Of a stretch of DNA of 64,000 bases, positions 1 through 64,000 are shown in pieces. Origin of the DNA: Candidatus Bathyarchaeota archaeon. GTDB taxonomy: Archaea > Thermoproteota > Bathyarchaeia > TCS64. Location of the stretch: the NCBI GenBank assembly GCA_050053595.1, contig JASFTK010000001.1, positions 25,842 through 89,841 of the forward strand, read 5' to 3'. Position 1 is the first letter of the stretch. Every line of letters begins with the position of its first letter. Under the pieces are notes generated by a model. That model had not been told where the DNA came from. It did no database searches and worked only from the letters and a program-made list of their open reading frames with translations. The translations under genes were made by a program, and so were the position numbers.

Positions 1-120
1 AATTCAGTGTAAGGGTTTACCAATATCAATCACGGTTTAATATTCGTTCAAAGCGATATTTATTTTCCGTTGAGGGCTAACCCTATAAGGGGATGGTTGT
101 AGTGGGGGGTTGGGGATATT

Positions 121-988
121 TTGTCGGTCCTGATATTCACGGATAATCCCACGGTGGAGGAGACCCAGTTGGTCCGCGAGGAGCTGCGAGAGAGGGGTAT
201 CGAACACACGTTCATAGCTCCCTGGGACATCATCCTGCCCGAGATCCCTGAATTTGATGTCGGGATGGTCTACGTCCCCAGCAACATGCTCAACCGGGGC
301 TCCACCTTCGAGCTCATCCACAGGCTGTTACTCCTCAGGGAGCTCGACCGCCAGATAGGGATCGTCGTTAACCCCGTGGACAGCATGCTCCTATACTCCA
401 AGGGGCACCTCACCGTCCAGCTGAACGGCTTAGACATCCCCCATCCTAACACCATAGTCACCGAGAACATCGAGGTCGCTCATGATTTCGCCACTGAACT
501 CATCGACTCAGGGAAGACTGTGGTCCTCAAACCCCTCTGCCGGGGCCGAGGGATCGGGGTTGTCAGGCTCGACAGGATCCGCAGCCGTAGTGACCTACTA
601 CAGTACCTGATGTGGTACAACAGGTCCCACAGCCACGGGGTCTTCTATCTCCAAGAGTACATCCCGAACCTGGGCTACGACATACGGTGCATGGTAGTAG
701 ACGGAGAAGTGGTGGGCCGTGAGAAGAGATCGAACCCCGAAGATTTCAGGTACAATGTGGCAGCCGGGGGTCTGGCCGAGCCTTTTGACGATCCCATCTA
801 CGACGAGCTGGCGGTTGAGGTAACGGAGGCTCAAGATCTGCGGCATCGACGTTCTACCAACCCGTGAGAGAGGGCCTTACATCCTTGAAGCCAACTGCTT
901 CCCGGGTTACACCGCCCTCATTGAGGCGACAGGTATACCGATCCATGCGAGGATTGTGGACTACTTCCAGCACTTACTGAAGGGGTAG
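121..988 (+). pseudogene. RimK/MptN/CofF-like ATP-grasp glutamate ligase, reading frame interrupted near nt 832
   Basis: The 248-aa ORF has an ATP-grasp fold signature (CRGRGIGV) and the ORF frame stops at 867. The other forward frame, open from 824 to the stop at 988, encodes the expected family C-terminus (KICGIDVLPTRERGPYILEANCFPGYTALIEATGIPIHARIVDYFQHLLKG). A single-nt shift joins the two. Confidence 0.6.
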
Positions 989-1166
989 AGAGCGCTCAAT
1001 CTGTTCCTGAACCATAAAAATTTAGTATTGAGCCCCCAAAGTCTTCAAGATGGGCGTATACACAGCACCCCAAGGGGAGAGCCCCCTATATGGGACCACT
1101 GAGGCTCCTGTGGACGCTCATAGAATAGTAAAGTATTGGTGAAACACGTTGGAGCGGGAGTTTATC

Positions 1167-1598
1167 ATGATTAAACCCGACGGCGTCCAGAGAGGACTCA
1201 TCGGGGAGATCATCTCAAGATTCGAGAGGCTGGGGTTGAAGGTCGTCGCGATGAAGATCCTCGAGGTTTCACGAGATCAGGCTGAGAGGCATTATGCCGT
1301 CCACAAGGGCAAACCCTTCTACGATGGTCTCATCAGGTACATCACGAGCGGCCCCGTAGTCGCGATAGTTGTGGAGGGGTGGGACGCAGTTAAGCATGCA
1401 AGGAAGATCATCGGGGCCACCGACCCGAAGGAAGCCACACCAGGCTCTATCAGGGGGGATCTGGGGCTAGACATCCAGAGAAACATCGTCCACGCCGGGG
1501 ACTCCCCTCAGAACGCCAAGGAAGAGTACTCGATCTACTTCAATGAGGACGAGATATTGGTCTACACCCGCATCGACGAAGCCCTCCTCTACGCCTGA
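1167..1598 (+). CDS. ndk: nucleoside diphosphate kinase
   Basis: The [16 protein letters not shown]...NIVHAGDS motifs are characteristic of NDK. ATG at 1167 is preferred over the TTG at 1149 used by the track. Confidence 0.9.
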
Positions 1599-1652
1599 CC
1601 TCCTAGCCAGCCCCTTGTACGAGTGCAGAGCCTAGATGGGGGTTGCAGTCCC

Positions 1653-2480
1653 TCATTTAGGTTTGCTCAGCTTATCCCGGGCTAGGAAACCGTAGTAGGC
1701 CTCCTTGGCGTCGGACGCCATGAATCTAACCTTGTCCCCTGCGATCCTCTCGTCCCCCGGCATGAAGAAGATGTTATTGAAGGCTCCCCCTTGGTCCTTG
1801 TAGGTTATGTCCACGGTGATGGGGGTCTCAAATCTGAGGGGCGGGATCTCGTGGCGCCGTTTGAGACCTTCGATGACGGTCTCCTTGATAAGCCTCTGAG
1901 CCTTCTTGGGGTGGAGGGAGACCGCACTGTACCTCCCTATACCCTTCTTCACCGGGGCAACAGCGATCTCGTAGGAGATGTTGTCCCTTATGTACTCCAG
2001 ACTGTCATCGTCCCCAGAGATCATCACCAAGGGGACCCCATAGTGACCAGCTAACGCGGCGTTGAGGCAGGTCTCAGTGAGGCTCTTCCCATTAAATTCC
2101 ACGGATCTCACATCCCAGATGTGACCTAACACAGCATCCTCTTGGATGAGATGGCCGTGAGCGCCGATACAGATCAGAGCGTCAAAACTCCCATCCAAGC
2201 CGAGGACCTCGTCAAAGAGCTCAGCGGAGTTGACGACTATATTGACATTCTCCGGGAACTCCTCGGAATAGACGTTCATCGACTTCCCGTGAGCGTCATT
2301 GAACCAGATCTCCGCCTCGGGATCCACCTCCAAGACCCCCTCTATCGACGCTTTGACGTCCTCGGTGGCGAAACGCTGACCCCGAGGGTAGGCCGAGGGG
2401 GTTTTGGTGGTCGGCCCCGTCATGCCTCCCCCCGCTATTCCTGAGACCCCTTCCATGTCAAAGGAGATGTATACCTTCAA
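1653..2480 (-). CDS. DppA-like D-aminopeptidase (peptidase family M55)
   Basis: The N-terminus MKVYISFDMEGVSGI and a length of about 275 aa are typical of DppA/M55. Confidence 0.75.
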   Translation of the reverse strand: MKVYISFDMEGVSGIAGGGMTGPTTKTPSAYPRGQRFATEDVKASIEGVLEVDPEAEIWFNDAHGKSMNVYSEEFPENVNIVVNSAELFDEVLGLDGSFDALICIGAHGHLIQEDAVLGHIWDVRSVEFNGKSLTETCLNAALAGHYGVPLVMISGDDDSLEYIRDNISYEIAVAPVKKGIGRYSAVSLHPKKAQRLIKETVIEGLKRRHEIPPLRFETPITVDITYKDQGGAFNNIFFMPGDERIAGDKVRFMASDAKEAYYGFLARDKLSKPK

Positions 2481-2601
2481 CCCTACCCACCTTCAGAGAT
2501 ATCCGTGTCTAATACTCCCTATTTGTATTTACCGGGATCACCCTCGGATCGATGGGACAACGAACCTCTGGACCAATTGATGGCGGTTGTGCCTCAATGG
2601 G

Positions 2602-2991
2602 TCATGGCCTTTTGAGCATATCAACGTCAACTAAGACCACAATCACTGCGTTGACCATAATTATGCCGTGGGTCCTAGCCTCATCAGTTGTGGAGGAAAC
2701 GGGGAATCTGATCCCGCCTCGGATAACGTCTATCCTCCTCTCCCCTTCAGGGAGGATATTCAAAACGGCTTCCGCGTCCACACTCTCAGGGTTTGGGGTG
2801 GCCACCGTGACATCCACCATAAGGGCCTCCTCCACCTCCTCGAAGCTGTCGGCCTCGAAAAGCTGCATCAGACCCACCATGCTGGAATGGCTGATGGCGT
2901 CTTTGACAGCCCTCTGGGCTGCCTTAGTCTCGTCCTCGCCGTGGAGATCTATGCCGGTCCCGACCTCCACCAGATAACGTCTATAAACCAT
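2602..2991 (-). CDS. Lin0512-family (TIGR02058-like) uncharacterised protein
   Basis: A 129-aa ORF starting MVYRRYLVEVGTGIDLHGED resembles the conserved hypothetical Lin0512 family. Confidence 0.5.
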   Translation of the reverse strand: MVYRRYLVEVGTGIDLHGEDETKAAQRAVKDAISHSSMVGLMQLFEADSFEEVEEALMVDVTVATPNPESVDAEAVLNILPEGERRIDVIRGGIRFPVSSTTDEARTHGIIMVNAVIVVLVDVDMLKRP

Positions 2992-3098
2992 CTCAGATCC
3001 ATCGAAGACTTCTATTTCTAAGGGGATAAAAAGGGTTCTTGACCCCTTAAAATATAAGATCGGATCAGGGAGTTGAACAAGAATATACGGTTAAGGCG

Positions 3099-3962
3099 GT
3101 GAGGATGACGGGTAGGCGCCAACTGGTGGAAGAGAAGCTGAAGGATTTCCTCGAGGAAGACATTGGGATGGGTGACATCACCTCCATCGCTCTCGTGGAC
3201 GAAGACCAACAGGGGAGAGCACGCCTTTATTTCAGGGAGGATGGTGTCGCCGCTGGGCTCCGGGAGGCTGGGATGGTCTTCAATCTTCTCGGATGCGATG
3301 TCAAGCCCCACAGGAAAGACGGAGAAATGGTCCAAGAGGGACAGACCCTGATTGAGGTCGAGGGTTCTGTCAGGGCTCTCCTCGCCGGGGAGAGGACTGT
3401 CCTCAACATCGTGGGCAGGATGTCTGGCATCGCCACCCGGGTCGCGGAGGCTCAGAGGGTTGCCTCTGAGGCGAATCCCGGAGTGAGGGTTGCAGCGACC
3501 CGTAAAACAGTGCCAGGCCTCAGGGATCTTGACAAGAGGGCGGTTGAGCTGGGGGGCGGGGATACCCACCGATTCAGGCTGGACGATTGTGTTCTCATCA
3601 AGGACAACCACCTCGCCCTCGTCCCTTCAATCGCCGAGGCGGTCGGGAGAGCACGGGACAGGGTGAGCTTCACCAAGAAGATCGAGGTGGAGGTCCGGAG
3701 CCTTGAGGGGGCTCTGGAGGCCGCAGAGGCCGGTGCTGATATTGTGATGTTTGACAACATGCCCCCGGGGGAAATCTGTATAAGCTTGGACGGGTTGAAT
3801 GAGAGAGGTCTCAGAGAGGGAAGGCTGTTCGAGGCTTCAGGCGGGATAACCCTCAGTAATCTGGCGGATTACGCCGCCTCTGGTGTAGATGTAGTCTCGA
3901 TGGGCAGCCTCACCCACTCTGTGAGGAGCCTCAACGTCAAGCTTGAGATAGAGATGGTATAG
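3099..3962 (+). CDS. nadC: nicotinate-nucleotide pyrophosphorylase (quinolinate phosphoribosyltransferase)
   Basis: Similarity to the QPRTase family runs across the ORF (GDITS, VAATRKT, LIKDNH, SGGI). The likely start is the ATG at 3105. Confidence 0.85.
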   Translation: MRMTGRRQLVEEKLKDFLEEDIGMGDITSIALVDEDQQGRARLYFREDGVAAGLREAGMVFNLLGCDVKPHRKDGEMVQEGQTLIEVEGSVRALLAGERTVLNIVGRMSGIATRVAEAQRVASEANPGVRVAATRKTVPGLRDLDKRAVELGGGDTHRFRLDDCVLIKDNHLALVPSIAEAVGRARDRVSFTKKIEVEVRSLEGALEAAEAGADIVMFDNMPPGEICISLDGLNERGLREGRLFEASGGITLSNLADYAASGVDVVSMGSLTHSVRSLNVKLEIEMV

Positions 3963-3963
3963 G

Positions 3964-4887
3964 TTGGAACCCTCAGAGCTACAGACGAAGATAATCGAAC
4001 TCAAAGAGGAGAAGGACGCCCTCCTACTAGCCCATAACTACCAGATAGACGAGATCCAGGTGATCGCCGACTACATCGGTGACTCCCTGGGGCTCTGCAG
4101 GAAAGCCCAGGGGGTCGAGGACAAGGATATGATCGTGTTCTGCGGCGTCGACTTCATGGCTGAGACGGCTTCGATCCTCAACCCCCAAAAGAAGGTGGTG
4201 ATCCCCACCACAAGAGCTAGGTGCCCCATGGCAGCGATGCTCCCCCTTAAAGTCCTCAGAGCAATGAAGGAAGCTCACCCCGGAGCCCCTGTCGTTCTCT
4301 ACGTCAATACCCTTGCTGATGTGAAGGCCGAGGCCGATGTAACCTGCACTTCCTCCAACGCAGCTGAGATCGTAGCCCAGATGGAGGGGGATACCGTCCT
4401 TTTAGGACCTGACAGGAATTTAGCCTGGTATGTCTCTCAGAGGGTCCCCCATAAGGAGGTGATCCCGGTACCCGATTATGGCCACTGTAATGTCCATCGA
4501 TTCATGGGGGACGGCTCCGAGGCGATGGAGCTCAAGAAGAGACATCCAGACGCTGAACTCCTGGTCCACCCCGAGTGCGAGCCAGAGTTCCAAGAGAAAG
4601 CAGACTTCATCCTCTCCACCGGGGGCATGTACCGCCGGTGTAAAGAGTCAGACGCTGGGACCTTCATCATCGCCACCGAGATGGGTCTAGTCCACCGGTT
4701 GAGAAGGGAGATCCCAGGGAAGACCTTCCTCCCTGCCAAGGAACGTACAGAGTGCGCCGCGATGAAGCGCATCGACCTGGAGAACACTCTTCAAGCCCTC
4801 AAGGACGAGGGGCCGGTCGTCAAGGTCCCTCAGGATATTGCTGACAGGGCTCGACTACCAATAGAGCGAATGCTCAAGATGTCATAA
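3964..4887 (+). CDS. nadA: quinolinate synthase A
   Basis: LLLAHNYQ, CGVDFMAET and HPEC motifs match NadA. A TTG start at 3964 follows the nadC stop directly. Confidence 0.85.
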   Translation: MEPSELQTKIIELKEEKDALLLAHNYQIDEIQVIADYIGDSLGLCRKAQGVEDKDMIVFCGVDFMAETASILNPQKKVVIPTTRARCPMAAMLPLKVLRAMKEAHPGAPVVLYVNTLADVKAEADVTCTSSNAAEIVAQMEGDTVLLGPDRNLAWYVSQRVPHKEVIPVPDYGHCNVHRFMGDGSEAMELKKRHPDAELLVHPECEPEFQEKADFILSTGGMYRRCKESDAGTFIIATEMGLVHRLRREIPGKTFLPAKERTECAAMKRIDLENTLQALKDEGPVVKVPQDIADRARLPIERMLKMS

Positions 4888-4943
4888 CCGAGTCAGGGTA
4901 CACGTTTAATCTTTGATGCTTCTCTCTATAAAGCGGTTAGAAT

Positions 4944-5462
4944 ATGTCCGTTGTTGAATTTAGGGGTAAGAAGCCGAAAGTTGCAGAGTCGGTGTTCCAA
5001 GCCCCCGGCTCATTTATCATCGGAGAAGTCACCATCGATGAGGGTTCCGGGGTCTGGAACGGGGCTGTGGTCAGGGGCGACGATGACTCCGTCGAGATCG
5101 GCGCCCGTTCCACGGTCTTGGAGAACTGCATAGTCGAGGCCCCTGTCGGGAACCCTGTCAGTATCGGGGACGACGCCACCATCTCCCATGGGGCTATAGT
5201 ACATGGCGCCACAGTCGGTGACAGGGCCCTTGTGGGCATAGGGGCAATCGTCCTCGACGGTGCTGAGGTGGGTGAAGGGGCTGTCATAGGGGCTGGGGCT
5301 GTGGTCCCCCCAAGGTCTGTGATCCCTCCGAACACTCTCGCCTTGGGGGTCCCAGCTAAGCCGGTGCGGGAAGTCAGGGCGGAGGAGAGGAATATGATTA
5401 ACCAGGAGCAGTCGAGGGTGATCTCTAAGGCGGAGGCTTACAAGAAGATCTTCGTCAAGTGA
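4944..5462 (+). CDS. gamma-carbonic anhydrase-like hexapeptide-repeat protein
   Basis: Left-handed beta-helix hexapeptide repeats and PaaY / ferripyochelin-binding-protein-like architecture. Confidence 0.8.
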   Translation: MSVVEFRGKKPKVAESVFQAPGSFIIGEVTIDEGSGVWNGAVVRGDDDSVEIGARSTVLENCIVEAPVGNPVSIGDDATISHGAIVHGATVGDRALVGIGAIVLDGAEVGEGAVIGAGAVVPPRSVIPPNTLALGVPAKPVREVRAEERNMINQEQSRVISKAEAYKKIFVK

Positions 5463-5465
5463 GCC

Positions 5466-6170
5466 CTATTTCTCGTTGTGGGGGAAGGTGAAGGCCGAGG
5501 GGCATAGGTCATTGAGGACACACGCTCCACAGTCCGGCTTCCTGGCGTCGCAGATAATCCGACCATGCTCTATGAGCAGGTAGTTCACTGAGAGCCATTT
5601 CTCCATGGGTAAGACCTCCATCAGGTCTCTCTCGATCTTGTCTCTGTACTCCTCCTCACTCAACCCCAACCGGTGTGATAGCCTCCAGACGTGGGTGTCT
5701 ACGGCGATCCCTTCGACGACGCCGAAGGCGTTCCCGAGGACAATGTTGGCGGTCTTCCTCGCTACGCCTTTGAGTTTGGTGAGTTCTTCCATCGTGGAAG
5801 GGACTTCTCCATCATGTTCTTCCACGATGACCTTGCAGGCCTCCTGGATCGCCTCAGCCTTCCTTCTGTAGAACCCCGAGGACCTAACAGCCTGCTCCAG
5901 CTCCTCCCTGGGAGCTTCGGCGTAGCTCTCCGCCGTCCGGTACTTCTTAAAAAGGGTCGCGGTGACCTTGTTGATCTGTTCATCTGTGCTCTGGGCTGAG
6001 AGGATGGTTGCCACTAGGAGGTCCAGGGGGGTCCTCCAGTTCAGGGACGTACCCTCCGCTTCAGGGTATTCCTTCTCCAATCGGGTTATGATCGTCTTCC
6101 CTTTGGCGCTCATATCTGCCATGGCAGAGTCAGGGGGAATATATGCATCTTTCTGGGTGTTTCTATTCAC
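5466..6170 (-). CDS. nth: endonuclease III (DNA glycosylase/AP lyase)
   Basis: An HhH-GPD domain (LKGVARKTANIVL) is followed by the C-terminal 4Fe-4S motif CDARKPDCGACVLNDLC. The true start may be the internal M (MSAKGKT). Confidence 0.85.
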   Translation of the reverse strand: MNRNTQKDAYIPPDSAMADMSAKGKTIITRLEKEYPEAEGTSLNWRTPLDLLVATILSAQSTDEQINKVTATLFKKYRTAESYAEAPREELEQAVRSSGFYRRKAEAIQEACKVIVEEHDGEVPSTMEELTKLKGVARKTANIVLGNAFGVVEGIAVDTHVWRLSHRLGLSEEEYRDKIERDLMEVLPMEKWLSVNYLLIEHGRIICDARKPDCGACVLNDLCPSAFTFPHNEK

Positions 6171-6325
6171 CGTTTTGGGTGAAAACTAGATCTTTAGGCA
6201 AATTATGTTAGATATAAGCAAACATATATAAAGTGGAAGGGAAAGCCTCAAAAAATCTATTTACTATCAAAAATAATGTTGGAAAACGCTTAAATCAGAG
6301 TCTTCAAAGACGGGGATGGTGAGAA

Positions 6326-6598
6326 ATGGACACGACCGAACCTATAGACGCTCTCAAGGTAGCGATCCGAGAGGTGATCTCCAAGGTCATGCCTGATGAA
6401 GAGGTCGATATCGACGAGATCAAGGACGAGGTTTGGGCCGATCTCTCACGAATCTACTATAAATATGAGGACGAGGCCCAAAAACGGGCGTTCAGGTCCG
6501 TCATGAAGGAGATAGCAGAGAAGATCCAGGACGATAAATGGGAGACAGTCTATAAGAAGATATACCGCGAGGAGCTCAAGGAAAGAACCCCAGTCTAA
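6326..6598 (+). CDS. hypothetical acidic protein
   Basis: A 90-aa ORF sits downstream of a 155-bp A/T-rich promoter region. No family was recognised. Confidence 0.5.
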   Translation: MDTTEPIDALKVAIREVISKVMPDEEVDIDEIKDEVWADLSRIYYKYEDEAQKRAFRSVMKEIAEKIQDDKWETVYKKIYREELKERTPV

Positions 6599-6808
6599 AG
6601 ATAAAAACAGTCTCTCCCAGAAGCTCCGTATACCCCGTTTCAAACTCACTTGTAATGACTCGAAGTAAATACGCCTAGACCACTCACTCCCCTAATTCAC
6701 GCATATACGGTTTTCGACTCAGAGCACTGAACTACCCCCACAGTTTCCCTCTGAGTGCGAGTTAAAATTGTTAAATTGTGAGAGGGATATTGTTTAGCGG
6801 AGATTCAA

Positions 6809-8584
6809 ATGACTGAGTATGATGTATTGATTAAAGACGCTGAGATCGTTGAAGGGACGGGAAAGAAGGTATACAGGGGCTCCATCGGGGTCAAGGGGGA
6901 CAAGATCGAAGACCTCGGTGAGATCAAGGGGGATGCTGAGAAGGTCGTCGAGGCGAAAGGTCTCACTGCCCTCCCAGGCTTCGTCGACGCTCACAGCCAC
7001 GCCGACTGGAGCCTCCTCTGGTTCCCCAAAGTCGAGAGCTACATCATGCAGGGGGTGACAACCTTCGTAGGAGGACAGTGCGGTGGATCGCCCGCACCCC
7101 TCGGTGAGCACATCAGGGTGCCCTGGCTGCTGATGGACCATCTGCCCGACCTGGATCCTTTCAAGTTCTACCCCAAGCAACCCTACTATCCTCTGGAGCA
7201 GGTCAACGAGTGGATGGAGGAGATCTATGGATGGACCTTGGACTGGGAGACAATGGAAGGCTACTTCAAGAAGGTCGAGGAGGTCGGCATCTCCATGAAC
7301 TATGCACCTCTCGTCGGCCACGGTTCCATCAGGACTAAGGTGATGGGTCTCGATTACAAGCGGGAGTCAACCGAGGAGGAGCAAGCCAAGATGCGGGAGT
7401 TGATCCACGAGGCGATGAAGCAGGGCTGCATCGGCATGAGTACAGGTCTCGACTATGACCCTGATGTCTTCGCCGCCCAAGAAGAGATCATCGACGGTGT
7501 TGGCGTCTTAAAGGAGTATGGTGGAGTCTACTGCCCCCACTGGAGGCGGACAGGTCGTAGGAGGGGGATAGCCGCCGGGCATGTCCCCAATGAGAAGATC
7601 ACCGCCCTTATGGAGTGTGTCGACGTCCAAAAGAAGACCGGGGTCCGCTTACACTATGCCCACATGTCCACCGGCTGGCAGATCTACCCTCAACCATCTG
7701 AAGAGCTGGAGGCGGCGAACATCAAGGCCACCCTCGACATGATCACCCATGACTCCAAGGAGGAGCTGGATATAACATGGGACGCCATCCCCCGGATGAC
7801 CCGGAGCGGATTCGCCGTGATGCCCTACCTATGCAGCCTGTACTCTCCATGGCTCAGGGAGCTGGGTGGTAGGGAGCAGTTTTCAAAATGGCTCAAAGTC
7901 AAGGATTTCAGGGAGGAGGTCAAGGAGGCTATTAAGCAGGGAAAATGGTTCATCAGGGTCGCCTACAACCCCAACACCAATCCCCAATGGGCTGAGAACA
8001 TCTACGTCCTCAACAGTAAGATCCCAGACGTCGACGGCAAATCCATCGCCGAGATAGCCAAGGAACGGGAAACTGACGAGTGGGACACTTGGCTCGACCT
8101 GATAGCGGAGGACCCTGACGCCAGAGGCGCCACAGGGCAGCTCCAGCCCATGGATTGCTATCTCCAGTACTACACAGACCCCAAGGGGATGGTGGGCCTC
8201 GACACAGGTGTCTTCGACACCAAATTCCAAGCCAAGAATCCACCCTACAGCTTCCCTGGTATAAATACCTTCAGCGCTTACCCGATGTTCTACATCAAAT
8301 ACGTCAGGGATGGAGGCCTATTCACCCTTGAGGAGGCTGTGCAGAAGACCGCCACGATGCCGGCACGGGTCCATAAATTAGAAGGTCGGGGAGTCCTCAG
8401 TGAAGGGGCTTACGCAGACATCGTCCTCATGGACATCCCGAAACTTAAGGTGTTGAGCGACGAGATCGAGTCCCGGAGGCACCCTGAAGGCATCGAGTAT
8501 GTCTTCGTCAACGGCGAGACTGTGGTCGAAAAGGGTAAGCACACAGACGCCACCCCAGGTCGGGTCCTAAAGAGAACCTCCTGA
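6809..8584 (+). CDS. N-acyl-D-amino-acid deacylase (D-aminoacylase) family amidohydrolase
   Basis: Amidohydrolase_3-type N-terminus (VLIKDAEIVEG...PGFVDAHSH), 591 aa. Paralogous to the gene at 16722-18503. Confidence 0.8.
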   Translation: MTEYDVLIKDAEIVEGTGKKVYRGSIGVKGDKIEDLGEIKGDAEKVVEAKGLTALPGFVDAHSHADWSLLWFPKVESYIMQGVTTFVGGQCGGSPAPLGEHIRVPWLLMDHLPDLDPFKFYPKQPYYPLEQVNEWMEEIYGWTLDWETMEGYFKKVEEVGISMNYAPLVGHGSIRTKVMGLDYKRESTEEEQAKMRELIHEAMKQGCIGMSTGLDYDPDVFAAQEEIIDGVGVLKEYGGVYCPHWRRTGRRRGIAAGHVPNEKITALMECVDVQKKTGVRLHYAHMSTGWQIYPQPSEELEAANIKATLDMITHDSKEELDITWDAIPRMTRSGFAVMPYLCSLYSPWLRELGGREQFSKWLKVKDFREEVKEAIKQGKWFIRVAYNPNTNPQWAENIYVLNSKIPDVDGKSIAEIAKERETDEWDTWLDLIAEDPDARGATGQLQPMDCYLQYYTDPKGMVGLDTGVFDTKFQAKNPPYSFPGINTFSAYPMFYIKYVRDGGLFTLEEAVQKTATMPARVHKLEGRGVLSEGAYADIVLMDIPKLKVLSDEIESRRHPEGIEYVFVNGETVVEKGKHTDATPGRVLKRTS

Positions 8585-8705
8585 ATACCGGATACCCCTT
8601 TTCTCTCCTTTTTCTAGGTTAAAGCCTAAGCCTTCAGAGTCATTGAAGAACGGGGAATTCTTAATATAATCCGTCTTCTCATCGTACCAGTCTGAAGGTG
8701 TAAAG

Positions 8706-8888
8706 ATGAGTGAGCACGCGGAAGCTGTCCTCAAGGCCATGAAAGAAGCTGGGAAGCCAGTCAGGCCCGGGGAGGTCGCCAAGGTTCTCGGCGTCGAGAG
8801 CAAACAGGTCTCCAAAGCCATCAAGGCACTGAGGAAAGAGGGGAAAGTCCACTCCCCCAAGAGATGCTACTATGCCCCCACGGAATGA
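8706..8888 (+). CDS. small putative winged-helix DNA-binding protein
   Basis: A 60-aa ORF with HTH-like segment GEVAKVLGVESKQVSKAIKAL. A GGTG RBS-like motif lies upstream. Confidence 0.5.
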   Translation: MSEHAEAVLKAMKEAGKPVRPGEVAKVLGVESKQVSKAIKALRKEGKVHSPKRCYYAPTE

Positions 8889-8952
8889 CGTCGACCCCTC
8901 AGCCCTTTTTTCTGTTTTCCCTGAACCCATTCGGTCGAAGGGATGAGACTGT

Positions 8953-9747
8953 TCACTTCTCAGATTTGAGCTGGTTATAGAGGTTGTGGGCTTCTTCAGG
9001 TGTCGCCCCTTCATGTATCACGTTCCTTACCGCCCGTATCATGGGCTCTGCGTGGTCGTTCTGCCAGATGTTCCGGCCCATGATCACCCCGACTGCGCCA
9101 CCCTCCAAGGCGTTGTAGGTGGTCTGGAGGGCGTCAAGCTCGGTGTCCATCTTTGGGCCCCCTGCAATGAGGATGGGGACAGGGCAGCCCTCCACAACCC
9201 TCTCAAAGTCTTCACAGTAATAGGTCTTCACAAACCTAGCCCCCAACTCTGCCGCTATGCGGCAGCAGAGGGAGAGGTATCGGGCGTCTCTCTTCTCCAG
9301 TTCCTTACCAACGGCGGTGACCGCGAGGACGGGTATCCCATACCCCTCAGCCTCGTCCACCAACTTCGATAGGTTCTTGAGGGACTGGTGCTCATGGGGG
9401 GCACCGACGAAGATGGAGAGCGAGAGGGCGGAGGCATTGAGCCTTATGGCTTCTTGGATGGAGGTGATTATGGTCTCGTTGGAGAGGTCTTCCTTCAGGA
9501 TGCTGGAACCACCGGAGACCCTGAGTACTATCGGGATATCTGCCCCTGGGTCGATGCAGTTTCTCAGGATCCCCCTGGTGAGCATCAACCCGTCGCAGTA
9601 AGGCAGCAAGGGCGCAACGGTCTCTCCAGGGTCCTCAAGTTTCCGGGTAGGCCCCATGAAATAGCCGTGGTCGATGGGGAGGATGAGGGCCCGCCCCGTT
9701 TCGGGCTTGATGATCTTAGACAACCGGTTCTTTATACCCCAATCCAT
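8953..9747 (-). CDS. DhnA-type class I aldolase (fructose-bisphosphate aldolase / ADH-synthase family)
   Basis: Similarity to archaeal class I aldolase / AroA-prime runs across the ORF, with the Schiff-base lysine region FVKTYY. Confidence 0.75.
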   Translation of the reverse strand: MDWGIKNRLSKIIKPETGRALILPIDHGYFMGPTRKLEDPGETVAPLLPYCDGLMLTRGILRNCIDPGADIPIVLRVSGGSSILKEDLSNETIITSIQEAIRLNASALSLSIFVGAPHEHQSLKNLSKLVDEAEGYGIPVLAVTAVGKELEKRDARYLSLCCRIAAELGARFVKTYYCEDFERVVEGCPVPILIAGGPKMDTELDALQTTYNALEGGAVGVIMGRNIWQNDHAEPMIRAVRNVIHEGATPEEAHNLYNQLKSEK

Positions 9748-9864
9748 AAGTCTTCACAGTTAATTCAGGGAAGTCATAGGTCTATTAACCCTTCCATCAA
9801 GGGGGATACCATCGGAGGTATTACTTTAAACCCGTTCCACGGGAGTATTGCATCAGGGATCCAG

Positions 9865-10890
9865 TTGCACGTAGGTGTCTACTACAGGAACGACGATGTC
9901 AGGGTCGAGGAGATGCCAGTCCCGGAGATTGGGTCCGGGGAGCTGCTGCTGGAGGTCTCGTTGTGCGGGATCTGTGGCAGCGATGTCATGGAGTGGTACA
10001 GGGTCAAGAAGGCCCCAAGGGTCTTGGGTCACGAGGCTGTCGGAGTTGTCAATGATGTCGGTGAGGGCGTCGAAAAGGTCGAGGTCGGAGACAGGGTCTT
10101 CGTCTCCCACCATGTCCCTTGCGGTGAGTGCCGTTATTGCGCGAAAGGGGCTTACACCGCCTGCGAGACCCTCCACTCCATCAACATAGATCCAGGGGGA
10201 TTCGCCGAGTACGTCCGGGTCCCCGCCATCAATGTCGACTACGGCATATTCCCTCTCCCCGACAACGTTACGGATGAGGAGGGGGTCTTTATCGAGCCCT
10301 TGGGATGCGTCGTCAGAGGCCAGGAAAGGCTGGACATCCGCCCTGGGGACACTGTTCTGGTCCTGGGGAGTGGAGTCTCAGGGATCCTCCACATCCAGCT
10401 CGCCCGCCATATGGGGGCCTCAAAGGTCTTGGCCACTGACATCCAGGAGGCGAGGCTGAAGTATGCCGAGCAATTCGGGGCAGATGATGCTATAGATGCC
10501 CGTGGTGACGTGCCTGGGGTGGTCCGGAAACTCAATGATGGAGAGGCCGCAGATCATGTCATTGTGAGCACGGCCGCCCTCTCCGCTGTGAAACAGGCCT
10601 TTGAGAGTATCGACGACGGAGGGGATATACTCCTTTTCGCTCCGACGCCGCCGGGAGTTGAACTCCCATTAAACCTGAACGATGTCTGGAGTAGACAGAT
10701 CACCCTGACAACGACCTATGCAGCCGCCCCCGGAGATCTGGAGACTGCCCTTGGGTTGATCCGGTCAGGGTCTATCAACTTTCGCGACATGGTGACCCAC
10801 AGGCTGAGCCTCTGGGAGATACAGGCGGGCTTCAAGCTGGTCGCCGAGGCGAGGGAGTCCTTGAAGGTGGTGGTCAACCCCCATCTGTGA
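9865..10890 (+). CDS. zinc-dependent alcohol/threonine/sorbitol dehydrogenase (MDR family)
   Basis: GHEAVG, the CGxCxxC structural-zinc motif and a GSGVSG Rossmann motif. The track ORF start at 9388 overlaps the aldolase gene and is rejected. TTG at 9865 gives the expected N-terminus (M)HVGVYY. Confidence 0.8.
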   Translation: MHVGVYYRNDDVRVEEMPVPEIGSGELLLEVSLCGICGSDVMEWYRVKKAPRVLGHEAVGVVNDVGEGVEKVEVGDRVFVSHHVPCGECRYCAKGAYTACETLHSINIDPGGFAEYVRVPAINVDYGIFPLPDNVTDEEGVFIEPLGCVVRGQERLDIRPGDTVLVLGSGVSGILHIQLARHMGASKVLATDIQEARLKYAEQFGADDAIDARGDVPGVVRKLNDGEAADHVIVSTAALSAVKQAFESIDDGGDILLFAPTPPGVELPLNLNDVWSRQITLTTTYAAAPGDLETALGLIRSGSINFRDMVTHRLSLWEIQAGFKLVAEARESLKVVVNPHL

Positions 10891-10963
10891 GTGGGGACAG
10901 AGTCTCCTCTGGTCGCCAGTTAGACCATCAATCTTTAATTCTTGGAGACCAGGTTCATTTCAA

Positions 10964-11431
10964 GTGATCCCATTGAAAACCTCAAAGCTTGTCGGTGTAA
11001 TGGCGCTCTTGGTCCAGATAGGCTCAGCTGTGGCCTTCGTACTGAGCATCATGACTGTCTATGGTGTACTCACCAGCGCTCTCGGTGGAGGCATGATGTT
11101 CCAGATGGAGGTGGACCAGACAACGGGGGCGGGGACCCTTGCTCTAGAACTTCAGCCGAGCAACCCAGGAGTCTTAGACGCTGATTTCTCCTTTGGCCTG
11201 AGCCTACTTGACTCTGAGGGGGAACCAGTAGCAAGTGACTCGGGGTCGTTATCTCTAACAGCAGGGGGTTCAGGGACGCTCAACCTGGTCCTTGAGGTCC
11301 CTCGGGAGGACTTTGAGAGGATCTATAACGAAGGGGAGAGTTCACTGGAGATCAGCGTGTCCCTCCGGACTCTATACGATCTGGTAGGTATCTCCGACAC
11401 CTTCACCATCCCGCAGGGGGGTCAACGATGA
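10964..11431 (+). CDS. hypothetical membrane-anchored protein
   Basis: One N-terminal TM helix then a Ser/Gly/Leu-rich soluble domain. Overlaps the next gene by 4 nt (ATGA), suggesting an operon. Confidence 0.5.
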   Translation: MIPLKTSKLVGVMALLVQIGSAVAFVLSIMTVYGVLTSALGGGMMFQMEVDQTTGAGTLALELQPSNPGVLDADFSFGLSLLDSEGEPVASDSGSLSLTAGGSGTLNLVLEVPREDFERIYNEGESSLEISVSLRTLYDLVGISDTFTIPQGGQR

Positions 11432-11919
11432 GCAGGCGATCCAGCGCCATAATATCAGCGACCATAACCCTCATCATTTTCACCGTGCTCCCCCTCTACG
11501 TCCCTAGCTTGTTACCACCCCAATATCTGGAGAAGGTCGCGGAGTTCGGGATAGACATAGGCCAGTTTACTACCCAGATAGCTGTGATCGGGGGGGTCGT
11601 GGCCCTGCTGACTCTGGTTAAAGGGTTCGTGGCACTTCATTCCCCCATATACCTGTTGGCGGCCCTCGCGTCAAGCGTTGTGACCCTCTTCTTCACCGTG
11701 ACCGCCGTCAGCCTCGGGAGGCTCGATGAGTTGGGTAACTTGGGGTTGACTTCTATAACCGTCGATGTGGAGGGCAGCCTCAACCATATTGTCCTAGATT
11801 TCAGGATATTCGTCCAGCTCACTGCAGTGGGTGTGATCTTGAAGATGATTGAGACCGTGCTGACCTTCATGGAGGCTAGACAGGAGAAGGCCCTATCTCA
11901 GAGTCCTTCAACGGGTTAA
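11428..11919 (+). CDS. hypothetical polytopic membrane protein
   Basis: 163 aa with about 4 predicted TM helices. Translationally coupled to the upstream ORF. Confidence 0.5.
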   Translation: MSRRSSAIISATITLIIFTVLPLYVPSLLPPQYLEKVAEFGIDIGQFTTQIAVIGGVVALLTLVKGFVALHSPIYLLAALASSVVTLFFTVTAVSLGRLDELGNLGLTSITVDVEGSLNHIVLDFRIFVQLTAVGVILKMIETVLTFMEARQEKALSQSPSTG

Positions 11920-11944
11920 GTTGTATTCCCCCTTCCGAGGGGGC

Positions 11945-12700
11945 TCAGAATAGGATGGAGAGACAGGTCAGGGCTCCGTCGCATTTCTCTATCTCGCTCA
12001 CGTCCATAGGTATGACATGGTAACCGGCCTCCCGGACCATAGCGTGAGACTCTGGGTAACCCTTTGGCATCAACACGGTGTCATCCACAGTCAGGGTGTC
12101 CGCAGCATACTCCTCCCCCTCCGGGACCCTTAGGACCTTGAGACCATTCAAGGCGGGGTGATCCGCGTATCTGGCTGTAGCGATCACCCTGCCATTCCCG
12201 AGGCTGGTGATATAGCTTTTGAGGTGCATTATGCCTGGATCCTCAATTGTGTCGACCGTGATCCCCAGCCAATCCCTCATCTGGGCGACCCCCTCGAGGT
12301 TGGTCCTCTGAGTGAGACCGCATATCAACCGGTCTGGGAGATGGATCACATCTCCCCCTTCGATGGTTGCCGGGGCCTCCGCCCACCTGACGGGCATGTA
12401 CTCTTCAAGGACCGCTGCCACCCCAGGCTGCTCCCCTCTCCTGCCCTCCTTGGCCATACGGCAGATGAGCGCCTTCCCCCTGTAGACCACTGCGTTATCC
12501 TCTACAAAACAGGAGTCGGGGAGTACATCGTCTCGCGATACCCGTATCACCTCCAGTCCCAGCTCCGAGAGGACCTCGCAATACCTCGCATGCTGTTCTC
12601 TGGCCTTCGACAGGTCTAGGGTATGATGGAGGGGATGGGAGGAGATGCATCCCTTGTAGCTGTTCCCTGGTTCCCTCACCAGAGCACGCCTGTAATCCAT
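11945..12700 (-). CDS. dimethylarginine dimethylaminohydrolase-like (amidinotransferase superfamily)
   Basis: The C-terminal catalytic Cys motif CDGALTCLSILF and overall DDAH / arginine-deiminase-like similarity. Confidence 0.7.
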   Translation of the reverse strand: MDYRRALVREPGNSYKGCISSHPLHHTLDLSKAREQHARYCEVLSELGLEVIRVSRDDVLPDSCFVEDNAVVYRGKALICRMAKEGRRGEQPGVAAVLEEYMPVRWAEAPATIEGGDVIHLPDRLICGLTQRTNLEGVAQMRDWLGITVDTIEDPGIMHLKSYITSLGNGRVIATARYADHPALNGLKVLRVPEGEEYAADTLTVDDTVLMPKGYPESHAMVREAGYHVIPMDVSEIEKCDGALTCLSILF

Positions 12701-12754
12701 TGGATTCCCTCAACAATGTGCACCCTTCCCTTGATATAAAATCCTTGAGAACAG

Positions 12755-13330
12755 TCAGGCATTCAGCATCAGCATTGCAGCACCATTCACTACAGCATGA
12801 CCCACGACGCACCCTAGGATGCTCCGGGTTCTGAGGAAGACAATGCCGTTCAGGAATCCTAGGAGGAATACCGGTATCAGGAGGAGGGGGAACCCCGCTC
12901 TGACATGTCCATGATGGACCGCCGTGAAAAGGGCGGTCTGTATGAGGTTAAGGGCGAGATTTCGGGTTGAAAGCACTGCCCCCTTATCTGAATAATATCC
13001 GAGGAAGAACCCCCTGTAAGCCACCTCCTCATAGACCGGGTACCAGACTATATCCGTAAATATAGCCCAAGCCACAATGGGCTTTGCCCTCAACATCTGA
13101 TAGGTGAGGTGGATGGGGTAGTAAGCTATCAGCACCAAGAGAGCGGCGATGAGCCCCAATATGAGAGATGGGGGTATTGCCTCGGTACTGAGACCCGTAT
13201 GGGAGAGTTCCTCCTTCAAGACCGCCTTGACGAAGAGTAGCGGTAGGAGGATTAGGGGATAGAAAGACCCGTTGAGCCAGAGGGCCAGGAACACCAGCGC
13301 GGCCAGAATCCTCTCTGTTGACGGATCCAA
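12755..13330 (-). CDS. CPBP family intramembrane metalloprotease (CAAX protease)
   Basis: EEVAYRGFF, FTAVHH and GHAVVN motifs within a polytopic membrane protein. Confidence 0.7.
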   Translation of the reverse strand: MDPSTERILAALVFLALWLNGSFYPLILLPLLFVKAVLKEELSHTGLSTEAIPPSLILGLIAALLVLIAYYPIHLTYQMLRAKPIVAWAIFTDIVWYPVYEEVAYRGFFLGYYSDKGAVLSTRNLALNLIQTALFTAVHHGHVRAGFPLLLIPVFLLGFLNGIVFLRTRSILGCVVGHAVVNGAAMLMLNA

Positions 13331-13388
13331 TATCAGATGACCCCACTCTCTCAGTGGGGATCCTTTTAAAAAAACCCGAGGGAAGGGG

Positions 13389-14273
13389 TTAGACCAGCTT
13401 CTCGCCGGCGATCTTTTCGACCGCCTTGATGACGGCCTGGGTCCCCTTCTGTGTCAAGTCCTCAGCCTCGAGGCTCCTGTACATCTGGTGGACGACCGAG
13501 GTCTCTATCAGGGGCATCTTGACTTCTGCCGCTGCCTCCATTATGAGCCTCAGATCCTTGAGGTAGTCCTTGATCTTGAAGCCTGGCTCCATGTCACCCT
13601 TGAGCAGCCTCGCGCCGTTGTTGGTCAGCTGCCAGCTCCCTGCTGCACCGCCTGAGACCGCTGCGTGACATTTCTCAAGGTCCGCTCCAGACTTCTTGGC
13701 GAACATCAGAGCCTCGGCGACCCCCAGCATTGCGGTTCCCACCAGGATCTGGTTGACCAGCTTCACGGTCTGGCCCATCCCATTGCCTCCGACGTGGGTT
13801 ATCGTCTTCCCCATCGCCTCGAAGACGGGGAGGGCTTCATTGAAAGTCTCCGGGTCCCCACCGACCATGATGCTCAGGGTGCCGTTCTGGGCGCCGATGG
13901 CCCCACCGCTAACAGGGGCGTCCAGCATCCTTACGCCCTTCTCTCCAAGCCTCTCCGCGATATCCCTCGTAACCGCCGGGGAGATAGTGCTCATATCGAT
14001 GACGATATCACCGGTACTGGCCCCATGTATCACCCCCTTGGAGCCCATGATGACCTCCTCGACATCAGGGGAGTCAGTGACAATTGATAGGATAATCTCC
14101 GAGGCCTCTGCCACCTCCTTGGGGGAGGCGGCAGCCTTGGCCCCCGCTTCGACGAGGGGGTCCATCTTAGAAGCCGTCCTATTCCAGACTGTGACGGGGA
14201 AACCCGCCTTGATCAGATTCATGGACATGCCGCTGCCCATGAGCCCGAGCCCAATAAAACCTATTTTCTTCAA
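13389..14273 (-). CDS. 3-hydroxyisobutyrate dehydrogenase / 2-hydroxy-3-oxopropionate reductase family
   Basis: An N-terminal GFIGLGLMG Rossmann motif and NAD-binding 6PGDH-like architecture, 294 aa. Confidence 0.8.
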   Translation of the reverse strand: MKKIGFIGLGLMGSGMSMNLIKAGFPVTVWNRTASKMDPLVEAGAKAAASPKEVAEASEIILSIVTDSPDVEEVIMGSKGVIHGASTGDIVIDMSTISPAVTRDIAERLGEKGVRMLDAPVSGGAIGAQNGTLSIMVGGDPETFNEALPVFEAMGKTITHVGGNGMGQTVKLVNQILVGTAMLGVAEALMFAKKSGADLEKCHAAVSGGAAGSWQLTNNGARLLKGDMEPGFKIKDYLKDLRLIMEAAAEVKMPLIETSVVHQMYRSLEAEDLTQKGTQAVIKAVEKIAGEKLV

Positions 14274-14318
14274 TTTCTCTCGGGGAATAATCCACCCCTA
14301 GCAAGAAAATTCTTTCGC

Positions 14319-14639
14319 CTAGCGACCGACAGTCTTCTTCAGTATGAGCAAGTAATGGTTACCTGCTAGTCCCAGAAGGATCAGGGCTATGCCGATCACG
14401 AGCATTGTGTTAGCCTTCCTAGGGTTGTTTGTGACCTTTGTACTCCTATAAGAGACCAAGAGGCCCCCAACCATGAAAAAAGTGAGGATCATGCTCACGA
14501 TGCTCTCGTTGATAGTCTGCTCACCTATCAAGGGGTGAATTGCAATCCAACTCCCACCCGGACCCGGGACGATGGACGGGGGGTTGTCGAGGATATCGTA
14601 GATGCCCCCGCCGGCGATGAAGGCTGTAAAAACGACCAT
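14319..14639 (-). CDS. small hypothetical membrane protein
   Basis: 106 aa, with 3 hydrophobic segments. Confidence 0.45.
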   Translation of the reverse strand: MVVFTAFIAGGGIYDILDNPPSIVPGPGGSWIAIHPLIGEQTINESIVSMILTFFMVGGLLVSYRSTKVTNNPRKANTMLVIGIALILLGLAGNHYLLILKKTVGR

Positions 14640-14869
14640 AATGATGGCGACTGTGGTGGCGGATATCCTCGGGAGTCGCCTACTGCCTCTACTCAGGTCG
14701 TCGATGAACCTCTTCAGCCGTTCTCCAATTGATGGGATCCCAACAGCCTCCTATCAGGGATGTACTCATGTGACCTCCGGGATATATGGTTTTTTACGAT
14801 CCAACAACCCCTTCACCTCCGGACAACCCTTTAAATCTAGGTCCTACGGAGGATATCGGGGACGAAGGT

Positions 14870-15049
14870 ATGCCACAAAGGGTCACGTGCGCCGAGTGCA
14901 ACCATCTGCTCTACGAAGGGGATATCCTGAAATCACCTCAGGACATCATAAAAAAATACGACGGCCGATGCCCGGAATGCAACCGTGAGCTCAACTTCGA
15001 CAGCACAGGCGTAAGCATCTCCCCCTACACCGAAAACGACAACAACTGA
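14870..15049 (+). CDS. zinc-ribbon protein
   Basis: CAECNH...CPECN forms two CxxC pairs. ATG at 14870 is preferred over the track start at 14786. Confidence 0.45.
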   Translation: MPQRVTCAECNHLLYEGDILKSPQDIIKKYDGRCPECNRELNFDSTGVSISPYTENDNN

Positions 15050-15325
15050 GACAGACAGACCTAAAGACCGGGGAGAGCAGGGTAAGGTCATACCCGACGA
15101 GAGGGGGCGTAAACTAGCGCCAATTACTCTAGACCGGTTAACGAATATTTCGTGTGTGATTAGACACCCTCACTGAATAATGAATCTGGACTGAACATAC
15201 TTGAAGCCCTGTTTCTCCTATAACCTGTTTTTCAGCACTTTTTGAGTCTAATAAGATATTTAGGCGCTTGGTTTGTACTTTTCTAGGACAATAATGCCGC
15301 TCACCATCGGCTTACACTAAAAAGC

Positions 15326-15334
15326 TTATATTTA
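15326..15334 (+). promoter_or_regulatory. TATA box (ttatattta) for MFS gene
   Basis: An A/T hexamer about 30 nt upstream of ATG 15364, consistent with a leaderless archaeal transcript. Confidence 0.45.
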
Positions 15335-15363
15335 TCGTGTTTGTAGAGGTGCCGAAAACTGGG

Positions 15364-16647
15364 ATGTCGGCTCCCTCATTGCGTGAACGCCTTAAAGACA
15401 TGTATTTCGGCTGGTACACCGTGCTCGCCGGTGCCATCATCGCCTGCTGGGGATATGGGAGCTGGTATTATGGGATGAGCGCTCTTTTCACCCCCCTTAT
15501 CGCCGAGTATGGATGGACCCGGGCTCAGCTCTCGGCAGCCTTCAGCATGCGTAGCATCGAGGGGGGCTTGGAGGGCCCCATCGGGGGTATGCTCATCGAT
15601 AGATATGGCCCCAAGAAGATCACAATCATCTCCACGATCATCGCCAGCCTCGGGCTCCTCCTGGTTCTCTTCGTCCGTGACATCTGGCAGTTCGTCATAG
15701 TTTGGGGTTTCGTTGTGAGCCTGGGCTTCAACCTCGGGCTCTATGACACTGTGAACGCAGCTGTGGCGAAGTGGTTCGTGAGGAAAAGAGGGCGGGCGAT
15801 CTCCTTGGTGACCATCGGAGGGGGTCTTGGAGCTCCTGTCGTGGTCCCCGTGATGACGTGGATTATCGTCAACTACGGTTGGAGGTCGGCGTTGATCTTC
15901 GTGTCCCTCTCAACCCTCGTTATCTGTCTACCCCTCGCGTGGTTCTGGATGAAAGATCATCCCCCAGAGCACTACGGGCTGCTCCCTGATGGGGACACCG
16001 TGATAAAGACCTCCGACGTGGAGGATAATGACCGGGAGAACGCCATCGAGGAGTATGAGTTCACCCCCAAACAGGCCCTCAGGACCCGCTCGTTCTGGAC
16101 TATGCTCATCGCCTTCGCCCTCAATGGAGGCATCCTAGCCATGGTAACGATGCACCAGATGCCCTACCTTGAGGACATAGGCATCGATCCTCTTGCAGCG
16201 GCAGGCGTGTTAGGGTTGATGGCTACCATGAGCCTCCCCGGCAGGGTCGTATTCGCGTGGGTGGGGGACCGATGGGGGGAGAGGAGAGCCCTGATGCTCG
16301 GATATGCACTGAAGACCGTGGGCCTCCTGATCTGGACGACAGCCCGGACCATCCCCCAGATAATGGTGTTCGTCGTCCTCTTTGGCCTGGGATACGGGGG
16401 AACCATCCCCGTCCAAACCTCCCTCAGGGCCAGTTTCTTCGGCAGGAAGGCGTACGCCACCATCACAGGCTACACCACCTTTTTCACGGCACTCACCAAC
16501 ATCGTATACCCCATCTTCGCTGGCTGGACCTATGATGTAACGGGGAGCTACACGGACGCCTTCCTGATAATTGCAGGGCTCCAGGCCCTAGCCATAGTCT
16601 TCATGTACCTGGCCAAGAAACCACAGCCCCCACCCTCTGATCCCTAA
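15364..16647 (+). CDS. MFS transporter
   Basis: A 12-TM major facilitator pattern. The start is moved to ATG 15364 downstream of the TATA box. Confidence 0.8.
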   Translation: MSAPSLRERLKDMYFGWYTVLAGAIIACWGYGSWYYGMSALFTPLIAEYGWTRAQLSAAFSMRSIEGGLEGPIGGMLIDRYGPKKITIISTIIASLGLLLVLFVRDIWQFVIVWGFVVSLGFNLGLYDTVNAAVAKWFVRKRGRAISLVTIGGGLGAPVVVPVMTWIIVNYGWRSALIFVSLSTLVICLPLAWFWMKDHPPEHYGLLPDGDTVIKTSDVEDNDRENAIEEYEFTPKQALRTRSFWTMLIAFALNGGILAMVTMHQMPYLEDIGIDPLAAAGVLGLMATMSLPGRVVFAWVGDRWGERRALMLGYALKTVGLLIWTTARTIPQIMVFVVLFGLGYGGTIPVQTSLRASFFGRKAYATITGYTTFFTALTNIVYPIFAGWTYDVTGSYTDAFLIIAGLQALAIVFMYLAKKPQPPPSDP

Positions 16648-16721
16648 GCAGATTAGCCAAGAAAGCAGGGGGAGATGGGCCTCATAAGAATGAGCAGTAA
16701 GGTCCCTGATTAGGACCGTCC

Positions 16722-18503
16722 TCACTCCGTCTGTTCCCTGCGCAGCACCTTGCCGGGTCTCACACCTGTATGTTGGGCGTCCTTGACGACGAGGATCCCG
16801 TTCACGATGACATGCTCGATCCCCTCAGGGTAGCGTCTCGGGTTCAATTGGTCCCCTTTATCGGTTACCTTCCGGGGATCCAGTACTACGATGTCTGCGT
16901 AGCCGCCCTTCTTTAGGGTCCCTCGGCCTTGGAGGCTGAACTTCTGTGCGGGGAGGCTGGTGACCTTCCTGATCGCCTCCTCCAAGCTGAGGGCTCCCGT
17001 CTCCCTGTAGGCTCTCCTGAGATACCGCGGGAACCCTCCATAGCTGTTCTCGTTGGGCAGATACCATGGCGGGTGTCGGCTCTCCCACTTGTCGTCGACT
17101 GCGAAGGTGTCGATGCCTACCATCCCCTCGGGGTGCTGCATGAACCTGAGCTTGACCCAGTCGTCTCCTCTATCCCTGACCGCCTTGGTTGAGGGGTCCT
17201 CAGAGAGGATTTCCATCAGGGCGTCGAGGGGCTCAACCCCCCTCTCCTCAGCGACCTCCGCCACAGTCTTACCGACGCAATCCTCGGCCTCAGACTCGAC
17301 GATCTCCCTCATCCCCGCCCAGTTGGGAGTGATATTCGGGTTGAGGCGGTACCACTTCCCCGCCCAGATAGCCTCTTTGATCTCCTCCCTGAAGTCCTTC
17401 ATCTTCAGTGCCTCGGCGAACTGCTCTAAGCTCCCGGATATCTTGAGCCACGGGGCCAGGGTGCCTGCAAGCCAGGGACTGGTGTATATCCCCCCGGTTG
17501 AGTGATGGGGGATGAGATCAAAGTTGACATCGATCTCCTCCTCCCGGGCGTCGTCGACGAGCTTGAGTGTCGCCCTCACCGCAGCCTCTTTCATCAGATC
17601 GTTGTCGCCGGGGGTGACATCATAGAGGGAGCCCAGATGGGAGACCTGTACCGGGATACCTGCTTTCCGGCCTATGTCTATAGCCTCGAGTACCCCCTCC
17701 GTCTTGACAGGGGGGAACTCCCCGGGTCTCCGGGCCTTCCTGTGACCCGTCCGGAGGCTATGGCTGGCGTAAACACCGCCGTATCCGGCCGCTACTTTGG
17801 CGCAGGCGAAGAGTTCTTCAAATCCTGCCCATATCCCTGGATCATAGTCCCGGCCCACACTTATGCCCCTGCACCCGTCTTGCATCGCCCTCTCTACATG
17901 CTCTCCCATCTCCTGGACCTCCTGTTCCGTAGCTTCTCGTTTGAAGTCGGCGCCCATTACTAAGCTGCGGATATCACCGTGACCGACCAAAGGGACATAA
18001 TTGGCGCTGATCCCTCCCTTCTCTACCCTCTTGAAGAACTCTCCCAGGGTATGCCAGTCTATCTCCCATCCATAAAGCTCCTTGTGCCGGGCGTTGACCT
18101 CGTCACGGGGGAGGAGACAATCCTTGTAGTACATCCGGGGGGCAATATCCGTCCATAGGTCGGTGAGAACCCAGGGGAGCCCTATCATGTCCCCGAAGGG
18201 GCCAGGGCTGTCCCCGCATTGCCCCCCGATGAAGGTGGTTATCCCCTGCCTCACGAAACCGGGGGCCTCGGGATAGTAGAGGATGCTGAGATCCCCGTGG
18301 TTGTGAACATCGATGAACCCTGGGCAGACCACCAGCCCCTCAGCGTCGATAATGGTCTTGGCGTCGGCCTTGATCTCTCCCTCCACCTTGCCGAGGGCTG
18401 AGATCAGCTCTCCCTTTACGGAGAGGGCGCCATTGTAGGCTGATCCGCCTGTACCGTCGACTATGTTTGCGTTCTTGATGAGGATGTCTAACTCTTCGGC
18501 CAT
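16722..18503 (-). CDS. D-aminoacylase family amidohydrolase (paralog of 6809-8584)
   Basis: 593 aa with FIDVHNHGD, co-linear with the first copy. Shared stretches include KMKDFREEIKEAI and GGISANYVPLVGHGDIRS. Confidence 0.8.
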   Translation of the reverse strand: MAEELDILIKNANIVDGTGGSAYNGALSVKGELISALGKVEGEIKADAKTIIDAEGLVVCPGFIDVHNHGDLSILYYPEAPGFVRQGITTFIGGQCGDSPGPFGDMIGLPWVLTDLWTDIAPRMYYKDCLLPRDEVNARHKELYGWEIDWHTLGEFFKRVEKGGISANYVPLVGHGDIRSLVMGADFKREATEQEVQEMGEHVERAMQDGCRGISVGRDYDPGIWAGFEELFACAKVAAGYGGVYASHSLRTGHRKARRPGEFPPVKTEGVLEAIDIGRKAGIPVQVSHLGSLYDVTPGDNDLMKEAAVRATLKLVDDAREEEIDVNFDLIPHHSTGGIYTSPWLAGTLAPWLKISGSLEQFAEALKMKDFREEIKEAIWAGKWYRLNPNITPNWAGMREIVESEAEDCVGKTVAEVAEERGVEPLDALMEILSEDPSTKAVRDRGDDWVKLRFMQHPEGMVGIDTFAVDDKWESRHPPWYLPNENSYGGFPRYLRRAYRETGALSLEEAIRKVTSLPAQKFSLQGRGTLKKGGYADIVVLDPRKVTDKGDQLNPRRYPEGIEHVIVNGILVVKDAQHTGVRPGKVLRREQTE

Positions 18504-18578
18504 CTCAATCGAGGATAAATGAGCGGAGGAGCGCTTAACCTTTAGGGAGCTCAGGTCCAGACGGTGAGGCGTATCAGC

Positions 18579-18968
18579 TCATTCTTGGACCAGATGCATC
18601 TCGACCCCGTCGGGATCCCTGAAGAAGACAGTCGTCCGGTCTCCTCTACCAGGGATCTTCCTAGGGGGAGAGATGAACTCTATCTTGTCTTTGAGCCTCT
18701 CATACATATCACCCACATCCTCGACGCTGAAACCGATATGCCTGAAGCCGAGGTCTGTCAGCCTCCTCGGAGGTTGGATGGTCTCCTTCCCCTCAGGGAG
18801 GTTCATTAACTCGATCTTGGTCGACCCTAACCTCAGAACGGCGACTCTATCTTTAGGTCTCTGTATGGTCTCCAGATGCTTGAAGCCCAGTAGCTTGTAG
18901 AACCCAATTGAGCGTTCAAGGTCCTTAACAACGATGAGGATGTGGTCGAGAAGACTAGGCGCAGTCAT
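18579..18968 (-). CDS. VOC/glyoxalase family protein
   Basis: LDHILIVVKDLERSIGFY is typical of the glyoxalase / bleomycin-resistance fold. Confidence 0.75.
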   Translation of the reverse strand: MTAPSLLDHILIVVKDLERSIGFYKLLGFKHLETIQRPKDRVAVLRLGSTKIELMNLPEGKETIQPPRRLTDLGFRHIGFSVEDVGDMYERLKDKIEFISPPRKIPGRGDRTTVFFRDPDGVEMHLVQE

Positions 18969-19232
18969 GTTGATCGTTCATCAAAGCCCTATTATGCTTT
19001 AAACGATATCTCTCCCAGCCCGGCCACCTCAGGGATATCGCGTAGATAACTATCACTATAGGCGGATCAGGTAGCTCCCTAGCAACATTAGTAGTATGAG
19101 GACCACGACAAGCTTCTTCAGGATGGTTATGGTTCTGTGGCTGGGTATCTTCTCTTCCTCTCATTCAGGGGGTTTGCGATATCTTAAAAAAGTTTGAGGA
19201 GGGTCTGGACGTCCACACTCCCAAGCTTGGTC

Positions 19233-20717
19233 CTATCTCTCCCATTTCTCGCCTATAGGGTAGATGCCCCACGGGAGGTTTTCATAGTCCAGGGTGCTCA
19301 GGTCAGCCGGGCCCAAGCCGGGGGGGTCAATAGGGTAGTCGACGGTGGACCAGGTGTCCCAATAAGCCTTGTGATGGACCCGACTTTTTATCTCGACGAT
19401 CTCAAGGCTGTCTACATCGATGCCGATTGTCTTCAACGGATCAGCGCTCATGGGAGCGTAGAGCTTCTCCGTGACAACTATGTGGCGGTTTTCCCCGATG
19501 TCTAGGCTCGCGATGAGGTCGATCTCCTGCTGGGCGCCCCGCCTCATAGGACCTGTCTCGACCCACTCCGCTGGGCCAAGATGCTCGATGACGCCTGTGA
19601 CGGTGACGGGGTTTCCAGATATCTGATGGAGCCACCCGCCTATGGTGACGGTGACCGTGTCACCCACCTTGTGGTTCTCCTTCAACTCCTCCAAGACCTT
19701 GGGGTCGGCAATACCGGTGGAGCACCAGTTCTTGGCCCCCTGCTCTATCAGCTCCTTTAGGATGTGGGTGCCGTCCCCGAGGCGGTCGTCATGGTAGGCG
19801 ATGACCACAGGCATCTCCCCCCTCTCAACCATCCCGATGACCTCCGCAACCCCTTCCGCTGCCTTGGGTAAGCTCCGGGTCAGGGCCTCCCTGAGACTCC
19901 AGACGAGGTCACTGAGGTCCTGGGCTGCCTCCTCTGCAAGAGCACGGTCGCCATCGGTGACGACAAAGACGGAGACCCCAACATCGGGGACGTCGGCATA
20001 GGCGTAGCCCGGGGCGACGGACGCGCAGTAGGCTCCTTTTTCCTCCCATTCCCTGCAGCGGTCGTAGACGGTCTTCATGGGATGGTAGCCGCTGGCTTGG
20101 AAGACGCTGGCACAGACTACACCTGGCCTCCTGTGGGCCATGGCGGGTTTAAAGTTGCCTCGGATGGTCTCGACCATACACCGGGCGGCAGTGACCCCGA
20201 CGTCGTGGGTGTCAAGGTGGGGGTATGTCTTGAGGATGAAGACGCCATCTACCGCGTTGGCGAGTTCGATGTCCTCGTTGGCGTGGAGGTCTAGGGTGAC
20301 CATGATGGGTATTTTCCCTACCACTTTCCTGACTCTGCGGGCGAGCTCCGCCTCTGGTCGGGGGACCCCTGTGACTGCCATGGCGCCGTGGAGGGCCAAG
20401 AGCACCCCATCTAGCTTCCCAGCCCCCTTCAGGCGGTCCATTATCCTCCCCGAGATGACGTCGAAGGACTCCGTGGTGTTCCAGCTCCCGTATCCCGTTG
20501 TAGCAGGCCAGCTGGTCCTGATAATGCCGACGAGCTCGACGTCCTCCGCCGCCTCCGCGACCTCCTTGTACCCGGTGAGATACCCTTTCCCTTCCCCCTC
20601 CGTGTCGAGAGTCTCTTCCCCATACTTTATCCCGCCCTTCTCCCAGAGTTCCAGGGTGGAGATCTCAGGGCAGAAAGTGCAGGTCTCATGAGAATAGTTT
20701 ACCACTGCGATCCTCAA
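19233..20717 (-). CDS. M81 family metallopeptidase (MlrC/microcystinase-like)
   Basis: The N-terminus MRIAVVNYSHETCTF matches the MlrC-family DUF1485 start. 494 aa. Confidence 0.75.
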   Translation of the reverse strand: MRIAVVNYSHETCTFCPEISTLELWEKGGIKYGEETLDTEGEGKGYLTGYKEVAEAAEDVELVGIIRTSWPATTGYGSWNTTESFDVISGRIMDRLKGAGKLDGVLLALHGAMAVTGVPRPEAELARRVRKVVGKIPIMVTLDLHANEDIELANAVDGVFILKTYPHLDTHDVGVTAARCMVETIRGNFKPAMAHRRPGVVCASVFQASGYHPMKTVYDRCREWEEKGAYCASVAPGYAYADVPDVGVSVFVVTDGDRALAEEAAQDLSDLVWSLREALTRSLPKAAEGVAEVIGMVERGEMPVVIAYHDDRLGDGTHILKELIEQGAKNWCSTGIADPKVLEELKENHKVGDTVTVTIGGWLHQISGNPVTVTGVIEHLGPAEWVETGPMRRGAQQEIDLIASLDIGENRHIVVTEKLYAPMSADPLKTIGIDVDSLEIVEIKSRVHHKAYWDTWSTVDYPIDPPGLGPADLSTLDYENLPWGIYPIGEKWER

Positions 20718-20794
20718 ATTTCAAACCTCTTGATGTGTTTCTGTCTCCTGATATATTAGGATGTGGAGCCCGCTACTTGAGGGCACCCTCCCAG

Positions 20795-21994
20795 TCAGCC
20801 GGGGGGTCTTACCCTATCCTTGACTAAGACTAGGATAAGGACAGCGTCTACCAATGCCAGGACGAGGTTGATGGCTATGGGGGCGTTGAATCCGAACCTG
20901 TCGAAGAGGAGACCGCCGATGAAGGGGGCGGGGAAAGCTATCAGCCCCCTGAAGGTCCCGTAGGAGCTTATCTCCTGACCCCTCCTCTCCTTGTCAACGT
21001 TGCTGGCTATCCAGGCCTGCTCGGCGGGTGACCACAAGCCACCTGCAACCCCCATGATGACCTGGGCAGCGATGACGGAATAGAAGTCTTTAGAGAAGAT
21101 GACAAGGCCGAGAGAGACTACAGCCATCACCTGAGATAAAAATAGGAAACGGACGTAACCGAGCCTGTCCGCAAGCCTGCCGAGGAGGATCTGGCTCAGC
21201 GCCATCGCCCCAGTCATCGCCGATACGGTGATGCCGAGCATGTCGGGGGTGAAACCGTAACCGCTGGAGAGCATCCCGTTAAGGAGCCTGTGTCCCATGT
21301 TGAAGGCGAAAAGGTCGAGAGACATCGCAGCGTACCAGCCCCACATGTAGCGGGGAGGCTTGAAAGAGTTGATGAGGGTCCCGGCGATCTCCCGCCATCT
21401 AGGAGGGGAACTATCAGTCTTAGCCATGGTCTCAGGGAGCCTCAACCAGACAACCACAAGGCATAGCAACCCGAGAAAAGTGGCCGAGCCGAAAACAGTC
21501 CTAAACCCGTAAGTCTTGGCAACGAAGCCAGTGGCTAGGGTAGCCACAAGGCCTACTCCTAGGTGGAAAGATCCTATGATGCTGTAGGTGTGTCCCAGCT
21601 CTGATGGTTCTGAGGACTCGGCTATCAGGGCGTTCCAGACGGGATATATAGCAGAGGACATCCCGCTGAATACGACCCCGATGAATATATGGGTCCAGTT
21701 ACTAGCGAAGACGTAAGTCACCGCCGCTGCAAGTATCAGTATATCCCTCACAATGATGAATCTCCTCCTGCCGTAAGCGTCGGAAGCCCTCCCCACTAAG
21801 GGCTGTACGATGATCACGGTGAGGTCAAGGAGACTCTCAAGACCCCCGAGACTGGTCATGGGGACCCCAAGGCTCAGTACGAAGGGTTGCCAGATCACAC
21901 CCCATATGCTGAAGATGGTCCCTCTAAGGGCTGATATTGTGGCCAGGGTGGCGACCCGCCCCCGTCTCCTCAGCCTCTCCATCAAGGACATCAA
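20795..21994 (-). CDS. MFS transporter
   Basis: A 399-aa polytopic membrane protein with MFS topology. Confidence 0.8.
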   Translation of the reverse strand: MMSLMERLRRRGRVATLATISALRGTIFSIWGVIWQPFVLSLGVPMTSLGGLESLLDLTVIIVQPLVGRASDAYGRRRFIIVRDILILAAAVTYVFASNWTHIFIGVVFSGMSSAIYPVWNALIAESSEPSELGHTYSIIGSFHLGVGLVATLATGFVAKTYGFRTVFGSATFLGLLCLVVVWLRLPETMAKTDSSPPRWREIAGTLINSFKPPRYMWGWYAAMSLDLFAFNMGHRLLNGMLSSGYGFTPDMLGITVSAMTGAMALSQILLGRLADRLGYVRFLFLSQVMAVVSLGLVIFSKDFYSVIAAQVIMGVAGGLWSPAEQAWIASNVDKERRGQEISSYGTFRGLIAFPAPFIGGLLFDRFGFNAPIAINLVLALVDAVLILVLVKDRVRPPG

Positions 21995-22147
21995 GTTTCC
22001 CTCGGTACCTTATCTTTCACACAGTCTATGGCTATAAGAATTCAGTTCGTGCTAAAGGAAAAACCGGAGGGTCAGATCTACCTTTTCATGTCCTGACCAT
22101 ATCGGGCTGGGCTTCAGGCTCTGCGTAAAAGGTTTTATCCATGGAAA

Positions 22148-22642
22148 GTGGCCCATTGTCTCTTGATCTCGATGGTTAGCCAAGGTGATATTGATGAGTT
22201 CGGGGATCTCTGGGCTCTTCTGTACTGTGTTTTCTCCAGGGAGATGGTGGACACTTTCGGGGAGGAAGGTAGGGCAGCCTTGATCCGGGCTGTCAAGGCT
22301 TACGGGAGAGCACGGGGGGATAGGTTGAGGGAGAGACATCAGGAGCAGGGGCTACCCATAAACCTGAGATCCTTGTTTGAGCACTATGACCTACCCGGGC
22401 ACTCAGGGACGGTGAAGGAGAGGACCACCTTCGAGGACGATAAGCTCATCTCCTACACCTATGGGTGTCCCTACGAAACTCAATGGAGGGAGCGAGGATG
22501 CCTCGACGTTGGGAAGATCTACTGCCAGTACTTCCACCACGCCTTCTGGCAGAGTTATAGATCGGACCTCGATGTCCAGCTCCCTGAGATCCTCACAACT
22601 GACGACCCTCACTGCCTCTTCGTCGTGACCCAGCCAAAATAA
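22148..22642 (+). CDS. hypothetical Cys/His-containing protein, possibly ATC-hydrolase-like
   Basis: A 164-aa ORF with GCPYE...CQYFHH. The family assignment is tentative. A later Met may be the true start. Confidence 0.45.
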   Translation: MAHCLLISMVSQGDIDEFGDLWALLYCVFSREMVDTFGEEGRAALIRAVKAYGRARGDRLRERHQEQGLPINLRSLFEHYDLPGHSGTVKERTTFEDDKLISYTYGCPYETQWRERGCLDVGKIYCQYFHHAFWQSYRSDLDVQLPEILTTDDPHCLFVVTQPK

Positions 22643-22643
22643 T

Positions 22644-23819
22644 TCAGCGGTCTGAATGCTCTTCCTTTATCCTTTTCAGGAGGACCTCGTCGGTGAGGAC
22701 GTCTATGGCTGTGTGGGCGAGACCCTTTGCTCCGATAATGACCGCTTCGTGGGCGATATCTGATAATGTTGCCTCAGCCGCTTCGTAGGAATGCAGCGCG
22801 ATGTCCTCGCCGATGAAGATGGAGGCGCTCGCTGCTGGTATCGCATGGCTCACTGTCCCAAAGTCGGTAGAAGCCCCAGGGCTCTCGGAGGGGGTCTCGG
22901 GGAACTGGGCTCCAAGGGTTTCGAGGTTTGCCTTGAATGTTTCGGAGAGGGCCATGTTGGGGACCTTGTTTGCATAGGTATTCGCGACCTTCCTGAATGT
23001 GACTTTCGTCCCAGTTGCCAAGGCTGCCCCTCGGGCGCAGTTCTTCACCCTCTCCAGGGTCTCCTCCAAGAGTTCCATGGTAGGGGCTCTCACGTAGAAA
23101 TGGGCAGAGGCGGTTTCGGGGACGATGTTGGGGGCAGCACCGCCGTCCTTGATAACCCCATGGATCCGGATGTCCCGCCTGATGTGCTGCCTGAGGGCGT
23201 TTACCCCTTGGTAAGTGAGCAGGACGCCTTCCAAGGCGTTGATACCCTTCTCGGGGATAGCCCCAGCGTGGGCGGCTTTCCCCTTGAAGTAGATCATGAA
23301 GGACTCCCTCGCCAGGGATGTGGATCCCACCCCATACCGGTTGGAGGGGTGGACCATGAGAGCGGCGTCCGCCCCCTTGATCTCCTCTAGCATGATGACC
23401 TTCCCCCCAGCGTTCTCAGCGTAACCCTCCTCAGCAGGGGTCCCGAAGACGATCACCGTCCCCTCAAGATCCTCTATGACAGCCCGTATACCAACACCCG
23501 CCCCCAGAGCAGCCGAGGCGATGATGTTGTGGCCACAGGCGTGACCAAGCTCAGGCAGTGCATCGTACTCAGCGAGTATAGCGACGGTCGGCCCCTCTTT
23601 CTTCCCCCTGAGGACCGCTTTGAACGCTGTGGAAAGCCCTGAGGTCCCCCTCTCGACCTCAAAACCTAATCTTTCTAGCTCCGACGCCAGGAGCTCCGAA
23701 GCCTTATACTCCTGATGTCCCAACTCGGGCTCTTCGTGTATCGCGGTGCTGACCTCGATGAGCCTTTCCCTATGAGCGTCGATCTCCCTAGAAGCCGTTT
23801 CCTTCAGAGATTTGACCAT
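22644..23819 (-). CDS. M20 family amidohydrolase/peptidase
   Basis: Metal-binding motifs HACGHN and EEG plus a dimerisation domain, giving hippurate-hydrolase / AbgB-like architecture. Confidence 0.8.
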   Translation of the reverse strand: MVKSLKETASREIDAHRERLIEVSTAIHEEPELGHQEYKASELLASELERLGFEVERGTSGLSTAFKAVLRGKKEGPTVAILAEYDALPELGHACGHNIIASAALGAGVGIRAVIEDLEGTVIVFGTPAEEGYAENAGGKVIMLEEIKGADAALMVHPSNRYGVGSTSLARESFMIYFKGKAAHAGAIPEKGINALEGVLLTYQGVNALRQHIRRDIRIHGVIKDGGAAPNIVPETASAHFYVRAPTMELLEETLERVKNCARGAALATGTKVTFRKVANTYANKVPNMALSETFKANLETLGAQFPETPSESPGASTDFGTVSHAIPAASASIFIGEDIALHSYEAAEATLSDIAHEAVIIGAKGLAHTAIDVLTDEVLLKRIKEEHSDR

Positions 23820-23867
23820 GGAATAGCTTAGCCACTATCAACTAAAATATACAGCGGTCGTGAACGG

Positions 23868-24512
23868 CTATCTCCCAGGGCTGGTAAGTAGCACCATCCC
23901 TCCGAGCTGGCTCAGCCGTCGTCCCGCAGCGGTTTCAACCTCAACGATTGTGGCTTTTATCCCTCTGCTCTTTGAGGCTTGCAGAAGCCTCTGACCCCTC
24001 CTCCTGTGGGCTGCCAGAAACTCATCGGTGAGGATCAGGTGCTCAGGCTCAGGCCCCCCATTGGCAAAGTAAACCTTCTCCACCGCCCCCAAGGAGTATA
24101 GGATAGCGTCGGCACGTTCATCGTTCAGTCTCCGCTCTAGCAGCCGAAGAATGCTATCCGCTTCCCCATGGGTAGCTTCGTCGAGAGCATTCTTGAACTC
24201 GTCGGCTCTGACCAATACGGAAACCTCATCCGGGGAGGTAGCTGAGCCCTCGATCTCTACAAACGTGGCAACCCCGGTCATCCATGGCTGGTGCTTGGCG
24301 ATGTGATCAAGGAAGTCCCCGGCGTAACCCTTTCTCGGGGGCGCTGCAACGACCAAACTCCCCACCCCCTCACTGAGTATTGGTCTCAGAGCGTCTACCA
24401 CCCCCTCAAAGAAATTGTAGAGCCCCTTCCCCTTGACCTCGATAGTTGCATGGGGCTTAACTACCCTGCTGAAGACCCTCCAGACCACAGCCTGACCCCC
24501 GTCAAAGCCCAC
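23868..24512 (-). CDS. eRF1/Pelota-superfamily paralog (central and C-terminal domain only) with N-terminal GGQ
   Basis: The C-terminus GIKATIVEVETAAGRRLSQLGGMVLLTSPG aligns to eRF1 domain 3 ([30 protein letters not shown]). LVVAAPPRKGYAGDF matches eRF1 domain-2 LVLAGSADF. GGQ occupies residues 5-7 after a GTG start. Confidence 0.6.
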   Translation of the reverse strand: MGFDGGQAVVWRVFSRVVKPHATIEVKGKGLYNFFEGVVDALRPILSEGVGSLVVAAPPRKGYAGDFLDHIAKHQPWMTGVATFVEIEGSATSPDEVSVLVRADEFKNALDEATHGEADSILRLLERRLNDERADAILYSLGAVEKVYFANGGPEPEHLILTDEFLAAHRRRGQRLLQASKSRGIKATIVEVETAAGRRLSQLGGMVLLTSPGR

Positions 24513-24876
24513 TAGAACAGCGACAGGATAACCCCGCCTATAACCTCGCCTCCTTCTTGGCGTCTTCAGTCCCCCTTTCCCCCTATGATTTACCCTACGG
24601 GGTTTAAATTTTCCACACGCTTCTGCAGAGGCGTCTCAAAAATGTTGGGTCTTTTACCTGCGACCTAGACCTAAAGACCAACTGCTCCAAGGGAGAGGCC
24701 CGGTTTAAGGGAATATCTCTGCGTCCAAGTCTGGAAATCCGAGAGCTTGGTGCTGAACCCCTCTCTAAGGTTGGTGATCCTTCCAGAAAGGAATGTCTTT
24801 AGCCCGTAACCGCGGGATGTTTCTCTTGAATCCATCTATCTTAAAAACCCCTTAAACTACGAGTATCCGTCCTGTC

Positions 24877-26058
24877 ATGCCTTTGAACGGTGAGAGAGCC
24901 TTCGAACTGATGCAGAGGGACGGGGTTGATACCCTTGTCGCCTCATCGACTGAGAATGTCTACTATATCTCCAACTACTGGAGCGTTGGGAAGAGGTTGG
25001 GATGCGGCATCGACGCATTTACTATACTCCCCATAGAGAGTTACCCCGCTCTCGTAGCGCCCCTCAACGAGGCGGATCTTATCCTTGAGAACCAGACCTG
25101 GATGCAAGACCTGAGGTTCTACGGGGGGACCAGGACCTCAGTTGGGGACACAGAGGAGCCCCCAGAACAGTTGGCTGCTCTAATTGAGCTCCACAGTTCC
25201 TCACAGCCTGGGGAGAGCGGGGTTAAAACCCTCATCAACGCCCTTGAGGAAAAGGGGCTGACCAATGGAGTGATCGCTTTGGACACAGGGGGTCTCACCC
25301 CGATCCAGTATGAGCGTATCCAATCCGGGTTGAAAGATGCGGAGTTGATCGATGGTTCAAGTCTCCTCAGGGAGATGAGGCTGGTCAAGACTGAGGATGA
25401 GATTGACAGGATTATGAGGGCTACCGCTATCACCGAGAAGTCCATGGAGGACGCCCTAGAGATCGCCAGGGACGAGATCACCGAGTTGGATCTGGCGGGG
25501 ATGTTCGGTTACTCCGTTGCCTATGACGGTGGGCGGGTCACACAGAATATGATTGGCTTCGGTCAGAGGAGCGCTTATCCCAACCCTCTCCCCACACCCC
25601 GTGAGGCTAGGAAAAGGGATCTAGTCCGCCTCACCCTTGGCTGCACCTGGGATCACTATCATTCCAATATATCCCGGACCGCTGTGATCGGCCGCCCCCT
25701 TGCCAAGGCCAGACGGGTAGGGGAGTCAGTTATCGCGGCCCAGGACGCAGCCCTAGACATCGTCGAACCAGGGGTGAAGGTTGGGGACCTCTACTCCGCC
25801 GCGTCCAAGGAGCTGGAAGGGGCAGAGGTGAAGACCAGGTCTCCCGACATCGGCCACGGCATCGGCATCGAATGCTATGAAGCTCCTGCGATCACTGAAG
25901 GGAGCGAGACCGAACTTCTCGAGGGGATGGTCATCAACATTGACATCTCTCTCCTAGAGTTGGGTTGGAATGGGATCCAGCTGGAAGACACCGCGCTAGT
26001 GACCTCAGACGGCCACGAGCTACTCACCCAGACCGACAGGACTCTATACCTCCTATAA
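24877..26058 (+). CDS. M24 family Xaa-Pro aminopeptidase/creatinase-like
   Basis: A creatinase-type N-domain plus a pita-bread M24 domain with HGIGIE. Confidence 0.8.
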   Translation: MPLNGERAFELMQRDGVDTLVASSTENVYYISNYWSVGKRLGCGIDAFTILPIESYPALVAPLNEADLILENQTWMQDLRFYGGTRTSVGDTEEPPEQLAALIELHSSSQPGESGVKTLINALEEKGLTNGVIALDTGGLTPIQYERIQSGLKDAELIDGSSLLREMRLVKTEDEIDRIMRATAITEKSMEDALEIARDEITELDLAGMFGYSVAYDGGRVTQNMIGFGQRSAYPNPLPTPREARKRDLVRLTLGCTWDHYHSNISRTAVIGRPLAKARRVGESVIAAQDAALDIVEPGVKVGDLYSAASKELEGAEVKTRSPDIGHGIGIECYEAPAITEGSETELLEGMVINIDISLLELGWNGIQLEDTALVTSDGHELLTQTDRTLYLL

Positions 26059-26118
26059 TCTGACTCTTTATCTGAAAAGAGTTGACTTAAATTTTTCAAA
26101 ACCACAATTTTAGACGAT

Positions 26119-26571
26119 ATGGTGGAACTTGACACGGTAGATATAAGGATCTTGGAGATCCTCCAGAACAGTGCAAGGACCCCCTACTCTGCCATAGCCC
26201 GTGAGCTAGACATCCCCGAATCCACCGTGAGGTATAGGGTGGATCGGCTCAGGGACAAAGGCGTCATCACCTCTTTCATGGCGCTCTTGGATCCACGGAA
26301 GATCGGCCTCAACATCATCGCTATCGCCCTGATAAAGGTGGAAGCGAATCAGCTGGCAGAGGCCTCCGAGGTCCTCGCCACCTTCGACGAGTCCCACCAC
26401 CTTTTCAGGAGCACCGGCTCCTTCGACCTCGTCTCGGTTGTCCACGCAAGGGACATAGGGCATCTAGATGACCTCATAGAGAGGATCAAGAGGATCCCGG
26501 GTGTGAGGGAGGCCTCGGTGGAGGTGGCGACCTACCTCGTGAAGGTGGAGCCGAGATACAAGCTGCGATGA
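26119..26571 (+). CDS. Lrp/AsnC family transcriptional regulator
   Basis: An N-terminal HTH (DIRILEILQNSARTPYSAIARELDIPESTVRYRV) plus a C-terminal RAM domain. Confidence 0.85.
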   Translation: MVELDTVDIRILEILQNSARTPYSAIARELDIPESTVRYRVDRLRDKGVITSFMALLDPRKIGLNIIAIALIKVEANQLAEASEVLATFDESHHLFRSTGSFDLVSVVHARDIGHLDDLIERIKRIPGVREASVEVATYLVKVEPRYKLR

Positions 26572-26590
26572 TACCACGTTCTGATCTACA

Positions 26591-26652
26591 ATTTTGCGTT
26601 AATCGTAATTATTACATATAATTATTACTGAAATCGCAAAATATTTATAATC
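26591..26652. promoter_or_regulatory. inverted repeat flanking a tandem 10-mer, plus a TATA-like element
   Basis: attttgcg (26591-98) is mirrored by cgcaaaat (26635-42). Between them, taattattac occurs twice (26606-15 and 26619-28). atatttataatc follows at 26641-52. Confidence 0.4.
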
Positions 26653-26702
26653 ACGCCATATCTTTGTCGTGAAAAGGGGGAATAAAAATAGCGCAAGCAC
26701 CG

Positions 26703-27113
26703 TTGGCTAGCACACTCATCGCGGTTCTCCTGTTACCAGTGGCCTTCCTGTTCACGCACGCTTTCATAACCGGGAGAAACAGGGGGAGCGGCCATAGCAA
26801 AGCTGGTTTAGTGGCGTTGATATCCGATCTGGTAATGTCCCTGGGATACATGATAAATAGATACTTGACGGCGGGCAGTGGAGGGGGCAGCCTCCATCTG
26901 AGTGGCTGGATCCTAAATCTTTTCATAATCCACGGTATCGTCTCGGCGATTGTGATCCTTTTGGAGCTGGGCGTCCTGGCAACGGGAGTACTGACCTGGA
27001 GGGGTAGAATAAGAGGACCCTGGCACAGAAGGCTGACCTATGTCCTGTTCCCACTCTGGTGGTTCTCCTTCTTGAGCGGCGAGGTCGGCTACCTCCTGCT
27101 CTACGTGCTATGA
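26703..27113 (+). CDS. hypothetical integral membrane protein
   Basis: 136 aa with 4 predicted TM segments. Possibly DUF420-like. Confidence 0.5.
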   Translation: MASTLIAVLLLPVAFLFTHAFITGRNRGSGHSKAGLVALISDLVMSLGYMINRYLTAGSGGGSLHLSGWILNLFIIHGIVSAIVILLELGVLATGVLTWRGRIRGPWHRRLTYVLFPLWWFSFLSGEVGYLLLYVL

Positions 27114-27163
27114 GCGGAGAATGGGTTCCCAGCTACGATAGGATTCATAGGAGTGCACGGTAG

Positions 27164-27655
27164 ATGCAGAGTAAATCAACGATGGAAGGAATAAAGGGGT
27201 ATATCTACGTTGTTCTGGGCACTATCGCCCTCGCCCTCGGCGCCGTGGGGCTGCTTCTACCCGTCTTGCCGACTACGCCCTTCGTAATCCTCGCTGCTGC
27301 CTGTTATTATCGGGGATCTGAGAAGCTCCACACTTGGATCCTGAACAGCAGATGGTTCGGCGAACTGATTAAAAACTATCAAGAGGGGAGAGGCATCACC
27401 CTGAACGTGAAGATTAGGGCTATCTGTCTCATGTGGGTTACAATCGTTATATCCGCTGTGTATTTCGTCAACAATCTTATTGTCCGCAGCCATGGTCGGT
27501 ATCGCAATTTGCGTCACAATCTATCTTATGAGGCTCCCTACAACCGAAGAGAACTAAGGGAGGTTAGTCCTCTTCTGACTCCATTCTCAATCCAGGAGAG
27601 ACAGGGGCAGGAAGTGCATAAAGGGGAGGGAGAGGGGCTTATTCCACATAGATAG
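27164..27655 (+). CDS. YbaN/DUF454 family membrane protein
   Basis: VVLGTIALALGAVGLLLPVLPTTPF is typical of DUF454. The 3' end overlaps the convergent leuS by 17 nt. Confidence 0.65.
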   Translation: MQSKSTMEGIKGYIYVVLGTIALALGAVGLLLPVLPTTPFVILAAACYYRGSEKLHTWILNSRWFGELIKNYQEGRGITLNVKIRAICLMWVTIVISAVYFVNNLIVRSHGRYRNLRHNLSYEAPYNRRELREVSPLLTPFSIQERQGQEVHKGEGEGLIPHR

Positions 27656-30554
27656 CGGGCCTGTAGGGTTTGGCCCGGGCTGCCCTGTTCTCCGGGTCGT
27701 GGATCCAGGGGTCGCTCTCGTTGGCAATGGTGACCCCGCAGCCCATCTCTTGCTCGAAGAATCCGGAGGCGTCTTCTATGAGGTTCAGCTCGCTGAAAGC
27801 CCCCCTACCCAATCTCCTCTCCAAGACCTTTGGGGGGATCTTCTTGACGTCCTCTGCTATGGTCCTTGCGAAGCCCGGGACTGCCTTCGCGTGGGCCTTG
27901 ACCTCCTCGTTCTTGAAAGACTCCTGGATCAGGGTGCCTATCTCCAACTTTCCTTTCTTGGCCAGCTCCAGGGCTTTGAGATAGACCTTCCATTTCCACG
28001 TGGTCGCGGTGTAGAAATGGATCCGGGTCGGCTCGATACCTGTCACCCTCACTATCTTCTTGACATCTTCAAGGGTGTCCCGGATGATCTGCTCCATCTC
28101 CTCAGCCTCGGGTTTGATAAGCCCAGGATCAGGAGTAGGCCACGGGGCGAATGATACGAGGCTGTCGTTACCCATAGCTTCCCAGATCTCCTCGCATATG
28201 TGGGGGGTAAAGGGCGCGAGGATCCTCACTTGGGCGTCCACCACCTTCCCCAGGACGTAGTTAATCGCTTTCTCCCTCTCCGGGTCATCCTTTTTACTTC
28301 TGACCCTGCGGCTGTACCAGCCTAGATCCTGATTGAGGTCGTAGAGGGCGGCGTGGATGGTCCTACGCACTTTCATCTCCTTCATCGCCTCCTCCGCCTC
28401 GGCTACGTACCCCTGGAGGCAGCTCAGCATCCACTCATCGATCTCAGTGAGTACGGATGCCTCCCTGTACTTCTCCCCAACGATCTCCATCGCGTTGGAG
28501 TAGAAACTCTCCAGGTTGTCCTGCATCGATTTAGCCAGCTCGGGGCTGAAATCCGCGTCCTTCAGGGGCTCGGCGGTGATCATCAGCGCCAGCCTGAGAG
28601 GGTCGGTGTGGAACTGGTCGATGGCGTTGGCCAGGGGGATGATGTTGTTCATCGATTTGCTCATCTTCTCCCCCTCCATCAAGACGCTGCCGTTGACCAC
28701 GATGCCCCGGGGCCACTTCTCCTGGGGGAAGATCGCGTCGTGGTTGAAGATCATGAAGGTGAGGTGGTTCGAGATCAGGTCTCGCCCTGAGTGTCTGGCG
28801 TCCAACGGATAGAAGTACTCGAACTGGTCCCTGACAGCCTCCAGTTCCTCAATGGGGATATCGATCATCTCGGAGACGGCCTCGGCGGAGCCCTCCCCCA
28901 GGAAGACGTAGTCCCAGAAATCCTCGGTGAGGGAGTCAGGGTCTGGTTGTAACTTGTAGATGTTCTTGATTACGGTGTAGTATGCCATGTATATGGTGGA
29001 GTCGCTGAGGCTCTCGATGATCCACTCAGGGGCCCACGGCAGCTTGGTGCCCATCCCGACATTCCGGGCGCAGGCCTTCCTGTCCAGCCAGTCGATGACA
29101 TATATATACTCCCGCCTCAGTTCCTTGGGGATGATCTCCATCTCCGCCAGATTCTCGTGGGCGAGCGCCTTCCAGGACGTGGCGCCGTAGTCAATAAACC
29201 ACTGGTTCTCGAATATCTTAACCAGGACGTCGGAGCCACAGCGGCACTGCACAGGCTCGATCAACTCGTACATCGTCGTGGCCCGGCCGTCGGCGATCAT
29301 GTCCTCCTTCACCGCGTCCTTGGCCCTGTCGACGGTCAATCCGACGTATTGCCCGGTTATTCCCTTGAGGCGGCCGTTGTGGAACTCTTGACTGTAGACC
29401 TCTCTGGTGGCCTTCTCCAGTTTAGGGTCGTCCTGCTCGGTGATCCCCATCTTTTCCACTACGTCAGCGGCGGGGACCTCCCCCCAGCCCTGGACTTCGA
29501 TGAGGCTTATGGGTTTCAGCTTCGCTATGTCCGACCGTCTCATGTTGAACCTCTCATACTCGTCCCTTGGGGCTTTCTTCAGTTGCTCTAGGGCGACCAA
29601 GTCGAATGGGGCGTGGGCGGGCACCGACATCACCACCCCTGTGGCGTTCTTGGGGTCGACGAATGTGGCTGGCAGTATGGGGATCTCATTTCCGGTCATG
29701 GGGTTGGTGAGGGTCCCACCTATCAGCTTGCTGCCTAGGTACTCGGTGACGACCTCGACCTCGTATCCCAGGAATTGGAGCTTGTTGGCCGCGTCTGCGC
29801 TCACCAGCCAGACCTCTCCTTCCACCTTCACCTCGACATATAGTGTGTCGGGGTTGAGCCACATGTTAGTGACCCCGAAGACGGTCTCAGGGCGGAGGGT
29901 GGCGGCGGGATAGACGACATCACCACGCTTGAACTTGATGACCGTGAACTCCTCGATCTCGGGTTCCTTATCACCGACAGTGTCGTGCTGTCCCACAGGG
30001 TTACCGCAGCCGGGGCACCAGCCCACTGGGTGGCTCCCTTGGGTTATATAACCTCGCTGCCTGAGCTTGGCGAACTGCCACTCGATGAACTTGCTGTATA
30101 TGGGGTCGATGGTGGTGAACTCTCGGCGCCAGTCGATGCTGAACCCCATCAGCTGCATCCCTGTCTTGATCTCCTCGGCGAAGTACGCCGCCATCCCTGT
30201 GGGGGTCTCCAGTCTGTGCAGCTCGTCCTCTGGGATGTTGTAGATGTTGACGAAGGTGTCGAGGAGTTCCGGGTCCTTCTCCTTGAGCCTGTCCACCATC
30301 GCGATTACGGGGGTACCGGTGTAGTGGAACGCCATAGGGAAGAGGACATTGTAGCCCTGCATCCTCCGGTAGCGGGCGTGGACATCGGTCAGTGTGTAGG
30401 TCCTGCCGTGACCTATGTGCTGGGGGGAGTTGGGGTAGGGGTAAGCGACTGTGATGAAGTACTTGGGCTTCTCAGGGTCAGGGTCAGCCTCGAAGACCCC
30501 GGCCTCCGCCCACCGCCTCCTCCACTTCTCCTCGATGTTCTTCCAATCAACCAT
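27639..30554 (-). CDS. leuS: leucyl-tRNA synthetase (archaeal type)
   Basis: 971 aa with class I HIGH (PHIGH) and KMSKS motifs. Confidence 0.9.
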   Translation of the reverse strand: MVDWKNIEEKWRRRWAEAGVFEADPDPEKPKYFITVAYPYPNSPQHIGHGRTYTLTDVHARYRRMQGYNVLFPMAFHYTGTPVIAMVDRLKEKDPELLDTFVNIYNIPEDELHRLETPTGMAAYFAEEIKTGMQLMGFSIDWRREFTTIDPIYSKFIEWQFAKLRQRGYITQGSHPVGWCPGCGNPVGQHDTVGDKEPEIEEFTVIKFKRGDVVYPAATLRPETVFGVTNMWLNPDTLYVEVKVEGEVWLVSADAANKLQFLGYEVEVVTEYLGSKLIGGTLTNPMTGNEIPILPATFVDPKNATGVVMSVPAHAPFDLVALEQLKKAPRDEYERFNMRRSDIAKLKPISLIEVQGWGEVPAADVVEKMGITEQDDPKLEKATREVYSQEFHNGRLKGITGQYVGLTVDRAKDAVKEDMIADGRATTMYELIEPVQCRCGSDVLVKIFENQWFIDYGATSWKALAHENLAEMEIIPKELRREYIYVIDWLDRKACARNVGMGTKLPWAPEWIIESLSDSTIYMAYYTVIKNIYKLQPDPDSLTEDFWDYVFLGEGSAEAVSEMIDIPIEELEAVRDQFEYFYPLDARHSGRDLISNHLTFMIFNHDAIFPQEKWPRGIVVNGSVLMEGEKMSKSMNNIIPLANAIDQFHTDPLRLALMITAEPLKDADFSPELAKSMQDNLESFYSNAMEIVGEKYREASVLTEIDEWMLSCLQGYVAEAEEAMKEMKVRRTIHAALYDLNQDLGWYSRRVRSKKDDPEREKAINYVLGKVVDAQVRILAPFTPHICEEIWEAMGNDSLVSFAPWPTPDPGLIKPEAEEMEQIIRDTLEDVKKIVRVTGIEPTRIHFYTATTWKWKVYLKALELAKKGKLEIGTLIQESFKNEEVKAHAKAVPGFARTIAEDVKKIPPKVLERRLGRGAFSELNLIEDASGFFEQEMGCGVTIANESDPWIHDPENRAARAKPYRPAIYVE

Positions 30555-30639
30555 CGTATCACCTACTCATCTAGATTTGCGGGTTATTTTCGATTGTCAG
30601 GGGAATAAAGGTTGTGAGTAAAAATCGTTGCGGAACCCC

Positions 30640-33381
30640 TCAGCTGAGCTGATCCCTGAGGGTTTCCCTTATCACTTCCCTAGACCCCCTGAACTTCTCA
30701 GGGTCTCCTCCACCCCCCTGACCGAAATGGGGCTGCCCACCCCCCTGCCCTCCGATCATCTCTGAGACCTTGGAAGTCAGTCTCCCGGCGTGGACCCCCT
30801 TGGAGATGGCCACCTCTCCCACTTTAACTACGAGCCTCCCCTCGTCCTCGGAGAACAATAAGGCAACAACTCCCTCGTCGTTCTCTGCTAGAGCGTTCCC
30901 CACCTCGATTAGGAAGTCAGGGTCCGTTTTATCGGAGTGGACCACGAGCGTGATACCGTCGACATCCTCGGCTTCTTCAATCAGCCTCTGGGCGGTCTGT
31001 CTGGAAGCCGCGAGTTGGAGGGTCTCAAGTTGCTTCTTGAGCTCTTTATCTTGGTCAATTAACGTGGCGGTTGATGTTCCCACCTGATGATATGTTGTGC
31101 CAAGTAGTTCAGCAGCTTCCATGAGGCTCCTCTCCCTCCTCTGGACCTCGGCGAGGGCGTGGGGACCCACTGCGTAGATCAGGCGCTCGACACCATCTTG
31201 GACCCTCTCAGTGTTCACTATCTTGATGAGCCCCGCCTCAGAGGTGTTAGAGAGGTGGGTCCCACCACACGCCTCGACATCCCAACCCCCCTCCACCTCG
31301 ACGACCCTGATCTCCTTCCCGGGGACCGCCCCCCCTTGATAGAGCCTGAACCCGTACTCTGCCTCTGCGTCGTTCCTCTGCATCCAGCGGCAGGCGACGG
31401 GTCGGCCCTCCCAGACAACCATATTGGCGAGGCGTTCTATCTCCTCGACCTGCTCCCTTGTGAGCCTCTTGTAGTGACTGATGTCAAGGCGGCTGGTCTC
31501 CACCCCTTTCTGGGCACCAGACTGCCATGCATGATCCCCCAAGACCCTCCGGGCAGCCCCAAGGATCAGGTGGGTGGCTGTGTGGGCTCTCATCAGGGCG
31601 AGCCGCCTCTCCCAGTCGATGACACCCCTCACCTTGTCTCCGACACCGATCTCTGACGCGTCGTCAACCTTGTGAAGTATCACCCCCTCGATGGATAAAA
31701 CGTTCTCCACCTGGACCTCGGTTTCATCTTTCTCCAATTTACCGATGTCTGAGATCTGTCCCCCGCCCTCCGCGTAGAACCCGGTCTGGTCGAGGACGAT
31801 GTATCCGCCAGAGATGATCGCCTTAACTTCCGCTCTGAACTCCCTCAGATAAGGGTCCTCGTAGAATAGAGCCCTGGTAGCCTCCATCCCCTCTACCTCC
31901 GAGGCGAGTTCATCCTCCCTTGTCTCCCTATCCCCGCCCTCGCCGGTGAGGTGCCTCATGGCTACCAGAGAGTAAAAGTCCTCGGGGACCCCGACCTTCA
32001 CACCGGACTCGGAGGCGACCTCGGTGACGTCGTCGGGTGTGAGGCCATGGGAGTCATAGAACTCTACTAACTGGTCGACGGGGACACCCGCCTCGTTCCG
32101 CTGGAGGTAACGCTTGACCAGACCTCTACCCCTATTGAGGGTGTCCCGGTATTTCTCTCCCTCATGCTCCACCATCTCAAGTATATCATCACTCATCGAA
32201 TGGAGCTGGGGGAAATCGCCACCCCAGAACCCAATCTGGGCCTCCACTAGATCCGGTAGCCGGTCCTCGATACCGATCCTGCGGAGGAGCCTGTAGATAC
32301 GCCTGTAGAGGAGACGGGCTAGGTAGCCCTCACGGACATTGGAGGGCACCACCCCCTCTGAGAGAATAAATGCCAGACTCTTGGAGTGGTCGAGGACCGC
32401 GTAGACTGACTCCACCGGGGTAAGCTGTCGGTCCAACTCTCCGGGGTCGATGCCGACCAGCTTCGCTATCTTCTCCCTCTCCATCTCTTTATTACCCGAG
32501 GTGATGCGGCAGGAATACTTAGCTGTCTCTGCGAGGAGTTCGGTGTCTGGGCTTATCCTCGCCCATCCCATGACCTCGTCAAGGATGGATCCGTATATGG
32601 TGTGGAAGGCGCTGGGGGAGCCCTGGCTCAGCCACGCCCACCTCTCCATACCGTATCCGGTGTCCACAACCTGGATGGGCATCGGCTCCATCCGGTCCCC
32701 GATCACACGGTACATCATGAACACCAGGGTGGAGACCTCTAGGCCGCCGACGCATCCCTCTAGGTCGAATCCCGCGTTACCCCCACCACTCCAGAGTCCC
32801 TCCTTGTAGGTGACCAGCTCATCTTTGACCCCTAGATCTTCTGTGAGCAACTCGTGGTGGTAGCGGACGGTCTGGTCTTTCCAGTAGATCTGAGGCTCCC
32901 CCTCGTAGTTGAAAGCGTGGTGGCCTCCCATCTCAAAGAAGGTGAGGTGACGTCCAGCCGTGTAGCCGGCCAAGTCGATGTCCTCGAACCTTATGCAAGG
33001 CTGGCTGACGACCAGAGGGTTCCCAGGCGGGGGTATGATGCCCTCGGTGACGTAGGGCTGGAAGTCGATGATGCTAGCGATGGTGATCATCAGGTCGTCC
33101 CGCCACCTGGCGACGACGGGGTAGGGACTCACCCGTAGGTGTCCCCTCTCTTCGAAGAATGAGAGGAACTTTTCCCTCATCTCGGAGACCGTGAACGGAC
33201 GGTTAACGGGGGGATCGCCGATGAAAGTGTAGTCGACGCAAGGTGCATCCCCGCAGTTCTCGGCGTCAGGGTCCAACGTCCAGTAGTGGAGGCCACAGCT
33301 GGGGCAGAGCTTCCTGACGTATCCCGTCTCAAGGAAGAATGGCAATCTGAACTCGTCTGGGGGTACTTCCACGTGGCTCAA
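30640..33381 (-). CDS. alaS: alanyl-tRNA synthetase
   Basis: Similarity to AlaRS runs across the ORF, including the editing-domain HTATH, the C-terminal DHHA1 domain and an N-terminal CPSCG Zn motif. The start is moved to TTG 33381 (or GTG 33372). The track's basic N-terminal extension is an out-of-frame read of the P1 gene. Confidence 0.9.
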   Translation of the reverse strand: MSHVEVPPDEFRLPFFLETGYVRKLCPSCGLHYWTLDPDAENCGDAPCVDYTFIGDPPVNRPFTVSEMREKFLSFFEERGHLRVSPYPVVARWRDDLMITIASIIDFQPYVTEGIIPPPGNPLVVSQPCIRFEDIDLAGYTAGRHLTFFEMGGHHAFNYEGEPQIYWKDQTVRYHHELLTEDLGVKDELVTYKEGLWSGGGNAGFDLEGCVGGLEVSTLVFMMYRVIGDRMEPMPIQVVDTGYGMERWAWLSQGSPSAFHTIYGSILDEVMGWARISPDTELLAETAKYSCRITSGNKEMEREKIAKLVGIDPGELDRQLTPVESVYAVLDHSKSLAFILSEGVVPSNVREGYLARLLYRRIYRLLRRIGIEDRLPDLVEAQIGFWGGDFPQLHSMSDDILEMVEHEGEKYRDTLNRGRGLVKRYLQRNEAGVPVDQLVEFYDSHGLTPDDVTEVASESGVKVGVPEDFYSLVAMRHLTGEGGDRETREDELASEVEGMEATRALFYEDPYLREFRAEVKAIISGGYIVLDQTGFYAEGGGQISDIGKLEKDETEVQVENVLSIEGVILHKVDDASEIGVGDKVRGVIDWERRLALMRAHTATHLILGAARRVLGDHAWQSGAQKGVETSRLDISHYKRLTREQVEEIERLANMVVWEGRPVACRWMQRNDAEAEYGFRLYQGGAVPGKEIRVVEVEGGWDVEACGGTHLSNTSEAGLIKIVNTERVQDGVERLIYAVGPHALAEVQRRERSLMEAAELLGTTYHQVGTSTATLIDQDKELKKQLETLQLAASRQTAQRLIEEAEDVDGITLVVHSDKTDPDFLIEVGNALAENDEGVVALLFSEDEGRLVVKVGEVAISKGVHAGRLTSKVSEMIGGQGGGQPHFGQGGGGDPEKFRGSREVIRETLRDQLS

Positions 33382-33424
33382 TCTCCCGCAGGGGGAATGG
33401 TCTGGGGAGTGGAAAAAACTTTGC

Positions 33425-33727
33425 TTAAGCACCGAAGAGGGCGCTGAGTCCCTGTAGGTCCTCTTCTTCCTCTTCTTCTTCCTCTTCCTCCGGCTCCTCC
33501 TCTTCCTCCTCCTGAGCGACAGGGGCGGCAGAGGGTGCAGCGGCAGCGGTGACGACGGGGGCCTTAAGCGCCTCGTCGATATCGACCTCCGCAAGGGCGG
33601 CAACAAGGGCCTTCACCCTGACGGCGTCAGGGCTGATCCCTGCGGCGTTTAGAATATTCCCTATGGAATTCTCATTGATCTCCTCACCGGCGCTGTGGAG
33701 CAACATCGCGGCGTACATATATTCCAT
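33425..33727 (-). CDS. rpl12: 50S ribosomal stalk protein P1 (L12e)
   Basis: [11 protein letters not shown] at the N-terminus, a poly-Glu C-terminal tail and a terminal GLSALFGA. Confidence 0.85.
33461..33513. repeat. (CTY)n simple repeat encoding the poly-Glu tail of P1
   Basis: ctcttcttcctcttcttcttcctcttcctcc on the plus strand, i.e. GAG/GAA codons on the minus strand. Confidence 0.6.
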
Positions 33728-33863
33728 CTTTTAACCTCTCATGGTCCGGTCCGGCGGACCGTGAAGTAACGAGTATAGAACCGGCTTTTATTCTTTCCTA
33801 TTTCTACACCCTAACTGAGGAAATGTTTTATCGTCTACGAACTAGAAAAGGTGTGAGACTCGG

Positions 33864-34745
33864 ATGACTAGGAGAATCAGGAAGAAACCGGTGGAGGCCC
33901 TCGACGCCCTCGTGGACTCCGTCCTTGACCCTCACACCCCACCGATTGCGAGGATTGAACCCGGGGAGACTGTGGAGATCGAGACCTGGAGCGCACTCAC
34001 CAAGGTCACCAACCCTGTGACCGGCCCCCTTTATGTGGTGGGAGCCGAGCCCGGGGACACCCTGGTCGTCGAGATACTGGACATAGAACTCCCTGACCGG
34101 GGGACAGTGGCCATCATCCCTGGCTTTGGAGCCTTGGAGGGCTGGCTGAACCTCATGGAGCCCAAGAGAAAGGAATGCGAGATCAGAGAAGGCAAGATAC
34201 TCTACGAGAGGGATGATGGGAAGAACTTCGAGCTAGAAGCTGATCCCTTCATAGGAACCATCGGGGTCTCACCCAGTGTCGAGGCTGTATCCAGCCTCAC
34301 CCCCGGCCTTCACGGGGGGAACATGGATTGCCCCGACATAAAGCCAGGGAACAAGCTGATGCTACCTGTCTCCAGACCTGGCGCCCTCTTCAAGCTCGGC
34401 GACGTCCATGCCGTCCAGGGAGATGGAGAGTTGTGTGGGGTCGCCATCGAGGTAGACGCCGTTGTCACCCTCAGGTTCAACCTTGTCAAAGATGGGGGTC
34501 TCACGTGGCCGAGGATCGAGTCGCCTGAGGAGATTATGGCCGTGGGCAGCGCCCGGCCGCTGGAGGACGCGGCCCGCCATGCCTTCAGAGAGATGGTGGA
34601 ATGGATGGTCGCTGACCACGGCTGGACCCCCGATGATGCCTACATGTTCTTAAGCGTGGTGGCGAAAGCAAGGATAGCGCAGATCGTTGACCCCCTTTAT
34701 ACGGTGGTCGCGAAGCTATCGAAGAAGTATTTAGAGGTGAATTAG
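33864..34745 (+). CDS. formamidase/acetamidase (FmdA_AmdA family)
   Basis: 293 aa with similarity to the acetamidase/formamidase family across the ORF (GPLYVVGAEPGD...GGNMDC). Confidence 0.85.
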   Translation: MTRRIRKKPVEALDALVDSVLDPHTPPIARIEPGETVEIETWSALTKVTNPVTGPLYVVGAEPGDTLVVEILDIELPDRGTVAIIPGFGALEGWLNLMEPKRKECEIREGKILYERDDGKNFELEADPFIGTIGVSPSVEAVSSLTPGLHGGNMDCPDIKPGNKLMLPVSRPGALFKLGDVHAVQGDGELCGVAIEVDAVVTLRFNLVKDGGLTWPRIESPEEIMAVGSARPLEDAARHAFREMVEWMVADHGWTPDDAYMFLSVVAKARIAQIVDPLYTVVAKLSKKYLEVN

Positions 34746-35039
34746 GTGGAAGAGACAGAGACCATTGTGTGCCCCAAGTGCGGCGGATCCATGATCAAGG
34801 GGAGGGTCATCATCCCCATCGAGAGGCTGAGCTCCCCTGAGATGGGTCAGCTCACCCCCGGCTTCATGAGGGAGGGCCTCCCCCCAATAGTGGAGAACTT
34901 CACCACCGTCCCCCACTGGGAAGAAAAGACAGGGGAAAAGACGGGGCTCATCTTCAAGAAGGACAAGATGATAACGATGAAGATACGCGCCCAACGTTGC
35001 ACCCTGTGTAACTACATCGAACTCTACGCCGAGGGATAG
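34746..35039 (+). CDS. zinc-ribbon protein, translationally coupled to formamidase
   Basis: CPKCG at the N-terminus and CTLC at the C-terminus. A GTG start abuts the formamidase stop. Confidence 0.5.
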   Translation: MEETETIVCPKCGGSMIKGRVIIPIERLSSPEMGQLTPGFMREGLPPIVENFTTVPHWEEKTGEKTGLIFKKDKMITMKIRAQRCTLCNYIELYAEG

Positions 35040-35048
35040 ATGGACGGG

Positions 35049-35810
35049 TCAGAGTTCAAAGACATCTCTGTAAACGCCTCTCCTGTAGCAGGCTTTGATG
35101 CACTTCCCGCAAACCTCACCGTCCAACCCCAGGGCCACTATATAACGGCGACACTGCTCCCTATAATTCGGGAGCCTCTCCTTGTTCGCAAGGAACCGGC
35201 AGGCGTCAAGGCACGCCGAGCAGCCCCCGCAACCCTCGGAGGTCGGAGGGGTCCTCTCTAGAGGTAGGTCGGTGACCACCGATGCGAGTCTTATGGCACA
35301 GCTGTACCTGGGATTCACTATCAACTCGTTCCTCCCCCTCCAGCCCACCCCTGAGAGTTCAGCGGCGACCCTGTGAGACACAACAAGGGGGTAAAAGTCC
35401 TCTACGTGGGAGATCTCTTTAGCGATCCCCGTCGTCGTTGCGGGGATCGAGTATCCTCCGATATCTTCTGCCAGGAGGGAGGCGGTATCGTTCAGAGCGG
35501 TGTTCAGTCGATGGTACCAATCAGCGTAGACATTCCATAACTTTAGATCGTACCCCCCATCCCACTTCCGGGCGACAGCGTCAATGGCCTCCTCAGGGTA
35601 GGCGTAAGCAATACTGATGATGGACCCTCTCTCCAAGAGCCTATCAAATATATCTCCAGAATGTTCCCTGAGTCTAATCCTCTGGACCGGGAGGAGGCTA
35701 TCATAGACACCCTTGAATGATGCAACACCCAGAACGCCATTCAGCCCCCTCATTGAGGCTTCGGCCTCGAATCTTTGACGTATGCCATCCAGATCTCTGA
35801 GTCCCGACAT
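35049..35810 (-). CDS. 4Fe-4S cluster protein, epoxyqueuosine-reductase (QueG)-like
   Basis: CGGCSACLDAC followed by CGKCIKAC, two ferredoxin-type motifs arranged as in the QueG / reductive-dehalogenase C-terminus. 253 aa. Confidence 0.5.
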   Translation of the reverse strand: MSGLRDLDGIRQRFEAEASMRGLNGVLGVASFKGVYDSLLPVQRIRLREHSGDIFDRLLERGSIISIAYAYPEEAIDAVARKWDGGYDLKLWNVYADWYHRLNTALNDTASLLAEDIGGYSIPATTTGIAKEISHVEDFYPLVVSHRVAAELSGVGWRGRNELIVNPRYSCAIRLASVVTDLPLERTPPTSEGCGGCSACLDACRFLANKERLPNYREQCRRYIVALGLDGEVCGKCIKACYRRGVYRDVFEL

Positions 35811-35874
35811 CCCGAGTAATGTTACATCTCTGAATATAATGCTTTGAGCCCCCTTTGAAGAGTGTTATATATCG

Positions 35875-36666
35875 TTGAGAATGAGTGAATGGGAGAGAGA
35901 TCCTATGAGGAATAATGTGAAGGAGACACTTGAGGAGGGCGGCGTTGCGCTCGGCGCATGGATATCCGTCCTGGACCCGGTCACGGCCCGTGTTGTAGCG
36001 GGTTCTGGGCTCGATTGGGTGCTATTCGACACCGAACATGGGCCCTCCGGCATCGAGACCATCGACGGCCTTGTCCGGGGTGTCATCGGTGCAGGAGCCT
36101 CCCCCCTGATTAGGGTAGTCTGGAATGACATCAACGCTATAAAGAAAGCCCTCGACACAGGGGTTTACGGCATAGTGGTGCCATGGGTCAACACCAAGGA
36201 AGAGGCAGAGAAGGCGGTCAGCTATACAAGGTACGCTCCTGAAGGTCTCAGGGGCTGCGCTGCAGGCCGCCCCGCCAGCGCTTGGGGGATGACGGGGAAG
36301 GAGTATATGGATATAGTAAACGACCAAATCTTCGTTGCTGTCCAGATCGAGACCAAGAAGGCTGTGGATAACATCGACGAGATAGTCTCAGCAGAAGGGG
36401 TTGACGCCACCTTTGTAGGACCCTCCGACCTATCCGCCTCATACGGGGTCAGAGGGCAGTTCTGGCACCCCAAGGTACGGGGAGCCCTTGAGACGATCAT
36501 CGAAGCCTCTGAGGCCGCCGGGGTGGCGCCGGGTATCGCCTTCGGAAAGGGACCCGAACACTGCGTGGAGCTTATCGAGCAGGGCTTCAGATTCATCGGG
36601 GTAGGTGGCGACACAGCGTTCCTGAGGAGAGGGTGCGAGGCAACTCTAGCCAAGATTCAGGGTTGA
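35875..36666 (+). CDS. HpcH/HpaI family 2-keto-3-deoxy-acid aldolase
   Basis: Similarity to 2,4-dihydroxyhept-2-enedioate / KDR aldolases (VLFDTEHG...VQIET). An alternative start lies at ATG 35905. Confidence 0.8.
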   Translation: MRMSEWERDPMRNNVKETLEEGGVALGAWISVLDPVTARVVAGSGLDWVLFDTEHGPSGIETIDGLVRGVIGAGASPLIRVVWNDINAIKKALDTGVYGIVVPWVNTKEEAEKAVSYTRYAPEGLRGCAAGRPASAWGMTGKEYMDIVNDQIFVAVQIETKKAVDNIDEIVSAEGVDATFVGPSDLSASYGVRGQFWHPKVRGALETIIEASEAAGVAPGIAFGKGPEHCVELIEQGFRFIGVGGDTAFLRRGCEATLAKIQG

Positions 36667-36868
36667 TTCCCCCCCATATGCCATAGAATCTAGGTCTATT
36701 GATGCCTGAGCCGGTTTCTCTAATGGTGATAGTTAACCTCCTCCATGGAGCGAGGTAGCCATCCCCATTTCTGCCCGGGTTCTGTCGAATTTAGAAACTT
36801 TTTTTCCTTGTCGTTCACACTGTCTGGTTGAGGTTGTTGTGTTGAGTGTGTTGAGTTTCCTTAAGAGT

Positions 36869-37300
36869 ATGGTTGGGGCTGAGGAGGAGATCGTCCGCTC
36901 GGTAGAGGGTTCGATGGTCGATTTACAGAACTATGCTGTCAGGAGCGCTCTGAAGGGGATCTCATACGACTCCCTGAAACACGCTGAGATGTACAGATCT
37001 GCAGCGGATCTCCTCTCAGAGCCTCGACCCGCATTAGACGAGAGGCAATTGGACGTTCAACGAGATTTAGTGGCCAAGCACATCAGGATGGAGGAGAAGG
37101 TCATTACCAAACTGGAGAAAATGATCCCTGAGGTCGAGAACGAGAAGGTCTCCTTCTTGTTAGAGGCGATTATCGAGGACGAGAGACGCCACCACAAAGT
37201 GCTGAAAAGGGTTGAGAAACTACTGATCCAAGGGGAGACTGTGACTGATGAGGACTGGTGGGATGCAGTCTGGGGAGACGCGCCAGGCCTCTGGACATGA
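36869..37300 (+). CDS. ferritin-like/rubrerythrin-like domain protein
   Basis: ExxH-type pairs (HAEMYRSA, EDERRHHKV) suggest a diiron four-helix bundle. It is followed directly by a rubredoxin gene. Confidence 0.5.
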   Translation: MVGAEEEIVRSVEGSMVDLQNYAVRSALKGISYDSLKHAEMYRSAADLLSEPRPALDERQLDVQRDLVAKHIRMEEKVITKLEKMIPEVENEKVSFLLEAIIEDERRHHKVLKRVEKLLIQGETVTDEDWWDAVWGDAPGLWT

Positions 37301-37407
37301 ACGAAACATTAGAAATCTCGAAAAAACACAGTCCATTTATCGTGACCACTTGAACACCGGGATTGTGAGCGATCAACACTATATATCAGCACCTGAATCT
37401 TTTATCC

Positions 37408-37566
37408 ATGTCAAAATGGCAATGCACTGTCTGTGGCTACATCTACGACCCGGATGAGGGAGACCCCGATGGGGGTGTTGAGCCGGGGACACCTTTCGAG
37501 GAGCTCCCGGATGACTGGGTCTGTCCCGTCTGCGGGGCCGCCAAGTCCGAATTCGAGGAGATGTAG
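37408..37566 (+). CDS. rub: rubredoxin
   Basis: The 52-aa product [52 protein letters not shown] carries both CxxCG knuckles. It is below the 60-aa cutoff of the ORF track. Confidence 0.85.
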
Positions 37567-37623
37567 GTCAGGGATCCCAGATCTCGGTTGGACCCCTCCT
37601 TGGGTTTCGCTGGCCCCGCATAA

Positions 37624-37632
37624 CCTTTTTAT
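37624..37632 (+). terminator. T-tract (ccttttta) after rubredoxin
   Basis: An oligo-T run typical of archaeal termination. Confidence 0.35.
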
Positions 37633-37729
37633 CCCTATTTCAGGGTTAGAACAGACGAACCGGCTGAAACAACTAGATATATATGTCGGTCCCCTTACAA
37701 ATTGAGTGCATTAGAAAAAGGGATGGAAT

Positions 37730-38185
37730 ATGACTACCGTCTACGACGTACCCGCCGATGCCCTCATCGAGAGGCTCTCAGTCTACCTTAAGGGCAACTT
37801 CCAAGAACTCACGCCTCCCGAGTGGGCAGACTATGTCAAGACCGGGCCTCATGTCGAGAGGGCCCCCCAGAACCCCGACTGGTGGTACGTCAGGGCGTCC
37901 TCCATGATGAGAAAGCTCTACACGCGGGGGCCTCTCGGGGTCTCTAGGCTCCGTAAAGCCTATGGAGGCCGTAGGCGGAGAGGCGTTAAACCCGCTCATT
38001 TCAGGAAAGCTGGTGGCAATATCATCAGGACCCTCCTGCAGCAGTTGGAGAAGGTAGAGTTAGTCGAGAAGGATGGTATCAAGGGCAGGATGGTCAGCGC
38101 GAAGGGGAGGAGCCTTCTCGATGCTATGTCGGGTCAGATAAAGCGGGAGATGGACAGAGAGGACCCGGAGTTTAAGAAGTACTGA
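37730..38185 (+). CDS. rps19e: 30S ribosomal protein S19e
   Basis: Similarity to the S19e family across the ORF. A TATA-like agatatatat lies about 45 nt upstream. Confidence 0.9.
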   Translation: MTTVYDVPADALIERLSVYLKGNFQELTPPEWADYVKTGPHVERAPQNPDWWYVRASSMMRKLYTRGPLGVSRLRKAYGGRRRRGVKPAHFRKAGGNIIRTLLQQLEKVELVEKDGIKGRMVSAKGRSLLDAMSGQIKREMDREDPEFKKY

Positions 38186-38186
38186 G

Positions 38187-38534
38187 GTGGTGGGAGTGTC
38201 TAGAGACGAGGAACTGGAAAAGCTTAAACAGCGCAGGTTGAGGGAGCTGCAGAGCCAGCAGCAACAGCAAGAGGAGCTCCAGAGGGCTCAGCTTGAGGCT
38301 GAGGCAAAGAAGGAAGCACTCCTCAGACAGATCCTCACCCCTGAAGCCCGTCAGAGGCTCACCAACATAAGCATGGTCCGCCCTGACTTTGGATCCCAAC
38401 TTGAGGTCCAACTCATCCAGGTAGCCCAGAGTGGCAGGTTGAACCTACCGATCGATGACAAAGCGCTCAAACGATTGTTAGCCCAGATCCAAGCCCGGCA
38501 GAGCAAGAGGGATATAAAGATAACTAGGAGATAG
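38187..38534 (+). CDS. PDCD5/TFAR19-like dsDNA-binding protein
   Basis: [17 protein letters not shown] is the DUF296/PDCD5 signature. The gene keeps its conserved archaeal position after S19e. Confidence 0.8.
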
Positions 38535-38538
38535 ATGT

Positions 38539-38697
38539 ATGGCGAGAAACAAGAACCTAGCTTTCAAACTCCGCCTCAACAAGGCGGGTAAACAGAACAA
38601 ATCCGTGCCCGCATGGATTATAGCCAAAACCCAGGGCGAGGTCCGCTGGAGCCCTAAGAGCAGAAGGCACTGGCGGCGCTCCAAGCTGAAGGTCTAG
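38539..38697 (+). CDS. rpl39e: 50S ribosomal protein L39e
   Basis: The 52-aa product [52 protein letters not shown] is not in the ORF track. Confidence 0.85.
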
Positions 38698-38709
38698 GAG
38701 GGGAGGGCG

Positions 38710-38973
38710 TTGTCAGCAGAGGAACGGATCTACACCGTCCCCCTCGGGAGGGCATGGGTGGCTCCCCCCTACAAGAGGGCGGACAGAGCCATATCGCTGC
38801 TCCGTAAGTTCGTCCAGCGCCATATGAAGCCAGAGGGAGTTATTATCGACCCCAGCGTCAATGAGGTCATATGGGCTAAGGGTATTAGGAAACCCCCAAG
38901 GAAGCTCAGGATAGTGCTCTCTAAAGACGACGAGGGCATTGTCACGGTCTTCCTAGCGGAGGCTGAGGAGTGA
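38710..38973 (+). CDS. rpl31e: 50S ribosomal protein L31e
   Basis: L31e family similarity (VIWAKGIRKPPRKLRI). Confidence 0.9.
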   Translation: MSAEERIYTVPLGRAWVAPPYKRADRAISLLRKFVQRHMKPEGVIIDPSVNEVIWAKGIRKPPRKLRIVLSKDDEGIVTVFLAEAEE

Positions 38974-39179
38974 GCGCGACCAAAACCTTCAGGGTCTCAG
39001 GGCGTATAGACAAGCCCGGTTTATTCGATCCCATCACATTCAACAAGGAGATTGCAGCGGTGAAGAAAGCCCACGCATTAGAGAAGATTTACGCAGAGAT
39101 GGGCAGCCGCCACAGGGCGCAGAGACATCAGATCACCATCATATCAGTCGAGGAATTTGAGAGCATGGAGGAGTCCTGA
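38970..39179 (+). CDS. rplX: 50S ribosomal protein LX (L20A)
   Basis: 69 aa. TFRVSGRIDK...EKIYAEMGSRHRAQRHQITIISV matches the LX family, and the gene sits in the conserved L31e-LX-pfdA position. Confidence 0.7.
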   Translation: MSATKTFRVSGRIDKPGLFDPITFNKEIAAVKKAHALEKIYAEMGSRHRAQRHQITIISVEEFESMEES

Positions 39180-39181
39180 CC

Positions 39182-39625
39182 TTGGCCGGGTCGAGCCGTG
39201 AGGAGCAGTTCCGCAAACTGGTCTATGAACTACAGATGATGCAGGGCTCCGCTGAGACGCTCCAGCAGAGACTCGGGATTCTCCAGAACGCCCTCTCTGA
39301 CCTGAACATCGCGAAGGAGTCCATTGAGGCTCTCAAAGAGGTCGAGGAAGGGGACTCGATCCTCGTCCCTATGGGCGGAGGCGCCTTGGTCAACGCAAGA
39401 CTTGGGGACCTGAGCAATATCATGGTGAACATAGGGGCTGAAGTCTCCATCGAGATGGGCCTAGAGGAGGCGGAGGAGAATATCTCAAGCCGCCTAGAGG
39501 ACACCGACAAGGCCAGCCAATCAGTCCAGATGCAACTTCAGCAGATCCTCAGTCAGATGGAGCGCCACAGGAATACCATCAACAGGATAAGTGAAGCCCT
39601 CCAGGGGGCGGAGGCCGGTGTTTGA
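39182..39625 (+). CDS. pfdA: prefoldin subunit alpha
   Basis: Coiled coil, beta-hairpin (ILVPMGGGALV), coiled coil. Confidence 0.85.
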   Translation: MAGSSREEQFRKLVYELQMMQGSAETLQQRLGILQNALSDLNIAKESIEALKEVEEGDSILVPMGGGALVNARLGDLSNIMVNIGAEVSIEMGLEEAEENISSRLEDTDKASQSVQMQLQQILSQMERHRNTINRISEALQGAEAGV

Positions 39626-40529
39626 GAAGCTCAGACAGGGCCTCCGAGGCGTAGTCGACAGGATCTCCAAGAGTGATCTCGACGAGAAGGACCTCGAACC
39701 TATTCTATGGGATCTCCAGCTCCAACTCATCTCTAACGACGTTGCCATGGAGGTCGCCGCCAAGGTCTCAGAAGACCTCAAGGAACGCCTAGCGGGCACA
39801 GCGGTGACCCGGTTCTCAGACAAGACAGGCCCCATCAGGGTAGCCCTGAAGGAGAGCATCGAAACGGTCATGGCCACGGATAAGCAGCCGGAACTGGTCG
39901 ATCTTGTCTCGGCCAAGAGAAGCCTTGGGGAGCCTTATGTCATCCTCTTCATAGGTATCAACGGTACGGGGAAGACCACCACCATCGCCAAGATTGCCCA
40001 CCTGCTACTGGGGGAGGGCTACAAGGTTGTACTGGCGTCTGGGGACACCTATCGGGCGGGGGCAATAGAGCAGCTGGAGGAACATGGACGCCGCCTCGGG
40101 GTCAGGGTGATAAAACACAGGTACGGCTCAGACGCCGCGGCGGTGAGCTTTGACGCGGTCCAGCATGCAAGAGCTCAGGGTATCGATGTCGTCCTCATTG
40201 ACACTGCGGGCCGGATGCAGACTAACAGGAACCTCATGGATGAGCTGAGTAAGATCAAGAGGGTGGTCCAGCCTGACCTTACCCTGATGGTGTTGGATAG
40301 CCTCATCGGGAATGACGCCGTCGAGCAAGCCCAGACCTTCAACGAGCGGGTTGGATTCGACGCCGCGATACTGACCAAGGTAGATGCCGACGCCAAAGGG
40401 GGTTCCAGCCTCAGCGTAGCCTATCTCACCGGGAAGCCCGTCATCTACGTCGGCGTTGGCCAAGAATACCCAGACCTTCAGCCTTTCAGGTCTTCGTGGT
40501 TCGCCGAGAAAATTATAGGCGATACATAA
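39618..40529 (+). CDS. ftsY: signal recognition particle receptor FtsY
   Basis: An NG domain with GINGTGKTTT, DTAGR and TKVD motifs. GTG start at 39618, overlapping the pfdA stop. Confidence 0.9.
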   Translation: MFEKLRQGLRGVVDRISKSDLDEKDLEPILWDLQLQLISNDVAMEVAAKVSEDLKERLAGTAVTRFSDKTGPIRVALKESIETVMATDKQPELVDLVSAKRSLGEPYVILFIGINGTGKTTTIAKIAHLLLGEGYKVVLASGDTYRAGAIEQLEEHGRRLGVRVIKHRYGSDAAAVSFDAVQHARAQGIDVVLIDTAGRMQTNRNLMDELSKIKRVVQPDLTLMVLDSLIGNDAVEQAQTFNERVGFDAAILTKVDADAKGGSSLSVAYLTGKPVIYVGVGQEYPDLQPFRSSWFAEKIIGDT

Positions 40530-40563
40530 AGGATTTAAGGCCGCTCTCAGTATGTGCGCTAAG

Positions 40564-40740
40564 ATGGGTCTGGGCAGCTTCTTTCAATCGGCATCCCGCC
40601 TTATTAGGACTCTCAGTAGACCTGATTGGAAGACCTACTCCCTCAGCCTCAAGATCGTCTTCGTCGGGGTCGCTATCCTAGGTGCCATCGGTTATTTGAT
40701 CAGGCTGTTATCTGCAACGATCCAGGGCATACCCGCCTGA
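40564..40740 (+). CDS. secE: preprotein translocase subunit SecE/Sec61-gamma
   Basis: About 58 aa with a KPDWKTY amphipathic region then a single TM helix. It sits in the conserved post-ftsY position. Confidence 0.7.
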   Translation: MGLGSFFQSASRLIRTLSRPDWKTYSLSLKIVFVGVAILGAIGYLIRLLSATIQGIPA

Positions 40741-41127
40741 TACCCTTCTCACAGATCAGAGGACTGCTGGTTCTCCGGTTCTCTGTCATAGGGATAGAGC
40801 ACATAGAAGACCAACATTAGAACAATTACAGCGACTACGCCTATACCGAGTATATACTCAAACTCTAAGAACGCCAATGCAGGATCCAACTCGTAGCCTC
40901 CAGACTAGATAACTCCACAAGTTGAGCATTAAAACCTTCCCCCGCGTTCGGGGATACGAATAAGGTTTTTCAACCTCTGAAAGACTGGGGTTATGATGAA
41001 CCTAAGGCCGCCCTCAGGTCAAGGTTTTCATAGAGATGTTTAGAAAGAAGAGGGGGTCATTAGGAGCTTAAGGTTAACTGTGTAGCGGTTCGCCAAGCAG
41101 TTGGGTCGTGGAGTGGTTTGACGGATA

Positions 41128-41691
41128 ATGAATGAGAGGAAGCGGAGGGTGGCGTGGGGGATTACGGGGGCAGGGGATCTACTCAAGGAGACTCTTGAGG
41201 TCATGGAGGGACTCAAAGAGGAATACGGGGGATCTGTGGACATCGAAGTCTATCTGTCCAAGGCTGCCGATCAGGTTACCCGGTTCTACAGGGTCAACGA
41301 GGGGCTCAGGTCAACTTTCAGTAAGGTCATGGTAGAGAGAGATGCGAACACCCCTTTCATCACGGGAGCCCTCCAGTTAGGGCGTTTCGAGTTTCTCCTC
41401 ATCGCCCCTGCGACGAGCAACACTGTCGCAAAGCTCGCTCACGGTATCTCCGACACGATGCTCACTAACGGGGCGATCCAGGCCCTCAAAGCCTATGTCC
41501 CTGTCTACATCATGCCTGTCGACTACCGGGTTGGCACCGTCATCACCACCCTGCCCAGCGGGAAGAAGCTGGAGCTCAGAGCGCGGAAGGAAGATGTTGA
41601 GAACGTGAACAAGATCGATGCGATGGACGGGGTCACCACTTTCGAGAAACCTGAGGAGATCGAGCGTATTTTCCGTGAGAGTTTCGGATAA
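41128..41691 (+). CDS. archaeoflavoprotein AfpA-like flavoprotein (PPC decarboxylase fold)
   Basis: WGITGAGD...IAPATSNTVAKLAHGISDT matches the flavoprotein family PF02441. Confidence 0.7.
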   Translation: MNERKRRVAWGITGAGDLLKETLEVMEGLKEEYGGSVDIEVYLSKAADQVTRFYRVNEGLRSTFSKVMVERDANTPFITGALQLGRFEFLLIAPATSNTVAKLAHGISDTMLTNGAIQALKAYVPVYIMPVDYRVGTVITTLPSGKKLELRARKEDVENVNKIDAMDGVTTFEKPEEIERIFRESFG

Positions 41692-41696
41692 CGCGA

Positions 41697-42890
41697 TTAG
41701 GCCTCTTCCTCTTTCCTCATGATAGCGATGGCGGGTAGGGCTGGGACATTGATGGCAGCGAGGATCAGGAAGATGGTGGAGAAGGGGAGGCTCTCCCCCA
41801 CGAGGCCCACCATGGCGCTCCCCAGGGTCGCCCCCAACCCCCAGATACTGGAGAGATAGGACATCGCCATCGTCTTAATCTCAGGGGTGACCGTGTTCGC
41901 TAGGGTAGCCCACTCAGTCACCGCCCGGGTCCCCCAGCACACCCCGAAAAGTAACAGGGCTAATACCAAGGGAACTACCCCCGTCGCATACGCCACCGAG
42001 ACGTAGACCATTATGAGGGTGGCAAAGGCCCCAATCAATATCTTTCTAGGGCCTACCCTGTCGGCGACTCTACCCGCCGGTAACTTGATGAAGGCATTGG
42101 AGAACCCGACCAAAGAGAACAGGAGGGAGGCAAAAGAGGGGGTGAAACCCAGCTCCTGGACAACGTAGACCGCGAAGAGGCTTGTGAAGACGGTGTTGGT
42201 CATCGAGAATGCAGCCCTGATAAAGGTCAGGACCAGGACGTTCTTGTTCCTCAGTATGACCTTCAGCGTAGAGAACGTCCCCAGCTTCTCTTGGGGATAA
42301 TCTTTCTCAGAGGAGTTCCCTCCACTCTCTTCTGGCCTATGGATAAGGAAGAGAGCAAGGCCGGTTGCGGGAAAGACGGCAGTAACGAGGTAGAGTTGCC
42401 TGTAGCTTATATAATTCACTAGGGCACTTGCGATGAACGGGCCGACGAACATCCCCATTGACATGAATGTCATATATCTACCCATAGCATCCCCCTGCCT
42501 CCTTGCAGGGGCCATGTTGGATGCTGCTGACATGGCGAGTTGATTGTAGGAGCCGCCAGCGATGATCATATAGAAAGGGATTATGTACAGCCAAGTTGGG
42601 TTGGGGACGAAGGCGTATAGGAGGGGTGTGGTTATCTGCACGATGAAAGCGATAAGGAACATCTTATTGTGCCCTATCCTGTCGGCGACCATGGTTAGAG
42701 GGATCTTCATCACTATCATCAGTATGGACTGTATTGCGAGGAATATCCCCACCTCCGCCAAGGAGCCCCCTATCTCAAGGACATAGAGGGTGAAGATGGG
42801 TCGAGTGGTGAACCTTGAGAGCTGGAACAGAAAGGAGGCCACTGAGATTACATAGAAACCTAAGGAGAAACCACTCGCTTTCTGCTCCAA
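41697..42890 (-). CDS. MFS transporter
   Basis: A 397-aa 12-TM protein. Confidence 0.8.
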   Translation of the reverse strand: MEQKASGFSLGFYVISVASFLFQLSRFTTRPIFTLYVLEIGGSLAEVGIFLAIQSILMIVMKIPLTMVADRIGHNKMFLIAFIVQITTPLLYAFVPNPTWLYIIPFYMIIAGGSYNQLAMSAASNMAPARRQGDAMGRYMTFMSMGMFVGPFIASALVNYISYRQLYLVTAVFPATGLALFLIHRPEESGGNSSEKDYPQEKLGTFSTLKVILRNKNVLVLTFIRAAFSMTNTVFTSLFAVYVVQELGFTPSFASLLFSLVGFSNAFIKLPAGRVADRVGPRKILIGAFATLIMVYVSVAYATGVVPLVLALLLFGVCWGTRAVTEWATLANTVTPEIKTMAMSYLSSIWGLGATLGSAMVGLVGESLPFSTIFLILAAINVPALPAIAIMRKEEEA

Positions 42891-43071
42891 AATCGTCCAA
42901 CTCTATTACTCTCCCGTGATTTTGTTGGAGATTGATAAAGGTTTTCACTAATAAGTGCATAATAGACGCTGCAACGGGAAACATAGAAAGAGTGAAAAAC
43001 GTCGCTGTCTGTCGCTGGGAAATATATATAACCGCGCGCTCGACTTCTACGGTGAAACCGGACGTGGTATA

Positions 43072-43536
43072 ATGTCCGAACAGAAGCCCCGAACCCAGCT
43101 CTACGCAGTAAAGGTGACCATGGGTCAAGAGAAGAACGTAGCCAAGATGCTCGCAGACAAGACGAGGGTAGAAGGCATCCCCATCGTGGCTATCCTCTCC
43201 CCCGTCGAGCTGAGGGGCTATGTCATAGTTGAAGCAGCCGCGCCCCATGCAGTGGACGAGCTCATCAGGGGGATGAGGCACACCCGGTCTAGGGTGCAGG
43301 GTCTCGTCAACCCCTCAGAGGTGGAGCACTATCTCGAAACCAAGTCCGTCGTTGAGGGCTTGGAGGAGGGGGCTCTGGTAGAGGTCATCGCCGGTCCATT
43401 CAAGGGGATGGAGGCCAAGATCGTGAGGGTCGACGAATCGAAGGAGGAAGTCACAGTCGAGATCCTTGAAGCCGCCTTCACTCTCCCCATAACTGTCCAT
43501 GCTGACTATGTCCGGGAGGTAAAAGGAAGGTCATAG
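43072..43536 (+). CDS. spt5: transcription elongation factor Spt5 (NusG homolog)
   Basis: An NGN domain plus a KOW motif (ALVEVIAGPFKGMEAKIV). The track's N-terminal extension is rejected. A TATA-like aatatatata lies 40 nt upstream. Confidence 0.85.
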   Translation: MSEQKPRTQLYAVKVTMGQEKNVAKMLADKTRVEGIPIVAILSPVELRGYVIVEAAAPHAVDELIRGMRHTRSRVQGLVNPSEVEHYLETKSVVEGLEEGALVEVIAGPFKGMEAKIVRVDESKEEVTVEILEAAFTLPITVHADYVREVKGRS

Positions 43537-43537
43537 A

Positions 43538-44026
43538 ATGGTAGAGAAGACATTCAACTTTATCGTCAACGGCGGCGAGGCGAGCGGAGGCCCCCCCATA
43601 GGACCAGCCCTAGGCCCCCTCGGCGTCAATATCATGCAGATTGTCGCTAAGATCAACGAGGAGACCGCGGACTACAAAGGGGTCCCCATCCCCGTCGATG
43701 TCACCATAGACACCGACACCAAGGAGTTCGAGGTCAAGACTGGGATGCTGTCCACCTTCGCCCTGATCACCCAGTTCCTCGAGGTATCAAAAGGCTCATC
43801 GACCCCGAACGTTGACTACATCGGTGATCTAACCATCGACCAGGTCGTGGACATCGCCAAGAAGAAGTGGGATGGCCTATTCGCGGTCTCCCTTAAATCA
43901 GCCGTTAAAGAGATAGTGGGGAGCTGTCAGAGTATGGGTGTCACCATTGAGGGTCAACACGCCAAAACAGTCCAAGAGATGATATCTACAGGGGTTTATG
44001 ACTCCAAACTGGCTGAGACCGAGTAA
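43538..44026 (+). CDS. rpl11: 50S ribosomal protein L11
   Basis: GGEASGGPPIGPALGPLGVN matches the L11 family. Confidence 0.9.
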   Translation: MVEKTFNFIVNGGEASGGPPIGPALGPLGVNIMQIVAKINEETADYKGVPIPVDVTIDTDTKEFEVKTGMLSTFALITQFLEVSKGSSTPNVDYIGDLTIDQVVDIAKKKWDGLFAVSLKSAVKEIVGSCQSMGVTIEGQHAKTVQEMISTGVYDSKLAETE

Positions 44027-44068
44027 AGTTTTATAGTCTGTCTATGGTGAAGACAAGGGGAATTTGAT

Positions 44069-44713
44069 ATGTCGGTCCGGAAGGACGAGATAATGGACTT
44101 CCTCGCGAAGGCGAGGGAGATAGCCCCTCCCAGGGGCTTCGAGCAGTCCGTTGACCTGACCGTCAACTTCAGGGACATCGATATGAGGCAGCCCGCCAAC
44201 AGGGTAAACCTCAGGATCCAGGTGCCCCACGGGGTCGGCGGCCAGAAGGTACTGGTGTTCGCACAGGGGGACCTAGCACTCAGAGCCCGTAGAGCTGGCG
44301 CAGACCGGGTGGTCGAGCCCGCTGAGCTCGACGAGATGGCTTCCGACAAGAAGGAGGCGAAGAATATACTCAAGGACTACGATGTTTTCGTCGCCGAAGC
44401 GCCTCTGATGCCCACGGTGGGCAGGGTCGCGGGCCCAATCCTGGGCCCCAAGGGGAAGATGCCTACCCCGGTGCCCCCCCAGGCGCCCATCGACGCTATC
44501 TTGGAGAGGGAGCGTCGGACGGTGATCCTGAGGAGCAGGGAGAGGCTGTTCGTGAAATGTAAGGTGGGTCAGGAGTCGATGTCTGACGAGGAGCTTGCCG
44601 ATAATGTTGAGACGGTACTCAACAGTCTTCTTGACACCCTGAAGCGGGGGCGGAATAATATTAACTCAGTCTATCTGAAGCTTACCATGGGTCCAGCGAT
44701 CAGGATGGTGTGA
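44069..44713 (+). CDS. rpl1: 50S ribosomal protein L1
   Basis: Similarity to the L1 family runs across the ORF. Confidence 0.9.
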   Translation: MSVRKDEIMDFLAKAREIAPPRGFEQSVDLTVNFRDIDMRQPANRVNLRIQVPHGVGGQKVLVFAQGDLALRARRAGADRVVEPAELDEMASDKKEAKNILKDYDVFVAEAPLMPTVGRVAGPILGPKGKMPTPVPPQAPIDAILERERRTVILRSRERLFVKCKVGQESMSDEELADNVETVLNSLLDTLKRGRNNINSVYLKLTMGPAIRMV

Positions 44714-44716
44714 TAG

Positions 44717-45574
44717 TTGTCGCAGGTATCCGATGAGAAGATCGAGATCGTCGACGCCACGGCGAAGCTGCTTGATGAATACAAGCTCATAGGCGCAGCC
44801 GATTTGAACAAGGTGGGGAGCGAGATGCTCCAAGATCTCAGGAAGCAACTCAGGGGTCAGGTGCTCCTCAGGGGTATAAAGAACACCCTTATGCGTATCG
44901 CGATGGACAAAGCCAACTTTGAAGACACTGAGGATTTCCTAGAACTCATCAAGGGCCAGAACATCTACATATTCTCCAATGGCAATCCCTTCCGCCTCGC
45001 GATGGCCCTCCACAAGAACAAGGCCAGGGTATTCTCAAAGACAGGGGACATAGCCATAGAAGATGTAATGATCCCAGCGGGGAACACCGGCCTCAGCCCC
45101 GGACCCATCATCAGCAAATTTGGGTCTCTCGGGATCAGGACCCGCATAGAGGCCGGGAACATCTGGGTCGTCAACGACACCGAGGTCGCTAAGGCGGGGG
45201 ATGAGATCTCTGAGGATCTCGCTGATCTTCTCGCCCGTCTGGGGATCAGGGCATCAGAGATGGGTCTTGAGATTAAGGCCGTCTACGAGGATGGGGTGAT
45301 AATCCCCCGGGAGGATCTCCTCATCGATATTGAGACGTACCTGGATAGGCTCACCAAGGCTTTCAGTGGCGCATATCAGGTAGCCCTTAAGGCTTCTTAC
45401 GCCACCCCAGTCACCATCAAGCCCCTCCTCTCCAGGGCAGCCCAAGACGCGAAGAAGGTCGCCATGGAGGCCGCTTGGATGACGCCGGAGACCGCCTCCG
45501 AGATAATAGCCCAAGCGAATGCAAAGGCCGTGAACCTCGCCAAGGCAGTTGGTAGGGCTCAGGCCGACCTCTAG
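44717..45574 (+). CDS. rpl10: 50S ribosomal stalk protein P0 (L10)
   Basis: L10/P0 family similarity. TTG start. Confidence 0.85.
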   Translation: MSQVSDEKIEIVDATAKLLDEYKLIGAADLNKVGSEMLQDLRKQLRGQVLLRGIKNTLMRIAMDKANFEDTEDFLELIKGQNIYIFSNGNPFRLAMALHKNKARVFSKTGDIAIEDVMIPAGNTGLSPGPIISKFGSLGIRTRIEAGNIWVVNDTEVAKAGDEISEDLADLLARLGIRASEMGLEIKAVYEDGVIIPREDLLIDIETYLDRLTKAFSGAYQVALKASYATPVTIKPLLSRAAQDAKKVAMEAAWMTPETASEIIAQANAKAVNLAKAVGRAQADL

Positions 45575-45610
45575 CCCGTATACTCCATGCTGGGGTACAA
45601 TCTACTGACG

Positions 45611-45620
45611 GGTATTTTTT
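45611..45620 (+). terminator. oligo-T tract after the L11-L1-P0 operon
   Basis: ggtatttttt immediately follows the P0 stop codon. Confidence 0.4.
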
Positions 45621-45664
45621 AGGGGGTTACCCATTCGGGGGTTCATGGTCTGATAACGTCGGAG

Positions 45665-45671
45665 TTTATAA
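45665..45671 (+). promoter_or_regulatory. TATA box (tttataa) for aIF-1A
   Basis: It lies 34 nt upstream of ATG 45705. Confidence 0.45.
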
Positions 45672-45704
45672 GGGGCCGCATGATTTTGTAGCCTGATCAG
45701 GTAT

Positions 45705-46016
45705 ATGGGTAAGAAGCTGGTGAAGAGCGAGAGCGACATCCGGAGGAGCATGCTTATGCCTAATAAGAATGATATCCTTGGCATCGTAGACAAGAATCTA
45801 GGATTCACCAGGATGAGGGTCGTCTGCCAGGATGGTCATAGGAGGATGTGCCGGGTCCGTGGTAAGATGAAGAAGAGGAACTGGGTCCGGGAGAGGGATG
45901 TTGTATTGGTCTCGCCTTGGGAGTTCGCTTGGGAGCGGAAGGGGGATATCATCTTCCGTTATACGGCCAACCAGGCCCACTGGCTCAGGGAGAAAGGCTA
46001 CCTCACTATAGGCTGA
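45705..46016 (+). CDS. eif1a: translation initiation factor aIF-1A
   Basis: An S1-like OB fold (ILGIVDKNLGFTRMRVVCQDGHRRMCRVRGKMKKRNWV). Confidence 0.9.
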   Translation: MGKKLVKSESDIRRSMLMPNKNDILGIVDKNLGFTRMRVVCQDGHRRMCRVRGKMKKRNWVRERDVVLVSPWEFAWERKGDIIFRYTANQAHWLREKGYLTIG

Positions 46017-46118
46017 GGACAAGGGTAGCTCACCTCAGTGGGCTGCATAGTAATAACTGGATTTTTTCCCACAGTAGACATGAGGCCGGTTGCACCGGCA
46101 GTATGTTCTCCCTGAGGG

Positions 46119-46718
46119 TCACATCCTGAAGGGCGCTCTCAACCCCTTCTCGACCAGTTTCCTCACCACTGCTGCCTTCAACTCCCCCACGCCTTCACCC
46201 GTCCTCCCGCTTACGGGATACATGGCTATCTCCGTCCCTGGGGGGATCATGCCCACTATACTCTCAAAGGTCTCATTTAGGAGGGGTTGGGGGTCTCCCC
46301 TGATCTTATCTATCTTGTTTGCAGCGATCACCAGGGCGTCCTGTGTGTTCTCCGTGATGAACTGGATCATCTCCAGGTCGATGGGTATGAAACCCTTCCT
46401 CTCCAGCCTCCTAGAGACTTCCCGGAACGTCGATACATCCAGAACGTGCACCGCTACGGCGATGTCTCTCCCCCGGGTCTCGATGAAGTCGATTATCTCG
46501 TCCTTAATCCTGCCCTCCTGTCTCTTAGGAGCTCCCGAGATCCTGCCGTATCCCGGCATGTCCACCAGAGAGAGGTGCTTCCCCACCTGATAGGTCAAGA
46601 TCCTCCTGGTTGTCCCGGGTCGCTTCCCCGATCTGGTCTTTATCCCGGTCATCAGCCGTATGATGGTGCTCTTCCCTGAGTTGGGCCTACCAGTGAAGAC
46701 TAGCAGTCTCTCGCTCAT
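46119..46718 (-). CDS. EngB/YihA-like GTP-binding protein
   Basis: G1 GRPNSGKST, G3 DMPG and G4 NKID motifs. Confidence 0.75.
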   Translation of the reverse strand: MSERLLVFTGRPNSGKSTIIRLMTGIKTRSGKRPGTTRRILTYQVGKHLSLVDMPGYGRISGAPKRQEGRIKDEIIDFIETRGRDIAVAVHVLDVSTFREVSRRLERKGFIPIDLEMIQFITENTQDALVIAANKIDKIRGDPQPLLNETFESIVGMIPPGTEIAMYPVSGRTGEGVGELKAAVVRKLVEKGLRAPFRM

Positions 46719-46930
46719 ATCAGAGTATTATGGGGACCGTCCTTAGTTATCTTATCCGTTCACCGACCCCATGAACGCCCCACCTAGCCTCAGGGGGTTC
46801 TCAAAGAATCCCCCTATCGCGCTGGTGGGTGATGCCCGACATCGGGGATTATAGGGTGAAAACCTTTATACGCCCAGACGTTTTCACAGTTTACGCATTC
46901 CGGAACCCGGACCTACAAGGTGAAAGATAA

Positions 46931-47362
46931 ATGAGCGAGCTGAACAGGGCGGTCATCAACGCCGAAGGCCTAATCCTAGGGAGGATGGCGAGCGTCGTGG
47001 CCAAGAGGCTCCTCGAGGGGGCGTACATAGACATAGTTAACGCGGAAGGCGCAGTGGTCTCGGGTAAGCGGAAGATGGTCATCAACGAGAGGAAGGAGTT
47101 CCTAGAGGTTGGAGGGCCTACCAAGGGACCTTTCCACTACAGGAAGCCCAACGCCATCGTCAGGAGGACCATACGGGGGATGCTACCCCACAGGAAGCCC
47201 CGCGGCCGGGACGCCTACGGAAGACTCAAGGTCCACATCGGGATCCCACGGGAGTTTGAAGGAGCCGAAGCCGAGAGCATCGAGAGCGCCAAGGTCGATA
47301 GGCTCAAAGGGCGGTATGTCACCGTGGGCGAGATAGCAGAGAACATAGGTTGGAAGGTTTAG
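46931..47362 (+). CDS. rpl13: 50S ribosomal protein L13
   Basis: Similarity to the L13 family across the ORF. Confidence 0.9.
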   Translation: MSELNRAVINAEGLILGRMASVVAKRLLEGAYIDIVNAEGAVVSGKRKMVINERKEFLEVGGPTKGPFHYRKPNAIVRRTIRGMLPHRKPRGRDAYGRLKVHIGIPREFEGAEAESIESAKVDRLKGRYVTVGEIAENIGWKV

Positions 47363-47363
47363 T

Positions 47364-47774
47364 ATGCCGTCGAAGAAAAAAGCGCAGCTCACCGTTGGAA
47401 AGAGAAAGACATCCAAGGCAAGGGTCGTCATCGCTCCGGGGAAGGGACGTATCAGGGTCAACAACAAGCCGATCTCATTATATCAGCCCCTTATAGCAAG
47501 GGAGAAGATACTGGAGTCCATCTGGATCGCCGGGGACGTTGTGGACGACATCGATATCAGCGCCAAGGTCCACGGTGGAGGTTTCATGAGCCAGGCTGAA
47601 GCCGTCAGGATGGGAGTCGCCCAGGGCCTTGTCAAGTGGACTAGGAGCAAGAGACTGAGGAAGACCTACATCGATTATGACAGGACCATGCTGGCAGGGG
47701 ACGCCCGCCGCAAGGAACCCAAGAAGTTCGGTGGACCAGGCGCCCGGAGCAAGAAGCAGAAGAGCTACAGGTGA
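47364..47774 (+). CDS. rps9: 30S ribosomal protein S9
   Basis: S9 family with the C-terminal KKQKSYR. Confidence 0.9.
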   Translation: MPSKKKAQLTVGKRKTSKARVVIAPGKGRIRVNNKPISLYQPLIAREKILESIWIAGDVVDDIDISAKVHGGGFMSQAEAVRMGVAQGLVKWTRSKRLRKTYIDYDRTMLAGDARRKEPKKFGGPGARSKKQKSYR

Positions 47775-47781
47775 TATCCCC

Positions 47782-48093
47782 ATGGTCAGGATGATCTCAC
47801 CAGTCGTTAGATCAGGCGACAAGGAGCGCCCGGGAAAAGGTTTCTCCATGGATGAACTTCAGGAAGCCGGCCTCAACGCCGGCGAGGCACGCCACCTAGG
47901 GATCCCCGTGGACCCGAGGAGGAGCACCAGCTATCCTGAGAACGTTGAGGGCCTCAAAGAGTGGATCGAGGAAGCCCGGAGGGAGGGTTTCAGGGTCCCC
48001 AAGGTCAAACAGTCCTCGAAGGGGCAGAGAGGCAGGGCCCATAGAGGTCTCACCAGCTCCGGGAAGAAGATGAGAGCCCTCAAGAAAACCTGA
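47782..48093 (+). CDS. rpl13e: 50S ribosomal protein L13e
   Basis: RPGKGFSMDELQEAGL...ARHLGIPVDPRR matches the L13e signature GRGFSLxELKxAGI. ATG at 47782 is preferred over the upstream track start. Confidence 0.65.
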   Translation: MVRMISPVVRSGDKERPGKGFSMDELQEAGLNAGEARHLGIPVDPRRSTSYPENVEGLKEWIEEARREGFRVPKVKQSSKGQRGRAHRGLTSSGKKMRALKKT

Positions 48094-48242
48094 TTTAGTT
48101 CCCCCCCAGTCGTCTGGTTCTCTAAATGCGTTTCGCCCCAACTCTGTCATTTGAGTGGGATGTGGAAATTTACAGGGGGCTTCTCGGCTTGTCCTTGAAA
48201 CTATCCTGTGAATGTTTTTTAAGGGTCTGATGCCCGGTTCGA

Positions 48243-48704
48243 TTGGAGTGTACTATGGAGGGCGATTACCGATACGGCAGGTGCGGGGTGTTCTGTGAGA
48301 TGTGCTCCACAGGGAATGGGAGAGTCAAGGAACTAGCCGAGGAGTTGAGACGGCTCACAGCAGGATTTTTCAAGGTCTTCCCTCCTGGACATGGGGACTT
48401 CGATTGGGACCAGTATAGGAAGGGCCTCGACTACTTCTGTGAGAGTTATGGTTGTCCCACCTGTCTAGGCATAGAGGATCCCTGGTGTGAGGTCTTGAAA
48501 TGCGAAAAGGTGGAGGAGAAAGGGAGCTGCCTCGTCTGCGCGGAGTTCTTGGAGTGCCCCCGGACCGAGTACCAGCGGGACAGATACCCCTTTGTCATCG
48601 TTCATTATAGGAGAGTTGCCGAGAAGGGACTGGAGGCGCTGTTCGAGGAGGAGAGGGAGAAGGCGGAATCCGGTGTCCTACTCCAAGATATAAGGAGATA
48701 CTGA
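48243..48704 (+). CDS. cysteine-rich hypothetical protein (DUF3795-like)
   Basis: About 14 Cys in 153 aa (CGVFCEMC, CPTC, CLVC). Probably a metal or Fe-S binding protein. Confidence 0.5.
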   Translation: MECTMEGDYRYGRCGVFCEMCSTGNGRVKELAEELRRLTAGFFKVFPPGHGDFDWDQYRKGLDYFCESYGCPTCLGIEDPWCEVLKCEKVEEKGSCLVCAEFLECPRTEYQRDRYPFVIVHYRRVAEKGLEALFEEEREKAESGVLLQDIRRY

Positions 48705-48753
48705 GGGCGGGAAGGAGCAAAAAACATATAGAAAAATTCGGATAGGAAGGCGG

Positions 48754-49908
48754 TCAGAGCTTGGCTAGGGCCTTCTCCGTCCTGTCCAGGGCCTCGTTCA
48801 TGATGGCCTCACTAGTGGCGATGCACAATCTGAGGTGGCCCTCACCCTTGGCTCCGAACTTGGAACCCGTCTCGTAAGCTACCTTCCCCTCTTCTAAGAG
48901 ATATTCGAAGAGCTCGTCGCTGGTCTTCCCGTAGTCGAACTTGGGGAACATCAGATACGTCCCCTCTAGTTTTGGGACGGTCACATTGGGGAGTTCTCCG
49001 AGGCGTTTCTCGCAGAGGGCCCTCATCTTGTGGAGGTGTTCCATTATGTCTCGACGCCACCAGTCCAGCTTCTTTCCCAGCATCACTGGCGCCGCAGCCT
49101 TGGCAAGAGTGCTTGTGGTCCGGGTGATGTCCGCTGCATGCCTTCTCAGACTCTCCATCATACCCTTGTCGGTGGCGCATGTGTAGCCCATCCTTAGCCC
49201 TGCGACTCCAAAGGTCTTGGAGAAACCCCATGTTGTCATGGTGAGCCTCTCTATCTCGGGGTTGAGTGCCGCCAAGGTGATGTGTTCCCGACCATCGTAG
49301 AGGATATCCTCCCAGAGCTCGTCAACCATGACGACTATCTCATTGTCAACCGCTACATCAGCGATGCCCTTGAGTTCCTCTTCAGTCATAACACGGCCTG
49401 CAGGGTTGTGGGGGTTGCAGACGAAGATGAGCTTGGTCTTGGGGGTCACCAGCCCCTTGAGGCGTTCGATGTCGAAAGTATATCCCTCATTCATATTGAG
49501 AGGCCAGTGGACCGGTTTGGTCCCCGTCACCTCCTGAGATGTGTAGAAATGGAAGTACATCGGGTCGGTGACGATAACCTCGTCCCCTGCCTGGCAGGCG
49601 TGCCTCACGGCGAGCCACATCGCGGGTATAACGCCCTGGGTTATCAGTATATCCTCGGCTTTGGCATCTAAGCCGTTCCTCCTCTCCACCTTTTCAGCCA
49701 TCGCCTCCATGGTGGGCTCGTCGAAGTTGTAGAAGAGGTCCTCGTCCTGGACTGCGTTGATGAGGGCCTTCTTGATCTCCATTGCCACTGGAAAATCCGG
49801 GTCCGCTATCCAGAGGGGTATGACATCCTCAGGGTAAGTGTGCCACTTTTTACCTGGAGCAGCGAGCATCCCCTCGATTGAAGCGGAGTTGAACGGTGCA
49901 TGGTACAA
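48754..49908 (-). CDS. PLP-dependent aminotransferase class I/II (MalY/PatB-like C-S lyase)
   Basis: PLP-lysine region SFSKTFGVAGLRMGY. 384 aa. Confidence 0.8.
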   Translation of the reverse strand: MYHAPFNSASIEGMLAAPGKKWHTYPEDVIPLWIADPDFPVAMEIKKALINAVQDEDLFYNFDEPTMEAMAEKVERRNGLDAKAEDILITQGVIPAMWLAVRHACQAGDEVIVTDPMYFHFYTSQEVTGTKPVHWPLNMNEGYTFDIERLKGLVTPKTKLIFVCNPHNPAGRVMTEEELKGIADVAVDNEIVVMVDELWEDILYDGREHITLAALNPEIERLTMTTWGFSKTFGVAGLRMGYTCATDKGMMESLRRHAADITRTTSTLAKAAAPVMLGKKLDWWRRDIMEHLHKMRALCEKRLGELPNVTVPKLEGTYLMFPKFDYGKTSDELFEYLLEEGKVAYETGSKFGAKGEGHLRLCIATSEAIMNEALDRTEKALAKL

Positions 49909-50231
49909 TTCTCTTCACCTATGTTAGAGATGGTGTGAACCGGTCCCATTTATTTCTGTTGAAAAATATCTCTGCATACACTAAAAAACCGTGATTATCG
50001 AGATTTGAAGCCCTCCTATAGTAGCAAATCTTAAAAATATTTGAATTAAAAAGGGGTCCAATGTTTATCCCTATTATAGTCCTACTGAACAAAATCGTTG
50101 CCCCTAATGTTCTTACCAGATGCCGTTGAGGGAAGCAAAAATGCTTGTTTGTTTGAGTCGTAGGAGAGAGTACAAGGTGGTCAACTCGTTTTTTACTTTG
50201 ATAGGATCATCAAAATGGGGGTGGGGAGAGG

Positions 50232-51239
50232 ATGGTTAAACACAAGATAGCCTCCCTCTACGCCTACATCCCGAGGGAACATCAGATAGAGAAGTTTTGC
50301 TGTAATTTAGACCCTGGGACCTTTGAATTCGTGGTGATCCCCAAGGACCCCACCGAGGAAGAGATCAAAGAAACCATCTCGGGAGCATCCATGATACTCA
50401 TGGCTCCGAGATCCCCCTTCCTAGATCGGGCTCGCCTTGAGTCCGTCGAGGAACTCCGACTGGTCCAGTTCATGTCTGTCGGTTATGACAATATCGACCT
50501 CGAAGCATCCAAAGAGCTGGGGATATCTGTCGCCAACAACGCGGGATACAACGCCGTCGCCGTCGCAGAACATGCTATCATGATGATCCTAGTCCTCCTC
50601 AAGAAGGCCTTCTTGGCCCACCAGGGCGTGATACAGGGTGGTTGGCCACAACAGGAGCTCATAGATAAAGACAAATATCTCTACGAGCTCCGGGGAAAAA
50701 CCCTGGGGGTCCTAGGTCTGGGGAACATAGGAGTGGAGGTTGCAAAGAGAGGAGTGGCGTTCGAAGCGCGGGTCCTGTACAATAAGAGGAACCGCCTCAG
50801 AGAGGGGAAAGAGAGGGGTTTGGGTGTTGAGTACGCCACCCTTGAAGAGCTACTGAGAGAGTCTGATGTCCTCAGCGTTCACACACCCCTCACCAACGAG
50901 ACACGGGGGATGATAGGGAGGGAGCAGATAGGGATGATGAAGACCGGGGCAATCTTGGTCAACACCGCGAGGAAAGGCATTGTCGACGACGCGGCTGTGG
51001 CTGAAGCCCTGAGGAGCGGGAAGCTCTGGGGGGTTGGGATCGACGTACCAAGAACACCTGAGGAGCAGGACGAGCTCAGGGAGATATTCAAGGGGTTGGA
51101 CAACGTGGTCCTGACGCCCCACATCGCCAGTGGCACCTGGAACGCTTCAGAGCAGTTCTTCGACCAGATAAGGGACCAGATCACCCGGTTCACTAGGGGG
51201 GAGAAACCCCTCTACCTGTTGAACGACGTCTGGGGCTAA
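50232..51239 (+). CDS. D-isomer-specific 2-hydroxyacid dehydrogenase (glyoxylate/hydroxypyruvate reductase-like)
   Basis: GLGNIG NAD-binding motif and a catalytic His in PHIASGT. Confidence 0.85.
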   Translation: MVKHKIASLYAYIPREHQIEKFCCNLDPGTFEFVVIPKDPTEEEIKETISGASMILMAPRSPFLDRARLESVEELRLVQFMSVGYDNIDLEASKELGISVANNAGYNAVAVAEHAIMMILVLLKKAFLAHQGVIQGGWPQQELIDKDKYLYELRGKTLGVLGLGNIGVEVAKRGVAFEARVLYNKRNRLREGKERGLGVEYATLEELLRESDVLSVHTPLTNETRGMIGREQIGMMKTGAILVNTARKGIVDDAAVAEALRSGKLWGVGIDVPRTPEEQDELREIFKGLDNVVLTPHIASGTWNASEQFFDQIRDQITRFTRGEKPLYLLNDVWG

Positions 51240-51322
51240 CTGATATGTCCAATCCCCTCGGTCGGAAAGTGCAAAACATCCAGTGAAGCCAGCGGGGTAT
51301 TTTGAGATAAAGGAGGGTTGAG

Positions 51323-52510
51323 ATGGGAGAGGAGACGGCAGAACCCGGGCGTATGATACTGCCTACACTGGTCTTCTCCCGATTCGCTACGATGCCCCCA
51401 GGCATCTTGACAGGCCTCCTCCTGCTCGACATCGGCGAGACCTTCAGTTTAACGGTTGGGATCGCTGGGCAGGTCAGGTCAGCCGCCTCTGTGGTGGGGG
51501 TCGTCTTCGCCCTCCTGATCGGAGGCCTCAGCCTCAGGTTCAAGCCCAAGCCTCTTCTCCTAGCAGGCCTCTCCATCCTCGTGGTCTCAGCGGTTGGCTG
51601 CGCCCTCGCCCCCAGCTTCCCCGTCCTTCTCTCTGCATACGCCCTGACAGGCGTCGTGGTTGCCCTAGTGGGCCCCATGACTTTCACCTTGGTAGCTGAT
51701 CACTTCCCCCGGGATCAGAGGGCCAATGCCATAAGCTGGATCATCGCCGGGATGTCAGGCTCCTACCTAGTCGGAGCCCCGATCATAGGCTACATCTCGG
51801 GGTTCGTGGGATGGCGGGGGGCTTTCCTCTGGTTCGTGCTACCCGTCTCTCTCCTAGGACTGCTGATGGCCCAGACCTTCATCCCCTCCAAAGGTAGGCC
51901 AGACCTGGAGGGTCAGAGGGTTGAGGCGGGGCTCCTCAAGGGCTTTACAAAAGTGCTCACGGATATCTCATCCCTCTCATGCCTTTCGGGCACCGCCTTA
52001 GTCGCGGCGGCCTACATGGCTATGGTGAGCTACGCCCCCTCCTTCTACAGGGAGAGATTTGGCCTCTCAACCGCCCAGGCATCCCTACTGATCATTGTCT
52101 CCTCCGTCTTCTTCATCGCGGGGACCCGCCTTAGCGCTGGGCTTGTCAGAACCTATGGCCGGAAGCCTATAACCCTATGGCTCTCTGCTCTCGCCGCAGT
52201 CTCCATAGTCGCATACCTGAACCTCCCTGACCTGTGGCTCTCCCTCGCCGCCCGATTCTTGGGGAGCACAATATCCGCCATCGTCTTCACCGCTACCAAC
52301 GCTCTGACCTTGGAGCAGCTCCCAGGGTTCCGGAGCACCGTCATGTCACTGAACCAGTCGGCCTTCAGTCTCGGAGGGTTCCTAGGCACGGCTCTGGGGG
52401 GGCTTGTCATCATGATCTCAGGCTATAAAACGATGGGGGTCACCCACGGGGCGATGATGTTCATAGCCATGATTGTCCTCCACTTATATGCGGCGGACCC
52501 CACCGATTGA
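51323..52510 (+). CDS. MFS transporter
   Basis: A 395-aa polytopic protein. Confidence 0.75.
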   Translation: MGEETAEPGRMILPTLVFSRFATMPPGILTGLLLLDIGETFSLTVGIAGQVRSAASVVGVVFALLIGGLSLRFKPKPLLLAGLSILVVSAVGCALAPSFPVLLSAYALTGVVVALVGPMTFTLVADHFPRDQRANAISWIIAGMSGSYLVGAPIIGYISGFVGWRGAFLWFVLPVSLLGLLMAQTFIPSKGRPDLEGQRVEAGLLKGFTKVLTDISSLSCLSGTALVAAAYMAMVSYAPSFYRERFGLSTAQASLLIIVSSVFFIAGTRLSAGLVRTYGRKPITLWLSALAAVSIVAYLNLPDLWLSLAARFLGSTISAIVFTATNALTLEQLPGFRSTVMSLNQSAFSLGGFLGTALGGLVIMISGYKTMGVTHGAMMFIAMIVLHLYAADPTD

Positions 52511-52577
52511 GGGTCCCCCGTTTAGATCGTAAACAATATAACAGAGCCCCCTTTTTGGTAGGGGGAAGGTACAGGCT

Positions 52578-52835
52578 TTGATAGTTCTACTCTACTTCGA
52601 CTGGGTCGGAAGCTCCAAGGAGCTCAAGGCCTGGGAAACGAAGATCCAAGAGTCCTGCGAGAAGACGGGCGTCGAGTACATGGGCCTCTACGGTTCCATG
52701 AACGAGAAATGGAACTTTGTAAGCATCTTCAAGACCAATGGCTACGAGAAATTCCTCGAAATGGGCAAGAACGTTGTCCGGCACGCCAAGATGCCCCACC
52801 ATATAGCCGAGGTCCTACTGCCCCAAGAGTTCTGA
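52578..52835 (+). CDS. hypothetical small protein
   Basis: An 85-aa ORF with a TTG start. No family was recognised. Confidence 0.4.
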   Translation: MIVLLYFDWVGSSKELKAWETKIQESCEKTGVEYMGLYGSMNEKWNFVSIFKTNGYEKFLEMGKNVVRHAKMPHHIAEVLLPQEF

Positions 52836-52888
52836 GGACAACGCATCCACCCTTTTCTCCATCCACACAGCACAGAGGAAACTAGACC

Positions 52889-53794
52889 CTACAATAGGCG
52901 GGCTCCCTGATCGTCCACAGGCAGGATACAGACCCTCCGCCTAGGCGCGGCTTCCCTGAAGAGCGCGGCCCCGAGATCTGCTTCACCCCTAGGGACAAGG
53001 GAGAAGAGTGCTTCCCCGAACATCGCCATGGAGCACGGGAATCCTGCCTTGTCCGCCTGGTCCATCACCCTCTTCATACGGGGGGTTACGATATTGACAT
53101 GTTCAGTGAACCTCCTGGAGAACTCCATGAATGTGGTGGGGTTCAGATCCTCTCTGAACTGGTCGACGAATCTACCGCCTAGGGCATTGATCCTCTCCCT
53201 CAAACGGGGGTCCGAGAGGGACTCAGCCGTGGATATAGGCCCGAAGTGGAGATAGACACAGGATAACTCGTTGCTCCTACCATACTTCAGGGCTTCCCCG
53301 ACCCCCGGAGCCCCAGGTCTATAGAGGACGCCGAACCCCCCCTGGGTCACGGCGAAGACGGTCCCCAACCCCGTCTTGCACTCTATCTCTGCTACATGGG
53401 CCACCCGGCCCACCTCCACATATGAGAGGCCCAGTTCAAGGACCTCGTTCAGGGCTAGGGCCAGAGTGATCGCCCCTCCACCGCTGGAGCCAAAACCCGC
53501 CCCTATAGGGACCCCTATCTCGTGGGTGATCTCGAGCCTCCAACACCCGTTGCTCTTGGAGAGCATCCTCTTGGCGACGTTCTCCGAGACCACAGCCTCC
53601 TTAGTGAACGCTCCATTCATCTTTACCTGGATCGATATAGATTCTGCGGGTTCCACCATGACCTCCGTGTGGATCCCTTGGGCTATGGAGAATCCGGCCC
53701 CCCGAGAGCCCTTCAGCAGGGGGTCATCGGGCTCGTCGCATATCTGGAAGAAACCCGTCAGATGGCCTGGGGCGAAGGCAGATGCTTCCCTCAT
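52889..53794 (-). CDS. pantoate kinase (archaeal CoA pathway, GHMP kinase fold)
   Basis: GHMP motif PIGAGFGSSGG, archaeal COG1829-like. Adjacent to the phosphopantothenate synthetase gene. Confidence 0.7.
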   Translation of the reverse strand: MREASAFAPGHLTGFFQICDEPDDPLLKGSRGAGFSIAQGIHTEVMVEPAESISIQVKMNGAFTKEAVVSENVAKRMLSKSNGCWRLEITHEIGVPIGAGFGSSGGGAITLALALNEVLELGLSYVEVGRVAHVAEIECKTGLGTVFAVTQGGFGVLYRPGAPGVGEALKYGRSNELSCVYLHFGPISTAESLSDPRLRERINALGGRFVDQFREDLNPTTFMEFSRRFTEHVNIVTPRMKRVMDQADKAGFPCSMAMFGEALFSLVPRGEADLGAALFREAAPRRRVCILPVDDQGARLL

Positions 53795-53855
53795 CTTCGG
53801 TTCAATATTCTCCTCCTCTACCCCCGATAAGGGTTACGTGGCACCGGATACTTCA

Positions 53856-54647
53856 CTAGCCAGGCTTGAGGTAGATCCCCTTCTCGGAGAGGGCGTGGAG
53901 CCTCTCCTCCATAACCCTCATCGCATCTGAGAGGACTTCTCCGTTGTCGAACCCTGATCGGATAGACCTGAGCTCCTCGTTGTCCAGTCTCCTCAGCCTC
54001 TCGGCTTCCTCGACAAGGAGGGGCATAGCCCTGACGATGTTGTCCACTATGGTCACCGTGGCGAACTGGGCTGTCCTCGACATCGGGTTCAGGTCGACGG
54101 TTATCACTTTCTTCCCCATACTGACGAGGCCCTCCGTCCTATCCCCATCCTCCAGGGGGACGAAGACGACATCGGCGACGTATATCCCCCTAGGGTCCAC
54201 CGTCCTCCTATCGCTGAAGACCTCCTCTATCCTTGCCGTCGCCGTGCCCCCCACCCCCAGGACCTCCTCTGCCCCAGCCTCCCTGAGCACCCTCTCTATC
54301 GCCTCCTCCCTCCCCGGCTGCCTGTGGAACAGGTTCACCTCCAACCTTGCCCCGGTCGCCCGGGAGAGCCCCACAAGCCCATCCGCGCAGAGGGCTGCTA
54401 CGTTCCCGTTCACCGACAAAACCGGCCGCTCTGCGAGGAGCAGGGTCGCTGCAGCGACCTTGATGGCTCTCATGGCTGAGGGGGTGGTCTCCTCCCCTAG
54501 GATGTAGTCGAACGCCTCCCCTCTCCCGTGGGCTATGAGCCCCGCCAGAGCCAGTACCTTGGTCCCGATGTGGCCTGTCAGCCTCTCCCTGATCCTGATG
54601 GACTCAGCCCTCGGGTGCTCATCAGATACATGGTGCTCCCTCGTCAT
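53856..54647 (-). CDS. 4-phosphopantoate--beta-alanine ligase (phosphopantothenate synthetase, archaeal)
   Basis: COG1701/DUF137-like. Its conserved pairing with pantoate kinase supports the call. Confidence 0.7.
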   Translation of the reverse strand: MTREHHVSDEHPRAESIRIRERLTGHIGTKVLALAGLIAHGRGEAFDYILGEETTPSAMRAIKVAAATLLLAERPVLSVNGNVAALCADGLVGLSRATGARLEVNLFHRQPGREEAIERVLREAGAEEVLGVGGTATARIEEVFSDRRTVDPRGIYVADVVFVPLEDGDRTEGLVSMGKKVITVDLNPMSRTAQFATVTIVDNIVRAMPLLVEEAERLRRLDNEELRSIRSGFDNGEVLSDAMRVMEERLHALSEKGIYLKPG

Positions 54648-54753
54648 GGTATTCTCCTCTCTGGTAGGATCATAATATTATCTATGGATTAATCTTGAGG
54701 GGTGTCCCGTAAAAAAATCGGGGAATGGGTTTCCACTGCGGGTCGCAGGGACC

Positions 54754-55983
54754 TCAGAGATCCTTGTAGTTGATCTCGTCGCCGGGGGCGTAGGTGGGGG
54801 CTTCGACCTCGAAGAGGTCGGTGTACTTGAGGCCTGAGCCGGTGTTGAAGAGGACCACCCTCTCATCCCGGTCCACCTGACCATCGGCGAGGAGACGCTT
54901 CAAACCTGACAGGGTTGCGGCCCCCTCGGGGCAGGCGAAGAGACCCTCTTCCCTGGCTATGAGACCGACGTCGTCCATGATCTTGTCGTCGGGGACAGCC
55001 ACCGCTGAGCCTCCACTCTCCCTGACGGCCCTGAGGACAAGGAAGTCTCCCAGAGCGTGGGGGACCCTCAAGCCCGCGGCTAGGGTCTCCGCTCCCTCCC
55101 AGAACTCGGACTCCTCCTTCCCCTCGTCGAAGGCTTTGGGGATGGGGGCGCAGCCCGAGGCTTGGACGGAGACCATCCGGGGGCGCTCGCTCCCTATCCA
55201 TCCTAACTCCTCAAGCTCGTCGAAGACCTTCCACATCCCTATGATCCCTGTGCCTCCGCCTGTCGGGTAGATGATGACATCAGGGAGCTCCCAGTCGAAC
55301 TGCTCAGCGACCTCGAGGCCCATGGTCTTCTTCCCTTCGACCCTGTACGGCTCCTTGAGGGTGGAGAGGGGGAACCAGTCCATCTCGGGTATGCCGTCAG
55401 CCACCATCTTCCCGGCGTCGGTGATGAGCCCCTCGACCAACACCACCTTGGCACCGACCACCTGACACTCCACCTTGTTGACATCGGGGGCATCAACCGG
55501 CATGAAGACGTAACTCTCCATCCCCGCCCGTGCGCCGTAAGCTGTCATCGCCCCCGCGGCGTTCCCCGCGCTGGGGAGAGCCAAGCGTCTGATCCCCAGC
55601 TCCTTGGCCTTGGAGACCGCCATCGCGAGGCCCCTGGCCTTGAAGGTGCCAGTGGATATGATCCCCTCGTCCTTGACATAGAGGTCGGGTAGGCCTATGG
55701 TCTCCCCTAATCTTGTGACGTGGGTCAGGGGGGTCCAACCCTCGCCGAGGGAGACCTTGTTCACGGGGTCCTTGACTGGGAGGAGATCCCAGTACCTCCA
55801 CATTGAAGCCTCCCCCCCGACGAAATCCTCTGGACCCACGACCTCCTTCACCGCTTCCATGTCGTACCGAGCGAAGAGAGGCTTGCCACACTCCTTGCAG
55901 ACCGTCTGCACTTCAGTGTGGTCGTGTTTCTTACCGCACTTTGAGCATTCTAGGTGCGTAAAATAGCTCATGATGATCTGCAT
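54754..55983 (-). CDS. thrC: threonine synthase
   Basis: PLP site TGTFKARG and an N-terminal Zn-ribbon. The likely start is ATG 55971 (MSYFTHLEC), downstream of the TATA-like ttaaatttta at 56001-10. Confidence 0.85.
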   Translation of the reverse strand: MQIIMSYFTHLECSKCGKKHDHTEVQTVCKECGKPLFARYDMEAVKEVVGPEDFVGGEASMWRYWDLLPVKDPVNKVSLGEGWTPLTHVTRLGETIGLPDLYVKDEGIISTGTFKARGLAMAVSKAKELGIRRLALPSAGNAAGAMTAYGARAGMESYVFMPVDAPDVNKVECQVVGAKVVLVEGLITDAGKMVADGIPEMDWFPLSTLKEPYRVEGKKTMGLEVAEQFDWELPDVIIYPTGGGTGIIGMWKVFDELEELGWIGSERPRMVSVQASGCAPIPKAFDEGKEESEFWEGAETLAAGLRVPHALGDFLVLRAVRESGGSAVAVPDDKIMDDVGLIAREEGLFACPEGAATLSGLKRLLADGQVDRDERVVLFNTGSGLKYTDLFEVEAPTYAPGDEINYKDL

Positions 55984-56121
55984 AGGAGGGTCATGGTACT
56001 TTAAATTTTATTCGAATTCCCCAACAGACAATCAAGAGAACATACCCCGATCCATCCCAACCGTGGTTCAGGGGGTTGTTTGTTGAAAAGTCTTTTAGGG
56101 GTAGCCGTGTTAGATTTAGCC

Positions 56122-56379
56122 ATGTCGAAAAGTCTGGAGAAGGTGGGGGAGATCACCCATTACTTCACCCGGATCGGCGTCGGCGTGGTGGATGTGAACG
56201 GCGCGATAAAGATCGGAGACCGGATCGCGATCAAGGGGATGACCACCAACTTCGAGATGACCGTCAAGTCCATGCAGATAGAGGGCGAGGACATCGAGGA
56301 GGCCAAAGCGGGCGACGACATAGGGATGAAGGTGGACGACAGGGTCCGCGAGGGCGACATTGTCTACAAACTCAAGTAG
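56122..56379 (+). CDS. EF-Tu domain-II-like small beta-barrel protein
   Basis: An 85-aa product (KIGDRIAIKG...AGDDIGMKVDDRVREGDIVY) resembles translation-factor domain 2. Confidence 0.55.
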   Translation: MSKSLEKVGEITHYFTRIGVGVVDVNGAIKIGDRIAIKGMTTNFEMTVKSMQIEGEDIEEAKAGDDIGMKVDDRVREGDIVYKLK

Positions 56380-56452
56380 CGATAGACCCAAACAGTAACC
56401 CTTTTATTCTTAACACCCATCAAACCTATCCACAAACCTACTTGAGGAATAC

Positions 56453-56522
56453 AAATGGGGTATCGTTTTGTCCAGTCCCCAGGAATGGGGGAACAGTAAA
56501 TGGGGTATCGTTTTATCCAGTC
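56453..56522 (+). repeat. tandem 25-nt direct repeat (24/25 identical) upstream of ilvB
   Basis: aaatggggtatcgttttgtccagtc lies at 56453-77 and aaatggggtatcgttttatccagtc at 56498-522. Each copy carries an ATG. Confidence 0.6.
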
Positions 56523-56642
56523 TCTATGAACCTCATCAGAGAAACAGCGCTGAACGGCATAATCGGCCGAGCGTAAAAATTTTCAAGGAAAAGAAGACCG
56601 GCAGACCAGCCATGGCCGGGCCAATAGTATGGAGGCCCCGCT

Positions 56643-58334
56643 ATGGTTGAGATGTCCGGTGCCAAGGCTTTCGTCGAGGCCTTAGGATTGGAGGGAGTCA
56701 AGACCTTGTTCGGGGTCACAGGTGGCGCAGTCCTGCCAATCTGCGATGAACTCTGGGACAGCGACCTCAGGTTTATCATGGCGCGACACGAACAGGGAGC
56801 AGCTCATATGGCCGACGGCTTCGCTAGGGCCAGTGGCTCAGTGGGGGTCTGTCTGGCAACATCCGGGCCTGGGGCGACTAACCTGATCACGGGGATAGCT
56901 ACTGCCAATATAGATTCCTCTCCTGTTGTAGCCTTCACGGGTCAGGTCCCTCTGTCAATGGTGGGGACCGATGCGTTCCAAGAGGTGGATATCATCGGTA
57001 TATCGGCGTCTGCCACCAAGTATAACGTCCAGGTCAGGCGTCCGGCTGATATTCCCCTTGCGGTTAAATCAGCGTTCCACATCGCGTCCACTGGACGCCA
57101 AGGCGCCGTCTTGGTTGACCTTCCCAAGGATTGCCAGATCAACATCGAAGATATGGAGTTCCCCGAGGAGGTATCCTTCAGGGGTTACAAGGTCGATTTA
57201 GCGCCTAACCCCAGAGAGTTGGAATGGGCAGCGACATTGTTAGCTAAATCCCAGAGACCCGTCATCATTGCGGGGGGTGGGGTCATCGCCTCGGACGCCT
57301 CTGAGGAGCTGATGAGTGTCGCCGAGATGCTCATGGCGCCGGTGGTCACAAGTCTCATGGGCAAGGGAGTGGTCCCCAGCGATCACCCGCTGTTCGCGGG
57401 GCTATGTGGTATGCATGGGACTGGAGAGGCAAACCTACTGGTCTCGGACGCCGATGTCCTCCTGGTGGTGGGTTCCCGTTTCAGCGACAGGACAACCGCA
57501 CGACTAGAGGACTTCAGCCCTTACTCCAAGATCATCCATATCGACATCGACAAGAGCGAGATCGACAAGAACGTCGAGACGGTGACCCGTGTCATCGGGG
57601 ACGCCAAACTCGCACTACAAGGCATCATCGAACGCCTCAAGAAGTTAAGTTACCAGCCCCGGGCTCACAAGGACTGGCTAAAAAAGATGGATAAATTCAA
57701 GGAACAGTACAAACCCCCTGAGATATCCAACAACCCCCACATGAAAGCCCCCTCCGTTATGAAGGCCCTCCGGAAAGCCCTCCCCCGGGACGCCCTGGTC
57801 ACTACTGAGGTCGGTCAGAACCAGATGTGGGCAGCTCTCTATTTCGACGTCTATGCACCCCGTACGTTCTTCAGCTCGGGGGGTCTGGGGACCATGGGCT
57901 GGGGTTTCCCCGCTGCAATCGGGATTAAAGCCGCGAGGCCAGAGCTTCCGGTGGTGGATATCGCGGGGGACGGTAGCTTCAGCATGACCGAGAACAACCT
58001 CGCGACCTGTGTCGAGGAGGAGCTACCGGTGATAGTCGTCGTCCTCAATAACAAGATGTTGGGGATGGTGGCCCAATGGCAGAGGCTCTTCTACGGTCGT
58101 AGGTACATGGCCGTAGAACTTGGCGAGTCCCCTGACTTCGTAAAGCTCGCTGAGGCTTATGGCGCCGTGGGTGTCAGGCCGGAGACTATCGAGGAGTTTG
58201 AGAAGGCGGTGGGGATAGCTGTCAAGGACGAGGTGACGACGGTGATTGATGTACCTATTGACCCTGAGGAGAACGTCTTCCCTATGGTGCCACCGGGGAA
58301 AGGGCTCAGGGACATCCTTGTGGAGGCGGACTGA
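56643..58334 (+). CDS. ilvB: acetolactate synthase large subunit
   Basis: ThDP enzyme with GDGSF...NN motif. 563 aa. Confidence 0.9.
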   Translation: MVEMSGAKAFVEALGLEGVKTLFGVTGGAVLPICDELWDSDLRFIMARHEQGAAHMADGFARASGSVGVCLATSGPGATNLITGIATANIDSSPVVAFTGQVPLSMVGTDAFQEVDIIGISASATKYNVQVRRPADIPLAVKSAFHIASTGRQGAVLVDLPKDCQINIEDMEFPEEVSFRGYKVDLAPNPRELEWAATLLAKSQRPVIIAGGGVIASDASEELMSVAEMLMAPVVTSLMGKGVVPSDHPLFAGLCGMHGTGEANLLVSDADVLLVVGSRFSDRTTARLEDFSPYSKIIHIDIDKSEIDKNVETVTRVIGDAKLALQGIIERLKKLSYQPRAHKDWLKKMDKFKEQYKPPEISNNPHMKAPSVMKALRKALPRDALVTTEVGQNQMWAALYFDVYAPRTFFSSGGLGTMGWGFPAAIGIKAARPELPVVDIAGDGSFSMTENNLATCVEEELPVIVVVLNNKMLGMVAQWQRLFYGRRYMAVELGESPDFVKLAEAYGAVGVRPETIEEFEKAVGIAVKDEVTTVIDVPIDPEENVFPMVPPGKGLRDILVEAD

Positions 58335-58828
58335 TGGAGCAGCGCTATACCATCGCCTTCCTCGTTGAGAACAAGCCTGGGGTCCTCTTCAACGTCTCCA
58401 ACATGTTCCGGCGGCGGGGCTTCAACATTGAGAGCATCTCGGTGGGCCCCGTAGTGGAGAGTGATGTCGCCCGGATGACGGCGACAGTCGAGGCCGACAG
58501 CAGGGAACTGAACCAGATCGTCCTCCAACTTGAGAAGATGGTTGAAGTCATCAAGGTTAAACGCCTCGACCCGATGCGCAGTATCATGAGGGAGATGCTC
58601 CTCATCAAGCTGGACACCTCAGACCCCATGGCCAGGGAGGAGACCCTTAAGCACGTGAACACCTACCATGGTCTCATCCTCCACATAGACCCAGAATCAA
58701 TAATCGCTGAGGTGACAGGGGACCCCGAGGCCATAAACCAATTCATAAAGGTAACCCGACCGATAGGCATCAAAGAGCTATCTAGGACGGGGGTCACGGC
58801 ACTCGAGAAGGGGAGGCTCAAACTATAG
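58334..58828 (+). CDS. ilvN: acetolactate synthase small (regulatory) subunit
   Basis: An ACT domain (TIAFLVENKPGVL). Confidence 0.85.
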   Translation: MEQRYTIAFLVENKPGVLFNVSNMFRRRGFNIESISVGPVVESDVARMTATVEADSRELNQIVLQLEKMVEVIKVKRLDPMRSIMREMLLIKLDTSDPMAREETLKHVNTYHGLILHIDPESIIAEVTGDPEAINQFIKVTRPIGIKELSRTGVTALEKGRLKL

Positions 58829-58840
58829 GAGTGAATTGAG

Positions 58841-59827
58841 ATGGTGAAAGTATACCACGACCAAGACATAGACGAGAAGGCGCTAGAAGGCAAGAAGGTA
58901 GCCGTCATCGGGTACGGCAGTCAGGGGAGAGCCCAGGCCCTGAATATGAGGGACTCAGGGGTCGATGTCATTGTCGGCCTGAGGCCTGGGAGGTCATGGG
59001 AGAAGGCGGAGGCTGATGGCATGAGGGTTGAAACGGTCATCGACGCCGCAACAGAGGCGGATATAATGCTGATGTTGATCCCGGATATGGCTCAGCCCAC
59101 GGTCTACAAGGAGGAGGTCGCCCTCGCCCTCAAACCCGGGAAGACCCTCCAGTTCGCCCACGGGTTCAACATCCACTTCGGTCAGATCGAACCCCCTAAA
59201 GGCGTAGACGTCGTGATGGTGGCTCCTAAAGCCCCTGGCCCCGAGATGCGCCGCCAGTACGAGGAGGGCTTTGGGGTCCCGAGTCTGATCGCAGTTGCCC
59301 AAGACGCTACTGGACAAGCCAAAGAAACAGTCCTCGCTATCGCGAAGGCTCTGGGTTCCGGCCGGGCTGGAGTCATAGAGACCACTTTCAAGGATGAGAC
59401 TGAGAGCGACCTCTTCGGGGAGCAGTCGGTCCTCTGCGGGGGAGTCGACCAGCTCATCCGCCGGGGCTTCAAGGTCCTCACCGAGGCCGGATATCCACCT
59501 GAACTCTCTTACTTCGAAGTGTTGAACGAGTTGAAGCTCATTGTCGACCTCATCTACAAGGTTGGGATAAGTGGGATGTACGCTGCGGTCTCGGATACCG
59601 CAAAATTCGGCGGTATGTCCATGGGGCCCAAGATTGTAGACGACCGTGTCGAGGAGAATATGCGGAAAGCCCTCAGAGCGGTCCAGGACGGGAGCTTCGC
59701 AGAGAAGTGGATCGACGAGTACAAGGCTGGGTCCAAGGAGTTTACCCGCCTGTACGAGGAGTGCAAGAACCTGGAGATCGAGAAGGTTGGCAGAGAGGTC
59801 CGGCGGATGTCTGGCCTTGAGAAGTAA
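58841..59827 (+). CDS. ilvC: ketol-acid reductoisomerase
   Basis: Rossmann motif GYGSQG and similarity to KARI across the ORF. Confidence 0.9.
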   Translation: MVKVYHDQDIDEKALEGKKVAVIGYGSQGRAQALNMRDSGVDVIVGLRPGRSWEKAEADGMRVETVIDAATEADIMLMLIPDMAQPTVYKEEVALALKPGKTLQFAHGFNIHFGQIEPPKGVDVVMVAPKAPGPEMRRQYEEGFGVPSLIAVAQDATGQAKETVLAIAKALGSGRAGVIETTFKDETESDLFGEQSVLCGGVDQLIRRGFKVLTEAGYPPELSYFEVLNELKLIVDLIYKVGISGMYAAVSDTAKFGGMSMGPKIVDDRVEENMRKALRAVQDGSFAEKWIDEYKAGSKEFTRLYEECKNLEIEKVGREVRRMSGLEK

Positions 59828-59873
59828 CTCCAAAACCCTTTTTATACCTCTATATTAATTGAAGAGATTCAAT

Positions 59874-60914
59874 ATGTGTCAGCTTGCTGCTTACGTCGGG
59901 GAGAGGCCTATCGCGCCCTTACTTCTAAGGGCATTAGAGCTCCAGGAACCCTATTACGCAGGCCATGCCACGGGGTTGGGAGTGATCAACGGGGACTCCC
60001 TTGAGGTGGTTAAAGACAGCGGCCCGGTCGCGAAGGTCAAGCAGTCCACTGAGATAAGTTCCTTGGAGGCAACTGCGGGGATTGCCCACAGCAGGTACAA
60101 CGCCAAAGCCAGAGATGATGCACGGTACAACGCTAGGGAGATGGCCCACCCCTTCCTGAACGACAGCCGTGATCTCGCACTGATGCACAACGGTACTATC
60201 TACAACTACAAGGAGCACTGGACCCGCCTCAAGGAGAGTCACGCCTTCCAGTCCTATGTGGAGGAGATCGACAGCATCACGGACAGCGAGGTCGCCGTCC
60301 ACATGCTCAGTGATGCATTGGAAGAGGGTATATCGATGGGGGAAGCCCTCAGGAGCGTCACCACAAGACTCATCGGAGGATTCCTCTTAGCTGCCATAAC
60401 CCCCGAACACCCCGAGACCGTCTGGATCGCCAACTGGTTTCAACCCTGCGTCGTGGCGGTGGGAGATGATGAGACAATGTTCTGCAGCAGCAGAATTGGC
60501 TTCCACGATGTCCACGACGAGCTGGACAGGGTTTTCGAGCCTCCGAGGAACAGCATCCTGAAGTTGACCCCGGGGAAGGTCGAGGTGACCACCATGGACC
60601 CAGACCGCAGGGTTCTAGATTGGGAGATGGACGAGGGGAAGGCGGCGGAACTCATCATCAAGGCATTGAAGGAGGAGAAGGAACTCGGGATAAACAAACT
60701 GAACAACACCCTCTACCCCGCTGGTTGGGCCGAGATCTTCAGCGTGTCTCCGGAGACCTTCGATAAGGAGTACAAGAGAGGGTTCCGGTATGTCAACGAA
60801 TACTTCGCCTTCATGGACAAACTCGTTAAGGACGGCTTCATCCGGGAGAGGATCGCAATGAAGGATGAGGGTGGTTTCCCCTACACCCCCAGATTCACTT
60901 ACTCCATAGCCTGA
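59874..60914 (+). CDS. class II (Ntn, YafJ-type) glutamine amidotransferase domain protein with uncharacterised C-terminal domain
   Basis: A Met-Cys N-terminus (MCQLAAYVG) with SRYNAKA and PFLNDSRD resembles the GATase_4/EgtC/YafJ family. The start is moved to 59874. Confidence 0.6.
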   Translation: MCQLAAYVGERPIAPLLLRALELQEPYYAGHATGLGVINGDSLEVVKDSGPVAKVKQSTEISSLEATAGIAHSRYNAKARDDARYNAREMAHPFLNDSRDLALMHNGTIYNYKEHWTRLKESHAFQSYVEEIDSITDSEVAVHMLSDALEEGISMGEALRSVTTRLIGGFLLAAITPEHPETVWIANWFQPCVVAVGDDETMFCSSRIGFHDVHDELDRVFEPPRNSILKLTPGKVEVTTMDPDRRVLDWEMDEGKAAELIIKALKEEKELGINKLNNTLYPAGWAEIFSVSPETFDKEYKRGFRYVNEYFAFMDKLVKDGFIRERIAMKDEGGFPYTPRFTYSIA

Positions 60915-60970
60915 ATATTTAGGCCATCCTAAATATTTATATATTATATCTCATCATTTCATCCGATTAC

Positions 60971-61708
60971 ATGAGCAGCGAAAGCGTCGAGGAATACCTA
61001 GAAGCCATATACGCCTTCAACGAGGAGGGTAAGGTGGCCAAGAACACACAGCTGGCCAAGAGGCTCAAAGTCGCGCCTCCCAGTGTAACACAGATGGTCA
61101 AGAAGCTCGCTGAGGAAGGCCTCGTGGAATACAAGCCCTACAAGGGGGTCGCCTTAACCGGGAAAGGTATGGCTATGGCCCAGAAAGTGGTCAGGAAACA
61201 CCGGTTGCTGGAGAGGTTTCTTCACGATACCCTCGGTATGGACAAGGACAAGATCCATGAGGAGGCCTGCAGGATGGAGCACAGTCTCTCCGATGAGGCC
61301 GCCCTCGCCCTCTGCAAGGCACTCGAGAACCCCGAGACCTGCCCCGACGACCTTAAAGCCCTCCCCCCCTGCCCCCTAGACATAGAAGACTGCGAGGAGT
61401 GCGTAGCCGCCAGACCTGAAGGCACCATGGATCTACTCACTGAACTATCTAACCTCAAACCCGGCGAGGAAGGGAGGGTCGCCTTCATCAGGGCCGGAAC
61501 TAGCGCCTGTCAACGCCTCCTCGATATGGGTCTAACCCGAGGAGCCAAAGTCCAAGTACTGAACGCCGCTCCTTTCCAAGGCCCCATCGAAGTCAGCATC
61601 AGGGGCTCCTCCCTCGCTCTAGGCAGGGGTCTAGCCTCCAAGGTATTCGTCGAAGTCGCTAACGGAGTTGAGAAAGTCATCGCACACCCACACGGCCCCC
61701 ATCACTAG
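60971..61708 (+). CDS. DtxR/MntR-family metal-dependent repressor with C-terminal FeoA/SH3-like domain
   Basis: An N-terminal wHTH plus metal-binding helix (EACRMEHSLSDEA), a Cys-rich linker, then FeoA-like LKPGEEGRV. Confidence 0.8.
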   Translation: MSSESVEEYLEAIYAFNEEGKVAKNTQLAKRLKVAPPSVTQMVKKLAEEGLVEYKPYKGVALTGKGMAMAQKVVRKHRLLERFLHDTLGMDKDKIHEEACRMEHSLSDEAALALCKALENPETCPDDLKALPPCPLDIEDCEECVAARPEGTMDLLTELSNLKPGEEGRVAFIRAGTSACQRLLDMGLTRGAKVQVLNAAPFQGPIEVSIRGSSLALGRGLASKVFVEVANGVEKVIAHPHGPHH

Positions 61709-61735
61709 GTCTGGATTGTAGTAGGGGTACCAAGA

Positions 61736-63739
61736 TTGGGTAATATCCGGTCTCATGGTTTTTCACACGATGGATCTCGACATGGCCGTAGAAGGGGGGA
61801 GGACGAGCGCAAGCCCCTGAAGGTCGCCTTAGCGGGTAATGCCAACGTCGGGAAGAGCGTCATCTTCAACGAGCTCACGGGGCTCCACCAGCACGTTGGG
61901 AACTGGCCGGGAAAGACCGTGGAACGGGCCGAGGGCACCCTGGGGTTCCAAGGTCGTACCATAGACGTCCTAGATCTCCCAGGCATCTACAGCCTCTCCA
62001 CCTACAGCATCGAGGAACTGGTTAGCCGGGAGTACATCGCCGTCGATAGGCCCGATGTCCTGGTGAATGTCGTCGACGCCTCTACCCTGGAGAGGAACCT
62101 GTTCTTCACCCTCCAACTCTTGGAGCTTGAGCCCCGTATGGTCATCGCTCTCAACCAGATGGACGTCGCCGAGAAGAAGGGGATCAGGATAGACACCGAG
62201 AAGCTCTCAAAGGAACTGGGGGTCCCCGTCATCCCGACTGTGGCGGTGAAAGGCATAGGCCTCAAGGAATTGATGTCCGTAGTAGTAGAGATCGCCGAGG
62301 AAGATAGCGAACCCGCTGTCCCAATACTCTACGGACCAGAGGTCGAGGGGAGGCTCAGCGGGCTTGCTGAGAAGCTCAAGGGTTTAGATTCCCCCTACCC
62401 CACACGGTGGCTCGCCATCAAGCTCTTGGAGAGGGATGAGGAGATAGAGAAAACCGTCTATCCTGTCATGCCCCTGGTCGAGGGGGTGGTTGAGGAACTA
62501 TCCAGGGAGATCGGGGGGATCCACGGCCACGACGCCCCCAGCGTCCTAGCTTCCGAGAGATACGCCGTCGCGAACGGGGTTGCCTCCGCCGTCACGACCC
62601 ACCACGACCCTGAACGGGGGCCAGGGTTAAGGGTCAAGGAGCTCACATCCCACCCGGTGCTGGGTTACGTCTTTATGTTCGCCGTGATACTGGCCGTCTT
62701 CTACACCATATTCTCTTTTGGGGATTACACCACCGCCCTTTTAGAGTCGCTTTTCGGAGCCCTACGGGCGGTCTATGAGGGGTGGCTGGGTGTGGGGCCT
62801 GTCCAGACCTTTGTGTGGGAGGGGATCATCGAGGGTGTCGTGGCCGGGGTCACCATCGCCCTCCCCTATATCGTCCCGTTCTATCTGGTTCTGTCGGTGT
62901 TGGAGGACTCGGGGTATCTTGCTAGGATCGCTTTCCTGATGGACTCGGCGATGCACCGTATGGGGCTCCACGGGAAGGGTTTCATCCCCTTGATGTTGGG
63001 TTTCGGTTGCAGCGTCCCAGCGACCCTGGGGTGCAGGATCATGGAGACCGAGAGGGAGCGTCTCATCTGTGCCCTTACTGCGACCTTGATACCCTGTGCC
63101 GCCCGGAGCGTCGTTATCATGGGGTTAGTGGCTGAATATGTCGGCTTCGAGTGGGCTGTAGCCCTCTATCTTATGGATTTCGCCCTCATCTTCTTGCTGG
63201 GCCGGGTCGCCTTCAAAGCGCTCCCCGGTGAGCCGATGGGGCTTATCATGGAGATGCCTTCCTATCGTATGCCCTCGTTGAACGTGACCCTCAGGAGGTC
63301 TTGGATAAAGCTGGAGCACTTTGTCAAGGAGGCCTTCCCCATCATGGTGGCTGGTAACTTAGTTATCCAGATAGCGAAACAGCTCGGGTTACTGGAGACG
63401 GTGCAATGGATATTGAGGCCGGTCACGGTAGGCTGGCTCGGGCTGCCTGCTGCTGCAGGTGTCACCCTGATATTCGGGGTGCTGCGGAAGGAGCTAACCC
63501 TGATCCTGTTAGCCTCGATGTTGGGGACCGCAAACTTCGCCCAGATCCTGACCCCGGTACAGATGTTCGTCTTCTCATTCGTGGTGATGATCTATGTCCC
63601 ATGTATCGCCACCATAGGGGCCCTCGTCAAGGAGTTCGGCTACTGGAAAGCCGCCCTCATCAGCCTCACTGAGATCGGTCTAGCCCTAGCGCTGGGAGGC
63701 GTTATGTATAGGGCTATTACTGTCCTAGGCCTCCTTTAG
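61736..63739 (+). CDS. feoB: ferrous iron transporter FeoB
   Basis: G-domain GNANVGKS, DLPG and NQMD motifs plus a polytopic permease domain. The start is uncertain (TTG at 61736, no in-frame ATG). Confidence 0.85.
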   Translation: MGNIRSHGFSHDGSRHGRRRGEDERKPLKVALAGNANVGKSVIFNELTGLHQHVGNWPGKTVERAEGTLGFQGRTIDVLDLPGIYSLSTYSIEELVSREYIAVDRPDVLVNVVDASTLERNLFFTLQLLELEPRMVIALNQMDVAEKKGIRIDTEKLSKELGVPVIPTVAVKGIGLKELMSVVVEIAEEDSEPAVPILYGPEVEGRLSGLAEKLKGLDSPYPTRWLAIKLLERDEEIEKTVYPVMPLVEGVVEELSREIGGIHGHDAPSVLASERYAVANGVASAVTTHHDPERGPGLRVKELTSHPVLGYVFMFAVILAVFYTIFSFGDYTTALLESLFGALRAVYEGWLGVGPVQTFVWEGIIEGVVAGVTIALPYIVPFYLVLSVLEDSGYLARIAFLMDSAMHRMGLHGKGFIPLMLGFGCSVPATLGCRIMETERERLICALTATLIPCAARSVVIMGLVAEYVGFEWAVALYLMDFALIFLLGRVAFKALPGEPMGLIMEMPSYRMPSLNVTLRRSWIKLEHFVKEAFPIMVAGNLVIQIAKQLGLLETVQWILRPVTVGWLGLPAAAGVTLIFGVLRKELTLILLASMLGTANFAQILTPVQMFVFSFVVMIYVPCIATIGALVKEFGYWKAALISLTEIGLALALGGVMYRAITVLGLL

Positions 63740-63802
63740 ACCCCCCCCCCGCCCCTGCAGGTCCCCGGATGAATGATGAATAATCGTCCTGTTACGGCCC
63801 TC

Positions 63803-64000
63803 TCAGACCACTATCATCGTCAGAGTGCTGTGTACCTTGTCCAAATGTCTGATCTTGAGGCTGATAGCGTCTTTCAACTCCTGCATCGTAGGGGTCTCGA
63901 CGATGGCGATTATGTCGTAGACCCCGTAGACCACATGGGTTTCCTTGACCTCGGGGATGGGCCTGAGATCGCTGAGCACCTCTTCCTCGGCGCCTACCTC
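63803..64000 (-). CDS. Lrp/AsnC-family ligand-binding (RAM) domain protein, 3' part only
   Basis: The minus-strand translation EVGAEEEVLSDLRPIPEVKETHVVYGVYDIIAIVETPTMQELKDAISLKIRHLDKVHSTLTMIVV matches the RAM-domain pattern. The stop is at 63803-05 and the gene runs off the window edge. Confidence 0.6.
   Translation of the reverse strand, partial: EVGAEEEVLSDLRPIPEVKETHVVYGVYDIIAIVETPTMQELKDAISLKIRHLDKVHSTLTMIVV

Follow-up and report, generated by a model that had tools for sequence, protein, structure and literature searches.

The gene at 23868-24563 on the minus strand of the window (the whole 64,000-nucleotide stretch of a Candidatus Bathyarchaeota contig analysed here) belongs to a conserved archaeal family of ~240-aa proteins in which a Lys/Arg-rich tail is followed by the central and C-terminal domains of Pelota, with no N domain. 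The closest relative is Pelota/Dom34, which is catalytically inactive, and not eRF1; the family is a new architectural variant of the Pelota family, conserved and uncharacterised. Our main reading, to which we assign a probability of roughly 0.55, is that this Pelota-derived family carries its basic tail in place of the N domain and acts as a non-catalytic ribosome factor, that the copy in the window has an ACG where its relatives have the start codon, and that the adjacent M20 metallopeptidase gene has nothing to do with it.

The proposal of an earlier note that the protein is a member of the eRF1/Pelota superfamily holds, with a similarity far beyond chance. The NCBIfam model for pelota, TIGR00111, aligns residues 33-207 with profile positions 181-344 of 351 (E 7.5e-7), the Pelota of A. 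fulgidus (3oby) matches the window protein at E 5e-6, and hhalign places the family on a canonical 340-aa Pelota, P0220, from strand 1 to the C-terminus (97.6%, E 4.7e-12). Structural comparison agrees: in Foldseek searches of the PDB, the AF2 model described below matches Dom34 at 5e-13, archaeal Pelota at ~1e-11, aRF1/eRF1 at 1e-7 to 1e-5 and Balon at 6e-6. When PDB sequences were searched with the family profile, only Pelota/Dom34 were matched, and no eRF1 was found at E<=1. Pfam eRF1_3 stays below threshold on the window protein alone (E 0.18), and no Pfam baeRF model matches at E<=1. The two sequence matches singled out in the note, LVVAAPP and AG.RLSQLGG, are truly homologous positions, and the note was also right that this is not the housekeeping Pelota: the TIGR00111 score of 28.8 bits lies below the curated cutoff of 177.65.

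The gene had been described as a 214-aa minus-strand ORF running from a GTG at 24512 to the TAG stop at 23870-23868, with no possible start upstream. That ORF is indeed there, and there is no ATG, GTG or TTG in the ~41 in-frame codons 5' of the GTG up to the next stop. The coding sequence, however, extends farther 5'. Homologs are 237-257 aa long and open with M-x-RRRRGYRRGYPVAVL, some of them with M-A-RRRRGYRRGYPVAVLIGFD, and the window codes the same tail peptide RRRRGYRRGYPVAVL, within ..KTPRRRRGYRRGYPVAVLVGFDGGQ.., in frame 5' of GTG 24512. Because the N-terminal peptide of the homologs is coded upstream in frame, both the GTG start and the seeming position of the GGQ right at the N-terminal end result from ORFs having been called mechanically and are artefacts. 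The elements of the gene and its 5' region are:

23868-24563, minus strand: coding region at the full length typical of the family (231 codons, ACG to TAG), with basic tail, central domain and C-terminal domain
24603-24608, minus strand: TTTAAA, archaeal TATA-box-like, ~40 nt 5' of the ACG, position kept in L001, L004, L013 and L014
24571-24583, minus strand: G-rich Shine-Dalgarno-like run GGGGGAAAGGGGG, with a spacing that suits the ACG/ATG position and not the GTG
24561-24563, minus strand: ACG at the start-codon position of the homologs, from DNA alignment and codon comparison
24525-24557, minus strand: RRRRGYRRGYP, the basic N-terminal tail with the RG(Y/F)P motif, whose Gly11 is invariant family-wide
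24510-24512, minus strand: GTG called mechanically as the start; it codes Val18, halfway along strand 1 of the central domain

Over the 22 codons from the ACG, the window and locus L001 have 4 identical codons, 14 with synonymous differences and 4 with residue changes, and RRRRGYRRGYPVAVL is identical in protein despite those 14 synonymous differences. The dominance of synonymous differences and the unchanged RRRRGYRRGYPVAVL indicate that the region 5' of the GTG has been kept as coding sequence by purifying selection. The run GGGGGAAAGGGGG aligns with GGGGGAGGAGG in L001 and GGGAGAGGAGG in L013 and would serve as a Shine-Dalgarno-like element for the ACG/ATG position, and TTTAAA is a putative promoter element; no Shine-Dalgarno-like sequence was seen directly 5' of GTG 24512, which is unlikely to be a functional start. 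We read the start region in seven homologous loci, and the column of the ACG holds ATG in four (L001, L004, L013, L014) and TTG in three (L007, L008, L010). Three origins are open to the ACG: near-cognate start, mutation that removed the start, or error in the base call. In the window copy the start codon is therefore non-canonical or lost, and the gene either is translated by near-cognate initiation or was inactivated recently.

An AF2 model of the 231-aa form, built with a 49-sequence alignment, has a pLDDT of 88.5 and a pTM of 0.83, with only residues 1-10 disordered. The earlier note had held that the central domain lacks its first half, which is not the case: with the upstream codons included, the model has all five strands of that domain (15-21, 24-30, 35-42, 69-74 and 100-105) and a helix at 48-64, followed by a C-terminal alpha/beta domain. 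By contrast, its claim that the protein lacks the N domain, which recognises the codon or mRNA channel, is borne out. Only ~13 residues precede strand 1, the N-terminal Sm-like domain is absent in all full-length members, hhalign coverage is confined to Pelota residues 129-337, and profile matches begin at Pelota residues ~177-198. The domains and the loops that matter for catalysis lie as follows:

24126-24524, minus strand: central RNase-H-fold domain, residues ~14-146, holding AAPPR and the family motif F.DH..KH..W
24492-24500, minus strand: GGQ, coded GGG GGT CAG, residues 22-24 of the 231-aa form, in the hairpin turn between strand 1 and strand 2
24423-24437, minus strand: KGKGL, residues 43-47, the loop linking strand 3 to the helix, which is where the GGQ loop lies in the aeRF1 structure
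23871-24116, minus strand: C-terminal Pelota/eRF1 domain 3, of L7Ae-like fold, with the signature AG.RLSQLGG

The GGQ, which had been taken for a release-factor motif, is a chance tripeptide and not a catalytic motif. The catalytic glutamine of aeRF1 is carried by an extended loop that follows strand 3 and runs into the next helix (Burroughs and Aravind 2019, PMC6514570), whereas in the model the GGQ of the window protein occupies the turn between strand 1 (15-21) and strand 2 (24-30). In the hhalign alignment the window's GFDGGQAVV stands opposite VLDDERADF of Pelota, so that GGQ is aligned to 'DER', and the same columns in the family are mostly [D/E][D/N/R][R/H]. Just 3 of 357 unique full-length family members contain a GGQ anywhere. 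The true loop of the window protein has 5 residues and no glutamine, and is the shortest strand 3-helix loop in the family; across the 357 members this loop is rich in Lys, Arg and Gly, with a glutamine in 18% of them and none conserved. Since the GGQ lies in the wrong turn and the true loop has no conserved glutamine, the family is catalytically dead in the release-factor sense, as is Dom34. To infer a release factor from a GGQ is misleading in this family, and annotators should take note.

The initial search returned 76 homologs, most of them 242-249 aa long, and those named by NCBI are Bathyarchaeota/Bathyarchaeia. A profile search of 1.84 billion representatives then gave 170 matches at E<=0.001, 132 of them below 1e-10; almost every full-length representative in the latter range measures 220-270 aa, the others being in many cases fragments from short contigs. 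Canonical-length Pelotas were reached only at 4e-10 and 2e-7, a wide score gap between them and the family. Three long matches made up of multiple stretches were removed, P0167 as a repetitive artefact and P0222 and P0226 as presumably of the same kind. Relatives occur in at least 144 species-representative genomes and fall into ~130 clusters at 50% identity. Among the 80 of these genomes that were listed, most are Bathyarchaeia, with a few short contigs in bacterial or Methanocella MAGs, and three complete or chromosome-level Bathyarchaeia genomes carry a relative. A profile search with a distant subset added members that NCBI names Promethearchaeota and Thorarchaeota; in Thorarchaeota, a small DUF2196 protein is encoded immediately 5' of the gene, and comparison of DUF2196 with the PDB and the literature returned nothing significant.

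Length and architecture are conserved throughout, and we reject the idea that the family is made of decayed fragments, which the earlier note had named as the outcome that would undo its proposal: the same layout recurs across those genomes and clusters. In 42 representatives the medians for the tail are 8 residues, 5 Lys/Arg and 0 Asp/Glu, and the median pI of the family is 9.5. The conserved positions are the invariant Gly of RG(Y/F)P, W28, S32, Y49, E53, G66, H87, Q195 and AG.R..QLGG. Pelota is a universal archaeal marker, and COG1537 stands in the marker list (PMC9258230); the label 'paralog' for the family rests on that universality, and the family HMM found no canonical Pelota or aRF1 in the window or in 92 loci. 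Loss of flanking domains has been reported in the baeRF-1 and VLRF-1 families and not in the Dom34-like clade (PMC6514570), and no description of the family was found in literature on Pelota in Bathyarchaeota and Asgard archaea or on Pelota domains with aEF1 and ABCE1. Members are labelled 'stalled ribosome rescue protein Dom34' by JGI and 'hypothetical protein' by NCBI; counts of canonical Pelota ought to leave them out.

The M20 gene at 22644-23819 is co-directional, and its ATG lies 48 nt from the stop of the Pelota-like gene, exactly as had been noted. The pairing itself is local. Searching 92 loci by tblastn with the M20 protein, and adding three Thorarchaeota loci in which M20 is absent, we found M20 after the Pelota-like gene in 2 of 95 other loci, and these two (L013 and L014) are the closest species-level relatives of the window. 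Locus L001, whose protein is ~60% identical and which shares the LeuRS - Lrp - M24 synteny, has ATC_hydrolase directly next to the gene and no M20. In other clades the gene is adjoined by MFS, TrmB, EamA or a ribosomal/Rpb4/DUF655 cluster, and in a large soil and peat clade by a convergent HisA/F-like gene (57 loci) and a divergent thioredoxin (44 loci), with a methanofuran-type cluster (MfnB, a decarboxylase, an ATP-grasp protein) farther out. Clustering the neighbours of 93 loci gave the HisA/F-like gene, MfnB, the decarboxylase, the ATP-grasp protein, thioredoxin and TFS as the recurrent ones. These reflect clade synteny, and there is no conserved operon partner; the nearest neighbour is on the opposite strand downstream in 69 of 91 loci and upstream in 67 of 86. 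One further element lies in the spacer between the two genes:

23843-23851, minus strand: TATATTTTA, ~28 nt ahead of the M20 ATG within the 48-nt spacer

The spacers of L013 and L014 have an A/T-rich element at the corresponding place. TATATTTTA is likely the M20 gene's own leaderless-type promoter and/or a T-rich terminator, which would argue against an obligatory operon. PADLOC reported no defence-system matches, and the suggested conflict-type system is not supported. The M20 gene is an unrelated, incidental neighbour.

What, then, might the family do? Most likely, in our analysis, its members act on the ribosome without catalysis and without depending on mRNA. When eRF1 or Pelota is bound in ribosome complexes, its central and C-terminal domains lie packed against the GTPase that delivers it. 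In eRF1/Pelota-ABCE1 complexes, once the GTPase has left, the C-terminal domain touches ABCE1's FeS domain, the base of the stalk and the sarcin-ricin loop, the central domain touches large-subunit rRNA (H71 and H89-H93), and eRF1 has its N domain delocalised in the ABCE1-bound state (PMC6813808). Because of these contacts, a protein made of the central and C-terminal domains alone plausibly fits the same site. We propose that the family protein would dock in the factor-binding/A-site region of the ribosome as those domains do in Pelota and eRF1, with its C-terminal domain on the stalk base and sarcin-ricin loop and its central domain toward large-subunit rRNA. The basic tail would supply rRNA-binding energy in place of the N domain, and with the mRNA-channel sensor gone, binding would occur whatever occupies the A-site codon. 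No hydrolysis of peptidyl-tRNA by the protein would be expected. In the mechanism that we prefer, it would serve ABCE1 as a passive 'bolt', perhaps brought in by aEF1alpha, in the splitting or parking of vacant or stalled ribosomes, and we prefer ABCE1-assisted splitting over parking in the manner of Balon. A broader version, which we hold tentatively and at somewhat less than even odds, would make the family an mRNA-independent accessory factor of Bathyarchaeia and some Asgard archaea, splitting ribosomes via ABCE1 or parking them, with the DUF2196 protein perhaps substituting for the N domain in Thorarchaeota.

Several other explanations have to be set against this one. The earlier idea of a stand-alone, GGQ-bearing peptidyl-tRNA hydrolase that works with the M20 metallopeptidase in nascent-chain disposal or conflict drew on the tripeptide itself, on the M20 gene 48 nt downstream on the same strand and, one may add, on the same pairing in L013 and L014. 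We now give it almost no credence: the GGQ is in the strand 1-strand 2 turn opposite 'DER' and not in the strand 3-helix loop, it is present in only 3 of 357 members, no glutamine is conserved in the true loop, the nearest relatives are the catalytically inactive Pelota/Dom34, M20 is missing from 93 of 95 other loci, L001 included, the M20 gene has an A/T-rich box of its own, and PADLOC is empty. A different doubt bears on the window copy and not on the family, namely that it is a recent pseudogene or that a sequencing or assembly error has turned ATG into ACG, the product from the GTG being unfoldable as it starts inside strand 1. The ACG does stand opposite an ATG or TTG in all seven homologous loci read, JGI's prediction of the identical protein, P0001 with 206 aa, likewise has a downstream start, and the 214-aa ORF of the window is one of two below 237 aa among 93 family ORFs, whose lengths cluster at 237-257 aa. 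A copy that combines the lack of a canonical start codon with the shortest strand 3-helix loop in the family may be non-functional. However, the remaining ORF is intact with all invariant family residues, the promoter-like and Shine-Dalgarno-like elements are intact, and initiation may be near-cognate at the ACG; we consider the pseudogene or error unlikely, though it is a possibility to be taken seriously.

For the family as a whole, the closest competitor in mechanism is a hibernation or A-site-blocking factor that, like Balon and dead baeRF-1 proteins, protects or silences idle ribosomes independently of mRNA and without splitting them. The family shares with those proteins the superfamily and the loss of the catalytic glutamine, a basic tail and a pI of 9.5 suit rRNA binding, Balon binds independently of mRNA, and Burroughs and Aravind predict non-catalytic A-site inhibitors among glutamine-less baeRF-1 proteins without flanking domains (PMC6514570). 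Nevertheless, no linkage to any hibernation factor appears in 95 loci, with no HPF-like protein among the annotated recurrent neighbour families, the N domain with which Balon contacts the decoding centre is the one that the family lacks, and both sequence and structure are nearer Pelota than Balon, so that this explanation is rather doubtful. More improbable still is an RNA binder off the ribosome, in which the L7Ae-like and RNase-H-fold domains and the Arg-rich tail would sit on structured RNA, for example in a K-turn RNP or a complex that processes RNA, with no link to translation rescue. Both folds are common to every eRF1/Pelota C-terminal domain, the two domains together match Pelota/Dom34 best, and the superfamily signature AG.RLSQLGG is kept.

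If the preferred reading of a Pelota-derived ribosome factor is correct, the family would be a natural experiment on how far Pelota and eRF1 can function through their central and C-terminal domains once the decoding-site domain is gone. Ribosome rescue, recycling or hibernation would also gain a layer specific to two archaeal groups that have been little studied and are mostly uncultured; the Asgard archaea, one of the two, stand near the origin of eukaryotes. For the window, the consequence is that the claimed new peptidase-coupled system is removed.

Compared with known systems, the family is most like Pelota/Dom34, with which it shares central and C-terminal domains homologous in sequence and fold, a basic loop after strand 3, the lack of a catalytic glutamine and the C-terminal signature G..L..LGG. 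Where Pelota has an N-terminal Sm-like domain, with a loop A that probes the mRNA channel, the family carries a Lys/Arg tail of ~8-15 residues and RG(Y/F)P. The Pelota motif AGPGF has become AAP[AP]R (AAPPR in the window copy), and since PGF is only partly kept, the interface with the GTPase may be altered; the family motif F.DH..KHH.W has no counterpart in Pelota, which hints at a different partner. From aeRF1/eRF1 the family differs in having neither the N domain nor its NIKS stop-codon recognition, and the extended GGQ loop between strand 3 and the helix contrasts with the 5-residue loop of the window protein, whose GGQ lies in another element. The Vms1-like VLRF-1 proteins have a GxuQ/GGxSQ loop longer than that of aeRF1, whereas the loop of the family is short and without a conserved glutamine. 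Like the family, baeRF-1 and Balon include catalytically dead members of the superfamily, some baeRF-1 families having lost flanking domains, and mRNA-independent occupancy of the A site, as we propose here, is predicted or shown for them. They are, however, bacterial and of the aeRF-1-like clade, while the named members of the family are archaeal and of Pelota type; their structural scores are lower than Pelota's, and in Balon the N domain, with its HP motif, is still there, as is a hairpin that binds EF-Tu. In domain composition there is also an artificial parallel. The 'MC' fragments of eRF1, which lack the N domain and have the same two domains as the family, reportedly bind ribosomes and eRF3, and are said to stimulate the eRF3 GTPase with no release activity; but those fragments are laboratory truncations of a catalytic factor, whereas the family is natural, of Pelota type, and equipped with an added basic tail.

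Peptide and amino-acid catabolism genes are abundant around the Pelota-like gene of the window (23868-24563, minus strand), the surrounding region (19233-26571) holding the following features:

19233-20717, M81/MlrC-like peptidase
20795-21994, MFS transporter
22148-22642, ATC_hydrolase-family protein
22644-23819, M20 amidohydrolase
24877-26058, M24 Xaa-Pro peptidase
26119-26571, Lrp/AsnC regulator

At L001, a locus of otherwise identical synteny, the Pelota-like and ATC_hydrolase genes are adjacent, whereas in the window the M20 gene stands between them. The Pelota-like factor evolves faster than these neighbours, because its identity to the proteins of the two closest species-level relatives (L013 and L014) is only about 61%, against 81% for the M20 amidohydrolase, 81-83% for the ATC_hydrolase-family protein and 69-70% for the M24 peptidase. 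The Pelota-like protein of the window has, in addition, lost 5 residues from the loop that joins strand 3 to the following helix. The ACG at 24561-24563 (minus strand) occupies the start codon position of seven homologous loci, where the codon is ATG or TTG, and the Shine-Dalgarno-like and promoter-like elements of the gene are still intact in the window. This ACG may reflect near-cognate initiation, a recent loss of the start codon or a consensus error.

Most family members lack a precomputed Pfam domain, and they are labelled 'stalled ribosome rescue protein Dom34' by JGI and 'hypothetical protein' by NCBI; homology-based annotation could take proteins of this family for the Pelota marker. 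Copies were also seen on short contigs (L016, L041, L052 and L092) within MAGs assigned to Krumholzibacteriaceae, Sulfotelmatobacter, Methanocella and Flavobacteriaceae, contigs that are probably binning contaminants.

In three Thorarchaeota loci the Pelota-like gene is directly preceded by a co-directional 78-aa DUF2196 gene (PF09962, E 6e-29), at a spacing of 12-39 nt:

L093, 7725-7961, DUF2196 gene
L094, 7725-7961, DUF2196 gene
L095, 7752-7988, DUF2196 gene

The flanks of these loci are unrelated apart from this gene pair. Neither the window nor any of the 92 loci retrieved earlier than these three has the DUF2196 gene, and the DUF2196 protein found no match in the PDB or the literature. 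It may be a partner of the Pelota-like protein or a substitute for its N domain.

In the soil and peat clade of Bathyarchaeia (L013-L091), a conserved cluster adjoins the Pelota-like gene on its downstream side (for example L055 7743-8480, L067 8936-10072 and L050 9520-10749). Because it comprises a HisA/F-like protein, a 4-HFC-P synthase (MfnB), a PLP decarboxylase and an ATP-grasp ligase, this cluster resembles methanofuran biosynthesis.
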